Shown here: positions 1-64,000 of the stretch, in pieces
Layout: each line of letters begins with the position of its first letter
Numbering within the stretch: position 1 is the stretch's first letter
From: an uncultured Acidobacteriota bacterium
GTDB taxonomy: Bacteria; Acidobacteriota; UBA6911
Assembly: GCA_963827655.1 (NCBI GenBank)
Contig: CAWHCF010000036.1
Coordinates: 192,001 to 256,000 of the forward strand
Direction of reading: 5' to 3'
DNA: 64,000 nucleotides
Program-made: the position numbers and the translations under genes
The notes under the pieces: generated by a model
The model's input: the letters and a program-made list of their open reading frames with translations, nothing else
Databases searched by the model: none
What the model was told of the DNA's origin: nothing

Positions 1-1010
<1,010 letters not shown>

Positions 1011-1095
1011 CACGAAAACTCCTTCAATCCCATTGGCCGTGACCAGATCGGTCGCGGTGTGTCTGCATTGAGTACGGTCCTTCAAGCCTCGCCGA

Positions 1096-2775
1096 CTAGG
1101 CGCCCATCTGCCACGTACGGCCTGGCGTAGACGCCAGTAACTTCATGAGCGCATCGTGGTCGACCGGCTTTAACAGGTGGGCATCGAAACCGGCCTCGCG
1201 AGTCCGTTCGCGGTCCTGCTCCTGGCCCCAGCCCGTCAGCGCAATCAGCACCATGTCCTTGCCCCACGCCTGCTGGCGTATCTGGCGCGCGGCGTCGTAG
1301 CCGTTCAAATTCGGCATACCGATATCGAGCAACACCACCTGGGGCAGGAGCTTTGCGGCCGCTTCCACTGCTTCGAGGCCGTCGTGCGCCATCTTGACTT
1401 CATAGCCGGTCAGTTGCAGCAACAATGCCAGCGACTCCGCTGAATCGTGGTTGTCGTCCACGACCAGAACGAGGCGGGTGGTTGCAGGCTGTTCGCGCTG
1501 TCGACTCGGCTCTTGCGGCAGAGCGGACACGGCCGATTCGGCCAGGACGGGCAGGCGAACGATGAACTCGCTTCCCTGGTTGATACCGGCGCTGTGCACT
1601 TCCACGATTCCGCCATGCATCTCGACCAGGCGCCGCACCAGGGTGAGGCCGATGCCCAGCCCGCCCTGGGACCGCTCCAGCGAACGATCCGCCTGATAGA
1701 ACGTTTCGAATATACGGGGCAGGTGCTCGGGCGCGATGCCGACGCCGGTGTCCTTGACCCGGATGACCACTTCTCTGTCATCCCTTGTTTCTTTCTCCGA
1801 GGGAAGAGTACTGGATGCTGAAGGGACCAGCTCAACGCTCAGCCAGACGCTGCCCCCATGCGGTGTGTACCGGGTCGCATTGTTGAGCAGGTTTATCAAT
1901 ACCTGGGTCAGGCGAACCACGTCGACGCTCACGCAAACCGGGTCCGGCGGCAGCCTGAGGCTGACTTTATGGCCCCGCTTGTCGATGAGCGGGCGCGTCG
2001 ATTCCACCGCGCCTCTGACGATCTCGGCCAGTTCGGCAGGCTCTCTGCGGAGTTCCAGCTGGTTTCGGGTAATGCGGCTGACGTCCAGAAGGTCGTCAAT
2101 CAGACGGGTCAGGTGGTCCAGCTGCCGATCTATCACCTCCCGGCTCCATTTAAGCTCGGGGTCAGGCGATTCCTTGAGACCAAGCACTTCTATGGCGTTT
2201 CGCATGGGAGCCAGCGGGTTGCGCAGCTCGTGAGCCAGTGTCGCTAAGAACTCATCCTTACGCCGGTCAGCCTCCCTGAGGGCTTCCTCACTGTGTCGCA
2301 GGCGCGTTGTGGTCGCTTCCAGATCCGCGGTCCTTTCTGCAACCCGCTGCTCGAGCTCGCGATTCAGCCGTTCCAACTGCTGCGTCTTGCGATACAAATC
2401 CGCGAACACGCCGACCTTGGCTCGCAGGATTTCCGGAATGACCGGCACCGGAACGTAGTCCACGGCGCCGCATTCGTACCCCCTGAGCCGGTCGAGGTCC
2501 GTCAGATGGACGGCGGAAATGAAGATAATCGCAGTCTTCTGGAACCGGGGGTGCTCTCGGATCATGGACGCCAGTTCAAAACCGTCGAGCTCCGGCATGC
2601 ACACGTCGACGAGAACCACGGCAACATCCGTCTTCAACAGGTGCTCCAGGGCTTCCCGCGCCGAGCCGGCCTTGATCAGGTTCGCTCCCAGACTGCCGAG
2701 AATGGTCTCATAGGTGAGGAGCTTGGCCGGCTGATCATCGACCAGCAGGATGTTGATGTTGTCGTTGCTCGTCAT
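1096..2775 (-). CDS. Hybrid sensor kinase (REC-HisKA-HATPase-REC)
   Basis: ILLVDD receiver, FLATLAHELRNPL H-box, NLLNNA N-box, DTGVG and GGLGIGL G-boxes, C-terminal receiver; likely start MTSNDN at 2775. Confidence 0.93.
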   Translation of the reverse strand: MTSNDNINILLVDDQPAKLLTYETILGSLGANLIKAGSAREALEHLLKTDVAVVLVDVCMPELDGFELASMIREHPRFQKTAIIFISAVHLTDLDRLRGYECGAVDYVPVPVIPEILRAKVGVFADLYRKTQQLERLNRELEQRVAERTADLEATTTRLRHSEEALREADRRKDEFLATLAHELRNPLAPMRNAIEVLGLKESPDPELKWSREVIDRQLDHLTRLIDDLLDVSRITRNQLELRREPAELAEIVRGAVESTRPLIDKRGHKVSLRLPPDPVCVSVDVVRLTQVLINLLNNATRYTPHGGSVWLSVELVPSASSTLPSEKETRDDREVVIRVKDTGVGIAPEHLPRIFETFYQADRSLERSQGGLGIGLTLVRRLVEMHGGIVEVHSAGINQGSEFIVRLPVLAESAVSALPQEPSRQREQPATTRLVLVVDDNHDSAESLALLLQLTGYEVKMAHDGLEAVEAAAKLLPQVVLLDIGMPNLNGYDAARQIRQQAWGKDMVLIALTGWGQEQDRERTREAGFDAHLLKPVDHDALMKLLASTPGRTWQMGA

Positions 2776-2789
2776 GGCGTCCCTCGGAA

Positions 2790-5700
2790 CTAGCGGTGCA
2801 GGCACATGCGCAGCGCCGATAACAATTGTTCGGTGTTGACCGGTTTTGCCAGGTAGTCGGAAGCCCCGGCTTCCAGGCATTTCTCGCGATCGCCTTTCAT
2901 GGCTTTGGCGGTAAGGGCGATGATCGGCAGGCGCCGGAAGGACGCGTTCTGACGAATCACCTGCATGGTCTGAAAGCCGTCCATCTCCGGCATCATGATG
3001 TCCATCAGCACAACGGCCAGGTCAGGGGTGCGTTCGAGGATCTCGACCGCCTCGCGGCCGGTGGTCGCCGTGAGCACCGTCATACCGCGACGCTCCAGCA
3101 CGCTGCTCAAAGCGAAGATGTTCCGCACGTCATCATCGACGACAAGCACCGGCTTGCCCACCAGGTCTTCGTCGGAGCGGTGCAGCCGGTCGAGCATCTC
3201 CCGCTTGTCCGACGGCAGTTCGGTCACGATCCGGTGCAGGAACAACGCCGTTTCATCCAGCAGCCGTTCGGGCGATTCGACGCCCTTGACGACCACGCTC
3301 CGGGCCATCGTATGCAGCCGAGCGTCCTCTTCCGGCGACAACTCCTTGCCGGTGAAGACCACCACCGGTAGATCGCGCAGCGCGTGGTCATCGCGGATGC
3401 GCTCCAGCACTTCGAAGCCCGACATGTCCGGCAGACGCAGGTCAAGAACCGCACAGTCGACACCGCTGGCCGTGTAGAGCATCCAGGGCCTCCGCGCCCG
3501 TACCGGCGTGTGAGAATGTCGATATCACTATGAGCCAGCAACTCCGTTATGCTCAACTGCTCGGCGGCATCATCTTCCACCACCAGCAGGCGCTTGCGGC
3601 GGCGCGTGGCGTAGTCCTTGATCCGGGACAGGGCGGCCTGCAGGCCCTCGGTTGTGGTGGGCTTGGTTACGAAGGCGAAAGCCCCGCGGGACAGTCCGTC
3701 CTGCCGGTCTTCGTCCAGCGTGATGATCTGCACCGGGATGTGCCGGGTGGCCGGATCCTGCTTCAGTTGACTCAGGACCGTCCAGCCGAGCATATCGGGC
3801 AGGAAGATGTCCAGCGAGACTGCCGCCGGCCGGAACTGGCGGACGAGATCGAGGCCTTCAGCGCCACGCGCGGCCACCAGTACTTTGAACCCCTGTTCAT
3901 GGGCCAGGTCGACCAGCGCGCGGGCATAATGCGGGTCGTCCTCGACAATCAACAACGGTGGCATCTTCGGGCTGCAAGTTGTCACGGTCGTCCAGGACCT
4001 TCTCGGCCGGGCGTTCGGGCAAGCGCACCGCCGGGAATCCCGCAGATTGGCGACGGAGCGCTCTTTCGCCCTTGGTCCGAATGATAATGGACGGCCCGGC
4101 GTAGCGTTGCGGCAGGAAGAGCGTAAACGCGCTGCCCGCGCCCGGTGTACTCCGCAACTGGATTTCGCCGCCCAGCAGGTTGGCGAGCTCCCGGCTGATG
4201 GCCAACCCCAGCCCGGTCCCTCCATACTTCCGGTTCGTGCTTGCGTCGGCTTGCTGGAAGGCCTCAAAAACGATCTTCTGTTTTTCAGGCAGGATACCGA
4301 TGCCCGTATCCGAGACCTCGAAGGCTACGACTGTCGTCGCCCCTTTGAGGACCGGGTGGTCGGGGTTCCAACCGGATGTGGCAGCCGAGACGTTCAGTCG
4401 CACTCCGCCGTGCTCGGTAAACTTGAACGCGTTCGACAACAAGTTCTTCAGCACCTGCTGCAGACGCTTCGAGTCGGTGAAGATGCTGCGGCCCAGGTGG
4501 GAATCCACAGTTGCTTCGAACGAGAGCCGGCGGCTTTCGGCCTCGTGACGGAAAGTACGCCCCACCGCCTCCAGCAGATTGGCGATGAGGACATCCTCCG
4601 CATCCACCGTAACGGTGCCGGATTCGATCTTCGAGAGATCGAGGATGTCCGTAATCAGGTTCAACAGGTCGGACCCTGCGCCGTGGATGGTGCGGGCAAA
4701 CTCGACCTGCTTGGCCGTCAGGTTGCCCTCGGGGTTGTCGCTGAGCTGCTGGCCCAGGATCAGAATGCTGTTGAGCGGGGTCCTCAACTCGTGCGACATG
4801 TTGGCCAGGAACTCTGACTTGTATTTGGAGGTCAGTGCCAGCTCGGCGGCTTTCTCTTCGAGCGCCCCGCGGGCTTGCTCGATTTGCTGATTCTTGCGCT
4901 CGACCTCGGCGTTCTGCTCGGCGAGCTGTTGTGCCTTCTGGGCCAGCTGGTCATTGGTCTGCTGCAACTCCCTTTGCTGCGCTTGCAGCTCGGCGGCCAG
5001 TTGCTGCGATTGCTTCAGCAGTCCTTCGGTCTGCATCGTGGCCTCGATGCTGTTGAGCACGATGCCGATGCTGGCGGTCAGCTGTTCCAAAAACACCAGA
5101 TGGGAGGGAGCGAAGTCGTTCAGCGAGGCCAGCCCCAGCACGGCCTTGAGCTGATCCTCGAAGACCACGGGGAACACGACGACGCTGCGGGGCACGGCGT
5201 TGAAGAATACGGAACCGACCGATATGGTGTCGGGCGGAACTTTCGTCACCAGGATGCGCCGCCGGTCTGCCGCGCATTGCCCGAGAAACCCCTGACCCAA
5301 CTCGAGCCGTGAGGGATAGCCGTTGCCGTGCGCATTGCCATAGCTGGCCAGCATCCGCAGATGGGGCTCACCTTCAGTAGACATCTGATAGATGAGGCCC
5401 TGATGGGCGTTAACCAGCGGCACAAGTTCGGACAGTAGCATTTTGCCGACATTGGCCAGATCGCGCTGGCCCTGCAGCATGCCGGTAAACCGCGCCAGGT
5501 TAGTCTTGAGCCAATCCTGTTCGGTGTTGCGATCGGTAGTGAGCCGCAGGTTACCGATCATCGTGTTGATGTTGTCCTTCAGCTCGGCGACCTCGCCGCG
5601 GGCCTGAACCTGGATGGAACGGGTCAGGTCGCCCTTAGTCACAGCCGTGGCGACCTCGGCAATGGCGCGCACCTGCGTGGTCAGGTTGGCGGCGAGCAGA

Positions 5701-8237
5701 TTGACGTTGGCGGTGAGGTCTTTCCAGGTGCCGGCCGCGCCGGGTACGTTGGCCTGCCCGCCCAGCCTCCCTTCCACGCCCACTTCGCGGGCTACAGTCG
5801 TTACCTGATCGGCGAAGATGGCCAGCGTGTCGGTCACGCTGTTGATCGTGCCGGCCAGCGCAGCGACTTCTCCCTTGGATTCGACCATGAGCTTCTGCTG
5901 CAGGTCGCCATTGGCCACGGCGGTCACTACCTTGACGATGCCCCGGACCTGGTTGGTGAGGTTGGCAGCCATGACGTTTACGTTGTCGGTCAGATCTTTC
6001 CAGGTGCCTGCCACCCCCTTGACCTCGGCCTGGCCGCCCAGTTTCCCTTCCGTCCCCACCTCGCGGGCCACGCGCGTCACCTCGGCGGCAAACGCATTAA
6101 GCTGGTCGACCATGGTGTTAATCGTGTTTTTCAGCTCCAGGATTTCGCCCTTCACGTCCACCGTGATCTTGCGCGACAGGTCGCCGCGCGCCACGGCCGT
6201 GGTCACTTCGGCGATGTTGCGCACCTGGGCCGTGAGGTTATTGGCCATCGAGTTCACGCTGTCGGTCAAGTCCTTCCAGGTTCCGGCCACGCCGAGCACC
6301 TGAGCCTGTCCGCCGAGCCGTCCTTCGGTGCCCACCTCGCGCGCCACACGGGTAACTTCCGAGGCGAATGCGTTTAGCTGGTCGACCATTGTATTTATCG
6401 TATTCTTCAGCTCGAGAATCTCGCCGCTGACAGCCACGGTGATCTTCTTGGAGAGGTCGCCGCGCGCGATAGCCGTGGCGACGTCGGCTATGTTGCGCAC
6501 CTGGCCCGTCAAGTTGCCGGCCATCGAGTTAACGTTGTCGGTAAGGTCCTTCCACGTTCCGGCCACTCCCGGGACTTGAGCCTGCCCGCCGAGCTTGCCT
6601 TCGGTACCCACCTCGCGGGCCACGCGCGTCACCTCCGACGCGAAGGCGTTGAGTTGATCCACCATGGTGTTGATGGTGTTCTTCAGCTCGAGAATTTCGC
6701 CACGCACATCGACGGTGATTTTGCGCGATAGATCGCCACGGGCCACAGCGGTAGTCACCTCGGCGATGTTGCGCACCTGGGACGTGAGATTGCCGGCCAT
6801 GGCGTTGACGCTGTCGGTCAGGTCCTTCCATGTTCCGGCCACACCAGCAACACCGCCTGCCCGCCCAGCTTGCCATCCGTGCCGACCTCGCGGGCCACGC
6901 GCGTCACTTCGCTGGCAAACGACCGCAACTGGTCCACCATCGTGTTGATGGCTTCCTTCAGCTGCAGAATCTCGCCGCGCACGTCGGCGGTGATCTTGCG
7001 TGACAGGTCACCGCTGGCCACCGCGATAGTTACGTCGGCGATGTTGCGGACTTGAGTCGTCAGGTTTCCCGCCATCGAGTTGACACTGTCGGTGAGGTCT
7101 TTCCATGTACCTGCTACGCCCGGCACCTGCGCCTGCCCGCCGAGTCGCCCTTCGGTGCCTACCTCGCGCGCCACACGCGTAACCTCGCCGGCAAACGCGT
7201 TGAGCTGGTCGACCATCGTATTGATCGTGTTCTTCAGCTCCAGGATTTCACCCTTTACGTCCACCGCGATCTTCCGTGACAAGTCCCCGCGAGCGACGGC
7301 CGTCGTCACCTGAGCGATGTTCCGCACCTGGTCGGTCAGGTTGCCGCACATGGCATTGACCGAGTCGGTCAAATCCTTCCAGGTTCCGGCCACGCCGGGA
7401 ACGATCGCTTGCCCGCCCAGTTTGCCATCCGTGCCGACCTCGCGGGCCACGCGCGTCACTTCGCTCGCAAACGAGCGCAGCTGATCCACCATCGTGTTGA
7501 TGGCTTCCTTCAGCTGCAGAATTTCGCCTCGCACGTCCACAGTGATCTTCTTGGAGAGGTCCCCGTTGGCCACCGCGATAGTCACGTCGGCGATGTTGCG
7601 GACCTGAGCCGTCAAGTTTCCCGCCATCGAGTTGACGCTGTCGGTAAGGTCTTTCCAAGCGCCGCTTACCTCGCGAACCTGCGCCTGCCCGCCGAGCTTG
7701 CCGTCGGTCCCGACTTCGCGCGCCACACGAGTGACCTCGGAGGTAAACACGCCGAGTTGCTGGATCATCGAGTTGACAATGGTGGCCGAGCGCAGGAACT
7801 CCCCTTCGAGCGCCCGTCCGTCCACGTCCGAGGCGCACGGTTTGCAGCAGGTCACCCTGGGATACGGCCAGGATGGCCCGGGTGATTTCCCTGGTGGGCC
7901 AGAGCAGGTCGCTGATGAGCGTATTGAGCGAGGCTTCCATCTCGCCCCATGCTCCGGTGGGCCGGCCAAAACTGACGCGGTGGCGTGTCTTCCCTTCCTT
8001 ACCCAGGACCTTCCCGACGCGCTCCAGTTCCTGAGCCATTCTCCCGTTGGTGGCGATGATTTCATTGAACGTGTCGGCGATCTTTCCGCCCAGCCCCGTC
8101 CAATCGCCCGGCAGCCGCGCGGAAAAGTCCCCGTCGCGCACGCGCTGGAGGGCATGGAGTAATTCGCGGAGGTCCAGGGGAGTTTGCGCCACAGCATCAT
8201 TGGCTTGCAGCAGTCTATCCTTTGCTTTCATTCCCAA
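2790..8237 (-). CDS. Large poly-HAMP hybrid histidine kinase (HAMP repeats-GAF-HisKA-HATPase-3xREC), about 1800 aa, broken by about 4 frameshifts
   Basis: Five overlapping ORF pieces continue one protein: ~92-aa repeats ([19 protein letters not shown]...GTWKDLT), [22 protein letters not shown], three receivers. Frame changes near 7840, 6850, 3955 and 3500. Confidence 0.88.
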
Positions 8238-8463
8238 GTCCTGATATGTGTCTCGTAATGAATTACAGCGGCTTTCGGCTCATCCTGATCTGGTTCAGGT
8301 TAGAGAAACACACTGGAGGATTTTGTACCGTGAAAACACTAGGGCGACAAGTGAAATTCCCGCTGGAGAAGGCACTTCGACAGCAAGAGAGGCGTTCGCA
8401 ATTACGTTAATTTATTGGAATGCGGAAACGCCTGGACTCTGGCCATTCCGTGGCACGGCTCGC

Positions 8464-8667
8464 GCCCTGAAAGGGCGACGGAAACTAGCCGGGGGCAAGC
8501 GAAGCGCAGCCCCCGGTTTACACAAGAAAAGAGACGCGCCCCGGAGGGGCGCTGGACGCTGCCCTCTCAATGCTCCTGCGCCCCTGCAGGGCGCGTGGAC
8601 ATAATCCCGCAAACCCCGGGCTGCGCTTCGCTTGCCCGGGGCTAATTTCCGTCGCCCCTCCCGGGGC
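8464..8667. repeat. Long REP-like inverted repeat
   Basis: GGGCGACGGAAACTAGCCGGGGGCAAGCGAAGCGCAGCCC (8473-8512) pairs imperfectly with GGGCTGCGCTTCGCTTGCCCGGGGCTAATTTCCGTCGCCC (8618-8657); intergenic. Confidence 0.8.
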
Positions 8668-8911
8668 AAAATCGCCAAGACCGATGGTTCTCCCTCGTTC
8701 CGATCCTCGAATAGCGCATCACCTCGCGCGAGCCTATCCAGTCGTGCGTAGTGCGTTACACGTGGTCTGCGCATTCATCGGTTGTTGCATAACCGCCGTG
8801 AACTACGCTCCTTCAGAGATTCAGGGCAAAAATCCCGGATCCTCTTGCTTCGCACAATTCCGCCAACCGAGGACTGCCCATCTCACGTCGACTCTCATCC
8901 GAGATCGACGC

Positions 8912-9223
8912 CTATGAATGCCGCGGCGTCCGGCGAAGCAATTTTGCCAAACCAAGGTGGCAGCAAGCTGCCGTACTCCAAAATGCATCACCGCAATTGC
9001 GAAATTCGTTACTGGCGCAGCCTGCCGTTATTTTCTTCTTTGATGAAGACTTCTTGCGCGGCACCTTGGCACCCGCGCGCCGGGCCTGGGACAATCCGAT
9101 GGCGATCGCCTGCTTCCGGCTCTTTACCTTCTTGCCGGATCGTCCGCTCTTCAGAGTCCCTTTCTTTCGCTCGCGCATTGCCTTCTCGACCTTCTCAGAC
9201 GCTTTCTTGCCGTACTTAGCCAT
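8912..9223 (-). CDS. Small basic DUF6496-like protein
   Basis: MAKYGKKASEKVEKAMRERKKGTLKSGRSGKKVKSRKQAIAIGLSQARRAGAKVP; GAGG upstream. The true stop is probably near 9028 if the A-run has one extra base. Confidence 0.8.
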   Translation of the reverse strand: MAKYGKKASEKVEKAMRERKKGTLKSGRSGKKVKSRKQAIAIGLSQARRAGAKVPRKKSSSKKKITAGCASNEFRNCGDAFWSTAACCHLGLAKLLRRTPRHS

Positions 9224-9310
9224 CACTGACCTCCTCGGAGTCGTTCGTCGTTCGGAGGACCTGGATGCATCAATCGTGCCTGTCAGGTTTTCCCGATTGA
9301 ACACCGGTCG

Positions 9311-10078
9311 CTAGCGCATCCAATCAGCCGCTGATTTGATAAGCTCCGGCGGTATTTGATGCCCGCCGTCGAACTCCTCGAATCGGACGCTGTAGCCGGC
9401 CTGCTTCAGCAGCGGGACGATTCGACGGCTGCACTGGTCGATCGGCAGGATACGGTCCCTGACGCCGTGGGATATGCAAACGACCGGGCGTCCGCGCTGC
9501 GGGTCGATCGGGATAAGGAATCCGGGAGAGAAGGCCAAAACGCGACTAAAGAGGTCCCCGTTGGCAAGACCGAGAGCGAGCGCATAAGTGGCGCCGTCGG
9601 AAAAGCCCGAAAGCACAAGGCGCGCAGCGTTCACGGCGCACCGTTCGAAGACCCAGCCCAGTGCGCGGTCGATGAATTCGACGTCAGGTCCGAACCCGCC
9701 GCCGATGGCGTCCCAGGTCGTGGCGCGCGAGTCGGGCGCCAGGAGCACCGCGCCGGTATCATCGGCGAGCGACGAGAGTCTCGTAACCATCGCGCGCCCA
9801 TCCTGCGTGGCCCCGTGCAGTGCTACGATGAGAGGCGCCGGCCTGGTGGAGTCACGCGATGCTGGAACGTACACGAGCGCATCGCGCGGAGAAGCGAGCC
9901 GAAGCGTGTGGAGGCCGGCCGCAAGCGACGATTTCGGCGCCGCCACGCGCGCGTTGAGCCGAGCGAAATCACGTGACTGCGGGCGCCAGAATCGTGACGA
10001 AGCAAGCAGCGCTACGCCCGCCGCCCCGAAGGCCAGGAACGCGCGCCGTGAGATGCAAGTCGACCGAAACACGCACAA
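9311..10078 (-). CDS. Phospholipase/carboxylesterase-family alpha/beta hydrolase with Tat-like leader
   Basis: ISRRAFL leader, LHGA, GFSDG nucleophile motif, HGVRDRIL, FDGGH. Start uncertain. Confidence 0.85.
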   Translation of the reverse strand: MCVFRSTCISRRAFLAFGAAGVALLASSRFWRPQSRDFARLNARVAAPKSSLAAGLHTLRLASPRDALVYVPASRDSTRPAPLIVALHGATQDGRAMVTRLSSLADDTGAVLLAPDSRATTWDAIGGGFGPDVEFIDRALGWVFERCAVNAARLVLSGFSDGATYALALGLANGDLFSRVLAFSPGFLIPIDPQRGRPVVCISHGVRDRILPIDQCSRRIVPLLKQAGYSVRFEEFDGGHQIPPELIKSAADWMR

Positions 10079-10200
10079 ACGTTACACAGTGAGCGGACAT
10101 CGAACAACCGCCGAATTAAATCCTCCTCAGATTTCCGCGAGGCGCAAACATTTCGCGAACGAAGACGCATCGGCAAGCGTCTCAATCCGGAGGGATTAAA

Positions 10201-12648
10201 ATGTTTCAAGACCTGCGTTACGGCGCGCGGATGCTGCTGACGAATCCCGGCTTCACTGCCGTGGTGGTGACTGACGCTCGCGCTGGGCATAGGCGCCAAC
10301 GCGGCGCTCTTTTCGGTGGTCAATGGCGTGCTGCTCAATCCGCTGCCTTATCCGCAACCCGAGCAGCTCGTGTCGATCCATCAAAGCAAGCCGAATTTCG
10401 AAACCGGCGCCATCCCCTACCCGAATTTTCGCGACCTGCAAAAAGAGAACCGGACGTTCTCGGCCATGGCCATTTCGCGGGGGTACGGCTTCAGTCTGAT
10501 CGGCATGGGCGAAGCCGAGCGCGTCAGCGCGCAGCTGGTTTCCGCGGACTTCTTCTCTGTCCTCGGGCTCAAGCCCGCGCTTGGGCGGGTTTTTGCGCCG
10601 GGCGAAGATGAGCGCGGCGCCGGACCTGTGGCCCTCATCAGCGCCGACCTCTGGCAGCGCAAATTCGGCGGCGCGCCGGACACGCTGGGCAAAAACCTTA
10701 CCCTGGACGACCGAAGCTACACGATCGTCGGTGTGATCCCTTCAGGCTTCAATCTTCGAGTCAGCACCTTTCGCAACGCCGATGTCTACGTGCCGATCGG
10801 CCAGTGGAACAATCCCGCGCTGCAGAGCCGTAGCGCCGCTTTGGGGCTCCACGGGATTGGCCGGCTCAAGCCTGGCGTCGCCATCGAGCAGGCGCAGGCC
10901 GACCTGGACAGAGTGATGCGGGATCTCGCCGCCGCTTATCCCGCCACCAACAGGGGCAACGGCGCGAAGCTCGTCCCGCTCAAAAAGAGGATGGTCGGCG
11001 ACATCGGAGTGATCCTGTGGATGTTGCTGGGCGCGGTCGGGTTCGTGCTGCTGATCGCGTGCGTGAATGTCAGCAATCTGCTGCTCGCGCGCTCGACCGG
11101 CAGGACACGCGAATTCGCCATTCGGGCGGCGCTGGGCGCGGGCCAGTGGCGCTTGCTCCGCCAATCTCTCACCGAGAGCACACTGCTGGCCCTGTCCGGC
11201 GGCGGACTGGGGCTCCTGGTCGCAGCCTGGGGCACGCGAGCCGCGCTCGGCGCGCTGCCCGCCACGTCTGCCGCGCGCGGAAGAGATCGGACTGGATGGC
11301 CGCGTCCTGCTCTTCACCTTTGCCATTTCGCTGCTGACCGGGATTCTGTCCGGCCTGGCTCCGGCGCTCAAGACTTCGCAGTGGCGTTTGTCGGAAACGC
11401 TCAAGGAAGGCGGACGCGGGGCGAGCCGCGGGCGACTGCGCGCGCAGGGCGTCCTGGTCGCGGTTGAGATGGCGCTGGCGCTGGTCTTGTTGATCGGCGC
11501 GGGATTGATGATTCGCAGCCTCAACGCGCTCTGGAACGTCGATCCGGGCTTTCGTCCGGACAATATGCTGACCTTCGGACTGAACTTTCCGCCGTCCATG
11601 CGAACGGCCAGCCCGGAAGCGGTTCGCTCCACCCTGCGCGAGCTCAGTGACCAGCTCAACTCCACGCCAGGTGTCCAGGCAGCTTCATTCTCGGAGGGCG
11701 CATTTCCGCTGCTGGACGAGGACGACCTGTTCTTCTGGCTCGATGACCAGCCCAAACCTGCGAGTCAAAGCGAGATGAACATGGCGTTGGTGTATCAGGT
11801 CGAGGAGGGCTATCTGACGGCCATGGGCATTCCTCTCAAGCATGGCCGCTTCTTCACCGATCAAGATGATGAACGATCTCAGCCCGTCGCGGTGATTGAC
11901 GAGGTTTTGGCCCGCAAATATTTCGGCAACGCAGACCCCGTCGGCAAACGAATCCGCCTGGACGACGACCAGGCCCCGTTGCAGATCATCGGGGTGGTCG
12001 GGCACGTGAAGCAGTGGAACCTCCATTCGAACGAGAAGCAATCGCTCCAGGCTCAGCTCTACCTCCCGTTCAGGGCATTGTCGGATGACCAGATGAGGGC
12101 AGGGATTTCCGGCGTGAGAGTGGTGGCGCGTTCCGAAGGAGCGACTCCGGCATCTCTTCGATTCGCTCCGCCGGGTCGTTCAAAGCCAGAACAGCCAGAA
12201 TGTCATCTCCAGACCTCAGACGATGAATGAAGTGATTGCCGGCTCGCTGGCCACGCGGCGGTTCTCAATGACACTGCTCAATGCATTTGCTGTAGTGGCG
12301 CTGCTGCTGGCGAGCGTCGGTCTGTACGGCGTCATTTCGTATCTCGTCGGCCAGCGCACCCGCGAATTCGGCATCCGCCTCGCGCTGGGCGCGCGCCGCC
12401 CGGACATTCTCCGTCTCGTCTTGAATCACGGCATGAAGATGGCGCTGGGCGGCGTGGCGCTCGGGCTCGTCGCCGCGTTGGGAATGACCCGGCTGCTGGC
12501 AGGAATGCTGTACGGCGTGAGCGCGACCGATCCGGCGACGTTCGCGGTTATTGCGCTAGTACTGACGGCGGTGGGGCTGCTGGCCTGCTTCGTTCCGGCA
12601 TGGCGTGCGACGAAGGTAGACCCGCTGGTGGCGTTGCGGCACGAATAA
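10201..12648 (+). CDS. ADOP-type (MacB/FtsX duplicated) ABC permease, frameshifted
   Basis: MFQDLRYGARML..., LLIACVNVSNLLLAR, REFAIRAALGAG, REFGIRLALGA, KVDPLVALRHE; frame changes near 10272, 11268 and 12158. Confidence 0.9.
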
Positions 12649-12965
12649 GAAGATTTCTGATTCCCCGCAAGCGGCTCGGTTTCGCTTCCGGCTCTGGTTG
12701 ATCGCGTGATCGGCATCGCTCATCGATTAGAATGGATCGCAAGGCGCGGGAGGGCAGACGCCGCTCGTCTTCGTTCACGGAGTCGAAGGAAGTAAGACCG
12801 ACGCCCCATGAAATGTTTTTGCGAACGCCTCTTAACCTAGTGAAACCAGAGGGCACCGAATACGTCCGGTGGAAAAATGAATTTCAAGGGTTCAGCCCCG
12901 GCAACGTCGCCGGCAGCTCGAATCGCGAATTCCAACCTCGTTTCTTAACCATTGAAAGGAAAAGC

Positions 12966-13583
12966 ATGACGAGCTATTTGCGGTATCGGATCATGGCCGG
13001 CCTCGCCACGATCGCCTTAGGACAGCCGGTGTTTGCGGATGATGATCTCAGAGCGCCACGTGTTCCGCCTGCCATTCAGGTGCCGGCGGGCAACACACCC
13101 TTTCTCGAGGGTCAGGCGGTAGGCACACAGAATTACGTCTGTCTTCCCTCAGCCTCCGGCTTCTCCTGGACGTTGTTCGGACCGCAAGCGACGCTGTTCT
13201 TTACCTTTAAAATCTCAAACAGCGAGATTCAGCAGCAGATAACGACCCACTTTCTCAGTGCCAACCCGGATGAGAATGGAATGCCTCGGCCTACCTGGCA
13301 GAGCTCCTTCGATACCAGCGCGGTCTGGGGCAGATCAATCGCATCCTCGATGGATTCGAATTTCGTCGCGTCGGGTGCGATTCCCTGGTTGTTGCTCCAG
13401 GTGGTTGGAACTGAGCGCGGACCCACGGGCGGCGATTTCCTCACGCAGACCACTTACATCCACCGGCTGAACACTTCCGGAGGTGTCGCGCCCTCAACCG
13501 GTTGCAGCCAATCAACGAACGTCGGCGCCACCACGCTCGTGCCATACACCGCCGACTACTTCTTCTACAGGGCCAGCCGATAG
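12966..13583 (+). CDS. Secreted DUF3455-like protein
   Basis: AAGGA RBS, signal peptide, GTQNYVC, AIPWLLL, IHRLNTSGGVAP, VPYTADYFFY. Confidence 0.85.
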   Translation: MTSYLRYRIMAGLATIALGQPVFADDDLRAPRVPPAIQVPAGNTPFLEGQAVGTQNYVCLPSASGFSWTLFGPQATLFFTFKISNSEIQQQITTHFLSANPDENGMPRPTWQSSFDTSAVWGRSIASSMDSNFVASGAIPWLLLQVVGTERGPTGGDFLTQTTYIHRLNTSGGVAPSTGCSQSTNVGATTLVPYTADYFFYRASR

Positions 13584-13824
13584 GCCGGAGCGGACTGGCG
13601 TTTTGGTCGTGCCGTCGCGTGGACAGCGATGTCGTTCGCGACGGCACGGTCTTGCCCACCATTCCACGGCCTCAGCCTTACACGCACCTTGGTGTTTCTT
13701 CGTGTCTTCGTGTCCTGGTGGTATTCTTGTTTCGCACACCAAAATTTGGAGCATCCCAGGATGGCGGCTCGATATATACTAACCTCCGGAATTTGACGCC
13801 AAAAACAAAATTCCGGGTCGATAT

Positions 13825-16800
13825 ATGACTTGGCTCTCGGAGAAACGTCGAATATACCTCATTTGTCGCACTGCTGCTGGTGCTTGGCAGCGCCGCAACT
13901 CCTTCGATCCACGCAGCCGACGTTACCAACGCCAGTCTGGAACGCAAATTCGCTCAGACCGTGCGGCCCTTTCTGACGCGCTATTGCATCGGATGCCATG
14001 GCGGCGCCGCGCCAGCCGCCCAGTTCGATCTGCGGCCTTATACCACGATGGCGTCCGTCATCCAGGACTATCCTCACTGGACCCTGGTGCTCGAAAGACT
14101 GACCGCCAGGGAGATGCCGCCGAAGGTGGCGCCTCAGCCGCCCGCAGATGCCCGCCAGCAGGTGATCGACTGGGTCATGGCCGTTCGCATGAACGAGGCG
14201 CGAAGGAATGCAGGCGATCCCGGGCCGGTGCTGGTGCGCCGCCTGAGCAACGCCGAGTACAACAACACCATCCGCGACCTTACCGGCGTGGACATGCGTC
14301 CCACGCGGGAGTTTCCCGTCGATCCCGCCAATACTGCCGGCTTCGACAACTCCGGCGAGTCGCTATCCATGTCGCCCGCCTTGCTCAACAAGTACCTGCA
14401 GGCCGCGCGCGAAGTGGGCGATCACATGGTCCTCAAGCCCGATGGATTCGATTTCTGCGCCGCATCCGATGCTCGTCGAGACGGATCGCGAGAAGTACGC
14501 CATCAAACGGATCGTGGATTTCTATGAACGCCAGCCTACCGACTATGCCGATTACTTTCAGGCGGCGTGGCGCTTCAAGCATCGGTCGGCTCTCGGGAAG
14601 CCGAAGCGCCACGCTGGCCGACATCGCGGCGGAGGCGAAGGTGAGCGCGAAGTATCTGCCCATGGTCTGGCAGATCCTCGAGGAATCACCGGACGGCGGA
14701 CAGAAAGAGGTTGGCCCGATCGCCAAACTCCAGGCCATGTGGCGCGCTCTGCCGGCGCCGGACGCGAACCAACCGGATCTGCTGCGCGCGAAATGTGTCG
14801 AGATGCGCGACTTCGTGGTCAGGATCCGGAAGCACACGGCGATGGAATTTGCCGCCCCGGTGGTGAAGGGATTGAGCGCCTACTCGCAGCCCCTGATCAA
14901 CTGGAAGTATCCGCCAGTTCAACTCGCACCGCAGGGATTTTGACCGCAACGCTCTGCGGATGGAGAGCGACCCGCCTCCCGTGGTGCCCGAAATCCCGAA
15001 ATATCCCGGGCTCGGACAGGAATCGGCGGTCCGGGCCGCGGCGCTGATGAAGAAAGCCCGGGCCGGCGACACCGATCTCGTGGTTCCAGACGGCGAGCGG
15101 GCCCGCTACGAGGCCTCCTTCGCGCGCTTCAGCTCGGTTTTCCCGGACGCATTCTATATTCGTGAGCGCGGCCGCTTTTTCCCCGACGATTCCGAGGACA
15201 AGGGGCGTCTTCTGAGCGCCGGCTACCACAACGTGATGGGGTACTGGCGCGACGATACCCCGCTCGTCGAACTGATCCTCGACGACAAGGGAAAGAAGGA
15301 GCTGGACAGGCTCTGGGATGAGTTCGACTTCATCGCCGATCACACGGCGCGCACGTGGGTTCAGTATTTCTTCAATCAGAGCGGCGAGGTTGCCGGGACG
15401 GGCCGCGAGTCCGGCACGGCCCGGCCGTCGGACAAAGAAGTCAGTCGCCTCGGCGATCATCTTCGCCCTGCGGGACGCCTACGTCGCCAAGGCCGAAGCG
15501 AGCAATAATCCCGTCGCCGTGGAGGCGATGCGCGTACCACTTCCAGTGGGATGAACGACACGCTCCGGCGCGTGGAGCGGATGCGCGTCGGAAGCGGAGC
15601 CGCACCACCTGAAGGCTCTGGTCAAGTTCGCGGCGCGGGCCTACCGCCGGCCGCTCGCGCCGGCGGAGCGCGACGACATGCTGGCTTACTACCATTCCCT
15701 GCGAAGCAAGAGCGGCTTGACGCACGAAGAGGCGATGCGCGACTCGATCGTCAGGGTGCTCATGTCGCCCAAATTCTCGTTACCGCATCGATCTGGTGGA
15801 AGCCGCGAAAAGCGAGCGCGGCGACAGCGGCGGCCAAGACCGCGAAGGCCGCGGCGCCAAGCGTATCCGGTACAGCCCCTGACTGCCTACGCCCTTGCCA
15901 GCAGGTTGAGTTATTTCCTTTGGTCGAGCATGCCTGACGAGGAATTGCTGGCCCGCGCCGCGGGCGGCGATTTGCAAAAGCCGGATGTGCTCGCCGCGCA
16001 GGCCCGCCGCATGCTGAAGGATCGACCGCGCGCGCGGCCTGGCGATTGAGTTTGCGGGCAACTGGCTCGATTTCCGCCGCTTTGAAGAACACAACGCGGT
16101 CGATCGCGAGCGCTTCCCAAGCTTCAATAATGAACTGCGCGAAGCCATGTTCCAGGAGCCGGTCCGGTTTATCGAGGACGTGATCCGCAACGACCGTTCC
16201 GTCCTCGATCTGCTGTACGCCAACCACACTTTCGTGAATCCGGTGCTGGCGAAGCATTACGGCATGCCCGAGGTTGCGGGCGATGCGGACCAATGGATCC
16301 GGGTGGACGATGCGCGCCAGTACGGACGCGGCGGTTTGCTCCCCATGGCCGTATTCCTGACGCAGAACGCGCCCGGCCTGCGGACCAGTCCGGTGAAGCG
16401 AGGATACTGGGTGGTGCGCCGCGTGCTCGGCGAGACCATCCCGCCGCCGCCTGCCACCGTGCCCGAACTGCCCCTCGGATGAAGCGAAGTTGGATCATGC
16501 CGCTGCGGGAAATGCTGGCCAAACACCGGGAAAACCCGAGCTGCGCCTCGTGTCATGCGCGCTTTGATTCCTTCGGGCTGGTGTTCGAAGGCTACGGGCC
16601 CATCGGCGAGCGGCGTTCCAAGGACCTCGCCGGACGGCCGGTCGAGACCCAGGCCGTTTTTCCCGGCGGCAGTCAGGGCGCCGGACTCGAGGGCCTGCAA
16701 GACTACATCCGCGCGCATCGCCAGAAAGACTTCCTTGACAATCTCAGCCGTAAATTGCTAGCATACGCGCTGGGCGGTCGCTTCAGCTCTCCGACGAACC

Positions 16801-16941
16801 CGCCATCGAGATGATGCAAAGCGCAGCTGACCGCGAATGGTTATCGCTTCAGTTCCCTGGTGGAGACAATCGTCACGCAGTCCGCAGTTCCTCAACAGAC
16901 GAAGCCCGGATTTTTCGAGGGCAGAGAGGGCAGAAAGGTGA
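13825..16941 (+). CDS. Planctomycete-type cytochrome c / PSD-domain protein (DUF1587/1595/1592/1588/1585), many frameshifts
   Basis: CIGCHG heme motif, RRLSNAEYNNTIRDL, LASRLSYFLWSSMPD, RTSPVKRGYWV, CASCH; pieces in alternating frames. Confidence 0.82.
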
Positions 16942-16946
16942 ATAAG

Positions 16947-18281
16947 ATGCGCGATCGAAAGACGAATGCGGCCCGCCGCATTCTCCCGCCGCGCGGTTCT
17001 TCGCGGCGCCGGAGTCACCATGGCCTTGCCGTGGCTCGAATCATTTCCCAGCTTCGCCGGCGTCACTTCCGCACCCGTCTTTCCCGAAGCGTTTCGCGGT
17101 TCTGTTCATGGGGAATGGAGTGAACGAGGATCACTGGGACGCCCAGGGTTCCGGGAGCCGACATGAATCTCAGCAAGACCTGGCGCCGCTCGAGCCGCTG
17201 AAGCACAAGATCAACGTGATTCACGGTCTTTTCCACAAGCGATCCACCGGTCTGGGCATTCATCCGGCGCAGACGGGAGGTCTGCTCTCGGGCGCGAACA
17301 TTCAGAAGGGCGCCATCATCAAGGCCGGCGTCACGGTGGATCAGGTGATCGCCCAGCGCATCGGGCAGGATACGGCGCAGTCCAGCATCGTTCTGGCTTG
17401 CGAGCAGCCGATGACCGGATACCACGAGACGAACTACTCGATGGCCTACAGCTCGCACATCTCCTGGCAGACTCCGGACTCGCCGGTCCCGAATGAAGTC
17501 TATCCCTCGCTGGCCTGGGACAACCTTTTCGAAAACCGCGGCAGCCTGCGCAACATGAGCATTCTCGACCGCGTGAAGGATGACGCCGAAACGCTGAGCG
17601 GGGCGATCAGCTCCGACGACAAAGCCAAGCTGGATGAGTATCTGACCAGCGTGCGCGAGGTGGAGAAGCGCGTCGAGGGCATGCGGAAGAACAAAGACAA
17701 GGCGAGAGGAACTGGCGAAGCAGAAGAACCGTCCCGTCTTTACCATGGACCGGCCGGCGAACGGCTTGCCGGAAGACCTTCGGGAACACGCGCGTCTGAT
17801 GTGCGACATCATTGCGATCGCTTTCCAGACGGACAAGACTCGTGTGGCGACGCTGCTGCTCGCTCGGGATCTTTCCGCGATGTACTATCCGTTCCTGGAA
17901 GTCCGCGAGGGACACCATTCCGCGTCGCACTACAACAACTCCGACGGCTACGAACGCATCACGCGTTTCCACCTGGGCCAGCTCGCTTATCTGGCCGCCA
18001 AGCTGGACAGCATGCCGGAGGGCAACGGCACTGTGCTGGACAACTCGTGCCTGATGTGGCTTTCGAACATGTGGATCGGCCGGAAGCACGACAACACGAG
18101 ATTGCCCCTCGTGCTCGCCGGAGGGCTGGGCGGCACGCTGCAAACCGGACGCACGCTGGACTACGTGCAGGCCGGCGACGAGAATCGGAAGATGTGCAGC
18201 CTGTACCTCTCGATCATGGATCGGATGGGAGTGAAGCTGGAAAGCTTCGGTGACGCCGAGACCCGCCTCGAACGCCTGTAG
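16947..18281 (+). CDS. DUF1552 (HxxSH-motif) protein, frameshifted
   Basis: SRRAVLRGAGVTMALPWLES leader, TVDQVIAQ, GHHSASHY, EGNGTVLDNS, LPLVLAGGLGG; usual partner of PSD proteins. Confidence 0.85.
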
Positions 18282-18342
18282 GATCAGGCTGTCCCCGCCA
18301 GTCCTGTGTGAGAAAATTCAGTGAACGCTCCTCCCCGACACT

Positions 18343-18478
18343 TTCCGAAGCCTTATGTGGCGACGGGGTCATCAGACCCGTCGCAAGTAAGGTGATCGGG
18401 AGGATTTAGCCTTAAAAAGTTCTTTCGTGCCACGAGCAGGCCGGACGGGCTTAATAGCACCATCCGCACATGTATCGG
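18343..18478. repeat. REP-doublet (REPIN-like) element, copy 1; intron-free version of the intron target
   Basis: TGTGG-CGACGGG..CCCGTCG hairpin, CCTTAAAAAGTTC spacer, GGACGGGCTTAATAGCACCATCCGCACATGTATCGG; aligns by eye with 47835-47847+48618-48737 and with 40547-40617. Confidence 0.8.
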
Positions 18479-18507
18479 ATCTCCACATCTCGCAAGTCGA
18501 CTGACGC

Positions 18508-19821
18508 CTAGGAGCGCGCCAGGTCGGCCCAGACCTGGCCGCGCGGGAACTCGTACGCGTCGAGCGATTCAGGCCGCATTGCGATGCTGTAGCCGGGCCG
18601 CGTCGGCGGCATGTAGCGCGCGTTACGGATTACCACCGGATCGACGAAGTGCTCGTGAAGGTGCTCGACATACTCCGCGACGCGGTCCTCGAGCGAGGCC
18701 GAGACGTATATGTAGTCGATGAGCGAGAGATGCTGCACGTGTTCGGGAAGGCCGACACCGCCCGCGTGCGGGCACACCGGCACACCGAACTTTGCGGCCA
18801 TCAGCAGCACCGCCAGAACCTCATTCACACCGCCGAGCCGGCAGCTATCGATCTGGCAGAAACGCAGGGCATTCGCCTGGAGGAACTGCTTGAACAGGAC
18901 CCGGTTCTGACAAACTTCGCCCGTGGCGACTCCGATCGGAGCCAGCGCGCGGGCGATGGCGGCGTGCCCTAGGACGTCGTCCGCACACGTCGGCTCTTCG
19001 ATCCACCAGGGGTTGAACGGCCGAAGCCGGTTCACCCACTCGACGGCCTCGCCGACTTCCCACTTCTGGTTGGCGTCGATCATGAGCCTGCGATCCGACC
19101 CGATCTCTTCGCGGACGATGGCGAGGCGGCGAAGGTCATCTTCCAGATTGCCCCCAACCTTCACCTTGAAGGCGCTCCATCCCGCGGCGACCGCCTCCCG
19201 GCACAACCGGCGAACCTGGTCGTCCGGGTAGCCCAGCCAGCCAACCGAAGTCGTGTAGGCGGGATAGCCGTCACGCAACATTTCGGACTCGCGCACGGCG
19301 CGTGTCGACGCGTTGCGGCGGAGGATATCGAGCGCCTCCTCCGGCGTCAGAGCGTCGGTGATGTACCGGAAGTCGACGCACGACACGACGCGCTCAGGGG
19401 TCATGTCGACGACCAGCTTCCACAGCGGCTTCCCTTCCGCCTTGGCGTAGAGGTCCCACACGGCGTTGACCACTGCGGCGGTCGCCATATGGATCGCACC
19501 CTTCTCGGGACCGATCCAGCGCAACTGACCGTCCGACGTCAGGCTCCTCCAGAACGGAACCATCTCTCCGGTGATTGACTCCAAGGTCCTTCCGACCACA
19601 AGCGGCTCAAAGGCGCGGATCGCAGCGACACAAACCTCGTTCCCGCGGCCGGCTGTAAAGGTGAGACCGTGTCCCGCAAGCCCAGCGGCGCTGTCGGTCT
19701 CCAGGACGACGTAGGCGGCCGAGTAGTCGGGAGCGGCGTGCAAGGCGTCGGATCCCGCGTGCGTCCGGGAGGTGGGAAAGCGGATATCACGAGCAACGAG
19801 TCCGGTAATCTTGATGGGCAT
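18508..19821 (-). CDS. fucD: L-fuconate dehydratase (enolase superfamily)
   Basis: DIRFPTS...GSDA...PDYSAAY, LRWIGPEKG, YPAYTTSVGWLGY, KVKVG, WIEEPT, PVCPHAGGVGL; co-oriented with a GH29 fucosidase. Confidence 0.92.
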   Translation of the reverse strand: MPIKITGLVARDIRFPTSRTHAGSDALHAAPDYSAAYVVLETDSAAGLAGHGLTFTAGRGNEVCVAAIRAFEPLVVGRTLESITGEMVPFWRSLTSDGQLRWIGPEKGAIHMATAAVVNAVWDLYAKAEGKPLWKLVVDMTPERVVSCVDFRYITDALTPEEALDILRRNASTRAVRESEMLRDGYPAYTTSVGWLGYPDDQVRRLCREAVAAGWSAFKVKVGGNLEDDLRRLAIVREEIGSDRRLMIDANQKWEVGEAVEWVNRLRPFNPWWIEEPTCADDVLGHAAIARALAPIGVATGEVCQNRVLFKQFLQANALRFCQIDSCRLGGVNEVLAVLLMAAKFGVPVCPHAGGVGLPEHVQHLSLIDYIYVSASLEDRVAEYVEHLHEHFVDPVVIRNARYMPPTRPGYSIAMRPESLDAYEFPRGQVWADLARS

Positions 19822-19905
19822 CAGTCTCTCCTGTCCTGCGAAATCCAGGGACAGCCCCCAGTCTCCCCGCCAGGCAGTCGAAAAGACGCGGCACCTTGAG
19901 GGAAA

Positions 19906-21445
19906 TCAGGGGGCTGAGCCCGATTTCCCCCGCAGCCCCGCAGCCGCGGCCATGATCAGCTCTTCGGTAGCCTCGCCGCGCGCGAACTCCCCCACCTGTC
20001 GGCCTTCGCACAACACCAGAATCCGGTCGCACATCACGAGCAACTCGGGCAGCTCGCTCGAGGTCATCACGATCGCCAACCCGCCACGACGGAGATCGTC
20101 GAGGAGGCGGTACAGCTCGGCCTTGGCGCCGACGTCGATGCCGCGCGTGGGATCATCGAGAAGCAGCACGCGGGGCTCGCCGATCAACCAGCGCGCCAGG
20201 ATTGCCTTCTGCTGATTCCCTCCGGAGAGCTCTTCGACCGGCGAGTGGGTGCCTGAAGCCTTGACAGCCAGCCGTTCCATCGCGCCGGAGGCTACTTGCG
20301 TGTCGGTCCGGCGGTCAACCACGCCCAGTCGAGCGTAGCGGCGCAGCATCGCGATCGTGATATTAACTCCAACGGTCAGGTCGGGAAAAAGGGCGAGACG
20401 CTTCCGGTCCTCTGTGACCAGTGCCACATCCGATGCCACCGCATCGAGCCGGGTGCCTGAAGACGACCGGGCGGCCGCCCAGCAGAATACGGCCCGTCGG
20501 CGCAACCGTGCTGGCTCCGAACAGGCATTCAAGCAACTCGGTCCGGCCGGCTCCCATGAGACCGGCGATACCGAGGATCTCACCTCTGCGCAGCTGGAAG
20601 CTGATTCCTTCGAGCCGGCGGGCGCGCCCGCCCTCGGGCGTAGAGAGCGAGAGTCGTTCGACCTGCAAGACGACCTCCCCGGCCGCGCGCTCGCTCTGGA
20701 AGCTCGCCGCGGCGATCTCCCGGCCCACCATGAGTCGGGCGATTTCCGCCGCGTCGGTCGCGTCCCGCTCCAGGCTCGCAACCAGCCGCCCGTCCCGCAA
20801 GACCGAGATGCGGTGGCACAGCCGGAAGATCTCGTCGAGCTTGTGAGAAATATAGAGTACGGTCACGCCGCGGTGACACAGCTCCCCGATAATCGCGTAA
20901 AGGCGCGCGGCTTCGGCCTCCGTGAGCGCGCTCGTCGGCTCGTCCATGATCAGGATCTTGGACTCGAGCGAGATGGCGCGCGCGATCTCGACCAGCTGCT
21001 GATCGCCCGTCCTCAGCTCGCCGACGGCCCGATCCGGTGAGACGGTGCAGCCCAGCTCGGCGAGCACGCCGGCGGCTGACTGTTCCATGGCGGCATTGTC
21101 GATGAGACCGGCACGGGTTCGCAGCTCACGTCCGAGGAAGACGTTCGCCGCCACGGAGAGTTCCTCGACCAGGCTGAGCTCTTGATGGATGACGCTGATG
21201 CCGGCGGCGCGGGCGTCGCGCGGCCCGGCGAAACGAACCGGCTGTCCTTCGAGCAGGACCCGCCCCTCGAAGTCGGTCTCGATTCCCGCCAGGACCTTCA
21301 TCAGAGTGCTTTTTCCGGCGCCGTTCTCACCGCAGATGGCACGGCACTCCCCCCGCTCGACCGCGAGCCGAACGCCCGACAGGGCGACGACGCCCGGAAA
21401 GCGCTTCGTGATATCCTCCATCACGACCAGCGGCGGCGTGTTCAT
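19906..21445 (-). CDS. Sugar ABC transporter ATP-binding protein (RbsA-like), frameshift near 20450
   Basis: GENGAGKST Walker A, IMDEPT, LSGGNQQK, LLDDPTRGIDVGAK. Confidence 0.9.
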
Positions 21446-22677
21446 CGCTCACCCTCTCCTGCCGCCACGCGCTGTGCTTTTCGCCTCCTGTTCTCGATCA
21501 CTTTGACCGCGGCAAGAAGCGCCAGGACTGTGGGCGCCGCAACGTATCCCGCCGCCGGCGCCGCCATGAGAGATGCGAGCAGACCGGCAACCAACGCGAG
21601 GGCCAGGAGCGTCACACTCCCTAGCGCTCCGGCAAACAGCTCACGGCCGCCGGCGCGCGCGCGGCGGAACTGGCTGAACGCGACGGCCGTGACCACGACG
21701 AGCCCGACTACAAGCCCTTCGTACACGTCCGCTCCGGTCTTGATGACTTTGGCAATGCCGTCGATCACCACCCTCAGGAAGAGAGCGCCGAGGACCGTTC
21801 CCGCGACGCTTCCCACCCCTCCCTTCAGGCTGCATCCGCCAACGACGGCTGCCGCAATCGCGTTCAGCTCGTAAGCCCGCCCGAGCGTCTGCGGCTCGGC
21901 GACGCTTTGCTCGGCGATGTAGAGGATGCCCGCGATGGCAGACGTGAGGGCCCCGATCGAATACGCTACCCAGCGGACCTGGTCGGTCCGGATCCCGCTC
22001 AGCCTCGCCGCCGCCTCGTTTCCCCCCAGCGCGTAGATGTGCCGGCCCAGAACGGTCCGGCGCAGCAGGAAAGAGACGACCAGGCTGAGGAGGACGAAGA
22101 CGAGAACCGGAATCCAGACTGAGGTCGCGAGGTAACGAAACGCCTCGTCGTAAATCTGGATCTGGGTGCTCTTGCCTCCAAACTTTGCCGCCGTGACGGC
22201 CTCAGTCACCGCGCGCCCCAGGCTGCGCAAACCGACCAGCGTAGCCAGCGTGGCGACGAAGGGGGGTAATCTGACGACCGAAATCAGCCACGCGTGCAGG
22301 CTTCCAACCAGAAAGCCCGCCGCCACGGTGCCAAGGATGGCAGCGGAAATCACGCCGGTTCCAACCGGAAGCGCTTCCCGCATCTCTCTGGGCGCAAGCA
22401 GCACCATCATCGAGGCGCAGGTGGTCCCGGCAAACGCAATCATCGATCCGACCGACAGGTCGATTCCGCCCGACACGATTACCACGGCCGCGCCCAGTGA
22501 GAATATGCCGAGCAGCGCCGTCTGGCGCGCGATGTCTACGGCGCTCGGCCACGGGTCGTTCCAGTAAGTGTGGTTGGAGTCGAGCAGCGCCGCAACCGCG
22601 ATGACCGCGAGGATCACAAGAATGAGACCTCGTTCGTTGGCTGGCAAGGGGAGCCGCAATCGATGGGGAGAGGTCAT
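21442..22677 (-). CDS. Sugar ABC transporter permease (RbsC-like)
   Basis: GGIDLSVGS, LPPFVATL, GGNEAAARLSGI, YELNAIAAAVVGG. Confidence 0.92.
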   Translation of the reverse strand: MTSPHRLRLPLPANERGLILVILAVIAVAALLDSNHTYWNDPWPSAVDIARQTALLGIFSLGAAVVIVSGGIDLSVGSMIAFAGTTCASMMVLLAPREMREALPVGTGVISAAILGTVAAGFLVGSLHAWLISVVRLPPFVATLATLVGLRSLGRAVTEAVTAAKFGGKSTQIQIYDEAFRYLATSVWIPVLVFVLLSLVVSFLLRRTVLGRHIYALGGNEAAARLSGIRTDQVRWVAYSIGALTSAIAGILYIAEQSVAEPQTLGRAYELNAIAAAVVGGCSLKGGVGSVAGTVLGALFLRVVIDGIAKVIKTGADVYEGLVVGLVVVTAVAFSQFRRARAGGRELFAGALGSVTLLALALVAGLLASLMAAPAAGYVAAPTVLALLAAVKVIENRRRKAQRVAAGEGER

Positions 22678-22689
22678 GATCTGGGTTGA

Positions 22690-23165
22690 GCCACGCGACG
22701 TTTCACGGCCTGGGAGGCTGGTCTCGGCGCGAAGCTGGGGTTCGTCATTGGCACCTCGGCGGTGGCGTGGCGGTGCTAACCCAAGCGACCGAACTCCAGG
22801 GCCGCCTTAGGAGTGCGCAAGCTTGCTTGCGCACTGGACTACGCAGCTTGTGCCGGCCCCACGAATGGCACCAGCCGCGCCCTGTAAGGGCGAAAGCATT
22901 GGCCGAGGGCAAGCTTCGCGCCGGGTCTGGACACATCGCAGCACAGAGAGCTCGTGCCGTTGTCCAGAGCCGAAGGCTCGGCCGTGAATAGCTCCCGCCC
23001 GTTAGGGCGAGGCTTTGCAACGAACCTCGAGGCCGCGTCGTCCACAGGCCGTGCCTCCGAATGTGTCGCACCTTCGAGCGCACACTACCAGAGCGAACTG
23101 AGTTTGCTGAGACAGCCTAAACAGCAGACTTGCTGACCGCGCCCCGAAATGCGCCTGTGAGCGCG
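22690..23165. repeat. Cluster of REP-like palindromes inside the sugar ABC operon
   Basis: GGAGTGCGCAAGCTTGCTTGCGCACT (~22810-22835; related units ~45751-45778 and ~48755-48778). CCAGAGCCGAAGGC...TGTGTCGCACCTTCG (~22963-23077) recurs at ~62004-62114. Confidence 0.7.
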
Positions 23166-23196
23166 CCATGGCGATGGCAGCCGGCCTGGTCGGGAA

Positions 23197-24326
23197 TCAG
23201 GAACCGGTAAGACCACGCTCCTGGAGCCACCGCCTGAACTCCGTCAGAGTCATGAACTGCGTCCGGGCCCCGAACATCTCACGCTTCAGCAATGATTCTC
23301 CATCGGGAACGACGAGCTTCAAGCCGGTGTCGTACAAGTCGCCTCCCGGCTCCGCTTCCTTGGGAAACATCTTTTGAACCTCGCCGCGGTCGCCAGCGAT
23401 CAGCGCCCGCAACAGCCGGACCCCCTGATATCCCATCTCGTAGGGATTCTGGACTACCATGACGTCGATGGCTCCCTGCGCCATCTGGGTGACGGCAATC
23501 GGTTCGGCGTCGAAGGTGGCAATGACGAACTTCTCGCGCCTTTGTTCCTGCCGAACCACGTCAACAATCGCCGGCGCATTGTATGACCAGATTCCTACCA
23601 GCGCCACCAGATCGGGATGGTTGCGGATCGCGTTGCGGACGTTCTCTCGCGCGCGCGTCCGATCGGTGTCGTCCGCCATCCGATCGGCCTCGGTATAAGC
23701 GGCGCCGGCCGCCTCTTTGAAGCCACCCATACGCTCGATTGCGTTGTGCGAGCCGGTGCGGCCGACGAACTGGACGTAGCTGCCGCGCGACCCTCGAGCC
23801 TCGAGCAGGCGCCTGGCGGCGGCGCCAAGCTCGCGGCGGCCGAGAGATTGTCGGTCCCAATGTAGTAGCTGCGCGCGTCACGGAATCTCGAGCGGTCGAC
23901 GTCGGCATCGACGCAGATGACCTGGACCCCTCGCGCTCTCAGCTTTCGCATCTCCTCGGCGACAGCGGCGTTGTCCGCGTCAAGCGCCGAAATCGCAACA
24001 CCGGCAATGTCACGCATGTTCAAAAACTGGCGCAGCCGGTCGATCTGCCCCTGGACGGTGCCATCGTTGACCTCCATGACGACTGAGAGGTTGGCTGCGC
24101 CCAACTTCAAGTCCCGGGCCGCTTCCTGGAGACCGAGTCGACAGGCGTCCCAGAAGGGGGAATTCCCGTTGTTGAGCAGCACGAGTCGTCTTGCGCCGCG
24201 CTCGGACCCGGAGGTCGCTTCCCCCGCCGCGCCGCCCGGCCCGCGCCCTTCCCTAGTTCCGCACGCCGCCGAAATCCAGAGGAGAGCGGCTGCGACCAGC
24301 ACCCTGATGATACTGCCGTGCGCCAT
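23197..24326 (-). CDS. Sugar ABC substrate-binding lipoprotein, frameshifted near 23790-23840
   Basis: Lipobox-like SAAC, SPFW, YYIGTDN, LVGIWSYNAPAI, VVQNPYEMGYQG. Confidence 0.85.
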
Positions 24327-24332
24327 ATCGAC

Positions 24333-25577
24333 CTACCCGGGCCACCCCTCGCGTCGAATCTGCTTCCCCACGGCGCGCAGCGTCCGCACGTCCTCCGGAT
24401 GCACCGAGCCGTCGGGGAGCGGACCAATATTGAGCAGGAGGTTGTAATTGCTGGCGATCGTCGTGGCCAGCGTCTTCCGGACGAAATCGGGACCGCGATG
24501 ATGGCCGTCGTGGCTGCGGTCATAGCCCCACCACGCGTACGGCTTCTCCGGCTGGAGGATGGCGGACACTTCATTGTGCTTGTGGCGGTTCGCCGCCCAA
24601 GCCCGCCGCGCGATCTCGGCCCCTTTCGGATTGATCTTTTCCATGCGCTGCGCGATCCGGTTCTCCTCTCCTTCGACGGTGTGCTCGGGCATCGCGAGGT
24701 CCTCGGTGCCGATAGCCCCCTGCTTGAACGAGATCAGCGCGTGCGGCTGAAGCTTCCGGATCATGGCATACGTCTCCTCGATCGGGAAGAGGTCTGGACG
24801 CGCGTAGTAACCCATGATCGGGTCGAAGGAGACGCCTGCCACTGCACCATAACCGGTCAGGAGCTCTCGGATCTGGCCGTGCGCGTAGTCGAGGTAATGC
24901 CGAAAGTCGGCGTCCTTCTCCCAGCGGTAATGCGGCTCGGGAGTCGCGTACTCAGGCCGCGCAATGTACAGGAACTTCCGCGGGTAAAAGTAAGGATGCC
25001 ACCAGTCGAGCGCATAGGAGTAATAGACAAACAGCCCGAGTTCCTTCTTGCGACACTGCTCGGCCAGCTCTGCCATGAAGTCCCTTCGCGCCGGGCTCCG
25101 GACGCTGCTCCAATCGGACTGTTTCGTGTCCCAGAGCGCAAAGCTGTCGTGATGGCGCGATACGAAGTTGATGTAGCTCGCCTCCGCATCGCGCGCCAGA
25201 TCGGTGATGAAGTCGGCGTCGAACTTGCGGGCCGTGAACTGGTCCTTGAGCTTGCCGTATTCGCTGACCGGGATCTTCTCCATCCACTGGACCCACTCCC
25301 CCCGACCAAGCAGCGAATACAGGCCGTAGTGCACTTGAAATCCGAAACGCGCGTTGCGGAACCACTCGAGTGACGCTGCGCGCGGATCCTGAAGAAACCG
25401 GTTTCTGTGTTTGCCGAGGTGCGCCGGGAGCGCGGTCTGGTTCCGCTCATCGGCGCGGAGCGCAACTGCCGCCCCGAAAGCGAGCCCGCAGAAGCGCCGG
25501 CGCGACCACCCACCGGCCGTACTCGTGCTTGCGGCGCGAGGCCGGCGCGCGCGGGCGTTCGTCACTGGAGTGTCCAT
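24333..25577 (-). CDS. Alpha-L-fucosidase, GH29, Tat leader
   Basis: SRRRFCG leader, WFRNARFGFQVHYGLYS, SRHHDSFALWD, NLLLNIGPLPDG. Confidence 0.9.
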   Translation of the reverse strand: MDTPVTNARARRPRAASTSTAGGWSRRRFCGLAFGAAVALRADERNQTALPAHLGKHRNRFLQDPRAASLEWFRNARFGFQVHYGLYSLLGRGEWVQWMEKIPVSEYGKLKDQFTARKFDADFITDLARDAEASYINFVSRHHDSFALWDTKQSDWSSVRSPARRDFMAELAEQCRKKELGLFVYYSYALDWWHPYFYPRKFLYIARPEYATPEPHYRWEKDADFRHYLDYAHGQIRELLTGYGAVAGVSFDPIMGYYARPDLFPIEETYAMIRKLQPHALISFKQGAIGTEDLAMPEHTVEGEENRIAQRMEKINPKGAEIARRAWAANRHKHNEVSAILQPEKPYAWWGYDRSHDGHHRGPDFVRKTLATTIASNYNLLLNIGPLPDGSVHPEDVRTLRAVGKQIRREGWPG

Positions 25578-25584
25578 GGGTTCC

Positions 25585-25636
25585 CAAATAAGGCAAGGGC
25601 GTGAAGTTGTCAACAAATTTGTGCTATTTGTCGACA
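25585..25636 (-). promoter_or_regulatory. Candidate sigma70 promoter of the fucosidase operon, overlapped by possible FadR/GntR boxes
   Basis: Minus strand TTGACA-17 nt-TATTTG, 7 nt before ATG 25577; near-palindromes TTGTCAACAA and TTGTCGACAC. Confidence 0.45.
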
Positions 25637-25885
25637 CACTCATTAACGGTGCCAGGAAGCCCTGAAGCTTACCGCGCGGGTGTCTTTCAGGACTCGGCTG
25701 AACGCCGGAACCGCTGATCTTCGTATTCGATGGCGCAAAGTAATCCCGTTTCCCCGCCCGCTCGGCGTCCCTGCGGCAGTTCACGAAATAAGGGTATCGT
25801 CACACCCCCGGGACGAGAGGAACCGGAAGTCTCTGGTAAAATGACCGCCGGGCACCGGAAAGGCAAACATGCAAGGTAGAGAAGG

Positions 25886-26596
25886 ATGACAGCCAGACAA
25901 CCGAAGTCGGTTTCGAATTCAGCGCAACTGAGCAGCCGGCTCAAGCAACATCTACTGGCGAAACGCTACAGCCCGGGAGACCGCATCGAGACTGAGACGG
26001 AACTCGCCCGGCGCTTCCAAGTCTCGCGCTCCAAGATACGGGAAGTGACAACCATGCTTCAGCGCCAGGGCCTCTTGAGCCGCAAGCAGCGCGCCGGCAG
26101 CACCATATGCGCTCTCGATCCGAGCACAATCGGTGAAGATCTTGCGTTTCGTTTTCTGTTGGCCGGTCTCGAGGATGCAGGCGCCTGGGAAGCGCGCCGC
26201 GTGATCGAACTCTCGATTCTTCCGCTCGTCGTCCGTCGCTCCACCCCGGCGCAACTGCAGAAGATGGATAAGGCGATCGACAGGATGGAGGCGAGCCTGA
26301 GAAACCCGGATGCAGCCGATCGGGCCGACCGCGACTTTCACCTCGTCGTCCTCCAGGCTTGCGGAAACGAGATTCTGCAGTCGTTAGGAGCCGTGATTCA
26401 CGAACTCTTCAGGGCCACGATCCGGCGGAAGTACTGGAAGGCGGAACTGTTTCGCAAGGCAATCAAGGAACACCGGGCCCTGGTCGAGGCCATCCGCGCC
26501 GAAGACCTGAGCAGGGCTCAGCAAATTCTGGAAGCTCATCTATTAGGCAAGCCGTTCCGCGTGGGGTTGGGTCCACCAGTAAGGAACGGCTCCTGA
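25886..26596 (+). CDS. FadR/GntR-family regulator
   Basis: PGDRIETETELARRFQVSRSKIRE HTH; FCD domain motifs ADRDFH and EHRALVEAI. Confidence 0.9.
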   Translation: MTARQPKSVSNSAQLSSRLKQHLLAKRYSPGDRIETETELARRFQVSRSKIREVTTMLQRQGLLSRKQRAGSTICALDPSTIGEDLAFRFLLAGLEDAGAWEARRVIELSILPLVVRRSTPAQLQKMDKAIDRMEASLRNPDAADRADRDFHLVVLQACGNEILQSLGAVIHELFRATIRRKYWKAELFRKAIKEHRALVEAIRAEDLSRAQQILEAHLLGKPFRVGLGPPVRNGS

Positions 26597-26694
26597 AATC
26601 CTCCGACTCCGGCTGGATCAGCGTAGGCCTTGCCGTGGTTAGCCAGCTCTAGCCACGAAGAAACACTCAAGAGGTTCTTATTGAGGAGCATGTC

Positions 26695-28155
26695 ATGAGA
26701 TCAGTGTTCGTGATCACGTTATGCCTGTCGTTCGCAACCGACGCCGCTTTCGCACAGAGTTCGCGACCCAACTTCGTGCTTGTGCTGGCCGATGACCTGG
26801 GCTACGGAGATCTGGGCTGTTTCGGCTCCAAGGATGTGAAGACACCAAACCTCGACAAGTTCGCAGCCGAAGGAATGCGGTTCACGAGCTCTTACGCCGG
26901 GCACCCGAATTGTTCGCCGTCGCGCACGGCTCTCATGACCGGGCGCACGCCGACCCGGGTAGGAATTCGCAATTGGATTCCCCAGGACTCGCCCGTGCAT
27001 GTGCGACGCAGTGAGGTCACCATCGCCACGCTCTTGAAGAAGGCGGGCTACTCGACCTGCCATGTCGGCAAGTGGCACATGAACGGTGAATTCAATCAGC
27101 CGACGCAGCCGCAGCCGAGCGACCATGGCTTCGAACACTGGTTCTCCACGCAGAACAACGCGCTGCCGAGTCATCGCAACCCGGACAACTTTGTGCGCAA
27201 CGGAAAGCCCGTCGGCAAGCAGAATGGTTACTCCAGTCACCTGGTCGTCGATGAAGCCGCGCGCTGGCTCTCGCAGGGACGGGACAAAGCCAAGCCCTTC
27301 TTCCTCTACGTCTGCTTCCACGAACCACACGAGCCGATTGCATCGGACGACAAGTATGCGCGGCTGTATCCTGGGAACGATCCCAGCTACACGGCTCATC
27401 ACGCCAACATCACGCAAATGGACGACGCCTTCGGCCGCCTGATGCAAACGCTTGACGAGCAAGGCTTGCGAGACAACACCCTCGTCCTTTTCACCAGCGA
27501 TAACGGTCCGGCGATCACCGCGCAGCATCCGCATGGCTCGGCCGGACCGCTGCGCGACAAGAAGGGTTCGGTTTACGAGGGCGGCATCCGTGTGCCCGGT
27601 CTTCTGCGTTGGCCGGGAAAGACAAAGACGGGTAGCGTGTCGGATGAACCGATCTCCGGCGTAGATTTCCTGCCGACCGTTTGTGCCATAACCGGCATCG
27701 AACCACCCCGCGATCGAGTGCTCGACGGCGCGAGCTTTCTTCCCGTACTGTCTGGTGGAACGGTGCTGCGCGCGACGCCGCTTTACTGGCATTTCAACCG
27801 CGCGTTCGGCGATCCCAGGGTGGCCATGCGAATCGGCGATTGGAAAATTCTCGCGACGCTCGACAGGAATCCCGCGCCGCCTCCCAACGACTTGACCGAA
27901 GCGGAAGAGAGAAACTTCAAAGAAGCCAAGCTCGACAAATTCTCGCTTTATAATCTGCGCAGCGATATCGGCGAAACGCGCGACCTTGCCGCAGAACAGC
28001 CCGAGAAGTTCGCGGAGTTGAAGTCGCAGCTCGAAAAGAAGTACCTCGAGGTGCGCGCGGAGTCGCCGACGTGGCCCGCGTGGAAGTTCACGAATACCGA
28101 AGGAAAGCGCATCGAGTGGCCCGACTACGTGAAGAAGAATCGCGCGCCGCGGTAG
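26695..28155 (+). CDS. Secreted sulfatase
   Basis: GAGGAG RBS, signal peptide, PNFVLVLADDLG, CSPSR, GKWH, SDNG, YEGGIRVP. Confidence 0.94.
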   Translation: MRSVFVITLCLSFATDAAFAQSSRPNFVLVLADDLGYGDLGCFGSKDVKTPNLDKFAAEGMRFTSSYAGHPNCSPSRTALMTGRTPTRVGIRNWIPQDSPVHVRRSEVTIATLLKKAGYSTCHVGKWHMNGEFNQPTQPQPSDHGFEHWFSTQNNALPSHRNPDNFVRNGKPVGKQNGYSSHLVVDEAARWLSQGRDKAKPFFLYVCFHEPHEPIASDDKYARLYPGNDPSYTAHHANITQMDDAFGRLMQTLDEQGLRDNTLVLFTSDNGPAITAQHPHGSAGPLRDKKGSVYEGGIRVPGLLRWPGKTKTGSVSDEPISGVDFLPTVCAITGIEPPRDRVLDGASFLPVLSGGTVLRATPLYWHFNRAFGDPRVAMRIGDWKILATLDRNPAPPPNDLTEAEERNFKEAKLDKFSLYNLRSDIGETRDLAAEQPEKFAELKSQLEKKYLEVRAESPTWPAWKFTNTEGKRIEWPDYVKKNRAPR

Positions 28156-31100
28156 CCTTTCTCGCGCGACCCGCGGTATTGTTTTTGGTGTTTCTTGGCG
28201 TCTTGGTGTCTTCGTGGTTAGCGTTGCGAAACAATACCACGAGGGCACAAAGACCCGGAGAAACACCAAGTGCTGGCGCGCAAACTGAGCGCGCGCTCAG
28301 TTTCAAAATCACCTTCGGCCTCAAACAAAAACTTCACGGCCGCGTGTGGACCGGCGTGCTCCGCAACCCTGCGCAGATTCGCTCCGTGCGCGGCTGGCAT
28401 CTCGATGTCAGCGACTCCATCACGCTCCCGGACCGATGGAATCTCTCTCTGCGCACGGTGGGAGGCGAGACGCCGTCCAAGGCTGTCATTCTTGACGTGC
28501 TCAGCCCGCCCGAACAGCCGGTCGTCATCTACACGCGCGAAGGCGACATTTCCTTTACCCCGGCAAAAGTGCCGTACGGAGTCACTCACTACATCCCGGA
28601 GTCAAACGGCGATATCTCGGTGGAGCGCGTGCCGGCTCCTCAGATCGTTTCAAGTCCGGAATTCGAGGACGACGATCCGGCGCTGCTCAGAACGCGTGCC
28701 GGCGAGTACTGGATGGCGTGGGTCGCGTACAAGACGATCTCCCGCTCCGGCGACTACATCGACGGTGGCGACCAGATCTTTGTGGCGCGCAGCCGCGACG
28801 CCCGGGCATGGCCGGCGAATCCCGAATCAAAACCGCTGACCCAGCCCGGAGACCATTTCCGTGTCGCGCTGGCCGAGGACGGGCGGGGCTTCATCTGGTG
28901 TGTCTACTCGAGGCAGCGCCAGATCGAGAGCGGCAATTTCGATCTCTACGCGCGTGTGTTCGACGGAACCGACTGGTCCGCCGAGCAGCAGTTGACTACC
29001 GATCCGCGCCCGGACGTTTTTCACCGGCTTGCCTCGGACCGCGACGGAAATCTGTACCTTGTCTGGATGGGGTTCCGCCCGTCTTCCGGTGGCCTGGCGC
29101 AGAGCGAGGTCCTGATGCGAGTTCGCAGCCGCGACCGCTGGAGTGACGAAATCAACGTCAGCAGTTCGCCCGAGGACGACTGGGAGCCGGCTCTTTCAGT
29201 CGACAACGCAGGTCGTGCCTGGATCGCATGGGATTCCTATCGCGGAGCGGCGGCTGCCGGCGGTTACGACATTCTGTTGCGCCACTACGCGGGCGGCAGC
29301 TTGGGGCCCGTGCGTACGGTTTCGGCTACGCCGTTCGCCGAGATGCGCGCCGATGTCGCCGTCGACGGTTCCGGCCGCGTCTGGATCGCGTGGGAAGAAG
29401 GCGGCGTGAATTGGGGCAAGGATACCGGTTACCAGAATCCGAAGCATCGAATCCATCTACGTCCCGGAGGCTCGGCAATTTACGGTCCGGCGAATTCACC
29501 CACCGCCCTCTACCGGCGGCCGCGAGTGGCGGTTCTCGACGGGGAACAGCTCAAGCAGCCGATCGCCGAGTTTCACAAGTCGTATCCGGGATCACTTCAG
29601 GGCAATCTGTTTCAGAATCCGCGGCTCGGAGCCGACGCCAGCGGCCGTATCTGGGTCTTTCTGCGCCACCAGCTGGCCGCCCGCGGCAGAAACACAGGAC
29701 ACCTCTTCGACTTCTACGCAACCACGCTGCGAGGGCAGGGCGCCAGTCAGAGCTGGATGAGCCCCGCTCTGTTGCCGGCCACCACGGGGCGGCAGGATAC
29801 GACCATTGCCATGGCGCCCGGTTCGGCGAACCAGCTGGTCGTGGCGGCGGTTGGAGACGGACGCCTCCTTCCTGTACCGCTTCCCATTAACCATGAAGTC
29901 GCGACCATGGCGCTGGACGCGGCCGGCTTCGAACCCATCAATCCCGAGCTGAAGCCGTTCGAGCCCAGTCCGGCGGGACAGTTCCCCATCACCCATCCAG
30001 ACGAAACCGCCCAGGTGGCGCAGGTTCGCAACCACCGCCTTCGTCTCGGAGCGAGCACGTACAAGATCGTGCGGGGAGATGTTCATCGTCATAGCGCGAT
30101 CTCGATGGATGGCGCAATCGACGGCAGTCTGTGGGACCTGTATCGATACGCTTTGAATGCCGCGTCGTTCGACTTCATCGCCGTGACCGACCACAACTAT
30201 GGGGCGTGGCTGGACACCGACGAACCCGAATCGAAGAATACGGACGACGTTTATCAGTGGTGGCGGACACAGAAGTCAGCGGACATCTTTCATGTTCCCG
30301 GCCGCTTCGTCCCGCTCTATGGTTACGAGCGATCGGTCAACTTCCCGCTCGGGCACCGGAATATCTTTCATGTGCGTCGCGGGATCTTCAGTTACCGCGT
30401 TCCCAAACTCCACATCGCCGAGCGTGCCGACCTGATCACTAAGGACGCGCAGGGTCTGTGGGCGTACTTGCGCGCGACGGACGGGGTCGCGTTGCCTCAT
30501 ACCTCGGGCACGACCATGGGAACGGACTGGAGCCTCCGCGACGACGCGCTGGAACCGGTGACCGAGATCTACCAGGGCGACCGCAATTCGTATGAAGAGG
30601 AAGGCGCCCCGCGCGCCGCTCTAAGTAACAATTTCGGTCTCGGTGCAGCGGGCCGCTCGCCTTTTCAAAAAGGACTGGTCTGGAATGCGCTCGGCGCGGG
30701 CTACAGAATGGGCTTCGTGGCTTCCAGCGATCATTTCTCGACGCACATTTCTTACGCGAACCTTCTGGTGCCGGACCGCGTTACGACGCGCGCAGATATC
30801 CAGCAGGCGTTCCGCCGGCGCCACACGTATGCCTCGACCGATAACATCGTCGTCGATTTTTACGCCGGCGAAACGTTGCAAGGAGGAGACCTGGAGGCGG
30901 CGGCAAGTCCGACGTTCCATGTGGCCGTGCGAGGAACCGAACCGATCCTGCGTGTCGAACTGATCAAGAACAACCGGCTGATTTACACGAGAGGCCCGGA
31001 GCCGGGTGCTCTGGACGCGCGCGTGGTCACCTTCTCGTTCCGCGACAGCGCGGAATTCGGCGGCGCCTTCAATGACACGACGATGCACGCGTCGTCGCAG

Positions 31101-31260
31101 ATCAAGGACTGGAGCCATCCAGAAACCGGAATTCGGCCGCGCCCGGCCGTGGCCGAATCCTATTACTATGTGCGTGTTGTTCAGAGCTTCAGCCGTCGAG
31201 AAACCGGCGCTCGAGGGGGAGATCGGCTGGTCGTCACCGATCTTTGTGCGGCGCAAATAG
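28071..31260 (+). CDS. Large secreted protein: beta-propeller-like region plus C-terminal PHP-like (DUF3604/CehA-McbA-like) metallohydrolase
   Basis: Repeated D-x-x-G-x-x-W-x-x-W blades, GDVHRHS, TDHN, PH, EIYQG, GFVASSDH; AWSSP-type end (IGWSSPIFVRRK) reached by a frameshift near 31195. Start uncertain (GTG 28071 or TTG 28179). Confidence 0.75.
28185..28269. repeat. Palindromic TTGGTGTTTCT...AGAAACACCAA element, copy 1
   Basis: Near-identical copy at 52353-52439; half copies near 13689, 31285 and 38512. Confidence 0.8.
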
Positions 31261-31337
31261 GCAGCTTCGTGTTCTTATCAAATGACCACTGAAGACTCCA
31301 GAGACACGAAGAAACACCAGGATGATTCCAGAGGCGT

Positions 31338-32447
31338 TCACCGATCCCGAGCGTCATGGGCGATCCTGCCGGTGATCTCACCGCTTCCATCGACCATGAG
31401 GGCGTGAGGGTACTTCACTGTCGTCGTGCAGGCATGACCCGGAACCGCCAGTACAAAGTCGCCCACGGCCAGGCTCGCGCCGTTCAGCCTTAACACGCCG
31501 TGTTCCTCGCTCTGCGCGATCAGTTCCACCGCCTCGTGGCCGACGACCTTGAAACGCTGCGCCACTCCCACGTCGTCACTGACAGCCTTCGCCCCGATGT
31601 CGACCGTGACGGTGTCCTGGGCGGCGTTGCAGTCGACAACCTGGCCGAGCACGAGGGCGGCTGGCTTGAAGGGAAGCTCCGCCATGGCGGCATTACGGTG
31701 GTCCCAGTAGATCCAGGTGCCAGGCGAAAGCCGCAGCTTGCTGTCTCGCGGGTAGAGATGGAAGGACCAGGAGTTGCCCACGATATTGTCGAAGATCTCG
31801 AGACCGAGCCGGCGGGCGCGCTCCCAGAGGTCGACCATGTGGCCGAAGCTCTCGTCGACCAGGGCCTGCCGCCGTTCGATCTCCGGTATGAAACCGGTGT
31901 GACCGTCGAAAACATGGACTCCGAGCGGGCGTATCCCCTGTGTCCGAGCCGCGGCAGCGTAGAGCCGAACCGCTTCGTCCCCGGGCGCCACGCCGGTTCG
32001 ATGCATCCCGGTATCGATGTCGATGTAGACGCCGATACACGCGCCGCACCCGCGGGCGGCCTCGGAGAGAAGCTCCAGGTGCTCGGGCCGGCTGACGATG
32101 ATCCTCAGCTCGAGCTCTCGATGTCGCTTCTGGAGGTCCAGGAGGCGGCGCATCTTGGCAGGATGAACCAACGGGTAGGCCAGAATGATCTGCCGCGCGC
32201 CGCTTGCGGCCAGGACCTCGGCCTCTTTCAGGGTTGCGCACTTGTAGCACGCGATACCCGCCGCAAGCGTACGCTGCAAGATGGCGGCCGATTTGTGGGT
32301 CTTGAAGTGGGGCACCAGGCGTTCGGGCGATCCGCACAGTTCGATCGCGCTGGCGAGATTGTGCTCGAGAGCCGGTTGGAAGACGAGCATTGCCGGGGTT
32401 TCGATCGCCTCCGGCTCTTTCAGGCGGTAGTCACGGATTTCGAGCAC
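31338..32447 (-). CDS. D-threonine aldolase / D-serine dehydratase-like PLP enzyme (alanine racemase fold)
   Basis: ETPA, PHFKTHK PLP lysine, CATLKEAE, DTGMHRTG, SEEHG, PGHAC. Confidence 0.88.
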   Translation of the reverse strand: MLEIRDYRLKEPEAIETPAMLVFQPALEHNLASAIELCGSPERLVPHFKTHKSAAILQRTLAAGIACYKCATLKEAEVLAASGARQIILAYPLVHPAKMRRLLDLQKRHRELELRIIVSRPEHLELLSEAARGCGACIGVYIDIDTGMHRTGVAPGDEAVRLYAAAARTQGIRPLGVHVFDGHTGFIPEIERRQALVDESFGHMVDLWERARRLGLEIFDNIVGNSWSFHLYPRDSKLRLSPGTWIYWDHRNAAMAELPFKPAALVLGQVVDCNAAQDTVTVDIGAKAVSDDVGVAQRFKVVGHEAVELIAQSEEHGVLRLNGASLAVGDFVLAVPGHACTTTVKYPHALMVDGSGEITGRIAHDARDR

Positions 32448-32521
32448 CGATTCCTCCGTAAAGACGACCCTGTGGCAAGCCGGGTCGCCGCAAGACCTCC
32501 CGCCGTAGCCATTTCAGCGGC

Positions 32522-33328
32522 CTAGAAGGTTGGAGGCGTGTTGACCCACAGCAATACAGTTTCCCGATTGCTCAGATTCTCCCAGCGGTGTGTATGCGTG
32601 CTTTCGAAATAGAGACTGTCGCCGGTCTCGAGCACGTAGCGCTTGACTTCGTCCAGCCACATCTCCAAGGAACCCTGAATCACGTAGATAAATTCTTCTC
32701 CCTCGTGATGGTACGAACCCCCGCTGCTCGCCCCCGGCGCAATTCGATAGAGGTGGGGCTCCATCACGGGCGTGCCGAACGCGAGCAGCTCCATCTGCAC
32801 GCCGGGATAGGGCTGCAGCACCTTGCGATCGCGCGGACGGACCAGCTGGCGCCCACCGTCTCCATCGCCGAAGAAGGAGAGCACGTTTGTTCCGTAGAGG
32901 TGCGTTAGTTTCTGCAGCGTGGCGACCGACGGATTAGCCTGCCCTCTCTCGACAGCGCTCAGCAAACTCGCGGAAATACCCACCGTGTGCGCCGCAGCCG
33001 TCAAGGTCAGCTTCTGATGGTGACGGAGCCGCCGCAAACGGGCGGCAATGCCCTCCGATTTATTGCTCGACGCCGGCTTCACGCGCGCGCCACGTCGCGT
33101 TGTCCGCATCAGGTGGAGGATGGCGCGCGGGTTCAGCTGTTCGACATGACGCAGGCGCTTGATACGCTTGGCCTCGTTGAGCAGCGCGGGGGAGTAAAGT
33201 CGATACCGTCCCTTGCTCCGAATCGGCGCGATCAGCCCTATCGCCTCCCAATTGCGCAGCGACGACGCGCTCACGCCCAGAATCCTTGCAGCTTTGCCGA
33301 TGCTCAGATAGAGCTCTTTCCTGCTCAT
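32522..33328 (-). CDS. MerR-HTH + XRE-HTH + cupin transcriptional regulator
   Basis: LSIGKAARILGVSASSLRNWE...GRYRLY, then LLSAVERGQANPS, then HEGEEFIYV...GDSLYFES..HRW. Confidence 0.88.
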   Translation of the reverse strand: MSRKELYLSIGKAARILGVSASSLRNWEAIGLIAPIRSKGRYRLYSPALLNEAKRIKRLRHVEQLNPRAILHLMRTTRRGARVKPASSNKSEGIAARLRRLRHHQKLTLTAAAHTVGISASLLSAVERGQANPSVATLQKLTHLYGTNVLSFFGDGDGGRQLVRPRDRKVLQPYPGVQMELLAFGTPVMEPHLYRIAPGASSGGSYHHEGEEFIYVIQGSLEMWLDEVKRYVLETGDSLYFESTHTHRWENLSNRETVLLWVNTPPTF

Positions 33329-33564
33329 CCAAAAAACCTCAGCGCGACACTGAATGCCGGGCACAATTATAGTCGCCAAGCGGGACAACCCGCAACGTGG
33401 TGGACAAAAGGAAACGGATCACTCCCGCGATGATCGTGACGCTCACCATGTTCTTCGGCACGAACTGGTCATCGGTCGATTAGCCATGTCTTAGTCGTTT
33501 ATGTCGTGGCAAGCGCTTCGCGATCGTCTCGAGCCAGACCAGGTCGTAGTACAACTAATGAACA

Positions 33565-33640
33565 TGACAGATGACAAATGAGAAATGACCAATGAAAGCG
33601 TCCCGTGTCAGTGTCTTATTGGTCATTTGTCATTCGTCAT
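33565..33640. repeat. ATGAC(A/C)A heptamer-based inverted repeat
   Basis: ATGACAGATGACAAATGAGAAATGACCAATG ... ATTGGTCATTTGTCATTCGTCAT; same family at 54606-54785. Confidence 0.7.
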
Positions 33641-33904
33641 ACCGTGCGGAAGCGGCCCTGCGTTCAGTGTTGACAGACTCCACCGAAAATCTGTAAGGTT
33701 ATCGAAAATCCCAAGCGGGGGTTCCAGCCGACACAAATACATCAAGCACGAAAGAAGGAACCAGCTTTCATGGTGAGCAGGGCAGCCTGGTCCAGCAGCC
33801 TTGGGAAGACATAGCGCAAGCGTTTGCCGGGTAGTACAGGACGCGCCGGCGTCGTGGGTTGATAATTCATTTCTGGCCGATATCCGTCGTGGGAGGATCG
33901 GAAC

Positions 33905-36900
33905 ATGGTGGCAAACAACTCTTTCAGACTGGCCCAGAGGCAAGTTCGCCTGGTCGTTCTCAGAATCGTCTTTCTCTCGCTGTCCATACTGCTGATTCCG
34001 CTACCCGGTCGCTCCCTGTACGCCCAGACCGCCACCACCGGCGCTCTTTCGGGAACCGTGCGGGATGCTTCTGGAGCCTTCGTTGCAGGCGCGATGGTGA
34101 AAATCGTGAATCTGGGCAGCGGCGAAGAACGGAATCTCGTCACGGATGGAAAAGGGCGGCTATGCGGTCGGATTCCTCCCTCCGGGCCAGTACCGGATCG
34201 AGATCTCACAAGCGGGGTTCAAGACCGTCGTCCGGGAACCGGTCACCGTTCGGGTCACGGAGTGGGCGCGTAGCAGACGCTCTCCTCGACGTCGCGCAGC
34301 AGCGTGAGAGCGTAACGGTCACGTCCGAGGCCGAAATCCTGCAGACCGGTACCACGGCACTGGGTCGCGTCGTGGACTCCCAGTTGATTACCGAGCTTCC
34401 GCTGGTCACACGCAACTTCACCCAGCTCACGGCCCTGTCGCCAGGCAGTTCCATCAGCCTTCCGGACAGCTCGGCGCTGGGGAACGGCAGTCAGAACGTT
34501 TACACCAATGGCGCCTATCAACTGAGCAACAGCTACCTGATCAACGGCATCGATGCGACCAACGTCACTGTCCAACGCGGCCACGAACGTCGGAAATAAC
34601 ACGGGAGTTGCCGTCCCCTCCGTCGACAGCATTCAGGAGTTCAAGTCCCAGACGTCGCTCTACGATGCGTCTTTCGGACGCAACGGCGGGGCCAACATCA
34701 GTATCATAACCAAATCGGGCACCTCGGAATTCCACGGCAACGTCTACGAGTTCTTTCGAAACGAAGCGCTCAATGCCAATCACTTTTTCTTCAACAGTCT
34801 CGGGCGGCCTCGACCCGTCCTGCGCCAGAACCAGTTCGGGGGGACGCTGGGAGGTCCCGTCGTCAAGGACCGGACTTTCTTCTTCGTCTCCTATGAGGGC
34901 GCGCGCCAGTTCAACGGCGCGAGTCTCACGACCACCAGTCAGCTGGTGCTGCCTCCGATTCCTCAGGACCGCAGCGCGTCGAGCCTGGGCGCCGTTTTCG
35001 GCGGCCAGCGAGGCGCTCTCGGCGGCCTTGCCATCGCCTCTGACGGCTCGAACATCCATCCGGTCGCTTTGAAGCTCCTCAACGTGAAGTTGCAGAACGG
35101 GGAGTTTCTGATCCCGAGTCCCCAGCGTTCCGGTGCCGGTACGAATTATGCTGTTTCGGTTCCGGCCACGTATCGGCAGGATCAGTTCAACGTCAACCTC
35201 GACCATCAGATTCACAAGAACAACCGCCTGGCAGGCAAATACTTCTTCTCTGACGCGCCTCGCGACGAGGAGTTCGCCCAGTCCAACATCCCGGGCTTCG
35301 CCGACCACACGGAGGCCGGAAACCAGAATCTCTCCTTGATCGACACGCACATTTTCGGCGCCGCCTCGCTCAACGAAGCCCGGTTGGGCTATACGCGCTT
35401 CTTTGGCCTTAACTCAACCGATACAGTCGTCACGAGCGAGGAGGTGGGGATGTTCCGTACCAATGAGAAAGACATGCCCGGCCTCCCCCTGATCAATGTC
35501 ACGGGCTCACTGCGATTCGGCAGTACCGGAAACCAGTCGGTGCCCGTGACCAATACCTTCGTCTTCGCCGACACCTATTCGTTCAGCCTCGCCGCCAAGG
35601 GGCGCCATGATCTCCGGGTCGGCACGGAAACCCGCCGGATGCAGATCAATCAGGATATCTTGAATACGGTCCAGAATATGACCTTTCAGTCATTCCCCGA
35701 TTTTTTGATCGGTCGTTCCGGCGGCCCGATCGAAATGGGCGGCAACGGCACCACGTCCAGTAACATCTTTTCCACGAGTTCGGGCAACGGCATCATCTAC
35801 CGCGCCATGCGCCAGACGGACCAGTCGCTGTTCATAGCCGACGACTGGAAGATCCATCCCAGACTCACTCTCAATATGGGCCTTCGCTGGGAGTTCCTGG
35901 GCAACCCGTGGGACCAGGATGGCCGGAATACCAACTTCGACCCCCGTCTTTACAAGGTACCTCCTCCGGGCGGGCTCAGCTCCGCGGGATTCGTGCAGCC
36001 CGAGGGAACCCAGTTTCCCATTGCCGGCATTCCCCAGGTCAGCAGGACCTTTCTTGACTCGGAGGACTGGAACAACTGGGCTCCCCGCTTTGGCTTCGCG
36101 CTGCGTCCCTGGTTAGACCGCCCCGTCGTCCTGCGCGGAGGATACGGTGTTTTTTACGACCGGAAGAACTCTCGTACGATCATTCAGGAGACGGGCCAGG
36201 GTCAGCCCCCTTTCTTCAGGCGCATCATTCTTACGGGCCCTACTAATGCCGAATCTCGCCTGGACAATCCCTTTCCTGTTTTGCCCGCGCTGACGGATTT
36301 TCCGATTTCACTGAACATCATCCCGGGCCCGATTAACGGTACCTTCAGGGACGCTTTGCTGGGAATCGGCTTCATCGATGCGTTCAACCGGACCCCTTAC
36401 CTCCAGCATTACAACTTGAATATCCAGTACGAGCTTTCCGGCAACTTCTTGCTGGAGGTGGGCTACGCCGGCTCGAAGGGGACGAAACTGTACACGACCG
36501 AGGTGTTCGGAGCCCCGCTTGCCAGCCCGGAGCGTCCGCTCAACGACATCACGACCAACTCTCCCGCCAACGCATCGCTCAGAATGCCTCTCCTGGGCAC
36601 GACGCCGGGGATCTTCTGGACCAACCAGAACTCGGCCACATCCAACTACAACTCTCTGCAGTCCAGCCTGACCAAGCGGTTTGGTGGCGGGCTCTATTTT
36701 CTGGCCTCCTATACTTATTCGAAGACGCTGGGAACGGTCGACACCGGGGGCGACAGTTTCGTCGGCGCCGTCAACAGCGCGGCGCAGGACCACAGCGACA
36801 TCCGCGGGACAGGCTACGGCCCCACGCTCTTCGATCGGACCCACCGGTTGGTGGCCAGCTACGTTTACCAGCTTCCCTTCCTGGATGGGAACTCGGTTCG

Positions 36901-37429
36901 CGACCGAATTCTTGGAGGTTGGCAAGTCGCCGGCATCGTGACCTTTCAGTCCGGCACCCCGTACAGTGTGTTCGACACACTGGGCGCAAGTCTGTACGCC
37001 ATGCGCACTGGAAGGGCGAGTTACGCTCCCGGGGCGAGCCTCGAGACAGCCGAATTGTCCGGCTCGGTGAACTCGCGCCTGAACCGGTACTTCAACACGG
37101 CCGCGTTCGTGCGCGCGCCCACAATCCCCGCCGGCGGGACCACGCCTGACGGCTTTCCCGTTTTAGCCGCGGGTACCATATTCGGGAATACGGGCCGGAA
37201 CATTCTGCGGGGACCGGGTCAAGGCAATTTTGACGTGTCGGTCTCCAAGAGAGTTTCGTTGCGGGAGAAGCAGTATCTCGAATTGCGCGGGGAATTCTTC
37301 AACGTGTTCAACAACGTGAATTTCGCCAACCCCGCCTCGAATGTCGGCGCCCCTGCCAGCTTTGGAGTGATCAGTGCCACGACGACTTCGCCGCGGGTAG
37401 TTCAGCTGGCGATCAAGTTCCAGTTCTGA
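33905..37429 (+). CDS. Oar-like TonB-dependent receptor with carboxypeptidase-regulatory-like N-domain (copy 1), 5' frameshifts
   Basis: GALSGTVRDASGA, ELPLVTRNFTQL, VDSIQEFK, YEFFRNEALNANHFF, NWAPRFGFA, C-terminal QLAIKFQF; frame changes ~34160-34570. Confidence 0.9.
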
Positions 37430-37441
37430 GAGACTGGAAAA

Positions 37442-37476
37442 AGCAGTCAGCAGTCAGCAGTCAGCAGTCAGCGGTC
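37442..37476. repeat. Heptamer tandem repeat (AGCAGTC)x4 plus AGCGGTC
   Basis: Read directly, just after the receptor stop codon. Confidence 0.85.
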
Positions 37477-37553
37477 TGCAGGTCATCACGCCTGCGTTTG
37501 CGCAACGCAAGCTACCGACGGCGCGAAAATGGATCGACAACGGCAGGTGTTCG

Positions 37554-38495
37554 ATGGTTAACAGATCGGCGCCATGGATTTGTGTGATCCTGGCGCTTGC
37601 ACTTGCGCAGGAGCGGGTATCCGGTCAGGCGACCGATCGCATGCCGTCGATCTCGGAACAAGTCTCGGCCATCGAGATGACTGTCTCCAGGGCCCGCGAC
37701 GGCCGTGAAACGGCCGCCGCGGTGCGGAGACCGCCGGGCCGGTCAGGACCTCTCCCGGCCGTCGTGCTGTTTCATGGCGGTTTGGACGAGTGGCCGGTCA
37801 CCAGGTTGAAGCGGGCGGTGCTCAATCAACCACTGCCCGCTTTTTTCCTGGCCGAAGGCTATATGATCGTCCAGGCCACTTACCGGAGCCGGAGTGAGGA
37901 CCCACAGTCTCCGAAAACCGTGTGGGACGCCGTCGCGATGGTCGAGCACGTCAAGCAGCTTCCCGGTGTCGATCCCAGGAGTGTCGTGATCTGGGGCACA
38001 AGCGGTGGGGGAAGCCTGGCTTTCGAGCTGGCGGCCGAGATCGAGGTCGCCGCGATCGGCGTGTGGGAGCCGGGCACGATCATTTTTTCGGGAATGCTCA
38101 CCAAGGGGAACCAGGTTGGCAAGGTTTTGTCTCCTGATCCACGGCGTTACTGGACACCCGAGATCGAACGACGCACGCAGGAAAGGCTCCGGCGACTCAG
38201 CTGTCCGATCTTCGTCGGCCATGGCGACGTGCATCCGCTCAAGGAACTCAACTTCAAGTTGTTTTTCCCCGAACTGTTGAGAGTGGGGAAGCCGGTTCAG
38301 ATCAACGTCTATCCCGGAATGCAACATGGAATTTTTTACTGGTACGACAAGGACCGGTTGCCATACATCAAGAGCTTCTTCGACGATTGCAATTACATGT
38401 TCAAAAAATACCTTGCGACCCAACCGGTTCCGATGGATCCCAGCGCGATCCAGTGGGTGCCCGACAGCCCCGCGAATACGATATTGGAGCGATAA
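37554..38495 (+). CDS. Secreted alpha/beta hydrolase (copy 1)
   Basis: Signal peptide, LPAVVLFHGG, GTSGGG nucleophile elbow, PGMQHG. Confidence 0.85.
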   Translation: MVNRSAPWICVILALALAQERVSGQATDRMPSISEQVSAIEMTVSRARDGRETAAAVRRPPGRSGPLPAVVLFHGGLDEWPVTRLKRAVLNQPLPAFFLAEGYMIVQATYRSRSEDPQSPKTVWDAVAMVEHVKQLPGVDPRSVVIWGTSGGGSLAFELAAEIEVAAIGVWEPGTIIFSGMLTKGNQVGKVLSPDPRRYWTPEIERRTQERLRRLSCPIFVGHGDVHPLKELNFKLFFPELLRVGKPVQINVYPGMQHGIFYWYDKDRLPYIKSFFDDCNYMFKKYLATQPVPMDPSAIQWVPDSPANTILER

Positions 38496-38550
38496 GACTT
38501 TTCTGGCACGATTGGTGTTTCTGCGTATCTTTGTATCCTGGAGGAGATTG

Positions 38551-39726
38551 ATGATGCTTTCGAGAGCGATTGCGGTGCTGTGGGTGTTCGGGATCGCTTC
38601 CCTGTCCCACGGCGCCGAGAAGGTGTCCATGCAGCCGACGCCCAACGGTGGCATCCGGCCTCAGGTGGTCGTCGACGGAAAGGGTGTCGTGCACCTGGTC
38701 TACGCGTGGAATCCGAATCCGGGCGAAAGGCCGGGCGGCGACAACCTCGCCTACGTGCGCAAGGAACCGGGCCAGAGCGAGTTCTCGAAACCGATCGATG
38801 TGAACAGTGTTCCGCGCAGCGTCTATCCCCTGGTCCCGTCTGAAATGGTGGTCGGCCGCGACGGACGTGTCCACGTCTCCTGGGCCGCCTCTCCCCGATA
38901 CTTCCGCGAGCGCGCGAGCGAGGGAGGAGAGAGGCGCTTGAAATATTTGTTCTACACCCGGCTGAATGACGCCCGGACCGCCTTCGAAGAACAGCGTAAC
39001 ATCGCCGGCGACACGTTCGGCTTCGAGATGGCGTCGGCGATCGTGGCGAATTCCAAGGGGGACGTACATCTGTTCTGGGGCGGCAACCACGCGGATCACG
39101 GTGCCGGCGACGCAAACCGAAAAGTCTTCGGCATCCACTCTAAAGACGAGGGGAGCACGTTCTCTCCCGTTGAAGCTGTCTGGGACGACGGCAAGGGCGC
39201 ATGCATGTGCTGTACGACCGAGGCAATGGAGACCGACGCCGGGACGATACTCCTGATTTACAGATCGGCCGAGAAAAACGTCAATCGCGACACGTATCTG
39301 CTGACCTCGAAGGATCAAGGTAAGACATTCGCGGGACAACGAGTCGACGGCTGGGAGATCAACGCCTGCCCGATGACGAGTTACGGCCTGGTCGAAACTC
39401 GTCTGGGCGTCTTCTTCGCGTGGGAAACCAAGGGCCTCGTCCAGCTCGCGCGAACCGCCGCCGGCAAGATAGTTACTCCTGTCTCTCCGAGCGGGGAGGG
39501 TCACGAGCGGAAGTTCCCGAGCGTCGCGGCAAACTCCAAGGGCGAGATCCTTCTGGCCTGGACCGAGGACTCCCACTACCGGAAGGCCGGAGACCTGGCC
39601 TGGCAGGTGTTCGACAAGAACGGAAACCCGACCGAGGAAAAAGGAACCGCGAAAGGCGTGATCCGGGCGGCGGCAATGCCTGCGGTCTATCCGAATCCTG
39701 ATGGTACTTTTGTGATCCTTTACTAG
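38551..39726 (+). CDS. Secreted BNR/Asp-box beta-propeller protein with CxCC and CPM motifs
   Basis: GGAGG RBS, Asp-boxes SKDEGSTF and SKDQGKTF, ACMCC, WEINACPM. Confidence 0.8.
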   Translation: MMLSRAIAVLWVFGIASLSHGAEKVSMQPTPNGGIRPQVVVDGKGVVHLVYAWNPNPGERPGGDNLAYVRKEPGQSEFSKPIDVNSVPRSVYPLVPSEMVVGRDGRVHVSWAASPRYFRERASEGGERRLKYLFYTRLNDARTAFEEQRNIAGDTFGFEMASAIVANSKGDVHLFWGGNHADHGAGDANRKVFGIHSKDEGSTFSPVEAVWDDGKGACMCCTTEAMETDAGTILLIYRSAEKNVNRDTYLLTSKDQGKTFAGQRVDGWEINACPMTSYGLVETRLGVFFAWETKGLVQLARTAAGKIVTPVSPSGEGHERKFPSVAANSKGEILLAWTEDSHYRKAGDLAWQVFDKNGNPTEEKGTAKGVIRAAAMPAVYPNPDGTFVILY

Positions 39727-39861
39727 CTTATGAACTACTTACGTCGCTTGCCTGGTTTTTTGAGACAGCCCTTTGGCAGTAGATCCGTCTCGGCCATTTT
39801 AGCTTTGACGGACGCAGATCGCCGGTATCTCACGGGGCCGCGGAGACACAGCTACACAAAG

Positions 39862-40308
39862 ATGTTCAAATTTTATGTCTGTGCTTTTCTCTGTGGCGCT
39901 GTGACTCTGTGGCCGTCTGATTCGCAACTGGCTTCAACGGGCGGAGGTCCTGCGGCAGTCCGGCCCATAGCCGTAACGGACGCGAACTTCGCGGCCGAGG
40001 TGGAGCGGTCCAAAGAGCTCGTTCTAATCGAATTCTGGGCCGACTGGTGCGGTCCGTGTCACGCCCTGATTCCGATCCTGGACGCCATGGCGGCGGAGTA
40101 TGCCGGCCGGGTGAAAATCTGCAAGGTGGATGTCAGCGACGAGAACAGCAATCCCGCGCTTGCCCAGCGGTTCAATCCCAATCCCCTCCCTTGCCTGGTC
40201 CTTTTCAAGAACGGTCGTGAGATCGATCGGAGCTACGGCGTCGATCCGAAGCAGCCGGACGCGAAGGCCTTCTTTCGAAGTTGGTTCGAGCGGAACCTGG
40301 CGCGCTGA
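39862..40308 (+). CDS. Thioredoxin with N-terminal signal-like extension
   Basis: EFWADWCGPC active site, KICKVDV, LVLFKNG. Confidence 0.9.
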   Translation: MFKFYVCAFLCGAVTLWPSDSQLASTGGGPAAVRPIAVTDANFAAEVERSKELVLIEFWADWCGPCHALIPILDAMAAEYAGRVKICKVDVSDENSNPALAQRFNPNPLPCLVLFKNGREIDRSYGVDPKQPDAKAFFRSWFERNLAR

Positions 40309-40546
40309 GCCGCGCGTTGGAGTGACGACCGTCAGCTTCCTCCCGGTCGGCCAGGAACAAATTCAGCGAACTCTCACCTGTAGAATGTCGCAGACAGTAT
40401 CTCGAGCGTCGTTGAGAGGGCCAAGGCTCGGCACTGGAGTCTGAAGTCGAGGCTGAGCTGGAGTGCCACTAACCGAGGGCCGAAGCCGGCATTGATAGCC
40501 CCGCTCTAGATTGGAGTAGTGCTGAGCGGGTCATGGCATGAGACTT

Positions 40547-40617
40547 GCCTCAAAACGAGTTCATTTGTTGCCACTGGGGGTCGGACGGGCTTGATAGCCC
40601 GTCCGCACATGTATCGG
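40547..40617. repeat. REP-doublet element, copy 2 (partial)
   Basis: GGACGGGCTTGATAGCCCGTCCGCACATGTATCGG, identical to the copy at ~48701-48736; lies between convergent genes. Confidence 0.82.
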
Positions 40618-40654
40618 GAAGGCTTTGCGAACTTGTGACGTGCCGTGGATCCGA

Positions 40655-41593
40655 TCAGCGCATGACACCTTGCCCGGGCGGATCGGGCACCCATTGGACC
40701 TGGGAGCGATCCAATGGAACCGGCTGCGTCGGCAGAAACCTCCGGAAAAAGCTCTCCTCTTCCTCGAAGGTGCGCTGCAGCTTCTCGATCCTGCCTTCTG
40801 CAGAATACCAGGAGAGCCCGTGCGGCATTCCGGGGTGGATGCTGATCGTTACCTTCTTGCCGGCGTTCAGGAGCTCGGGGAAGAAGAAGTCGAAATTAAG
40901 CTTCTTGAGAGGGTGAACGTCGCCGTGGGTCACGATGACGGGACACCGGATCTTGGCGAGCTTCTCCCGCGTGAGTTGCCGGTGCCGATCCGTAAAATAC
41001 TTGGCGGGGTCGGCCATGATCGGCTTGGCGCTCCCCTCTTCATCCGGCCCACTTTTCGTCATCATCCCGGTGAAAAGAACCGTGGCCGGCTCCCACGCGG
41101 CGACCGCGGCAAGATCGGTTTCTCCCGCCAACTCGAGGACGAGACTGCCGCCACCGCTTCCTCCCCAGGCGACGATGCTCTTCGGGTCGACCTGAGGCAG
41201 CTTCTTGACCTCCTCGACCACCGCGAGAAAATCCCACAGCGCGCCGGGCGCCTGAGGGTCTTCTCTGCGGTCGCGCCATGTGGTGAGAACCGTGATGTAC
41301 CCCGCAGCCAGGAAATAAGCGGGATAGGGTTGTTCGGTCGCTCCCTTCTTCAGTTGTTCGGCGGACCACTCACTAAGCCCGCCATGGGACAGAACGACCG
41401 CCGGCAGCTTCCCCCGGGAGGTCGGGTAGCGCACGACGGCCCGCGTCACGTGTCCGTCGCGGGCCGTGGCGGTGATCACCTTCATCGGAGAAACCTGCTC
41501 GGACACGTGAGGCCGCTTGTCGACCGCTCGGGCCTGAGAGGCCACTGAACTTGCCAGCACGAGCATGGCCAGGAATGAGGCAATTCGTTTCAT
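40655..41593 (-). CDS. Secreted alpha/beta hydrolase (copy 2, paralog of 37554-38495)
   Basis: Shared motifs SEQVS, ARDG, LPAVVLxHGG, GGSGGG, WEP, HGDVHPLK.LNF, TQPVP.D...QWVPD. Confidence 0.87.
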   Translation of the reverse strand: MKRIASFLAMLVLASSVASQARAVDKRPHVSEQVSPMKVITATARDGHVTRAVVRYPTSRGKLPAVVLSHGGLSEWSAEQLKKGATEQPYPAYFLAAGYITVLTTWRDRREDPQAPGALWDFLAVVEEVKKLPQVDPKSIVAWGGSGGGSLVLELAGETDLAAVAAWEPATVLFTGMMTKSGPDEEGSAKPIMADPAKYFTDRHRQLTREKLAKIRCPVIVTHGDVHPLKKLNFDFFFPELLNAGKKVTISIHPGMPHGLSWYSAEGRIEKLQRTFEEEESFFRRFLPTQPVPLDRSQVQWVPDPPGQGVMR

Positions 41594-41606
41594 AAGATTC
41601 TTCCTT

Positions 41607-44600
41607 TCAGAACAGGAATCGCAGCCCAAACTGAATCACTCGCGGGGCGGCCGTCGTCGAGCTGATGACGCCGAAGGTCGCCGGCGTGGCGATGGCGGTT
41701 CCCGGAAGTCCGAAATTGGTCTGGTTCAGCGCGTTGAAGAATTCCGTTCGGAATTCGAGGAACCGTTCTTCGCCCAGGGCTACCCGTTTGGAAACGCCGA
41801 GATCCAGGTTACTCTGCCCTGGCCCTCTCAGAATGTTCGACCCCGTGTTGCCAAAAATCGTGCCGGCCTGCGAGACCGGGAAACCGTCGGGAGTCGTCTG
41901 GCCTGCCGCAACGGTGGGAGCTCGCACGAATGCCGCAGGATTGAAATACTGGTTCAGACGGGATTGCGTGGAACCTGATAAGGTCGCGGTTTCGGCCGTG
42001 GCGCCCGCAGCGAAGCTCGCCCTCCCGCCGGCATTTCCGTACAGAGTGCCTGCAGTGCTGTCCCCGATGCCATAGGGTGGGCCCGATTGCACCGCCCACA
42101 CGCCGGAGAGCTGCCAGCCTCCAAAGACTTTCTGAAGCGCGGAAGTGCTCCCACGATAGAAGGGAAGCTCGTACAGGAAGCTGGTCACAAAGCGGTGGGT
42201 GCGATCGAAGCCGACCAGCCCGTAGCCGGTTCCCCGGACATTGTGCTGGTCCTGGGCGAGATTGCCGAAGCTGCCGGCAAAGTCCCCGAACGCGTCTCCT
42301 CCGTCAACCGTGCCGAGACTCTTCGAATAGGTGTAGGAGGCGAGCAGGCCCAATCCATGACTCATCCGTTTGGTGAGACTCGCCTGCAGCGAATTGTAGT
42401 TGGAAATCCCGGTGTTCTCGTTGCTCCAGGTGGTGTTGGCAAAGCCCAGCCATTGGGCCCTCATCACCGCGTTTGCGGGCGTGTTGGTCGTGATGCCGTT
42501 GATGGGATGCTCCGGACTCGCGAGAGCTGCCTGATTCTTGGTTATCGAAAGGTATAGCTTCGTGCCTCTGGAGCCGACGTATCCCATTTCCAGCAGGAGG
42601 TCGCTGGTAAACGCATACTGCACGTTCAGGCTGTAGGTCTGAAAATAGGGGGTTCGGCTCAAAGGGTCGAGGAATCCCCTGGATACGGTGGCTCCCGCGA
42701 AAGGGGGTCCGGGGATGATCGAGAGAGAGATGGGGGAATCCGGCGGCGGCACCGGCGGAAAAGGATTGTCCAGGGTGGAGGCCGCATTGTCGATACCACT
42801 GCGCAGGAGGGGAGCCTGAATCAGACCACTCTCCAGAATCACGGGAAGGAAACTTTTCTTGTCGTAGTAGATTCCGTATCCGCCGCGAATGACCGTGTTT
42901 TTCCAGGACTGATAGGCGAAACCGAAACGCGGGGCAAAGTTGTTCCGGTCTGACGAGTCGAGAAACGTCTTGTTGACGAGGGGGATACCCTCAAGGGGAA
43001 ACGCCGTATTCTCCGGAAGCACCCAGCCGGCCGAACTGAATCCGCCCGGCGGAGGTACGCGATACAGGCGCGGATCGAAGTTGGCCCCATAACCGTGCGC
43101 ATCCCACATGTCGCCCAGGAACTCCCAGCGCAGCCCCAGATTCAGGGTCAGCCGGGGATGGACCTTCCAGTCGTCAGCCAGGAAGAAGCTTTGATCCCAG
43201 GCACGTGTCGCCCGGTAGTTGAACCTCGCTGTGGCGGCGATGTTGATCTGGTTGATATTGCTGAAAGTAGTCCCGTTGCCGCCCTGATCGATAGGGCCTG
43301 CCCGGCGTCCCAGGAGAAAGTCGGCGAAAGACTGAATCCGCATGATCCCGACCTGCTGGCCACGGAAAGTATTGATATTGACCTGAAGCCTCTTGGTTTC
43401 GGCTCCTGCTCGAAGTTCATGCCTCCCCCGTCGGAAAGACAGGACATCACCAAAGGAAAAGGTGTTCGTGACTTGACGCGAATTATTGCCCTGAGTGCCA
43501 AAGGCGTACGCACCCGTAATAATGATGGAGGGCATCGCAGGATACACGTCCTGATAGGGACGGTATATCCCCACGTCGGTGTCCCGGAGTGCTTCGCCGC
43601 TGTTGTTGATACGTCCGGTCCGGGTATAGCCGAGCCGTGCCTCGTTGATGGTCCTGGCTCCGAAGAAATGGGTATCGCCCAGTGAAAGATTCTGGTTATC
43701 GAAGTCTATGTTGGTAGGGAAGCCCGGAAGGTTTATACCGTTATAAATTCCCTCTTCGCGGATCGAGTCGGCGAAAAAGTATTTGCCTGCCAGACGGTTG
43801 CGCTCGCTGACTTTATAATCGAGGTTGGCGTTGAACTGGTCCTCATGGAAAACAGCCGGTATAGAAACGGCATAGTTGACGCCCGGACCCTGGTGCTGCG
43901 GACTGGGAAGGAGAAACTCACCCCCGGGGAGCTTGTAATTCAGCAACCTGAGAGCGACCGGGTGAATGTTAGAGCCATCGGGAGCGATCGCCAGCCCACC
44001 CCGTATTCCCGTTTGACCACCGAAGACAGCCCCCAGGCTCGCCGGGCTTCGGTCCTGCGGTACCGGCGGCAGTACGATCTGGCGGGTGGAGGACAGAGAG
44101 GAACCATTCAGCTGGCGAGTTCCCTCATACGACGAGAAGAAGAACAGCCGATCCTTCAGGACCGGTCCGCCGACTGTCCCTCCAAACTGATTCTGGCGCA
44201 GGATGGGACGGGGCGCGTCAAGACTGTTGAAGAAGAACTGATTGGCGTTGAGAACTTCGTTCCGGAAGAACTCGTAGAGGCTCCCATGAAATGCCGAGGT
44301 TCCGGACCTGGTCACGATGGCCACGTTGGCGCCGGCATTTCTGCCATAGGACGCATCGTAGAGTCCAGTCTGAACCTTGAACTCGTGAATCGTTTCGACG
44401 GATGGCGTTGACACTCCCGCCTGAATTCCAGGCCCGGAATTCGAGGCCGAATTCGTGTAGGGATTGTTGGCGTCGACGCCGTTGATGGTGTAACTGTTGC
44501 CCAGCTGGTAGACCCCGTTGGTAAACACGTTGCGCGTGCCTTTCCCCAGGGCCGAGCTGTCCGGCAGGGCCATCGTCGTTCCGGGAGAGAGGGCGCTCAA

Positions 44601-45137
44601 CTGTGTGAAATTGCGCGTGACCAGGGGCAACTCGGTGATCTGGCGTGAGTCCACAACCCGCCCCATGGCTGGGCTGTTGGTCTGAAGGATGGACGCGTCC
44701 CCTGTGATCGTGACCACTTCGTCCCGTGTCGACACTTCCAGCGCGACGTCCACCACCGATGTCTCCGTGACTCGAACCGTCACGCCGTCCCGGATAACCG
44801 TCTTGAAGCCAGGCATGGAAACCTTGATGCGATAGCTGCCCGGATTAAGCAACTGGAAGCCATAGAGTCCTTCAGTGCCCGTTATGGTCTCGCGCATCTC
44901 TCCGGTGTCGGTCTGGTTGATTTGAACCGAGACGCCTGGAATGATTCCCCCGGATGCGTCCTTCACCGTTCCCGTTATGGCACCCGTGTTCGCAGTCTGC
45001 GCCATCAGACTGCTGCCCGGAATCAGCCACAATAGAACCAGCGCGCAGAACAATACCCTCAACGAACAAGCGTCCAGGCGTTCGGCCTTGAGCCGCACCC
45101 ATCCGCTTCCACCTATCGGTTCCCTCTTGATCTTCAT
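41607..45137 (-). CDS. Oar-like TonB-dependent receptor (copy 2), intact
   Basis: GAITGTVKDASGG, ELPLVTRNFTQL, YEFFRNEVLNANQFF, NFAPRFGFA, QFGLRFLF. Confidence 0.93.
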   Translation of the reverse strand: MKIKREPIGGSGWVRLKAERLDACSLRVLFCALVLLWLIPGSSLMAQTANTGAITGTVKDASGGIIPGVSVQINQTDTGEMRETITGTEGLYGFQLLNPGSYRIKVSMPGFKTVIRDGVTVRVTETSVVDVALEVSTRDEVVTITGDASILQTNSPAMGRVVDSRQITELPLVTRNFTQLSALSPGTTMALPDSSALGKGTRNVFTNGVYQLGNSYTINGVDANNPYTNSASNSGPGIQAGVSTPSVETIHEFKVQTGLYDASYGRNAGANVAIVTRSGTSAFHGSLYEFFRNEVLNANQFFFNSLDAPRPILRQNQFGGTVGGPVLKDRLFFFSSYEGTRQLNGSSLSSTRQIVLPPVPQDRSPASLGAVFGGQTGIRGGLAIAPDGSNIHPVALRLLNYKLPGGEFLLPSPQHQGPGVNYAVSIPAVFHEDQFNANLDYKVSERNRLAGKYFFADSIREEGIYNGINLPGFPTNIDFDNQNLSLGDTHFFGARTINEARLGYTRTGRINNSGEALRDTDVGIYRPYQDVYPAMPSIIITGAYAFGTQGNNSRQVTNTFSFGDVLSFRRGRHELRAGAETKRLQVNINTFRGQQVGIMRIQSFADFLLGRRAGPIDQGGNGTTFSNINQINIAATARFNYRATRAWDQSFFLADDWKVHPRLTLNLGLRWEFLGDMWDAHGYGANFDPRLYRVPPPGGFSSAGWVLPENTAFPLEGIPLVNKTFLDSSDRNNFAPRFGFAYQSWKNTVIRGGYGIYYDKKSFLPVILESGLIQAPLLRSGIDNAASTLDNPFPPVPPPDSPISLSIIPGPPFAGATVSRGFLDPLSRTPYFQTYSLNVQYAFTSDLLLEMGYVGSRGTKLYLSITKNQAALASPEHPINGITTNTPANAVMRAQWLGFANTTWSNENTGISNYNSLQASLTKRMSHGLGLLASYTYSKSLGTVDGGDAFGDFAGSFGNLAQDQHNVRGTGYGLVGFDRTHRFVTSFLYELPFYRGSTSALQKVFGGWQLSGVWAVQSGPPYGIGDSTAGTLYGNAGGRASFAAGATAETATLSGSTQSRLNQYFNPAAFVRAPTVAAGQTTPDGFPVSQAGTIFGNTGSNILRGPGQSNLDLGVSKRVALGEERFLEFRTEFFNALNQTNFGLPGTAIATPATFGVISSTTAAPRVIQFGLRFLF

Positions 45138-45857
45138 TAAAACGAGACTCCCATGTTGCGGCGGCGAGCCAGGACGCTCCAAGCCGATTTGAAATCTGCC
45201 CTTCTCTGCTCAGGTTCTGCAGCGCGTATGATCGGGACGAGACAGGTGCCCGGAGATGATTCACGATAGCCAGCATCCGTGGCTCGGTCCGGTTTATCCC
45301 GATCGTGTCAAATCGCCAGCCGCAGTAGCAGGTGAATTGAATTGTTCGAAGATAATCTTAGTCCCCAAGAACAAAACGTCAACAGAAATTGTCCACAAGT
45401 GGTGTTGAATTGTTCTCAAATCAGGTTAGAATTGTCCCCAATTCTCGGTAGCCGGCTCTTCCCATCTCGCGCTCTTTGTTCCTGCTCGAACCGGGATCGA
45501 CGCCGAGATAAGAAAAGGGGATGGCCGGACCGGCGTGGCCGGACTCTATGGCCTGGGGAGGCGCATGCGGAGAGAATGCGAGTCCGAATCAGGAATCTGT
45601 CTCGATGTGCCGCACCTTCGGCGGGCGTAATTTCTAAGACCGTGCAACTCTTTTCCCGGCCTTGCGGCGCGGGCCTATCACTGCCGAGCACCTGTGCGCC
45701 TGAGGGACATTGGTTACTTCGCCGGTCGCGGCAGCAAGCTGCCGAGGCACAAGTGCGCAAGCAGTAGCTTGCGCACTTCAAAATTGACTCAAGGTCGTTC
45801 ACCGCCGTACATGTCTGATATCGGGAATTCTAACCCGATGACTTGGGAGCAAGACTC

Positions 45858-46241
45858 ATGAAACAAGCGACACGGTCGGCGGTTGCGTCTTACGCTCGCG
45901 ACGCGCGTTTTGAACCTGACGACACCATACGCACCTGGCTGCGGTTCCGCGATCTCGGTGTGGCCCAGGCGACCGAAGGCAAGTTCCACGCCTACGTCAC
46001 CCGCGCCGCCGAGTTGGGGAAATCCACCGGCTGGCATTACCACAAGTTTGATTTCCAGTTGATCTTTTGTCTGAAGGGCTGGGTGAAGATGCAGTACGAG
46101 GGGGGTCAGGAAGTCACACTGGGTCCCGGCGATTCCGTGTACCAGCCGCCCGGAGTTGTCCATAACCTGGTCGACTACTCGGAAGACATGGAGATCCTCG
46201 AGATCGAATCTCCTCACGGGATCGTCACTGTCGATGTCTGA
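45858..46241 (+). CDS. Cupin-domain protein
   Basis: TGWHYH..FQLIFCLKGW, PGDSVYQPPGVVH, EILEIESP. Confidence 0.85.
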   Translation: MKQATRSAVASYARDARFEPDDTIRTWLRFRDLGVAQATEGKFHAYVTRAAELGKSTGWHYHKFDFQLIFCLKGWVKMQYEGGQEVTLGPGDSVYQPPGVVHNLVDYSEDMEILEIESPHGIVTVDV

Positions 46242-46250
46242 CCCGCGACG

Positions 46251-47753
46251 ATGATCCCCCTCTCGACAGTGGACTGGCTGATCTGCCTGGGCTACCTGGC
46301 CGCGGTGATCGTGGTGGGGTTCTGGTGTGCTCGCAGATCCACTACCGAAGAAGATTACTTCGTAGGATCGCGCAGAATGAGCTGGTGGCTCATCGGAGTT
46401 TCGCTGTTTGCTACCGGCTTCAGCTCACTCTCTTTCGTGGGGCTGCCGCGCGAGGCCGCCTACGCGGACTACCACCTCTTCCTCGCGATTCTGCTCATTC
46501 CTGTCTGGGTGGCTCCCGTCGTCGGCCGGGTTTTCATTCCCATCTACCACAGGCTGCGGTTGACCAGCGCCTATGAGTACCTCGAGCGCCGCTTCAACCG
46601 GCAAACGCGGCTGGCGGGAAGCGGTCTCTACACGGTCTACTGCCTGGGCTGGTTGGGCTCGATGCTGTACGCCGTCGGTCTGGTTGTGGCAGTGGCCCTC
46701 GGTCTTGCGGATGACCAGATCATCCGGATAGTGGTCGTAGTCGGTCTCTTAACCACCATCTACACGGTGGTGGGAGGATTCACAGGAGTGATCTGGAACG
46801 ACCTGCTGCAGGCTGTCACGCTGGCGGTGGGGATTGCAATCGTGCTGACCACCGCAGTTGGCCAGATCGATCGCGGCTGGATCGGAGTATGGGAACTGGC
46901 GCAGCTCCATGACAAGCTGCAGATGTTCGACTTGCATCTCGATCTCCCCTCTGGCGGAACCTTCTTTTCGGCGGCGGCTCTCGGGTTGTTCACCTTCCTG
47001 GGAATCTTCGCGGTCGAGCAGGTCATGGTCCAGCAGTACGTCGCAATGCCGGATGTTGCGAGCGCGCGCCGCGCCTTGTGGCTCACCGCGCTCATCGTAG
47101 TCTGCGTCGATCTTATGTTCTTCGTGGTAGGAACCACGGTTTTTGCTTACTACCACCAGTCCCTGCCGGCGAACGCCCCGGCGGGAAGCGGTTTCCCTCC
47201 TCTTGCGCGGCAGGACCAGCTGCTCCCACTCTTCATCAAAACCGAAGTTGGGTTTCCCGGGCTGACGGGTGCCTTCCTGGCCGGCCTGTTCGCAGCGGCA
47301 ATGAGCAGCCTTGCCGGAGGTTTGAACTGCCTGACGGCGCTTCTCGTCTGCGACTGGCTCCCGGGACGGAAGCTCCGCGCCGGCGCGACACGCCTGATCT
47401 CAGCCCTGTTCGGGCTCGCGGTTACGGGCGCGTCGCTCCTGGTCCCGCACATTGGAAAGAATGTCTACGAGATCATTGTCAAGATCATGGGCACACTGAG
47501 TGGCCCGCTGCTCGGAGTCTTTCTGCTCGGCATCCTCACTCGCCGCGCGAACTCAGCCGGCGCCCTCGCCGGGCTGGCCGGAGGACTTGCGTTCAGCGTC
47601 TGGCTTATCTTCCAATCGGTCGTGTCCTACTGGTGGTTCAGTGCCATCACCACCTTTGCCACGATCACGATCGGCCTGGTCGTGAGCCAGTTCTTGCCGC
47701 CTCGTCCGGCACATGAACTCGAGGGACTCGTCCTGCGTCGGTCCCTTGAGTAG
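46251..47753 (+). CDS. Sodium:solute symporter (SSS, SiaT-like clade)
   Basis: EDYFVGSR.M, SLFAT..S..SFVGLP, SAYEYLERRF, GGFTGVIWND, FAAAMSS. Confidence 0.92.
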   Translation: MIPLSTVDWLICLGYLAAVIVVGFWCARRSTTEEDYFVGSRRMSWWLIGVSLFATGFSSLSFVGLPREAAYADYHLFLAILLIPVWVAPVVGRVFIPIYHRLRLTSAYEYLERRFNRQTRLAGSGLYTVYCLGWLGSMLYAVGLVVAVALGLADDQIIRIVVVVGLLTTIYTVVGGFTGVIWNDLLQAVTLAVGIAIVLTTAVGQIDRGWIGVWELAQLHDKLQMFDLHLDLPSGGTFFSAAALGLFTFLGIFAVEQVMVQQYVAMPDVASARRALWLTALIVVCVDLMFFVVGTTVFAYYHQSLPANAPAGSGFPPLARQDQLLPLFIKTEVGFPGLTGAFLAGLFAAAMSSLAGGLNCLTALLVCDWLPGRKLRAGATRLISALFGLAVTGASLLVPHIGKNVYEIIVKIMGTLSGPLLGVFLLGILTRRANSAGALAGLAGGLAFSVWLIFQSVVSYWWFSAITTFATITIGLVVSQFLPPRPAHELEGLVLRRSLE

Positions 47754-47847
47754 AGCGGCTTGGTCTGTGGCGCGGGCCATAATGAGGCCGTCGCAAAACG
47801 TAGATTCCCCTGGTAGTCATGGCTCAGACCTTCTTCCGAGCACCCTG

Positions 47848-48617
47848 ATAGGGGTAGGGAGGATCGATTGAGTTCGATCCCCCCTCCCTCCGAACCGGAC
47901 GTGCGGATCTCCCGCATCCGGCTCTCCAGTCGGTGGTTCACCTCGAAGAGGGTTGACGTGCCATTCAGAGGCGTTGGTCAGGATCCCACACCTGCGAATG
48001 TAACTGAAAACTTTCGCGATTGGTTTCCAGTTGCCCGGATGACCAAGGCTGTCAACATGCATCTCACGTGCGCTGCCAGTTCCGGCCACGGGTTTCAACC
48101 CGTCGCTCTCTCCGACTCGCATAGCCCTTGGGCACTAGCGTCGGTTTGTCTTCTGTCAGTCACGCATCCATGCATCCACCTCCCTGCGCTCCTTTGCTCC
48201 AGGCCCATTACGGCCCTTCCCCGCTCTTATGAGCGCTCTGACTCCTGCCCGCCCGGCTCTTCGGCTCTTCCGAGCATGAACTCCGGCTCCTGCTACGAGC
48301 AGGTCTCCCTGATTCACGCACTTGATCTTCCGATCCCTCCGTCTCCAACCACCAGTCAGTCCCCCAACGTCGCTTTCGCACGCTACCCCTCAGCTCGTCG
48401 AGTCTCCCGCTTTTGCGGGTCTAGGTTTTGCCTTACGCCAGCAGGCTCGCCGATACAGACCGGCCGAATCGAGTTCGTTATCCTACGGATGGATCGTTCA
48501 CCTCCTGCTGCTCCCCACCCCGCCTCACGGCGACGCAGTTGCATTCGGTTTCAGGCCGGAGAGCGTATGCCTGGAGAGGACTTTCACCTCTCTGATCATG
48601 TGCGCTTTAAGGCGCAC
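47848..48617 (-). mobile_element. Group II intron, complete ribozyme, no intron-encoded RT ORF (770 nt)
   Basis: 5' end GTGCG at 48617; domain V GAGCCGGATGCGGGAGATCCGCACGTCCGGTTC (47924-47892, AGC triad, AC bulge); domain VI with branch A at 47855 and 3' end CCCTAT at 47848; too short for an RT and no YADD-type ORF. Confidence 0.92.
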
Positions 48618-48780
48618 TGGCGACGGGCCAGTGGCCCGTCGCAATTAACGTAATCGGTATACCTTAACCTTAAAAAGTTCGGTTGTGCCCCTCGGGGGCC
48701 GGACGGGCTTGATAGCCCGTCCGCACATGTATCGGTGGTTTTTGCGACGGCTCGGCGAAGCAAGCTTGCGCACCCCAAAG
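48618..48780. repeat. REP-doublet element, copy 3 (intron 5' exon side), plus a further REP
   Basis: Perfect hairpin GCGACGGGCC-AGT-GGCCCGTCGC, CCTTAAAAAGTTC, GGACGGGCTTGATAGCCCGTCC, then GCAAGCTTGCGCACCCCAAA. Confidence 0.82.
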
Positions 48781-48804
48781 AGCCTGTCGCCAATACGATC
48801 GCAT

Positions 48805-50577
48805 TCAGCGATTCGGCATCACCGGTAGGGCCACATGGGACGGGCGCGCGCGATCGTGGAAGACGGTCTGGCGCGCGGACCTCCACTCGGTATCGGTAGG
48901 AATAGGGTTCCCGGTATTCTGGTTCGGCGCTATGAAGGGATATGCGCTGCTCGAAATTTCGATTCGCACCCTATGCCCGGGCAGGAAGGCATGCGCGAAA
49001 TCGAACAACTCGATCCGGAACTTCTCGGGTTTCCCGGGCGTGAGAAGCTCCGGGCGCTCGAGCCCGTTTCGATAACGCGCCCGGATGACGCCCGTTGGTA
49101 GCGTACCGAGTTTCACCGCGCGCCCGTCGGGATAGACATCCAGTATCTTGGCGGTGAAGTCGGTATCCCGGGCGTCACTGGCCGCAAACAGCTCGACGTG
49201 GCTGCGACCAATCACCTCCAGCCGGTCAGCCAGTGGATCGCTGGTGTAGACGAGTACGTCGTCGCGGCGCTCGATCGGTCGGTGGTCGAGAGGTAAGTCC
49301 TCGCCATTGAGCTTCGAAGGCACAGGATTTCGAGGGTCGAAAGTAAAGCCATCGGGAGGCTCGTCGGCCGCGCTGTCCCAACTGAGTCGCCCATCCCCGG
49401 TGGCAGAGTTTGCTCGGCCGCCGCTGTGCAGGTAGAGGGGCCGGAACCGGGCATCGGCCGGCGGGTACTGATCGAAGCTGCGCCACTGGTTCAGTCCGGT
49501 AACGTAGACGCGGGCCCGCGGGAAGTCGAACTTCGGGGTCACTCTCTTCAGGTAATGGTCGAAAAAGGCGAGGTGAAGCGCTTTGTTGTCGACCACCGAA
49601 TCGGAAGAGAAGTCCATGTCTCCGAGCTTGATCTTTCCGCCCAGAAAGGTGTCGTTGTGAGTCCACGGTCCGGCAAGCAGGTACTGCTGTTCGCGGGACG
49701 GAGAGTGTGCCGTCATGCCGCGCCACCGGTGCATCGCCGTGGGCTGGTCACCGTCGAACCAGCCGGTGACGTGGAGGGCAGGAATGTCGAGGCTGCGGTA
49801 GACTTCGGGATCGAAGTGCAGCTTCTTCCAGTGTGGATCCCAGTCGGGGTGCTCCATGAAGGCCCGATAAAAAGGAATCCGGCGGCCAAATGCCTCGTCC
49901 ATCGTCAGGAGCGGCCGGTGCTGGAAAACCTGGTCCCAGTCTGTGCCGGTGACATTGTCCCCCTGGTAGATCCGTCCCGAGACGAGGTTCAGCCACGGGA
50001 TCGCCCACCCCATGACGACCGCTCCTCCGAGGTAATTGAAGATGCCGTCGAGAGCACCGGAGGCGGTGGGGGCGATACAGACCAGGTGAGGCGGACGCGC
50101 CCGAGCCGCCAGCCACTGCACTTCCCCCAGATAGGAAAACCCCAGCATCCCGACACGGCCGTTACACCACGGCTGCGTTGCCATCCATTCCACAGTGTCA
50201 TAGCCGTCGTCGGCGTCCGTGAGATAGAAGTTGTACTCTCCTTCCGAATCTCCGCGTCCGCGCACGTCCTGGACGACCAGGACGTAACCACGGCTCGCAA
50301 AGAATGCCCCGTGTTCAGGGAATTTGAACAGCCCCCTGGTCTTGAGATAGGGCGTCCGGATAAGGAGCGCAGGGTAGCGCCCGGAATCCGGCGGGAACCA
50401 TACGTCGGCCGAAAGGCGTACCCCATCGCGCATCGGGATGCGCATGTCAAACTGCCTCCGGACCTTGGGGGACTCCTTTGATTGTCCCCAGACACCCAGA
50501 TTCGCCGCGAGCGTCAGCAACGCGACGGCAAAACCGGGAATCGACCACCGAACCGAACCTGACAGAGTCAAGGCCAT
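48805..50577 (-). CDS. CocE/NonD-family (peptidase S15) hydrolase
   Basis: IPMRDGVRL, RTPY, QDVRGRGDSEG, GFSYLG, GWFD, GPWTH, GHRVRIEISSS. Confidence 0.93.
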   Translation of the reverse strand: MALTLSGSVRWSIPGFAVALLTLAANLGVWGQSKESPKVRRQFDMRIPMRDGVRLSADVWFPPDSGRYPALLIRTPYLKTRGLFKFPEHGAFFASRGYVLVVQDVRGRGDSEGEYNFYLTDADDGYDTVEWMATQPWCNGRVGMLGFSYLGEVQWLAARARPPHLVCIAPTASGALDGIFNYLGGAVVMGWAIPWLNLVSGRIYQGDNVTGTDWDQVFQHRPLLTMDEAFGRRIPFYRAFMEHPDWDPHWKKLHFDPEVYRSLDIPALHVTGWFDGDQPTAMHRWRGMTAHSPSREQQYLLAGPWTHNDTFLGGKIKLGDMDFSSDSVVDNKALHLAFFDHYLKRVTPKFDFPRARVYVTGLNQWRSFDQYPPADARFRPLYLHSGGRANSATGDGRLSWDSAADEPPDGFTFDPRNPVPSKLNGEDLPLDHRPIERRDDVLVYTSDPLADRLEVIGRSHVELFAASDARDTDFTAKILDVYPDGRAVKLGTLPTGVIRARYRNGLERPELLTPGKPEKFRIELFDFAHAFLPGHRVRIEISSSAYPFIAPNQNTGNPIPTDTEWRSARQTVFHDRARPSHVALPVMPNR

Positions 50578-50880
50578 GCCTCTCGATAAACGCGCCGCAC
50601 GTCAGCGCTCACTCTTCCTGGCCCAGCGAGAGCCGGTGCGTCGCACGTGTGATCCGCGTTGCTCTGCGCAGCTGCATTCTTTCAGGTACGCGGATGAACG
50701 CGTAAACCGCGGCTCGATATCAGCCGCTGAAACTCTTACCAGATCCCGAGGTGAAAGGCCACGACGTTGACATTACCGCATCCTTCTCCTACGATGCCCC
50801 GCGCCGGCGACTCTCTCAGTAATACAGGCGAGATCTTACAGTGATCGGGCCGGCAGTCGTCCAAGGCGGAGCTTGATGTG

Positions 50881-52350
50881 ATGCGCGTCGTAACTGGAGG
50901 GATCAGCCACGAGACCAGCACCTTCACGCCCATCCCGACAACCTGGGGGAGTTACGACGAGCGCTTCAATCTTCGGGGAGCGGCCGTGCTGGAGACCTTT
51001 CGCGGCACTAACACGCCGATCGGCGGCTTCATTGAGGGGTCGGAGTCACACGGTTTCGAGCTGGTACCTACCCTCTTTACCGAGGCATTTCCCAGCGCGC
51101 CGACACCGCGGAGAATCTTCGACTTGCTGCTCGGCGAACTGCTGCAACGGATTGAGGAAGCGGGGCCAGTCGATGGCGTCCTGCTCGACCTGCACGGCGC
51201 CATGATCGCCGAGGGAATCGACGATGCCGAGAGCCACATTCTGGCCTCGGTGCGCGGGCTCGTCGGCCCGAAGGTTCCGATCGTGGCGCAGCTCGATCTC
51301 CACTCGCACATGTCGCACCGCATGATCGAGATTGCCGACGTTCTCATCGGGCGGGAGACCTACCCGGAGGTCGATATGGCCGAGCGCGGGCGAGAATGCG
51401 CCGACGTCTTGGCCAGGATTCTCAAGGACGGTCTCCGGCCCGCGACGGCGCTTCACCAGGTCCCGATGGCGTGGTGCGGCAATGATGTGACTGCCATGCC
51501 GCCGGCCAGTGAAGCGATCGCCGAGCTGCACCGGATCGAGCGTGAGCCCGGAGTCGTCTGCGGCTCCATCGCCATGGGGTTCCCCTTTGCCGACGTGCCC
51601 GACATGGGCGTGTCGGTGTTCGTCGTCACCGACGGCGATAAGGCGCTCGCACAATCCTATGCGGACCATCTAGGCGAGTGGATCTTCGACAGGCGACAAG
51701 TCTGGTGGGATTTTCCCATGCCGAGCACTCGAGAGGCTCTCGACCTGGCCCGAATCGAGCAACGCTTTCCCGTGATCTTTGCCGACACGAACGACAACAC
51801 AGGAGGCGGGACCGCGGGCGACAGCACGGGCATGCTCGAGGTCTTCCTCGAGGCCAAGCTCGAGGACGCGTGCCTGCTTTACATTGTGGACCCTGAGGCA
51901 GTCGCTCAATGCGCCCAGGCGGGAGTGGGCGCGACGGTAACATTGAACGTCGGCGGGAAGTCCTCCCCGCTGCAAGGACGTCCGGTCCGCATGACCGCCG
52001 AGGTTATGGGGCTGGCTGACGGCCGCTTTCGCTACGACGGGCCGATGTATGCCGGGCTCGAGGGCAATCTGGGTCCCTCGGCCTGGATCCGTCAGGTGGG
52101 AGTCCATGTTGTGCTGGTGAGCAAGCGCGAGCAACCCTTCGATGCGGCCCTGGCGCGCACTCTGGGGCTGGAACCGCGCCGGATGCGCTACCTCGGGCTC
52201 AAGTCGAGCGGTCATTTCCGAGCCAGCTTCGGGTCATGGGCCGGGGCCATACACGTGGTTTACGAGCCGAGCGTTCACGACTTCACGCTGAGAACGCTCC
52301 GTTTCCACAGGCTCGGCCGCGAGCTTTACCCGGTCGACGGCAGGTGGTAG
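50881..52350 (+). CDS. M81-family metallopeptidase (MlrC-like)
   Basis: HETSTF, LDLHGAM, LDLHSH, TYPEVD (usually YPHxD), DNTGGG..GD, KSSGHFRA. Confidence 0.9.
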   Translation: MRVVTGGISHETSTFTPIPTTWGSYDERFNLRGAAVLETFRGTNTPIGGFIEGSESHGFELVPTLFTEAFPSAPTPRRIFDLLLGELLQRIEEAGPVDGVLLDLHGAMIAEGIDDAESHILASVRGLVGPKVPIVAQLDLHSHMSHRMIEIADVLIGRETYPEVDMAERGRECADVLARILKDGLRPATALHQVPMAWCGNDVTAMPPASEAIAELHRIEREPGVVCGSIAMGFPFADVPDMGVSVFVVTDGDKALAQSYADHLGEWIFDRRQVWWDFPMPSTREALDLARIEQRFPVIFADTNDNTGGGTAGDSTGMLEVFLEAKLEDACLLYIVDPEAVAQCAQAGVGATVTLNVGGKSSPLQGRPVRMTAEVMGLADGRFRYDGPMYAGLEGNLGPSAWIRQVGVHVVLVSKREQPFDAALARTLGLEPRRMRYLGLKSSGHFRASFGSWAGAIHVVYEPSVHDFTLRTLRFHRLGRELYPVDGRW

Positions 52351-52352
52351 GT

Positions 52353-52439
52353 CTTGGTGTTTCTTGGAGTCTTCGTTCTTCGTGGTTAGCGTTGCGAAAC
52401 AATTACCACGAGGCCACAAAGACTCGAAGAAACACCAAG
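52353..52439. repeat. Palindromic TTGGTGTTTCT...AGAAACACCAA element, copy 2 (intergenic)
   Basis: Core CTTCGTGGTTAGCGTTGCGAAACAAT(T)ACCACGAGG shared with 28185-28269. Confidence 0.82.
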
Positions 52440-52449
52440 GGAGCAGCCA

Positions 52450-54582
52450 ATGAAAGAGATCTTCAAACTCATCGGTGCGCACAGGCGCGCACTCCTTGCC
52501 CTGAGCATCGGTTCAGTTCTCGTTGCGCTTGTCGTCCATAGACTGGACGCTCAACGGCGAGGCCCCGCCGTCGCCTCGGGAGTTCCAGCCCCACAGCTCT
52601 ATTACGTCAGCCGAGTCCCGCTTTCGGAGTGGGAACTGGACGGGAGCGTTGCCGAAGGCGATCTGGCAAAGGTGATCCTGAGACACAAGGAAACGAAGCT
52701 CCCGCCGGCGCAGCTCCTCAAGGCGGTCCATGGCCAGCGCGATTATCGTGTCGAGGACTTTGACCAGCTGTCCGGGCCTCACTTGATCAAGGTCGCGGTG
52801 CAGGAAAACGGAGACGTCCAATTAGCGGCGGCGCCCGAGAAGATCGTGATGATGCCGATCCACCGATACGTCGTGCCGCTCTTGATCAAGAGCGAACGCA
52901 GCACGCCCGGGATGCTGCAGGTGCAGGTGGCGACCCGGAGCTACGAATTACCGCTGCCGCCCCAGTCCGTACGCGGGTACTGCGTCAACCTGCGCGCGGA
53001 CCAGGTTGGGACCTCGCTCACGAAGATAGCAGTGAAGTTTGGCGAGCAGCAGAAAGAAGCTCCGTTGACCCTCGACGTCCGGCCCGCGGCGACGCTAAAG
53101 GTCCGTCTCACGGACCCAGGAAACGAGCCTGCGGCCGCGAGGGTTTATCTTTTCGGAAGCGATGGCCTGGCTCACTCCCCCAACGGCGGGCTGGCCCGGA
53201 TGACACTCGGCGGGGAGTACTTTTTCTACGCCGCTCGTGAATTCGAAGTGGTTCTTCCTGAAGGGGCCGCCGCGATCGAGGCGGTGCGAGGGATCGAGTA
53301 CAGCCCGGTCCGGCGGGAAGTGGCCGTGAGATCGGACGGCACCCCGGAGATTGAAATCAGGCTGGAGCCGCGACTGCCCATTCATCGCAAGGACTGGTAT
53401 TCGGCCGATGCGCACATTCACGCGAACTACGTCAACAACGAGTCGGTCGAGCTGGAGGACATCCGTCTTCAGATTCTCGGCGAGGGTCTCGACCACGCCA
53501 ACCTGATGGTGGCCAACTCTTACTCGGCTGTTGTCCACGACCTGCGCTTCTTCGAAGGAAAACCTAACCGCGCCAGCCAGGGCCGCACGGTGCTCTATTG
53601 GAACGAGGAGATGCGAAATCGCTCCCTCTACGGGCACATGGCCTTCTTCAACTTGAAGCAGCTCGTTCATCCGCTTTTCACCGGGTTTCCCGGCACTCCG
53701 AACTTCGAGGACTATCCACCGAATCACCACCAGGCTCAGAAGGCGCAAGCGCAGAAAGGCGCTGTGACCTACGTGCATCCTGCGACGCGGCCAGGCTTCC
53801 AGGGAACGGGCGCAGTCGGCGCCAAGGAGTTTCCCGTCGACCTTGCATTAGGCCAGGTCGACGCCCTGGATGTGCTGAGCAATTTCAACGAAATGGCCTC
53901 GATGGAGCTCTGGTACCGAGCGCTGAATTGCGGCTTCCGCTGCGCGATCTCTGCCGGAACCGACGCATTCACAAACCATCTCATGGGGACATTGCCCGGC
54001 GCGGGCCGTGTCTATGTTCACGTCCCGGGCGCGTTCTCATACGATCGCTGGGTCGAGCAATACAAGAAGGGGGTGAGCTTCGCCACCAACGGTCCGTCAC
54101 TGACGTTCACGGTTGACGGGAAGCTCCCTGGCGATGAGATTCGCGTCCCGGCGGGCAGCTCCAGGGTCTCGCTGCGCGTCAAGGCGGTTGTGGACACGCT
54201 GGTTCCAGCCGACCGGCTCGAGATTGTGGTCAACGGCCAGGTGGTAGCGACCCAGGCCGCGCCGTCGAGCGGGACGAGGTGGGAGATCGAGCGCGAAGTC
54301 CCGGTCGAACGCAGTTCCTGGATCGCGGCGCGAGTCCTCGGACCGGCGCACCGTCTCGTTATCAACGATGCCCAGGCGTTCGCGCACAGCAGTCCCGTCT
54401 ACTGCTACTTCGGCAATCAGCCGATTTGGAGCCGGCAGGACGCTGAATTCTTCGTCGACTGGATCGACCAGCTCATCGCAAGCGTCGAGCAGCGAGGTGT
54501 TTTCCGGTCGCCCGATCGACGTGACAACGTGGTGCAGCTCTTCCGGAAAGCGCAGGCGATCTACCGCAACGGACCCCCGTAG
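52450..54582 (+). CDS. CehA/McbA-family (PHP-like) metallohydrolase
   Basis: RGIEY, WYSADAHIH, NEE.R...GH, YVHP, WYRALNCG, AGTD, TNGP, AHSSPVY. Confidence 0.85.
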   Translation: MKEIFKLIGAHRRALLALSIGSVLVALVVHRLDAQRRGPAVASGVPAPQLYYVSRVPLSEWELDGSVAEGDLAKVILRHKETKLPPAQLLKAVHGQRDYRVEDFDQLSGPHLIKVAVQENGDVQLAAAPEKIVMMPIHRYVVPLLIKSERSTPGMLQVQVATRSYELPLPPQSVRGYCVNLRADQVGTSLTKIAVKFGEQQKEAPLTLDVRPAATLKVRLTDPGNEPAAARVYLFGSDGLAHSPNGGLARMTLGGEYFFYAAREFEVVLPEGAAAIEAVRGIEYSPVRREVAVRSDGTPEIEIRLEPRLPIHRKDWYSADAHIHANYVNNESVELEDIRLQILGEGLDHANLMVANSYSAVVHDLRFFEGKPNRASQGRTVLYWNEEMRNRSLYGHMAFFNLKQLVHPLFTGFPGTPNFEDYPPNHHQAQKAQAQKGAVTYVHPATRPGFQGTGAVGAKEFPVDLALGQVDALDVLSNFNEMASMELWYRALNCGFRCAISAGTDAFTNHLMGTLPGAGRVYVHVPGAFSYDRWVEQYKKGVSFATNGPSLTFTVDGKLPGDEIRVPAGSSRVSLRVKAVVDTLVPADRLEIVVNGQVVATQAAPSSGTRWEIEREVPVERSSWIAARVLGPAHRLVINDAQAFAHSSPVYCYFGNQPIWSRQDAEFFVDWIDQLIASVEQRGVFRSPDRRDNVVQLFRKAQAIYRNGPP

Positions 54583-54605
54583 CTGGAGCGCTGATCAGGT
54601 GTGAA

Positions 54606-54785
54606 GTCATTGGTCATTTAGTCATTTTTCAAATTCGTCATTTATGAAGGGAGATGGAGATTGTGGCAAGGGCCATTGCGTAGCTACTACGGTAAGCGCA
54701 TACGCGGATGCCCGCAGCACCAACTGGTGACAAATCGCACAGATGCTCATGACAAATGACTAAATGAGAAATGACCAATGAAAGC
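54606..54785. repeat. ATGAC(A/C)A heptamer-based inverted repeat between convergent genes
   Basis: GTCATTGGTCATTTAGTCATT ... ATGACAAATGACTAAATGAGAAATGACCAATGAAAGC. Confidence 0.72.
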
Positions 54786-54789
54786 TCCA

Positions 54790-56856
54790 TCAGCTGCCGT
54801 TACCCTTCACGTACAGATCGAACCATTCCAGGTTGCGTTGCATGCAATCGAGCAAGAGTTTGGGCTCTTCGATGCCGTGCGGCGTGCGCGGGTAGATGAC
54901 CATTTTGACCGTGCAGCCTTGCCGTTTCAGGGCGTTGTACAATTCCTGACCCTGCGACAGCGGCACGCGCTCGTCGCGCTCACCGTGCTGGATGAGCGTC
55001 GGCGTGCTCACGCCCTTGACGTTGAACATGGCGGAGTGGGCGCGGTAGGTGTCGAGCTTGTCCCAGGGCTCGCCGCCAAAATAGTCGGGCAGGAAGCCTG
55101 GGATGTCGGCAGTGCCGGTGAAGCTCATGAGGTTGGTAACCCCTGCCCCCACCGACGCAGCCCGGAAGCGCCTGGTCTGGGTGATGACCCAGGAAGTCAT
55201 GTAGCCGCCGTAGCTCCAGCCCATGACGCCTAACCGCTCCGGATCGGCGACCCCCGCGGCGACGACGTGATCGACTCCGGTCATCAAGTCCTTGTAGTCC
55301 ATGCCCCCCCAGTCGCCGTAGTTGGCGTGGCGAAACTTCTGCCCGTAGCCGCTGCTGCCGCGAATGTTGCAGCGGAGGACGGCGTAACCGCGCGAGGCGA
55401 ACGCTGCGATGGGGTAGAGGCCCGAGGCGCCGATGTAGTTCTGCGAGAACACGCCCATCGGCCCGCCGTGGATCACGAGCAGCAGCGGATAGCGTTTCCC
55501 CTTCTCGTAGCCGACGGGGTAGGTGAGCAAGCCTTCGACTTCGAGGGCATCCGCCGATTTCCAGCGGACTACCTCCGTCCGTCCCAGCGGCGGCACGGCA
55601 ACGTCCTGGTTTTCCCGGCTGACCTGGGCTGGTTCGAAGCGTTCCACCGCGCTGACGTAGGCCTCGGCTGGTCGAGTCAGGCCTTCCCAAGCGAATCCGA
55701 GCTTGGTTCGGCTGTGATTCAAATGGACGCCGCCGACCATCATGCCGTCGGCCTGGCTTATCTGCTGCGGCTTGGCGTCCAACGGGAGCGCTCCGACCTG
55801 CAATGTCGTGCCACGTGCCTCGGCGTAGTAGAGCTTGCTGCCATCTGCGGACCAGCCGATCAGATCGGAATAGCGCCCGAAGCGGTCAAAGGTTTCCGTC
55901 AATGATCTTGGCACGCCGCCGTTGGCTGGAATTACGTGAATGACGCCGCTGCCGCCCCAGGTCGGCGGATTGTCGCTGGCGACATAGGCGATCTGCCGGC
56001 CGTCCGGCGAAAAGCAAGGTAAAGTTTCGGCTGCTCGGGTCTGCACCAACGGTTTGACGGTTCCCGTTGCGACATCGACCAGCATGAGATCGGCGCTCAT
56101 CCAGTCGTCGGGGCGCGGCGTGGAAGTCCGGGAGAATACCAGGGCCTTCCCGTCCGGCGACCAATCGAACGCCCGGCCAGTCCGCCCGCCTTCATTGCCG
56201 ACACTGTAATTGCCCTTGGTGAGAAGCCTTGCTTCCGCTGGGGGACCGTTCGTTGGCCGGGAGGAAATCACATAGAGCCGGCTCATCTTGATGTTTTCGT
56301 CCACCACCCGGGCGTCGTTTTTCTCCTTGGTCGCCTTCTCCTCTTCGGACGTGAGGGGATCAAGAGCGGTGAAGGCAATCGACTGGCCATCCGGCGACCA
56401 CTTGAAGCTGCCCACACTGTCCTTCACGGCGGTTAGCACCCGCGCCTCGCCGGCCTGCACTCGGATTATCCAGATATTCCTCTTGCCCAGGCGCTTGGAG
56501 AGGAAAGCGATCGATTCGCCGTCCGGCGACCACTGGGGCGAATCGCACGCGTGTTCCCCCTGGGTCAGTTGGAGTGGCATGCTGCCATCCGCATTCGCGA
56601 GATGAAGGTGTGTCAGGTACTCGCTCTTTTCGCCCTCCATCAGCGCCTTGCGGGCCGTGTAAACAACTCGCTTGCCGTCCGGCGAAACATCCACGCCGCC
56701 GATCTGGCGGACTTGCATCATCAGCTCAGGCGTCCATGCGCGCCCCGGGGGTGCGCCTTGCCGGGCCGGCGCCTTCGGGGTCTGCAACATGAGGATAAGG
56801 AAGGCAAGCACGAGGGCGCTCGACGCGCGACGACAAGTCAGGATTGACTCGATCAT
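54790..56856 (-). CDS. S9-family peptidase (acylaminoacyl/prolyl oligopeptidase) with PD40 propeller
   Basis: WSPDG repeats, IHGGP, GWSYGG, HGERDERV, PHG; GGAGG RBS before ATG 56856. Confidence 0.94.
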   Translation of the reverse strand: MIESILTCRRASSALVLAFLILMLQTPKAPARQGAPPGRAWTPELMMQVRQIGGVDVSPDGKRVVYTARKALMEGEKSEYLTHLHLANADGSMPLQLTQGEHACDSPQWSPDGESIAFLSKRLGKRNIWIIRVQAGEARVLTAVKDSVGSFKWSPDGQSIAFTALDPLTSEEEKATKEKNDARVVDENIKMSRLYVISSRPTNGPPAEARLLTKGNYSVGNEGGRTGRAFDWSPDGKALVFSRTSTPRPDDWMSADLMLVDVATGTVKPLVQTRAAETLPCFSPDGRQIAYVASDNPPTWGGSGVIHVIPANGGVPRSLTETFDRFGRYSDLIGWSADGSKLYYAEARGTTLQVGALPLDAKPQQISQADGMMVGGVHLNHSRTKLGFAWEGLTRPAEAYVSAVERFEPAQVSRENQDVAVPPLGRTEVVRWKSADALEVEGLLTYPVGYEKGKRYPLLLVIHGGPMGVFSQNYIGASGLYPIAAFASRGYAVLRCNIRGSSGYGQKFRHANYGDWGGMDYKDLMTGVDHVVAAGVADPERLGVMGWSYGGYMTSWVITQTRRFRAASVGAGVTNLMSFTGTADIPGFLPDYFGGEPWDKLDTYRAHSAMFNVKGVSTPTLIQHGERDERVPLSQGQELYNALKRQGCTVKMVIYPRTPHGIEEPKLLLDCMQRNLEWFDLYVKGNGS

Positions 56857-56979
56857 GACAGCCTCCAATTCAGGCAAAGCGAGGGCAGCTCTGGCGAAAC
56901 CCGATACCGCTAGTTGGGGCCCGGGCGACGAAGGACACGTCTATTCGGACCAGGCCCAGGCCGGCGCGTGCACTCGCGC

Positions 56980-57213
56980 TCAGACCTTCGGCAACTCTTT
57001 GCTCCCGACAATCGTCAGATTCAAGCCGATCTGGACCGAGACCGGCGTCCCGCCCACGTCCAGGGTCACCTTGCTATTGAGGTACCAGCCAAGCGAGCCG
57101 GTCGAAAACTCTTTGACCTCCGCCATAAACGGGACGTTGGCAATCGTTACCGGCACCGGCTTTGCCTTGCCCTGAAAGTCAGCGCGGGTAATGGGGCAGC
57201 TCGTCTTGGCCAT
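56980..57213 (-). CDS. Small uncharacterised protein (77 aa, KEFSTGSLGW motif)
   Basis: GAGGA RBS, GC3-biased codons, beta-rich pattern. Confidence 0.75.
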   Translation of the reverse strand: MAKTSCPITRADFQGKAKPVPVTIANVPFMAEVKEFSTGSLGWYLNSKVTLDVGGTPVSVQIGLNLTIVGSKELPKV

Positions 57214-57335
57214 CAGCAGGTCCTCTTGAATGGTCGAAGCGTAGGGTTGGTAAGGGAGTCGGCATCATACCACGCACCCCGCGGGGGGCGCCAGCAAGTG
57301 AGCCATTCAGTCCAATCCGCGGATTTGCTCGGACG

Positions 57336-58895
57336 TCATGTGGCGGGCTCCGTCCGAGGCAAAGTTGATTCCCTCGGTGATGGAGAAAGTAGCGCCGCAG
57401 ACTCTATAGGAATGGCATCCCGGCGGGAGCGGCAGAAGCGGTAGAAGAGGTGGCGGACTCGCGACGCCTCGACAAGCGGCCGCCAAACCGGTCCGGTCAA
57501 CCTGTGGCGGATGAGGAAGGGCCAGAGCCAGTTCGATTTCTTATAAAGCAAGGACATGGCGATATAGGGAAGAACTGCGGCAGCGTGCTCGGGCCGCCGC
57601 CGCCAGATTGACTTCAGCGAGAACAGCGTGTGGTACGACCAGGCATAACCTTCCTCCAGTGCCTCCGGGGACATGTGTCTGGGGAGGAAAACCGCGTGCC
57701 CCGTATCATAAAGCTCCCAGTCACGATGCAGGATTCTTCTCTGAGATTCCAGCTCGCGGAAGAGGGGCGTCCCTGGATAAGGCGTGAGAATGTGAAAGGT
57801 CGCATTTTCCAGATGCGCGCCTTCGATCCAGCGAACCGTCTGCTCGAAGACATCGGGGCGATCGTGATCGAATCCGAAGACAAAGCTGCCGTTCACCTGA
57901 ATGCCGAACTGGTGGAGTAGGTCCACGCGTCGGGCATAGTCCTCGGGCCGGGGAGTTTTTTTGTGCGCATCCTCCAGGTTTTCTGCAGTGATGGACTCGA
58001 AGCCGACAAAGACGCCCACGCAGCCCGAAAGGGCCATCTCCCGAACCAGGCCGGGATCATCCGTGACATCGATGGTTACCGCGGCGCTCCAAATCTTCCC
58101 CAGACGGGCCATTTCCCGGCAAAGCTGGCGGAGATAGCGCGGCCGGGAGCCGAGGTTGTTGTCGACGAACACGGCGTAGGGCTGCGCGTCAGATCGAAAT
58201 TCGTCCACGACCTGCTGCGCGTCTCGCATGAGATAAGGCATGTGCAGACCTTCCGTTGAGAGATAACAGAAGTCGCAGCGATTGTGGCAGCCACGCGTGG
58301 CGATAAGACTGGTGGTCGTCAAGAAGGACCGGCGTGGAAGGAGCGACCGACGAGGTGGAGGATCGTCGCGGTAGGGTCGGCGATAGCTCCCGAGATAACG
58401 CGGTCGAAGCCGCCCGAATTCGACATCCCTCAAGATTGCCGGCCACAGTTGTACTCCTTCTCCAAGGGCCAGGGCATCGGCATGCGGCGCCGCCTCCTCC
58501 GGACAGCTCAGGACGTGAAGACCTCCGAGCACGACCCTGGCCCCGCGTGTCCGATACCAGTGCGCCAGTTCGTAGGCACGTCGCGCGAACGTCAGGTGAA
58601 CGGTAATACCCACGACCTGCGGGAAGGGCTCGAACGGGGGATGCCCCTGCAGCAGGTTTTCGTCCCAGTAGCGAATCGACCAGTCGGGCGGAGTCGCGCC
58701 CGCGATGGAGGTGAGGGCGAGCGTCGGCGTCAGGACATGTTTGCCAAAGCTCGCCACCGGATCTTTGGGATAGAAGGGATTGATCAGAAGCGCACTTTTG
58801 GGCTGCGGGATGCCCACGCGGCGGTCGCAGCAAAGCTCAGGCGCGACCCTCATGCTGCGGGGCCAGAAGTATCCCTCTCTGCCATCAGGTCTCAT
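57336..58895 (-). CDS. B12-binding-domain radical SAM protein
   Basis: VVLGGLH, GEG, TRGCHNRCDFC (CxxxCxxC), FVDNN, VGFES, TPYPGT; AAGGA RBS. Confidence 0.92.
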   Translation of the reverse strand: MRPDGREGYFWPRSMRVAPELCCDRRVGIPQPKSALLINPFYPKDPVASFGKHVLTPTLALTSIAGATPPDWSIRYWDENLLQGHPPFEPFPQVVGITVHLTFARRAYELAHWYRTRGARVVLGGLHVLSCPEEAAPHADALALGEGVQLWPAILRDVEFGRLRPRYLGSYRRPYRDDPPPRRSLLPRRSFLTTTSLIATRGCHNRCDFCYLSTEGLHMPYLMRDAQQVVDEFRSDAQPYAVFVDNNLGSRPRYLRQLCREMARLGKIWSAAVTIDVTDDPGLVREMALSGCVGVFVGFESITAENLEDAHKKTPRPEDYARRVDLLHQFGIQVNGSFVFGFDHDRPDVFEQTVRWIEGAHLENATFHILTPYPGTPLFRELESQRRILHRDWELYDTGHAVFLPRHMSPEALEEGYAWSYHTLFSLKSIWRRRPEHAAAVLPYIAMSLLYKKSNWLWPFLIRHRLTGPVWRPLVEASRVRHLFYRFCRSRRDAIPIESAALLSPSPRESTLPRTEPAT

Positions 58896-59450
58896 AGCGA
58901 GGTCCTTTCACTTTATATTGAGAAGTACTTTACATATGCTAAAGCTTTCTGTCGAGAGGAATCCTCTGTCAAGACACCGCGCCGAATAAAAAGATGTCGG
59001 AGCGGGCCGTGCAGGGTGTCGGCGAGGTTGAGCGCGTAGATGGGAGCGCCGCCTCGAGCGGCCACGCACGAGTCTCTTTGAGGATGGCGGAGAGCGTGAC
59101 CTGATCGACACGCGCACATAGAGGTAAAGTGGGCGCTGGGTCCGGGCGCCCGCGCATCCGCTCCCGCTGGCAAGAATGGGACTTCATCACCTCTCCACGA
59201 ATGACGTGCTAAACACGCCGCGTCCCTGGATTAGAGAGTCATCGTTGCATTAACTTGTGGCTCGCTCTGACCCAACGATCTATGGGTCCGATTCACAAAA
59301 CTTTAAATTCTTTTTCGTCATTTGTTCATAAGCCCGCCGCAGACTTGCCTTCCAGAGAATTCGACTTGATTTCAAGATACGTCACGGTTGTCGATCGCCT
59401 TGTCAGGCATCCGGTCCTCGTGAGCCGTAAGACTTCCTCAGGCGTGCAGT

Positions 59451-59985
59451 ATGAACTCGATCAGATGGCTGAGTTGTGCAGCATTGTTTCTGAGCAGCGC
59501 ACGTCTCGGCGCAGCACCGGCACACGTTGTCCTGTCCCAGGAAAAGGAAGCAGGCTCAATCGCAAGGAACCGCGACTTACAGGACGTTGAGCTTCCTGAG
59601 ATTCAGTTCAAGGACTTTTTCGACCCGATCGGCGATCGCGGGCTGACCCTTACCGGGCGCCTGGTGAGTCTTCACGGTAAGCGAGTCCGTATCCGTGGAT
59701 ATGCAGTCCGTGAAGACAAGGCTCATGCTCGACGATTCCTTCTGACGTCGCTTCCGGTTCAGCTTCACAGTGAGTACGGCATGGCGGACGACCTTCCCCC
59801 AGCAACGGTTTTTGTCACACATACCCCGTAATCTGGAAGCGCCTCAGCTGAAAGGTGGCTTGCTCGTTCTTAGCGGCACCCTGGATATCGGAAACCGAGA
59901 GGAACCCGATGGCCGGATTTCATTGGTTCGGTTAACCCTGGATTCAATACTCCAACCTCTACCTCGACCCCCGACGCGGCATTGA
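59451..59985 (+). CDS. Secreted DUF3299-like OB-fold hypothetical protein, frameshift near 59820
   Basis: Signal peptide, LHGKRVRIRGY, DDLPPATVFV, continuing in another frame as LSGTLDIGNREEPDGRISLVRL. Confidence 0.6.
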
Positions 59986-60020
59986 CCTCGAGTCCGCATG
60001 GTTCGGAAGAAAGGACATCG

Positions 60021-61946
60021 ATGATCCCGAAGCTCTTATGCCTGGTTATTATGGCGAGTTTTCCATTTCCTTTGCTGGCGGCCCCGGTTATCACGCGGCT
60101 CACCCCTCCCACTAACCGCGACTCAGTGGGAACCCCTGTTCCTCCGGTGGTCGCGCGGTTTCTGCCGGACCAGCGGTTTGACCTTAGAGTCGAAGCTACC
60201 CCGGATGCGGGCCGGAGTTTGACCGAGGTTCAGTTCTTCGTGGATGGAGAGCGGGTTGAGTCCGCGAGGGGTACATTGGGGACCCGGCGCGCGTACTCCA
60301 ACAGCACTCCGGGCATCCATACCCTTAGAGCGATTGTGACTCAGAGTGATGGTCAAACCGCATCCCAGGAGGGCATTTTCGAAATCATAGACATCGTGCC
60401 AGGAGGGCTGCGAGCCCGCAACGTGATCGTTCTAATCGGCGATGGAATGGGGACCGCACACCGAACCGCGGCCCGCGTCATGCTCCACGGGGTCTCGCAG
60501 GGGAAGACGCGGGGGTTCCTGTCCATGGACACATTCCCGGCTACCGGAATGGTCATCACCCACTCGCTCAATAGCATCATCACGGATTCGTCGCCGGGCT
60601 CTCACTGCTACTCGACCGGGAACAAAGGAAACAACAACCAGCACGGTGTGTTTCCGGACAACACCGCAGCCAATTTTGACAATCCTCGAATCGAGCATCT
60701 CGGCGAATATCTGAAGCGGACACGAGGGATGTCACTAGGCCTGGTCACTACGTCGGATGTTTTCGATGCCACACCGGCGGCATGGGCCACACACACGCAA
60801 AGCCGCAGCGCCGGCACCGGCATCGTGGATCAGTATCTTGATGAAAGGGACTTCAACGGGTTGTCTGTTCTGCTGGGCGGAGGAAGAAAGTGGTTTCTGC
60901 CCAACACGACACCCGGATCGGCGAGGTCGGCAAGCACGGATTACATGCTGCCGGCGGAACTGGCTGACGGCTACGGAATTCCAACGGGGAGGATTGATCC
61001 GGGGCGCGATCTCATCACCGATTTTACCGCCGCCGGTTTCCATTACGCTCCCACAAAGTCCGCTCTCAATGCTGTTCCTGACAGCGCCACCAAGCTGCTC
61101 GGGCTCTTCTCCTTGTCGAATATGAATGTGGCTCTGGACAAAATAGAAAAGCGCCGCAATCCGCGTGCTCCCGGCGTCTTGGACGACTACGGCTTTCCAG
61201 ATCAGCCGATGCTGGATGAAATGACTGAAATCGCCCTCAAAGTCCTGGACAAGAATCGTTACGGCTTCGTCCTGATGGTGGAGGGAGCATCGATTGACAA
61301 GCAGGCCCACAACATGGATAGCGAGCGATGGATCCTCGACACCATTGAATTCGACCGGGCGGTGGCCGTCTGCAAGAAATTTGCCGAACAGCGAGGCGAC
61401 ACGATCGTCGTGGTAACCGCTGATCATGAGTGCGGGGGGGTGAACCTGATCGGAGCGTCTCAGCTGTCAAATGCCGAACTCAGAAATCGAGCATCGGCGG
61501 GAGGCGCTGCGGCTCAGCTTCGGGATTCCGTGGTCGGCACTTATGAGAATGCGGGGTTCCCGCAATACACGATTGCGCCGGACGGATATCCGGTCACTAC
61601 TGACGTCGACCGGCGACTTCTCATAGGATACGCGGCCAATGCCGACCGATACGAAGACTGGCTGACCAATGCCCTGCCGCTGCGCGACGGCCAGCAGCCC
61701 TTCAATGGTGAGGCCCCTCTGAACACTTATCCCTCGGGTCCGATGAACCGCGACGAAGCGGGACGATTCCTGATCATGGGCCAGGTAGGAGACACCACCG
61801 CCGTGCATACAGCGTCCGACATCCCGATCTCCGCCTTTGGACGTGGCGCGCTTTTATTCACGGGCGTTCAGGACAATACCGATGTCTTCTTCAAGCTGGG
61901 CCAGCTCATCATTGGTGGGACTAACGTTCCGGACTCAATCCGCTAG
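60021..61946 (+). CDS. phoA: Alkaline phosphatase (PhoA family) with N-terminal Ig-like domain
   Basis: AAGGA RBS, IGDGMG, TDSS, ATPAA, VEGASIDKQAH, TADHE, HTASDIP. Confidence 0.9.
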   Translation: MIPKLLCLVIMASFPFPLLAAPVITRLTPPTNRDSVGTPVPPVVARFLPDQRFDLRVEATPDAGRSLTEVQFFVDGERVESARGTLGTRRAYSNSTPGIHTLRAIVTQSDGQTASQEGIFEIIDIVPGGLRARNVIVLIGDGMGTAHRTAARVMLHGVSQGKTRGFLSMDTFPATGMVITHSLNSIITDSSPGSHCYSTGNKGNNNQHGVFPDNTAANFDNPRIEHLGEYLKRTRGMSLGLVTTSDVFDATPAAWATHTQSRSAGTGIVDQYLDERDFNGLSVLLGGGRKWFLPNTTPGSARSASTDYMLPAELADGYGIPTGRIDPGRDLITDFTAAGFHYAPTKSALNAVPDSATKLLGLFSLSNMNVALDKIEKRRNPRAPGVLDDYGFPDQPMLDEMTEIALKVLDKNRYGFVLMVEGASIDKQAHNMDSERWILDTIEFDRAVAVCKKFAEQRGDTIVVVTADHECGGVNLIGASQLSNAELRNRASAGGAAAQLRDSVVGTYENAGFPQYTIAPDGYPVTTDVDRRLLIGYAANADRYEDWLTNALPLRDGQQPFNGEAPLNTYPSGPMNRDEAGRFLIMGQVGDTTAVHTASDIPISAFGRGALLFTGVQDNTDVFFKLGQLIIGGTNVPDSIR

Positions 61947-62002
61947 CAGGCCGAGTTGGCCCCACAGGCCTGGACGCTGCTGTACGAGTCGGCTCTGTTT
62001 CT

Positions 62003-62125
62003 GCCAGAGCCGAAGGCCCGTTAGTGAGTAGCCCCGCCCGTGAGGGCGGCGTCTTCAAGGGTCCCTGACGCGAGGTCCGAAAGGACCGGCACTCCGGCTG
62101 TGTCGCACCTTCGGCGCTCTTCTTA
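62003..62125. repeat. REP-like element
   Basis: CCAGAGCCGAAGGC...CCCGCCCGTGAGGGCG...TGTGTCGCACCTTCGGCGC, matching ~22963-23082. Confidence 0.7.
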
Positions 62126-62237
62126 ATCGAACGTTCATTCCGGGTCTCGGTGATTCTGTCATCCATTGTTGGTCAGGATTAGTATCAAGCTTTAGATCAC
62201 TGTATGTTACAGCCGAATTTGGCATCACCAATTCTGG

Positions 62238-62438
62238 TTGGCTATAGATCAGGAACAAGTGGGCTCCCGTGCTGAGGTCGACAGCCTCCATTCTGATCTG
62301 AAGAAAATAGGAGCCACGATAGTGAGCCCACCGCGGGAGTATCCAGAGTATACGCCTCCAGGCTACTACGCTCTCTTCTTCAAGGATCTGGAGGGTATTA
62401 AGTACGAGATCGTGTGCCATGCTCACAGCGGAGCGTAG
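62238..62438 (+). pseudogene. 3' fragment of a VOC/glyoxalase gene (cassette remnant)
   Basis: SRAEVD...GATIVSPPREYPEY.PGYYALFFKD.EGIKYEIV; no credible 5' half; lower GC than the flanking genes. Confidence 0.75.
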
Positions 62439-62439
62439 C

Positions 62440-62485
62440 GCCTAACACGGCAGTGGAGCGGACGGCCAAAGCGCCAGCGTTGGGC
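62440..62485 (+). mobile_element. attC-like site, internally shortened
   Basis: GCCTAAC (RYYYAAC) 1 nt after the stop codon and GTTGGGC (GTTRRRY) 46 bp span; the right-arm complement of GCAGTGGAGCGG is mostly missing. Confidence 0.65.
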
Positions 62486-62506
62486 GTAAAGCACGGAGGA
62501 GTCCAC

Positions 62507-62904
62507 ATGACACAAGCAGAGATTTCCGGCATCTCACCCTTTTTTATCGTGAGCCACGTACCGTCATCGCTTTCGTTTTACCGAGACCGGCTTGGATTTG
62601 AGATCACCTTCCGGGGCCTGCTCCTGACGACATCTTCTTCGGCATCGTTCGCAGGGGCGGTGCGCAGATCCTGCTCAAAGACGTTGGCGTAGCTCCACTG
62701 CCGAACTACAAGCGAGACGTCAAAAAAGGTATCGCCCGCTGGGACGCATTCGTTGACGTCCCGGATCCTGACGCACTGGCGGCCGAATTTGCTTCGCGCA
62801 ATGTCGAGTTTTCCGAGCCACTGAAAGACACTGATGACGGTTTGCGTGGTTTCGAGCTCAAGGACGTCGACGGCTATGTCTTATTTTTCGGTCGTCCTCG
62901 GTGA
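62507..62904 (+). CDS. VOC/bleomycin-resistance-like gene cassette, 1-nt frameshift near 62612
   Basis: GGAGGAG RBS, ISPFFIV...SLSFYRDRLGF, then GLRGFELKDVDGYVLFFGRPR; followed by inverse core GCCCAAC at 62958-62964. Confidence 0.8.
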
Positions 62905-63072
62905 TGAGCGTTCAGTCGAAATGGGACACATGAACGTTTCCTGCGGCGGGAGATCACGCCCAACAATGCGCAACTTGACCTGGTTTTGATAAACACCAGG
63001 CGACTACTCAGGACCAATCGCTAGTCGTCACGTCTAGTTGCCGACGCCGGCTGCGACAGCAGGCGTCCTTTC

Positions 63073-63097
63073 GGTTCGAATCCCAGTCACCCAGCCA
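63073..63097 (+). other. tRNA 3'-end fragment (Gln-like), possible att site
   Basis: GGTTCGAATCCCAGTCACCCAGCCA: T-loop, acceptor 3' strand and CCA; the upstream sequence cannot complete a cloverleaf. Confidence 0.6.
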
Positions 63098-63284
63098 CAC
63101 AACGTGCCCTGTGTTTTCAATCACTTCCAACGCAGGGTGATTTCACTATCGAACCCAGCGCGGTAAACGATCAGCAAGCAGCGGTTGCTTCAACTGGCCG
63201 GTTGCTCAACTCAGCGCGGTTGTCCAACCTCTTACCTGCTTCCAACAAAACGGCGGCCTGGCGACGGGGCGATTGATTTCCGGG

Positions 63285-63323
63285 TTGACATACATAGAAC
63301 ACCAATGTATAAGACTTCTACGT
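63285..63323 (+). promoter_or_regulatory. Sigma70-like promoter of the PadR operon
   Basis: TTGACA-17 nt-TATAAG, 10 nt before ATG 63324, no RBS (short or absent leader). Confidence 0.65.
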
Positions 63324-63662
63324 ATGGACATGAGTAAGGATTTGGTTGCTGCGTCCGCCACGCCGCTCGTGCTCGCGATCCTTGCCGAAGGCGACAGTTA
63401 CGGCTACGCCATCATCAAGCGAGTGACCGAGTTGTCAGGCGGGCACCTACAGTGGACCGACGGCATGCTCTATCCCGTGCTGCACCGGCTTGAGCGCCAA
63501 GGTTATGTCGCGGCGAAGTGGTCCGCGGCCGAGAACGGCCGCAGGCGTAAGTACTACCGGATCACGAAAGAAGGCCGGGCGCAGCTCGCAGCCCAGCGGC
63601 AGCAATGGAAGGCCGTGGACGGTACCCTGCGGGGGATCTGGATGCAGGCGTGCACAGTATGA
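63324..63662 (+). CDS. PadR-family regulator
   Basis: LVLAIL...SYGYAII, GMLYPVLHRLE, RRRKYYRIT..GR. Confidence 0.93.
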   Translation: MDMSKDLVAASATPLVLAILAEGDSYGYAIIKRVTELSGGHLQWTDGMLYPVLHRLERQGYVAAKWSAAENGRRRKYYRITKEGRAQLAAQRQQWKAVDGTLRGIWMQACTV

Positions 63663-64000
63663 CGACCTTCACCGATCAACCGCTCGAGGAGCAAATCGCG
63701 CAGTGGCGGGCGTACTTACGCCGCCGGCAGGGGGTTCACAGTCCCGACGTGGAGGAGCTCGAGGGACATCTGCGCGAACAGCTGACGGCGCTCACCGAGG
63801 CCGGCCTGGCAGCAGAAGAAGCCTTCCTGGTCGCGGTCAAGCGCATGGGCAGCCTCGATGCGCTGTCACGCGAGTTCGCACGCGCGCATTCCGAGCGACT
63901 GTGGAAGCAGTTGGTCATGGCCCCCGACGCTGCCGATGAGTCGGCGAACACCGCACACGCCGAGACGCTCATCGTCCTGAGCCTTGCGGTCGCCGCAGCG
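63659..64000 (+). CDS. Permease-prefix-domain membrane protein, runs off the right edge
   Basis: ATGA overlap with PadR; LEEQIAQWRAYL...ELEGHLRE...GL..EEAFLVAVKRMG. Confidence 0.8.
   Translation, partial: MTTFTDQPLEEQIAQWRAYLRRRQGVHSPDVEELEGHLREQLTALTEAGLAAEEAFLVAVKRMGSLDALSREFARAHSERLWKQLVMAPDAADESANTAHAETLIVLSLAVAAA

What the first reader, a model, noticed from the sequence alone, without database searches (positions are those of the whole stretch)
47848..48645. ORF-less group II intron that appears to home into a REP-like repeat family
Seen: a complete 770-nt ribozyme (GUGCG start, domain V with AGC triad, branch A 8 nt from the AU end) with no RT ORF. Removing it restores TTCCGAGCACCCTG|TGGCGACGGGCCAGTGGCCCGTCGCAA, which aligns with an intron-free element at 18343-18386 (TTCCGAAGCCTTATG|TGGCGACGGGGTCATCAGACCCGTCGCAA). 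The insertion splits the G|TGG tag and lies 2 nt after a perfect 10-bp hairpin on the intron strand. A stem-loop in the intron's 5' region (GCCU-GCUGGCGUA-AGGC, 48446-48430) carries UGGCG, complementary to the 5' exon end CGCCA, so it is a candidate EBS1-IBS1 pair. Known: hairpin-adjacent targeting (terminators, attC) is described for class IIC introns, which have a CGC triad; this one has AGC and IIB-like branch spacing. Inference: a non-autonomous non-IIC intron mobilised in trans, using a multi-copy intergenic repeat as a safe target and transcribed by read-through from the cocE-like gene.
Basis: partly seen in the sequence, partly recalled or inferred. Interest (0 to 1): 0.85.

Follow-up and report, generated by a model that had tools for sequence, protein, structure and literature searches.

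The report
ORF-less group II intron homing into palindromic repeats
This is a complete self-splicing "group II" intron that has lost its own reverse-transcriptase gene yet has copied itself into hairpin-forming repeat elements of the genome, showing how a stripped-down mobile RNA picks safe landing sites.

Summary
Window 48617..47848 (- strand) is a 770-nt group II intron without an RT gene (Rfam DV/DVI, 57.9 bits). The genome holds 4 full copies. Three sit at the same point (CGCCA|C), 2 nt after the 10-bp hairpin of a repeat with 48 strict copies. The fourth sits after the hairpin of a second repeat family and carries two matching EBS1 changes.

The proposed EBS1 loop is right. In 47 distinct intron/site combinations from relatives, 38 pair 5 of 5 with the last five exon bases (4% when shuffled). 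EBS3 was also found.

RT-bearing siblings of about 1.85-1.9 kb exist in related genomes. The window intron is an internal deletion of about 1.1 kb of such an element. The whole lineage inserts 2-5 nt after GC-rich hairpins, as IIC introns do. Its ribozyme, however, fails the IIC RNA criteria: it has an AGC triad, a 5-nt DV loop, no AGGAA motif and a 5-bp EBS1.

Trans-mobilisation is inferred, not shown. All copies share the deletion, and they are 97-99% alike inside repeats that are only 50-75% alike. No cognate RT is in this 90%-complete assembly.

I rate it a new variant of a known kind. Its RT class is unresolved.

The parts
47848..48617 (-). ORF-less group II intron, copy A, 770 nt (GUGCG...CCCCUAU)
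   Evidence: Sequence. Rfam RF00029 at 57.9 bits. 101 of 102 plus 51 of 51 lineage-conserved positions are kept. D1-D3 aligns with 29 RT-bearing relatives; 84 pairs are predicted and 62 have a compensatory change.
48620..48642 (-). Target hairpin in the 5' exon, 10 bp (GCGACGGGCC-ACU-GGCCCGUCGC), ending 2 nt before the insertion site
   Evidence: -14.2 kcal/mol, z -6.5.
48618..48622 (-). IBS1: the last five bases of the 5' exon (CGCCA)
   Evidence: Pairs with EBS1. Covariation is seen in copy D and in 38 of 47 distinct combinations among relatives.
48436..48440 (-). EBS1 (UGGCG), intron nt 178-182, in the loop of GCC-UGCUGGCGUAA-GGC
   Evidence: Sliding the exon window by 1-2 nt abolishes the pairing.
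48349..48349 (-). EBS3 candidate (G, intron nt 269) pairing with the first base of the 3' exon
   Evidence: The highest mutual information of all D1 columns; paired in 45 of 47.
47847..47847 (-). IBS3: the first base of the 3' exon (C)
47959..48171 (-). Domain IV remnant (intron nt 447-659) with broken remains of the first ~60-70 RT codons and the last 8 codons; about 1.1 kb of the ORF is missing
   Evidence: BLAST to full-length siblings stops at nt 446 and resumes at nt 660. Remnant peptides. Gap placement.
47892..47924 (-). Domain V: AGC triad, 2-nt bulge, 5-nt terminal loop GAGAU
   Evidence: Rfam alignment. The same form is found in 50 of 52 distinct relatives by pattern.
47848..47889 (-). 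Domain VI: a long helix with the bulged branch-point A at 47855
   Evidence: Rfam alignment; sequences of relatives.
47768..48792 (-). Host repeat element, family 1 (about 255 nt without the intron): a composite of hairpins with ~31-nt inverted, hairpin-forming ends
   Evidence: Consensus of 45 free copies. Coordinates were read. 142 first-look candidates in this genome and none in 40 relatives searched.
18250..18554 (-). Intron-free copy of the same repeat (hairpin at 18360-18384), reading ..CGTCGCCA|CATAAGG..
48805..50577 (-). Upstream gene on the intron strand: X-Pro dipeptidyl-peptidase / CocE-type S15 hydrolase
   Evidence: Pfam PF02129 (2.5e-57) and PF08530.
46251..47753 (+). Convergent downstream gene: sodium:solute symporter
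   Evidence: Pfam PF00474 (1.9e-33).

Best explanation
The element is a non-autonomous group II intron. It is an internal-deletion derivative (about 1.1 kb of the RT/maturase ORF lost from domain IV) of an RT-encoding, endonuclease-less intron lineage. That lineage chooses DNA targets by structure plus a very short sequence:
- a 5-bp IBS1-EBS1 pairing that starts 2-5 nt after, or overlaps, the base of the stem;
- a 1-bp IBS3-EBS3 pairing;
- no EBS2.

In this genome the hairpins that carry the matching IBS1 belong to multi-copy palindromic repeat families lying between genes, so insertions are harmless.

**Shown:**
- The ribozyme keeps the lineage's conserved positions and covariation-supported helices.
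- EBS1 and EBS3 are identified by covariation.
- Three copies sit at the same point of repeat family 1. One copy, with a retargeted EBS1, sits at the equivalent point of repeat family 2.
- All four copies share the same deletion.

**Inferred:**
- The copies arose by reverse splicing and reverse transcription (retromobility) after the ORF was lost. The RT was therefore supplied in trans, most likely by a full-length sibling that is absent from, or unassembled in, this genome.
- Whether the copies are still mobile or still splice is not known.
For: 1. **It is a group II intron.** RF00029 scores 57.9 bits. The boundaries are GUGCG and AU. D1-D3 gives 84 consensus pairs, 62 with compensatory change, in 30 sequences including the window copy. 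Copy A keeps 101 of 102 and 51 of 51 positions that are >=95% conserved in RT-bearing relatives; copy D keeps 102 of 102 and 51 of 51.

2. **It is a deletion derivative.** Siblings in G027, G002 and G057 are 1.84-1.9 kb with RTs of 448-462 aa. These RTs score 398-408 bits to TIGR04416. Homology covers intron nt 1-446 and 660-770. RT remnants remain in the gap.

3. **Copies in this genome.** There are 4 full copies, 1 internal fragment and 2 DV-like remnants.

4. **Targeting.** Copies A, B and C lie at CGTCGCCA|CA in repeat family 1, which has 48 strict copies with 3 occupied. Copy D lies at GCGCACUC|CAAAG in family 2, where 25 uninterrupted copies of that junction exist. EBS1 reads UGGCG in A-C and GAGCG in D, matching exon ends CGCCA and CACUC. 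That is two compensatory changes.

5. **Lineage-wide rule.** 61 of 80 distinct sites have a perfect hairpin of >=6 bp ending <=8 nt upstream, with a modal spacer of 3 nt. Only 3.2% and 2.3% of random positions do. EBS1/IBS1 pairs 5 of 5 in 38 of 47 combinations and 4 of 5 in 7 of 47, against 4% for shuffled partners. EBS3/IBS3 pairs in 45 of 47. In G002, one intron sequence sits after 9 hairpins whose stems differ by compensatory changes, so the stem is not read by base pairing.

6. **The insertions were independent.** Introns A, B and C are 96.9-99.1% identical. Their 170-nt upstream repeat flanks are 67.6-75.4% identical and their 90-nt downstream flanks 49.5-58.3%.

7. **It is not an assembly artefact.** Contigs of three other public runs cover the deletion region continuously with 0-1 differences (records 1, 18 and 26).

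8. **The ORF-less form is older than this genome's copies.** A 3' fragment in G007, a different genus, spans the deletion junction at 79% identity.
Against: - **No cognate RT in this genome.** The only RT hits are a IIC-type intron RT on C22 and a short fragment on C49. The C22 RT is 39% identical to the sibling RT, and its frame is broken at two homopolymer runs by my reading. The supposed helper is therefore missing. The assembly is only 90% complete, so absence is not shown.
- **No evidence of expression, splicing or current mobility.** The one RNA run laid held only diverged relatives.
- **Copy C is decaying.** It has 4 changes at conserved DV/DVI positions.
- **Weak sign of structural constraint since the split of A and D.** Of 9 pairs touched by D-versus-A differences in nt 1-480, only 1 is a two-sided compensatory change and 3 are broken.
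- **Fragments show degradation too.** The C13 fragment and the C23/C35 remnants show that degradation also occurs, or possibly mis-assembly.
Confidence: 0.8

Rival explanations
1. It is simply an ORF-less member of class C (IIC), comparable to the natural ORF-less IIC ribozymes called HYERs. On this reading the hairpin targeting is the ordinary IIC behaviour and nothing about the lineage is distinct.
For: - Hairpin plus short IBS1 plus IBS3 with no EBS2 is the IIC mode of exon recognition (Toor et al. 2006, PMC1702495, passages read).
- The sibling RT lacks an endonuclease domain, and its best solved relatives are IIC RTs: 7uim 228.5 bits and 6ar1 219.8 bits, against 165 bits for a chloroplast-like RT and 141 bits for LtrA.
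- Miura et al. 2022 (PMC8919778, passages read) place terminator-adjacent types g6, U1 and U2 next to class C.
Against: - IIC RNA hallmarks listed in PMC1702495 are not met. The triad is AGC, not CGC, in 50 of 52 relatives by pattern and in the other 2 by eye.
- There is no conserved AGGAA motif: it occurs in 6 of 55 sequences at scattered places. The IIC-type intron on C22 has it at nt 107.
- EBS1 is 5 bp rather than 3-4 bp.
- None of the 7 Rfam D1-D4 models reaches its threshold in 19 lineage members, while the C22 intron scores 129 bits to RF02001.
- The DV loop of 5 nt and the long DVI fit the published description of IIE/IIF (Nagy et al. 2013, PMC3753933, passages read).
- The ribozyme without DIV is about 560 nt, against the 412 nt quoted there for a IIC intron.
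Confidence: 0.2
2. The copies were spread at the DNA level. The intron inserted once into a repeat element, and the composite was then copied by transposition of the MITE-like repeat, by duplication, or by gene conversion between repeat copies. No RT would be needed after ORF loss.
For: The host repeat looks like a mobile or recombining element: it has inverted hairpin ends and many copies. Homologous flanks could support gene conversion.
Against: - The flanks of A, B and C are far more diverged (50-75%) than the introns (97-99%).
- Copy A lies in a different sub-type of the repeat from B and C.
- Copy D lies in an unrelated repeat family, at the same distance logic, with an EBS1 changed to match.
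- Short-tract gene conversion limited to the intron itself cannot be fully excluded for A-C.
Confidence: 0.07
3. The missing RT ORF is an assembly artefact: a collapse or mis-join of a full-length intron.
For: The genome is a metagenome-type assembly of 53 contigs. It contains an odd internal fragment with 100% identity to copy A on C13.
Against: Four separately placed copies share the same 770-nt form. Contigs from three other public runs cross the deletion region with 0-1 differences.
Confidence: 0.02

Closest known systems
Group IIC (bacterial class C) introns, e.g. B.h.I1, which insert after intrinsic terminators or other inverted repeats
   Same: The target is recognised as a 5'-exon stem-loop followed by a short IBS1, plus IBS3. 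There is no EBS2. The RT has no endonuclease domain. Insertions lie outside genes. Solved IIC RTs are the sibling RT's best matches (PMC1702495 and PMC4424553, passages read).
   Different: The triad is AGC, not CGC. The DV loop is 5 nt, there is no AGGAA motif, EBS1 is 5 bp, and D1-D3 is larger. There is no hit to the Rfam D1-D4 model that the genome's own IIC-type intron matches. The hairpins have no T tail and are members of repeat families rather than terminators.
IIE/IIF (bacterial classes E and F) ribozymes as described by Nagy et al. 2013 (PMC3753933, passages read)
   Same: Overall IIB-like build, 450-700 nt without the ORF, a 5-nt DV loop and a long DVI (named there for IIF). There is a possible alpha' in a terminal loop (weak). 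The RT has no endonuclease domain.
   Different: Those classes are described with an apparent EBS2-IBS2 pairing and sequence-specific homing. Here a hairpin stands where IBS2 would be. RT membership in class E or F was not tested, because no labelled reference sequences were at hand.
RT types g6, U1 and U2 of Miura et al. 2022 (PMC8919778, passages read), reported to sit right after Rho-independent terminators
   Same: These are En-minus RT types outside core class C, with insertion just after hairpins.
   Different: I could not tell whether this lineage is one of them. Their sequences and supplementary figures were not available here. Toro & Nisa-Martinez 2014 (PMC4244168, passages read) describe g6 as having IIC-like RNA, which this lineage does not have.
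ORF-less bacterial group II introns mobilised or spliced in trans (the cyanobacterial case cited in Zimmerly & Semper 2015, PMC4424553) and ORF-less IIC 'HYER' ribozymes (as described in PMC11754743; the HYER paper itself was not seen)
   Same: A ribozyme without an IEP, present in several copies and derived from RT-encoding relatives.
   Different: PMC4424553 states that known bacterial ORF-less introns nearly always share the genome with a related IEP. Here none was found in a 90%-complete assembly. HYERs are described as class IIC; this ribozyme is not IIC by RNA criteria. DNA-cleaving activity was not tested.
REP/BIME-type palindromic repeats as insertion targets of mobile elements (Tobes & Pareja 2006, PMC1525189, table read: group II intron with REP in 2 of 9 copies in P. 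putida KT2440)
   Same: Mobile elements land in intergenic palindromic repeats.
   Different: Here the link is precise and mechanistic: the same base in 3 of 3 family-1 insertions, guided by EBS1. The repeats are larger composites. No RAYT-type transposase was linked to them; there is one Y1_Tnp hit in the genome and its flanks were not examined.

Membership tests
Group II intron (ribozyme) | Domain V/VI consensus with catalytic triad, 2-nt bulge and bulged branch A; 5' GUGYG and 3' AY | tested here: met
   RF00029 at 57.9 bits against a gathering score of 40, full length. GUGCG and AU ends.
Group II intron (ribozyme) | Conserved, covarying D1-D3 secondary structure | tested here: met
   84 consensus pairs, 62 with compensatory changes, in 30 sequences including the window copy. 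101 of 102 conserved positions are kept.
Group II intron (ribozyme) | EBS1-IBS1 pairing with the 5' exon end and EBS3-IBS3 (or delta-delta') with the 3' exon | tested here: met
   EBS1 pairs 5 of 5 in 38 of 47 combinations against 4% when shuffled. EBS3 at nt 269 pairs in 45 of 47. The base 5' of EBS1 is constant, so this is not a IIA-type delta pairing.
Group II intron (ribozyme) | Self-splicing or lariat formation | not testable with these tools
   Needs in vitro splicing or RT-PCR.
Class IIC (RNA definition of Toor et al. 2006, PMC1702495) | CGC in place of the AGC triad in DV | tested here: not met
   AGC in the window copy, in 50 of 52 distinct relatives by pattern, and in the other 2 by eye.
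Class IIC (RNA definition of Toor et al. 2006, PMC1702495) | DV distal stem 2 bp shorter than in IIA/IIB | tested here: inconclusive
   DV is 33 nt with a 4-bp distal stem and a 5-nt loop, as I read it from the Rfam alignment. That is about 1 bp shorter than the Rfam consensus, not 2.
Class IIC (RNA definition of Toor et al. 2006, PMC1702495) | 11-nt epsilon' bulge with conserved AGGAA | tested here: not met
   AGGAA occurs in the first 200 nt of only 6 of 55 distinct sequences, at differing places. It is present at nt 107 of the genome's IIC-type intron.
Class IIC (RNA definition of Toor et al. 2006, PMC1702495) | EBS1-IBS1 of only 3-4 bp | tested here: not met
   Five positions covary. The sixth pairs in only 22 of 83.
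Class IIC (RNA definition of Toor et al. 2006, PMC1702495) | [quoted passage not shown] | tested here: met
   61 of 80 sites have a perfect hairpin, against 2-3% at random. Identical introns sit after stems of different sequence.
Bacterial class C (RT phylogeny) | RT groups with class C reference RTs | tested here: inconclusive
   The best solved relatives are IIC RTs (228 and 220 bits, against 165 and 141 for other classes). There is 39% identity to the IIC-type RT on C22. Classes D, E and F have no solved RT, and no labelled reference set was available.
Classes E/F (IIB-like; Nagy et al. 2013) | 5-nt DV terminal loop | tested here: met
   GAGAU in the window copy, and G-R-R-A-N in 50 of 52 relatives.
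Classes E/F (IIB-like; Nagy et al. 2013) | alpha' at the tip of a stem-loop in DId3 | tested here: inconclusive
   The candidate pairing is nt 51-56 with nt 234-239. It is about 78% paired, shows little covariation, and the alignment is noisy there.
Classes E/F (IIB-like; Nagy et al. 2013) | Apparent EBS2-IBS2 pairing | tested here: not met
   A hairpin of variable sequence occupies the IBS2 position.
Classes E/F (IIB-like; Nagy et al. 2013) | RT groups with class E or F references | not tested
   Two scans of named genome records returned no organism known from the papers read to carry a class F intron.
Non-autonomous (ORF-less) retroelement mobilised in trans | Several copies sharing one ORF deletion at independent sites | tested here: met
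   A fragment with the same junction is present in G007.
Non-autonomous (ORF-less) retroelement mobilised in trans | A related IEP in the same genome | tested here: not met
   Only a IIC-type RT and a short fragment were found. The assembly is 90% complete.
REP/BIME-type repeats | Short palindromic units, many intergenic copies, compensatory stem changes | tested here: met
   48 strict copies with stem variants GGCC/GGCC and GGTC/GACC. Composite consensus.
REP/BIME-type repeats | Association with a RAYT (Y1 transposase) | tested here: inconclusive
   There is one PF01797 hit, at C35:41745-42074. No family-1 hairpin was listed on C35, and the flanks were not examined further.

The most novel reading that the evidence does not exclude
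Two linked readings remain open.

1. The parent lineage may be a second, non-IIC branch of group II introns that evolved, or retained, structure-based recognition of DNA hairpins on a IIB-like ribozyme. It would use genome-specific REP-like repeats as its homing sites in many phyla, including the double-hairpin motif that Rfam lists as Acido-Lenti-1 RNA.

2. The ORF-less derivative may be a long-lived, SINE-like parasite. It is present in at least two genera and still has a ribozyme intact at all conserved positions. It retargets between repeat families by EBS1 changes, and it multiplied in a genome without its own RT. That would imply either borrowing the unrelated IIC RT that targets the same repeat, or moving with no intron-encoded protein.
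Probability: 0.3. Interest if true: 0.8.

Novelty: new variant of a known kind. Interest (0 to 1): 0.6.

Why it matters
**Target choice.** The reviews I read (PMC4424553; PMC7306698) state that hairpin-guided insertion belongs to class C alone. Here the same target logic runs on a ribozyme that fails the IIC RNA criteria. It is seen in records titled Acidobacteriota, Planctomycetota, Verrucomicrobiota, Desulfomonilaceae and others. If the RT tree confirms a separate lineage, structure-based targeting either arose twice or is older than class C.

**Repeats as landing pads.** The case gives a clean natural example of retargeting. Two EBS1 substitutions move the element from one repeat family to another.

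**A possible meaning for an orphan RNA motif.** It suggests that some "orphan" hairpin RNA motifs, such as Acido-Lenti-1, may be repeat elements that serve as intron landing sites.

[quoted passage not shown] A multi-copy ORF-less lineage without a visible helper bears on how such ribozymes persist. It is also a compact natural ribozyme of about 560 nt (core) with a 5+1-nt guide plus a hairpin requirement, of the type now being explored as protein-free DNA-targeting tools (PMC11754743).

Tried and rejected
**Rfam D1-D4 models.** I used them to try to class the ribozyme. The only match was 16 bits, E 0.53, to RF02003 in the window. None reached threshold in 19 relatives. This gives no class.

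**Naming the lineage through named genomes.** Two scans of genome contigs returned almost only MAG records plus Singulisphaera. None was an organism that the papers I read list as carrying a class F intron, so the link to class F (g5) stays a guess. A tblastn against plasmids gave best hits of 53-54% in Paraburkholderia and Cupriavidus, with generic annotation only.

**RAYT link for the repeat.** There is one Y1_Tnp hit. I did not pursue it.

**Sequencing runs.** All runs are kept as contigs, so expression, splicing and RNA ends could not be read. The RNA run X15 held only diverged relatives of parts of the intron. A joint "skips 800" in X1 is another, intron-free copy of the repeat with 29 different letters between the sides. 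It is not an empty allele of this locus. Parts of the stretch without cover in these runs say nothing.

**Structural constraint between copies A and D.** Too few informative pairs to weigh.

**Alpha-alpha'.** Suggestive only.

**Promoter and terminator scan.** No promoter-like site was found. The two terminator-like sites lie on the + strand, which is not the intron strand, and are within what chance would give.

- Simon et al. 2008 (PMC2525955) is not held. What I say about it comes from papers that cite it.
- Supplementary tables and figures of Toro 2013 and 2014 and of Miura 2022, which list introns by class, were not opened because supplements are closed. They may bear on the class of this lineage.

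**Searches behind "not seen in print".** I found no paper describing hairpin- or REP-guided homing by a non-IIC ribozyme. The library lacks most subscription journals.
Full report
**What is there.** On the - strand, window 48617 to 47848 reads GUGCGCC...CCCUACCCCUAU, 770 nt. Rfam's group II model for domains V and VI matches 47926-47848 end to end at 57.9 bits against a gathering score of 40. The match shows an AGC triad, the two-base bulge, and a bulged A eight bases from the 3' end. The only ORFs inside are short or antisense frames, and a sibling RT finds nothing there by tblastn at E<=0.01. The intron lies between two convergent genes. A CocE/X-Pro dipeptidyl-peptidase-type S15 hydrolase (48805-50577, -) lies upstream on the same strand, and a sodium:solute symporter (46251-47753, +) lies downstream. 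The 5' exon ends in a 10-bp hairpin (-14.2 kcal/mol as single-stranded DNA, z -6.5) followed by CA.

**Copies in the genome.** The window is contig C36:192001-256000 of an 8.18-Mb, 53-contig assembly rated 90% complete. The intron occurs four times in full:
- A: C36, this window.
- B: C23:199613-200381, 99% identical.
- C: C5:19899-20666, 98% identical.
- D: C23:201459-202226, 93% identical.

There is also an internal fragment on C13 (nt 98-600, 100% identical to A) and two DV-like remnants. All four full copies align without a large gap, so they share the same ORF-less domain IV.

**Where the copies sit.** A, B and C follow the same sequence..TTGCGACGGG(Y)C-loop-G(R)CCCGTCGCCA|, and are followed by CAG. 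A strict pattern for this hairpin followed by CA finds 48 places in the genome, 45 free and 3 occupied. Aligning the 45 free copies shows a composite element of about 255 nt. It has roughly 31-nt inverted ends that are themselves hairpins, a second internal hairpin, the target hairpin, and a further weak hairpin after the insertion point. BLAST with one free copy found 142 first-look candidates in this genome and nothing at E<=1e-5 in 40 related genomes.

Copy D follows a different hairpin, GCGCAAGCAAGCTTGCGC, plus ACTC. Its exons join to GCGCACTC|CAAAG, a string that occurs uninterrupted 25 times in the genome as part of a second repeat family.

**EBS1 and EBS3.** Two positions have therefore changed on both sides and pairing is kept at 4 of 5. 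I then collected relatives, described in the next section. Among 83 sequences there are 47 distinct EBS1/exon combinations and 40 different EBS1 pentamers:
- 38 of 47 pair at all five positions (Watson-Crick or G-U).
- 7 of 47 pair at four positions.
- With shuffled partners only 4% pair at five.
- Sliding the exon window by one or two bases destroys the signal.
- A sixth position pairs in only 22 of 83.

EBS1 is thus intron nt 178-182, window 48440-48436. A scan of all D1 columns against the first base of the 3' exon singled out nt 269 (window 48349), which pairs in 45 of 47. The base just 5' of EBS1 is constant. The 3' exon is therefore read in the IIB/IIC way (EBS3), not the IIA way.

**Origin: an internal deletion of an RT-bearing lineage.** In 60 related genomes, 29 had some match to the intron. 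In G027, G002 (at least 8 copies) and G057 (3 copies) the matches to nt 1-446 and nt 660-770 lie about 1.3 kb apart. They enclose an ORF of 448-462 aa, which scores 398-408 bits to the group II RT/maturase model TIGR04416 and has no endonuclease domain. In the window copy, nt ~390-575 still show broken remains of RT codons 2-60, and nt 654-677 show the last eight codons. A multiple alignment places about 1.1 kb of gap between nt ~573 and ~658. A 3' fragment in G007, a different genus of the same family, aligns continuously to nt 559-770 at 79% identity and so spans the deletion junction. The ORF-less form is therefore older than the copies in this genome.

**The lineage rule.** Two scans of named genome records returned 80 loci each. 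They come from records titled Acidobacteriota, Planctomycetota (including Singulisphaera), Verrucomicrobiota, Desulfomonilaceae, Nitrospirota and others. Of 80 distinct insertion sites, 61 have a perfect hairpin of at least 6 bp ending within 8 nt of the site, most often 3 nt away. The figure is 3.2% for random positions in the same loci and 2.3% in this genome. Many of the remaining 19 show hairpins with a mismatch. Within one genome the hairpins are again members of local repeat families. In G002 one intron sequence sits after nine hairpins whose stems differ by compensatory changes. The stem is therefore recognised as a structure and not by pairing with an EBS2.

**Is the ribozyme intact?**
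- An RNAalifold consensus of the window copy with 29 RT-bearing relatives has 84 pairs in D1-D3, and 62 show at least one compensatory double change.
- Of 102 columns that are >=95% conserved in 48 distinct RT-bearing relatives, copy A keeps 101, B 100, C 101 and D 102.
- Of 51 such columns in the DV-DVI part, A, B and D keep all 51 and C keeps 47. Copy C's DV is visibly damaged.

**How the copies arose.** Introns A, B and C are 96.9-99.1% identical. The repeat sequence around them is only 67.6-75.4% identical upstream (170 nt) and 49.5-58.3% downstream (90 nt). The introns are therefore much younger than the repeat copies that hold them, which argues for separate insertions rather than copying of a composite block. 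Copy D, in another repeat family with a matching EBS1, cannot be explained by DNA-level copying at all. Since all copies share the deletion, the insertions happened after the ORF was lost and needed an RT from elsewhere. That step is inference.

The genome as assembled has no cognate RT. The maturase model finds one gene, on C22. RVT_1 finds that gene and a short fragment on C49. tblastn with the sibling RT finds the same two, at 39% and 36% identity.

The C22 element is a IIC-type intron:
- It scores 129 bits to RF02001.
- Its DV has a CGC triad by my reading.
- It has AGGAA at nt 107.

It sits in the same repeat family 1, a few bases downstream of the A-C site. Its RT frame is broken twice at homopolymer runs. 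These breaks could be real or could be sequencing errors.

**Not an assembly artefact.** Logan contigs of three other public runs cover the deletion region continuously: 47845-48537 with 1 difference, 47862-48329 with 0, and 47894-48353 with 0. One of these runs may be the source sample. Only contigs were available, so nothing can be said about transcription or splicing.

**Which class?** Toor et al. 2006 (PMC1702495, passages read) define IIC RNAs by five features. I tested each:

| IIC feature | Result here |
|---|---|
| CGC triad | AGC throughout |
| Distal DV stem 2 bp shorter | 4-bp distal stem and 5-nt loop in a 33-nt DV |
| 11-nt epsilon' bulge with AGGAA | No conserved AGGAA |
| 3-4 bp EBS1 | 5 bp |
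| No EBS2, with a 5'-exon stem-loop in its place | Met |

No Rfam D1-D4 model reaches threshold in 19 members. Nagy et al. 2013 (PMC3753933, passages read) describe a 5-nt DV loop for IIE/IIF and long DVI stems for IIF, and both fit. Their third mark, alpha' in a terminal loop, is only weakly suggested.

On the protein side, the sibling RT's best solved relatives are IIC RTs, but classes D-F have no solved RT. Zimmerly & Semper 2015 (PMC4424553, passages read) and Waldern et al. 2020 (PMC7306698, passages read) attribute terminator or hairpin targeting to class C only. Miura et al. 2022 (PMC8919778, passages read) add RT types g6, U1 and U2, placed next to class C. I could not place this lineage among those types. 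My reading is that it works like a IIC intron at the target but is not a IIC ribozyme. Its RT class is open.

**Verdict.** The finding is a new variant of a known kind: a non-autonomous, hairpin- and repeat-homing group II intron from a widespread lineage with a IIB-like core. The open points are the RT class, the source of the RT, and whether the copies still splice and move.

Noticed in passing
G000:C22:~191490-193455 (- strand; loci L012/L148), outside the window: An RT-encoding IIC-type group II intron (RF02001 at 129 bits, CGC-type DV, AGGAA at nt 107) sits in another copy of the same repeat family 1, a few bases downstream of the point used by the ORF-less intron. Its RT reading frame is broken at two homopolymer runs. 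Two unrelated intron lineages thus use the same repeat hairpin.
   Followed up: partly
L140:4038-4082 and 4111-4155; L070:3103-3147; L075:3169-3215; G000 genome-wide: Rfam's Acido-Lenti-1 RNA (RF01687) matches double-hairpin repeats next to related introns. In L140 the intron's two exons together read like one such motif split between hairpin 1 + CTA and CTCTCAG + hairpin 2. G000 has at least 37 matches over the cut-off, several beside repeat family 2. The motif may be a REP-like repeat that serves as a homing site.
   Followed up: partly
G000:C13:1188-1690 (+), outside the window: An internal piece of the intron (nt 98-600), 100% identical to copy A, is embedded in unrelated sequence 1.2 kb from a contig end. 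It is either a rearranged fragment or a local mis-assembly.
   Followed up: no
G000:C23:173316-173390 (-) and G000:C35:53362-53409 (+), outside the window: Two 3'-terminal remnants of same-lineage introns (AGC triad, 5-nt DV loop). The C23 remnant abuts what reads, by eye, like the end of a transposase gene. Upstream of the C35 remnant lies an uninterrupted copy of the repeat-family-2 junction used by copy D.
   Followed up: partly
window 48745-48792 (- strand): In this copy of the host repeat, the left terminal hairpin carries an extra insert (..GGGGTGCGCAAGCTTGCTTCGCC..) that resembles repeat family 2. The repeat families appear to nest in one another.
   Followed up: no
run X15 (RNA library), loose end at window 48651: A contig joins the 3' end of a IIC-type intron (the same end as the C22 element) to the + strand of a family-1 repeat, 8 nt after the hairpin. 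IIC-type introns therefore also use this hairpin in the opposite orientation in some community member.
   Followed up: no
G000:C23:200566-201400 (+), between copies D and B: Copies B and D lie only about 1.1 kb apart, on either side of and antisense to one gene with a signal-peptide-like start. That gene was not identified further.
   Followed up: no
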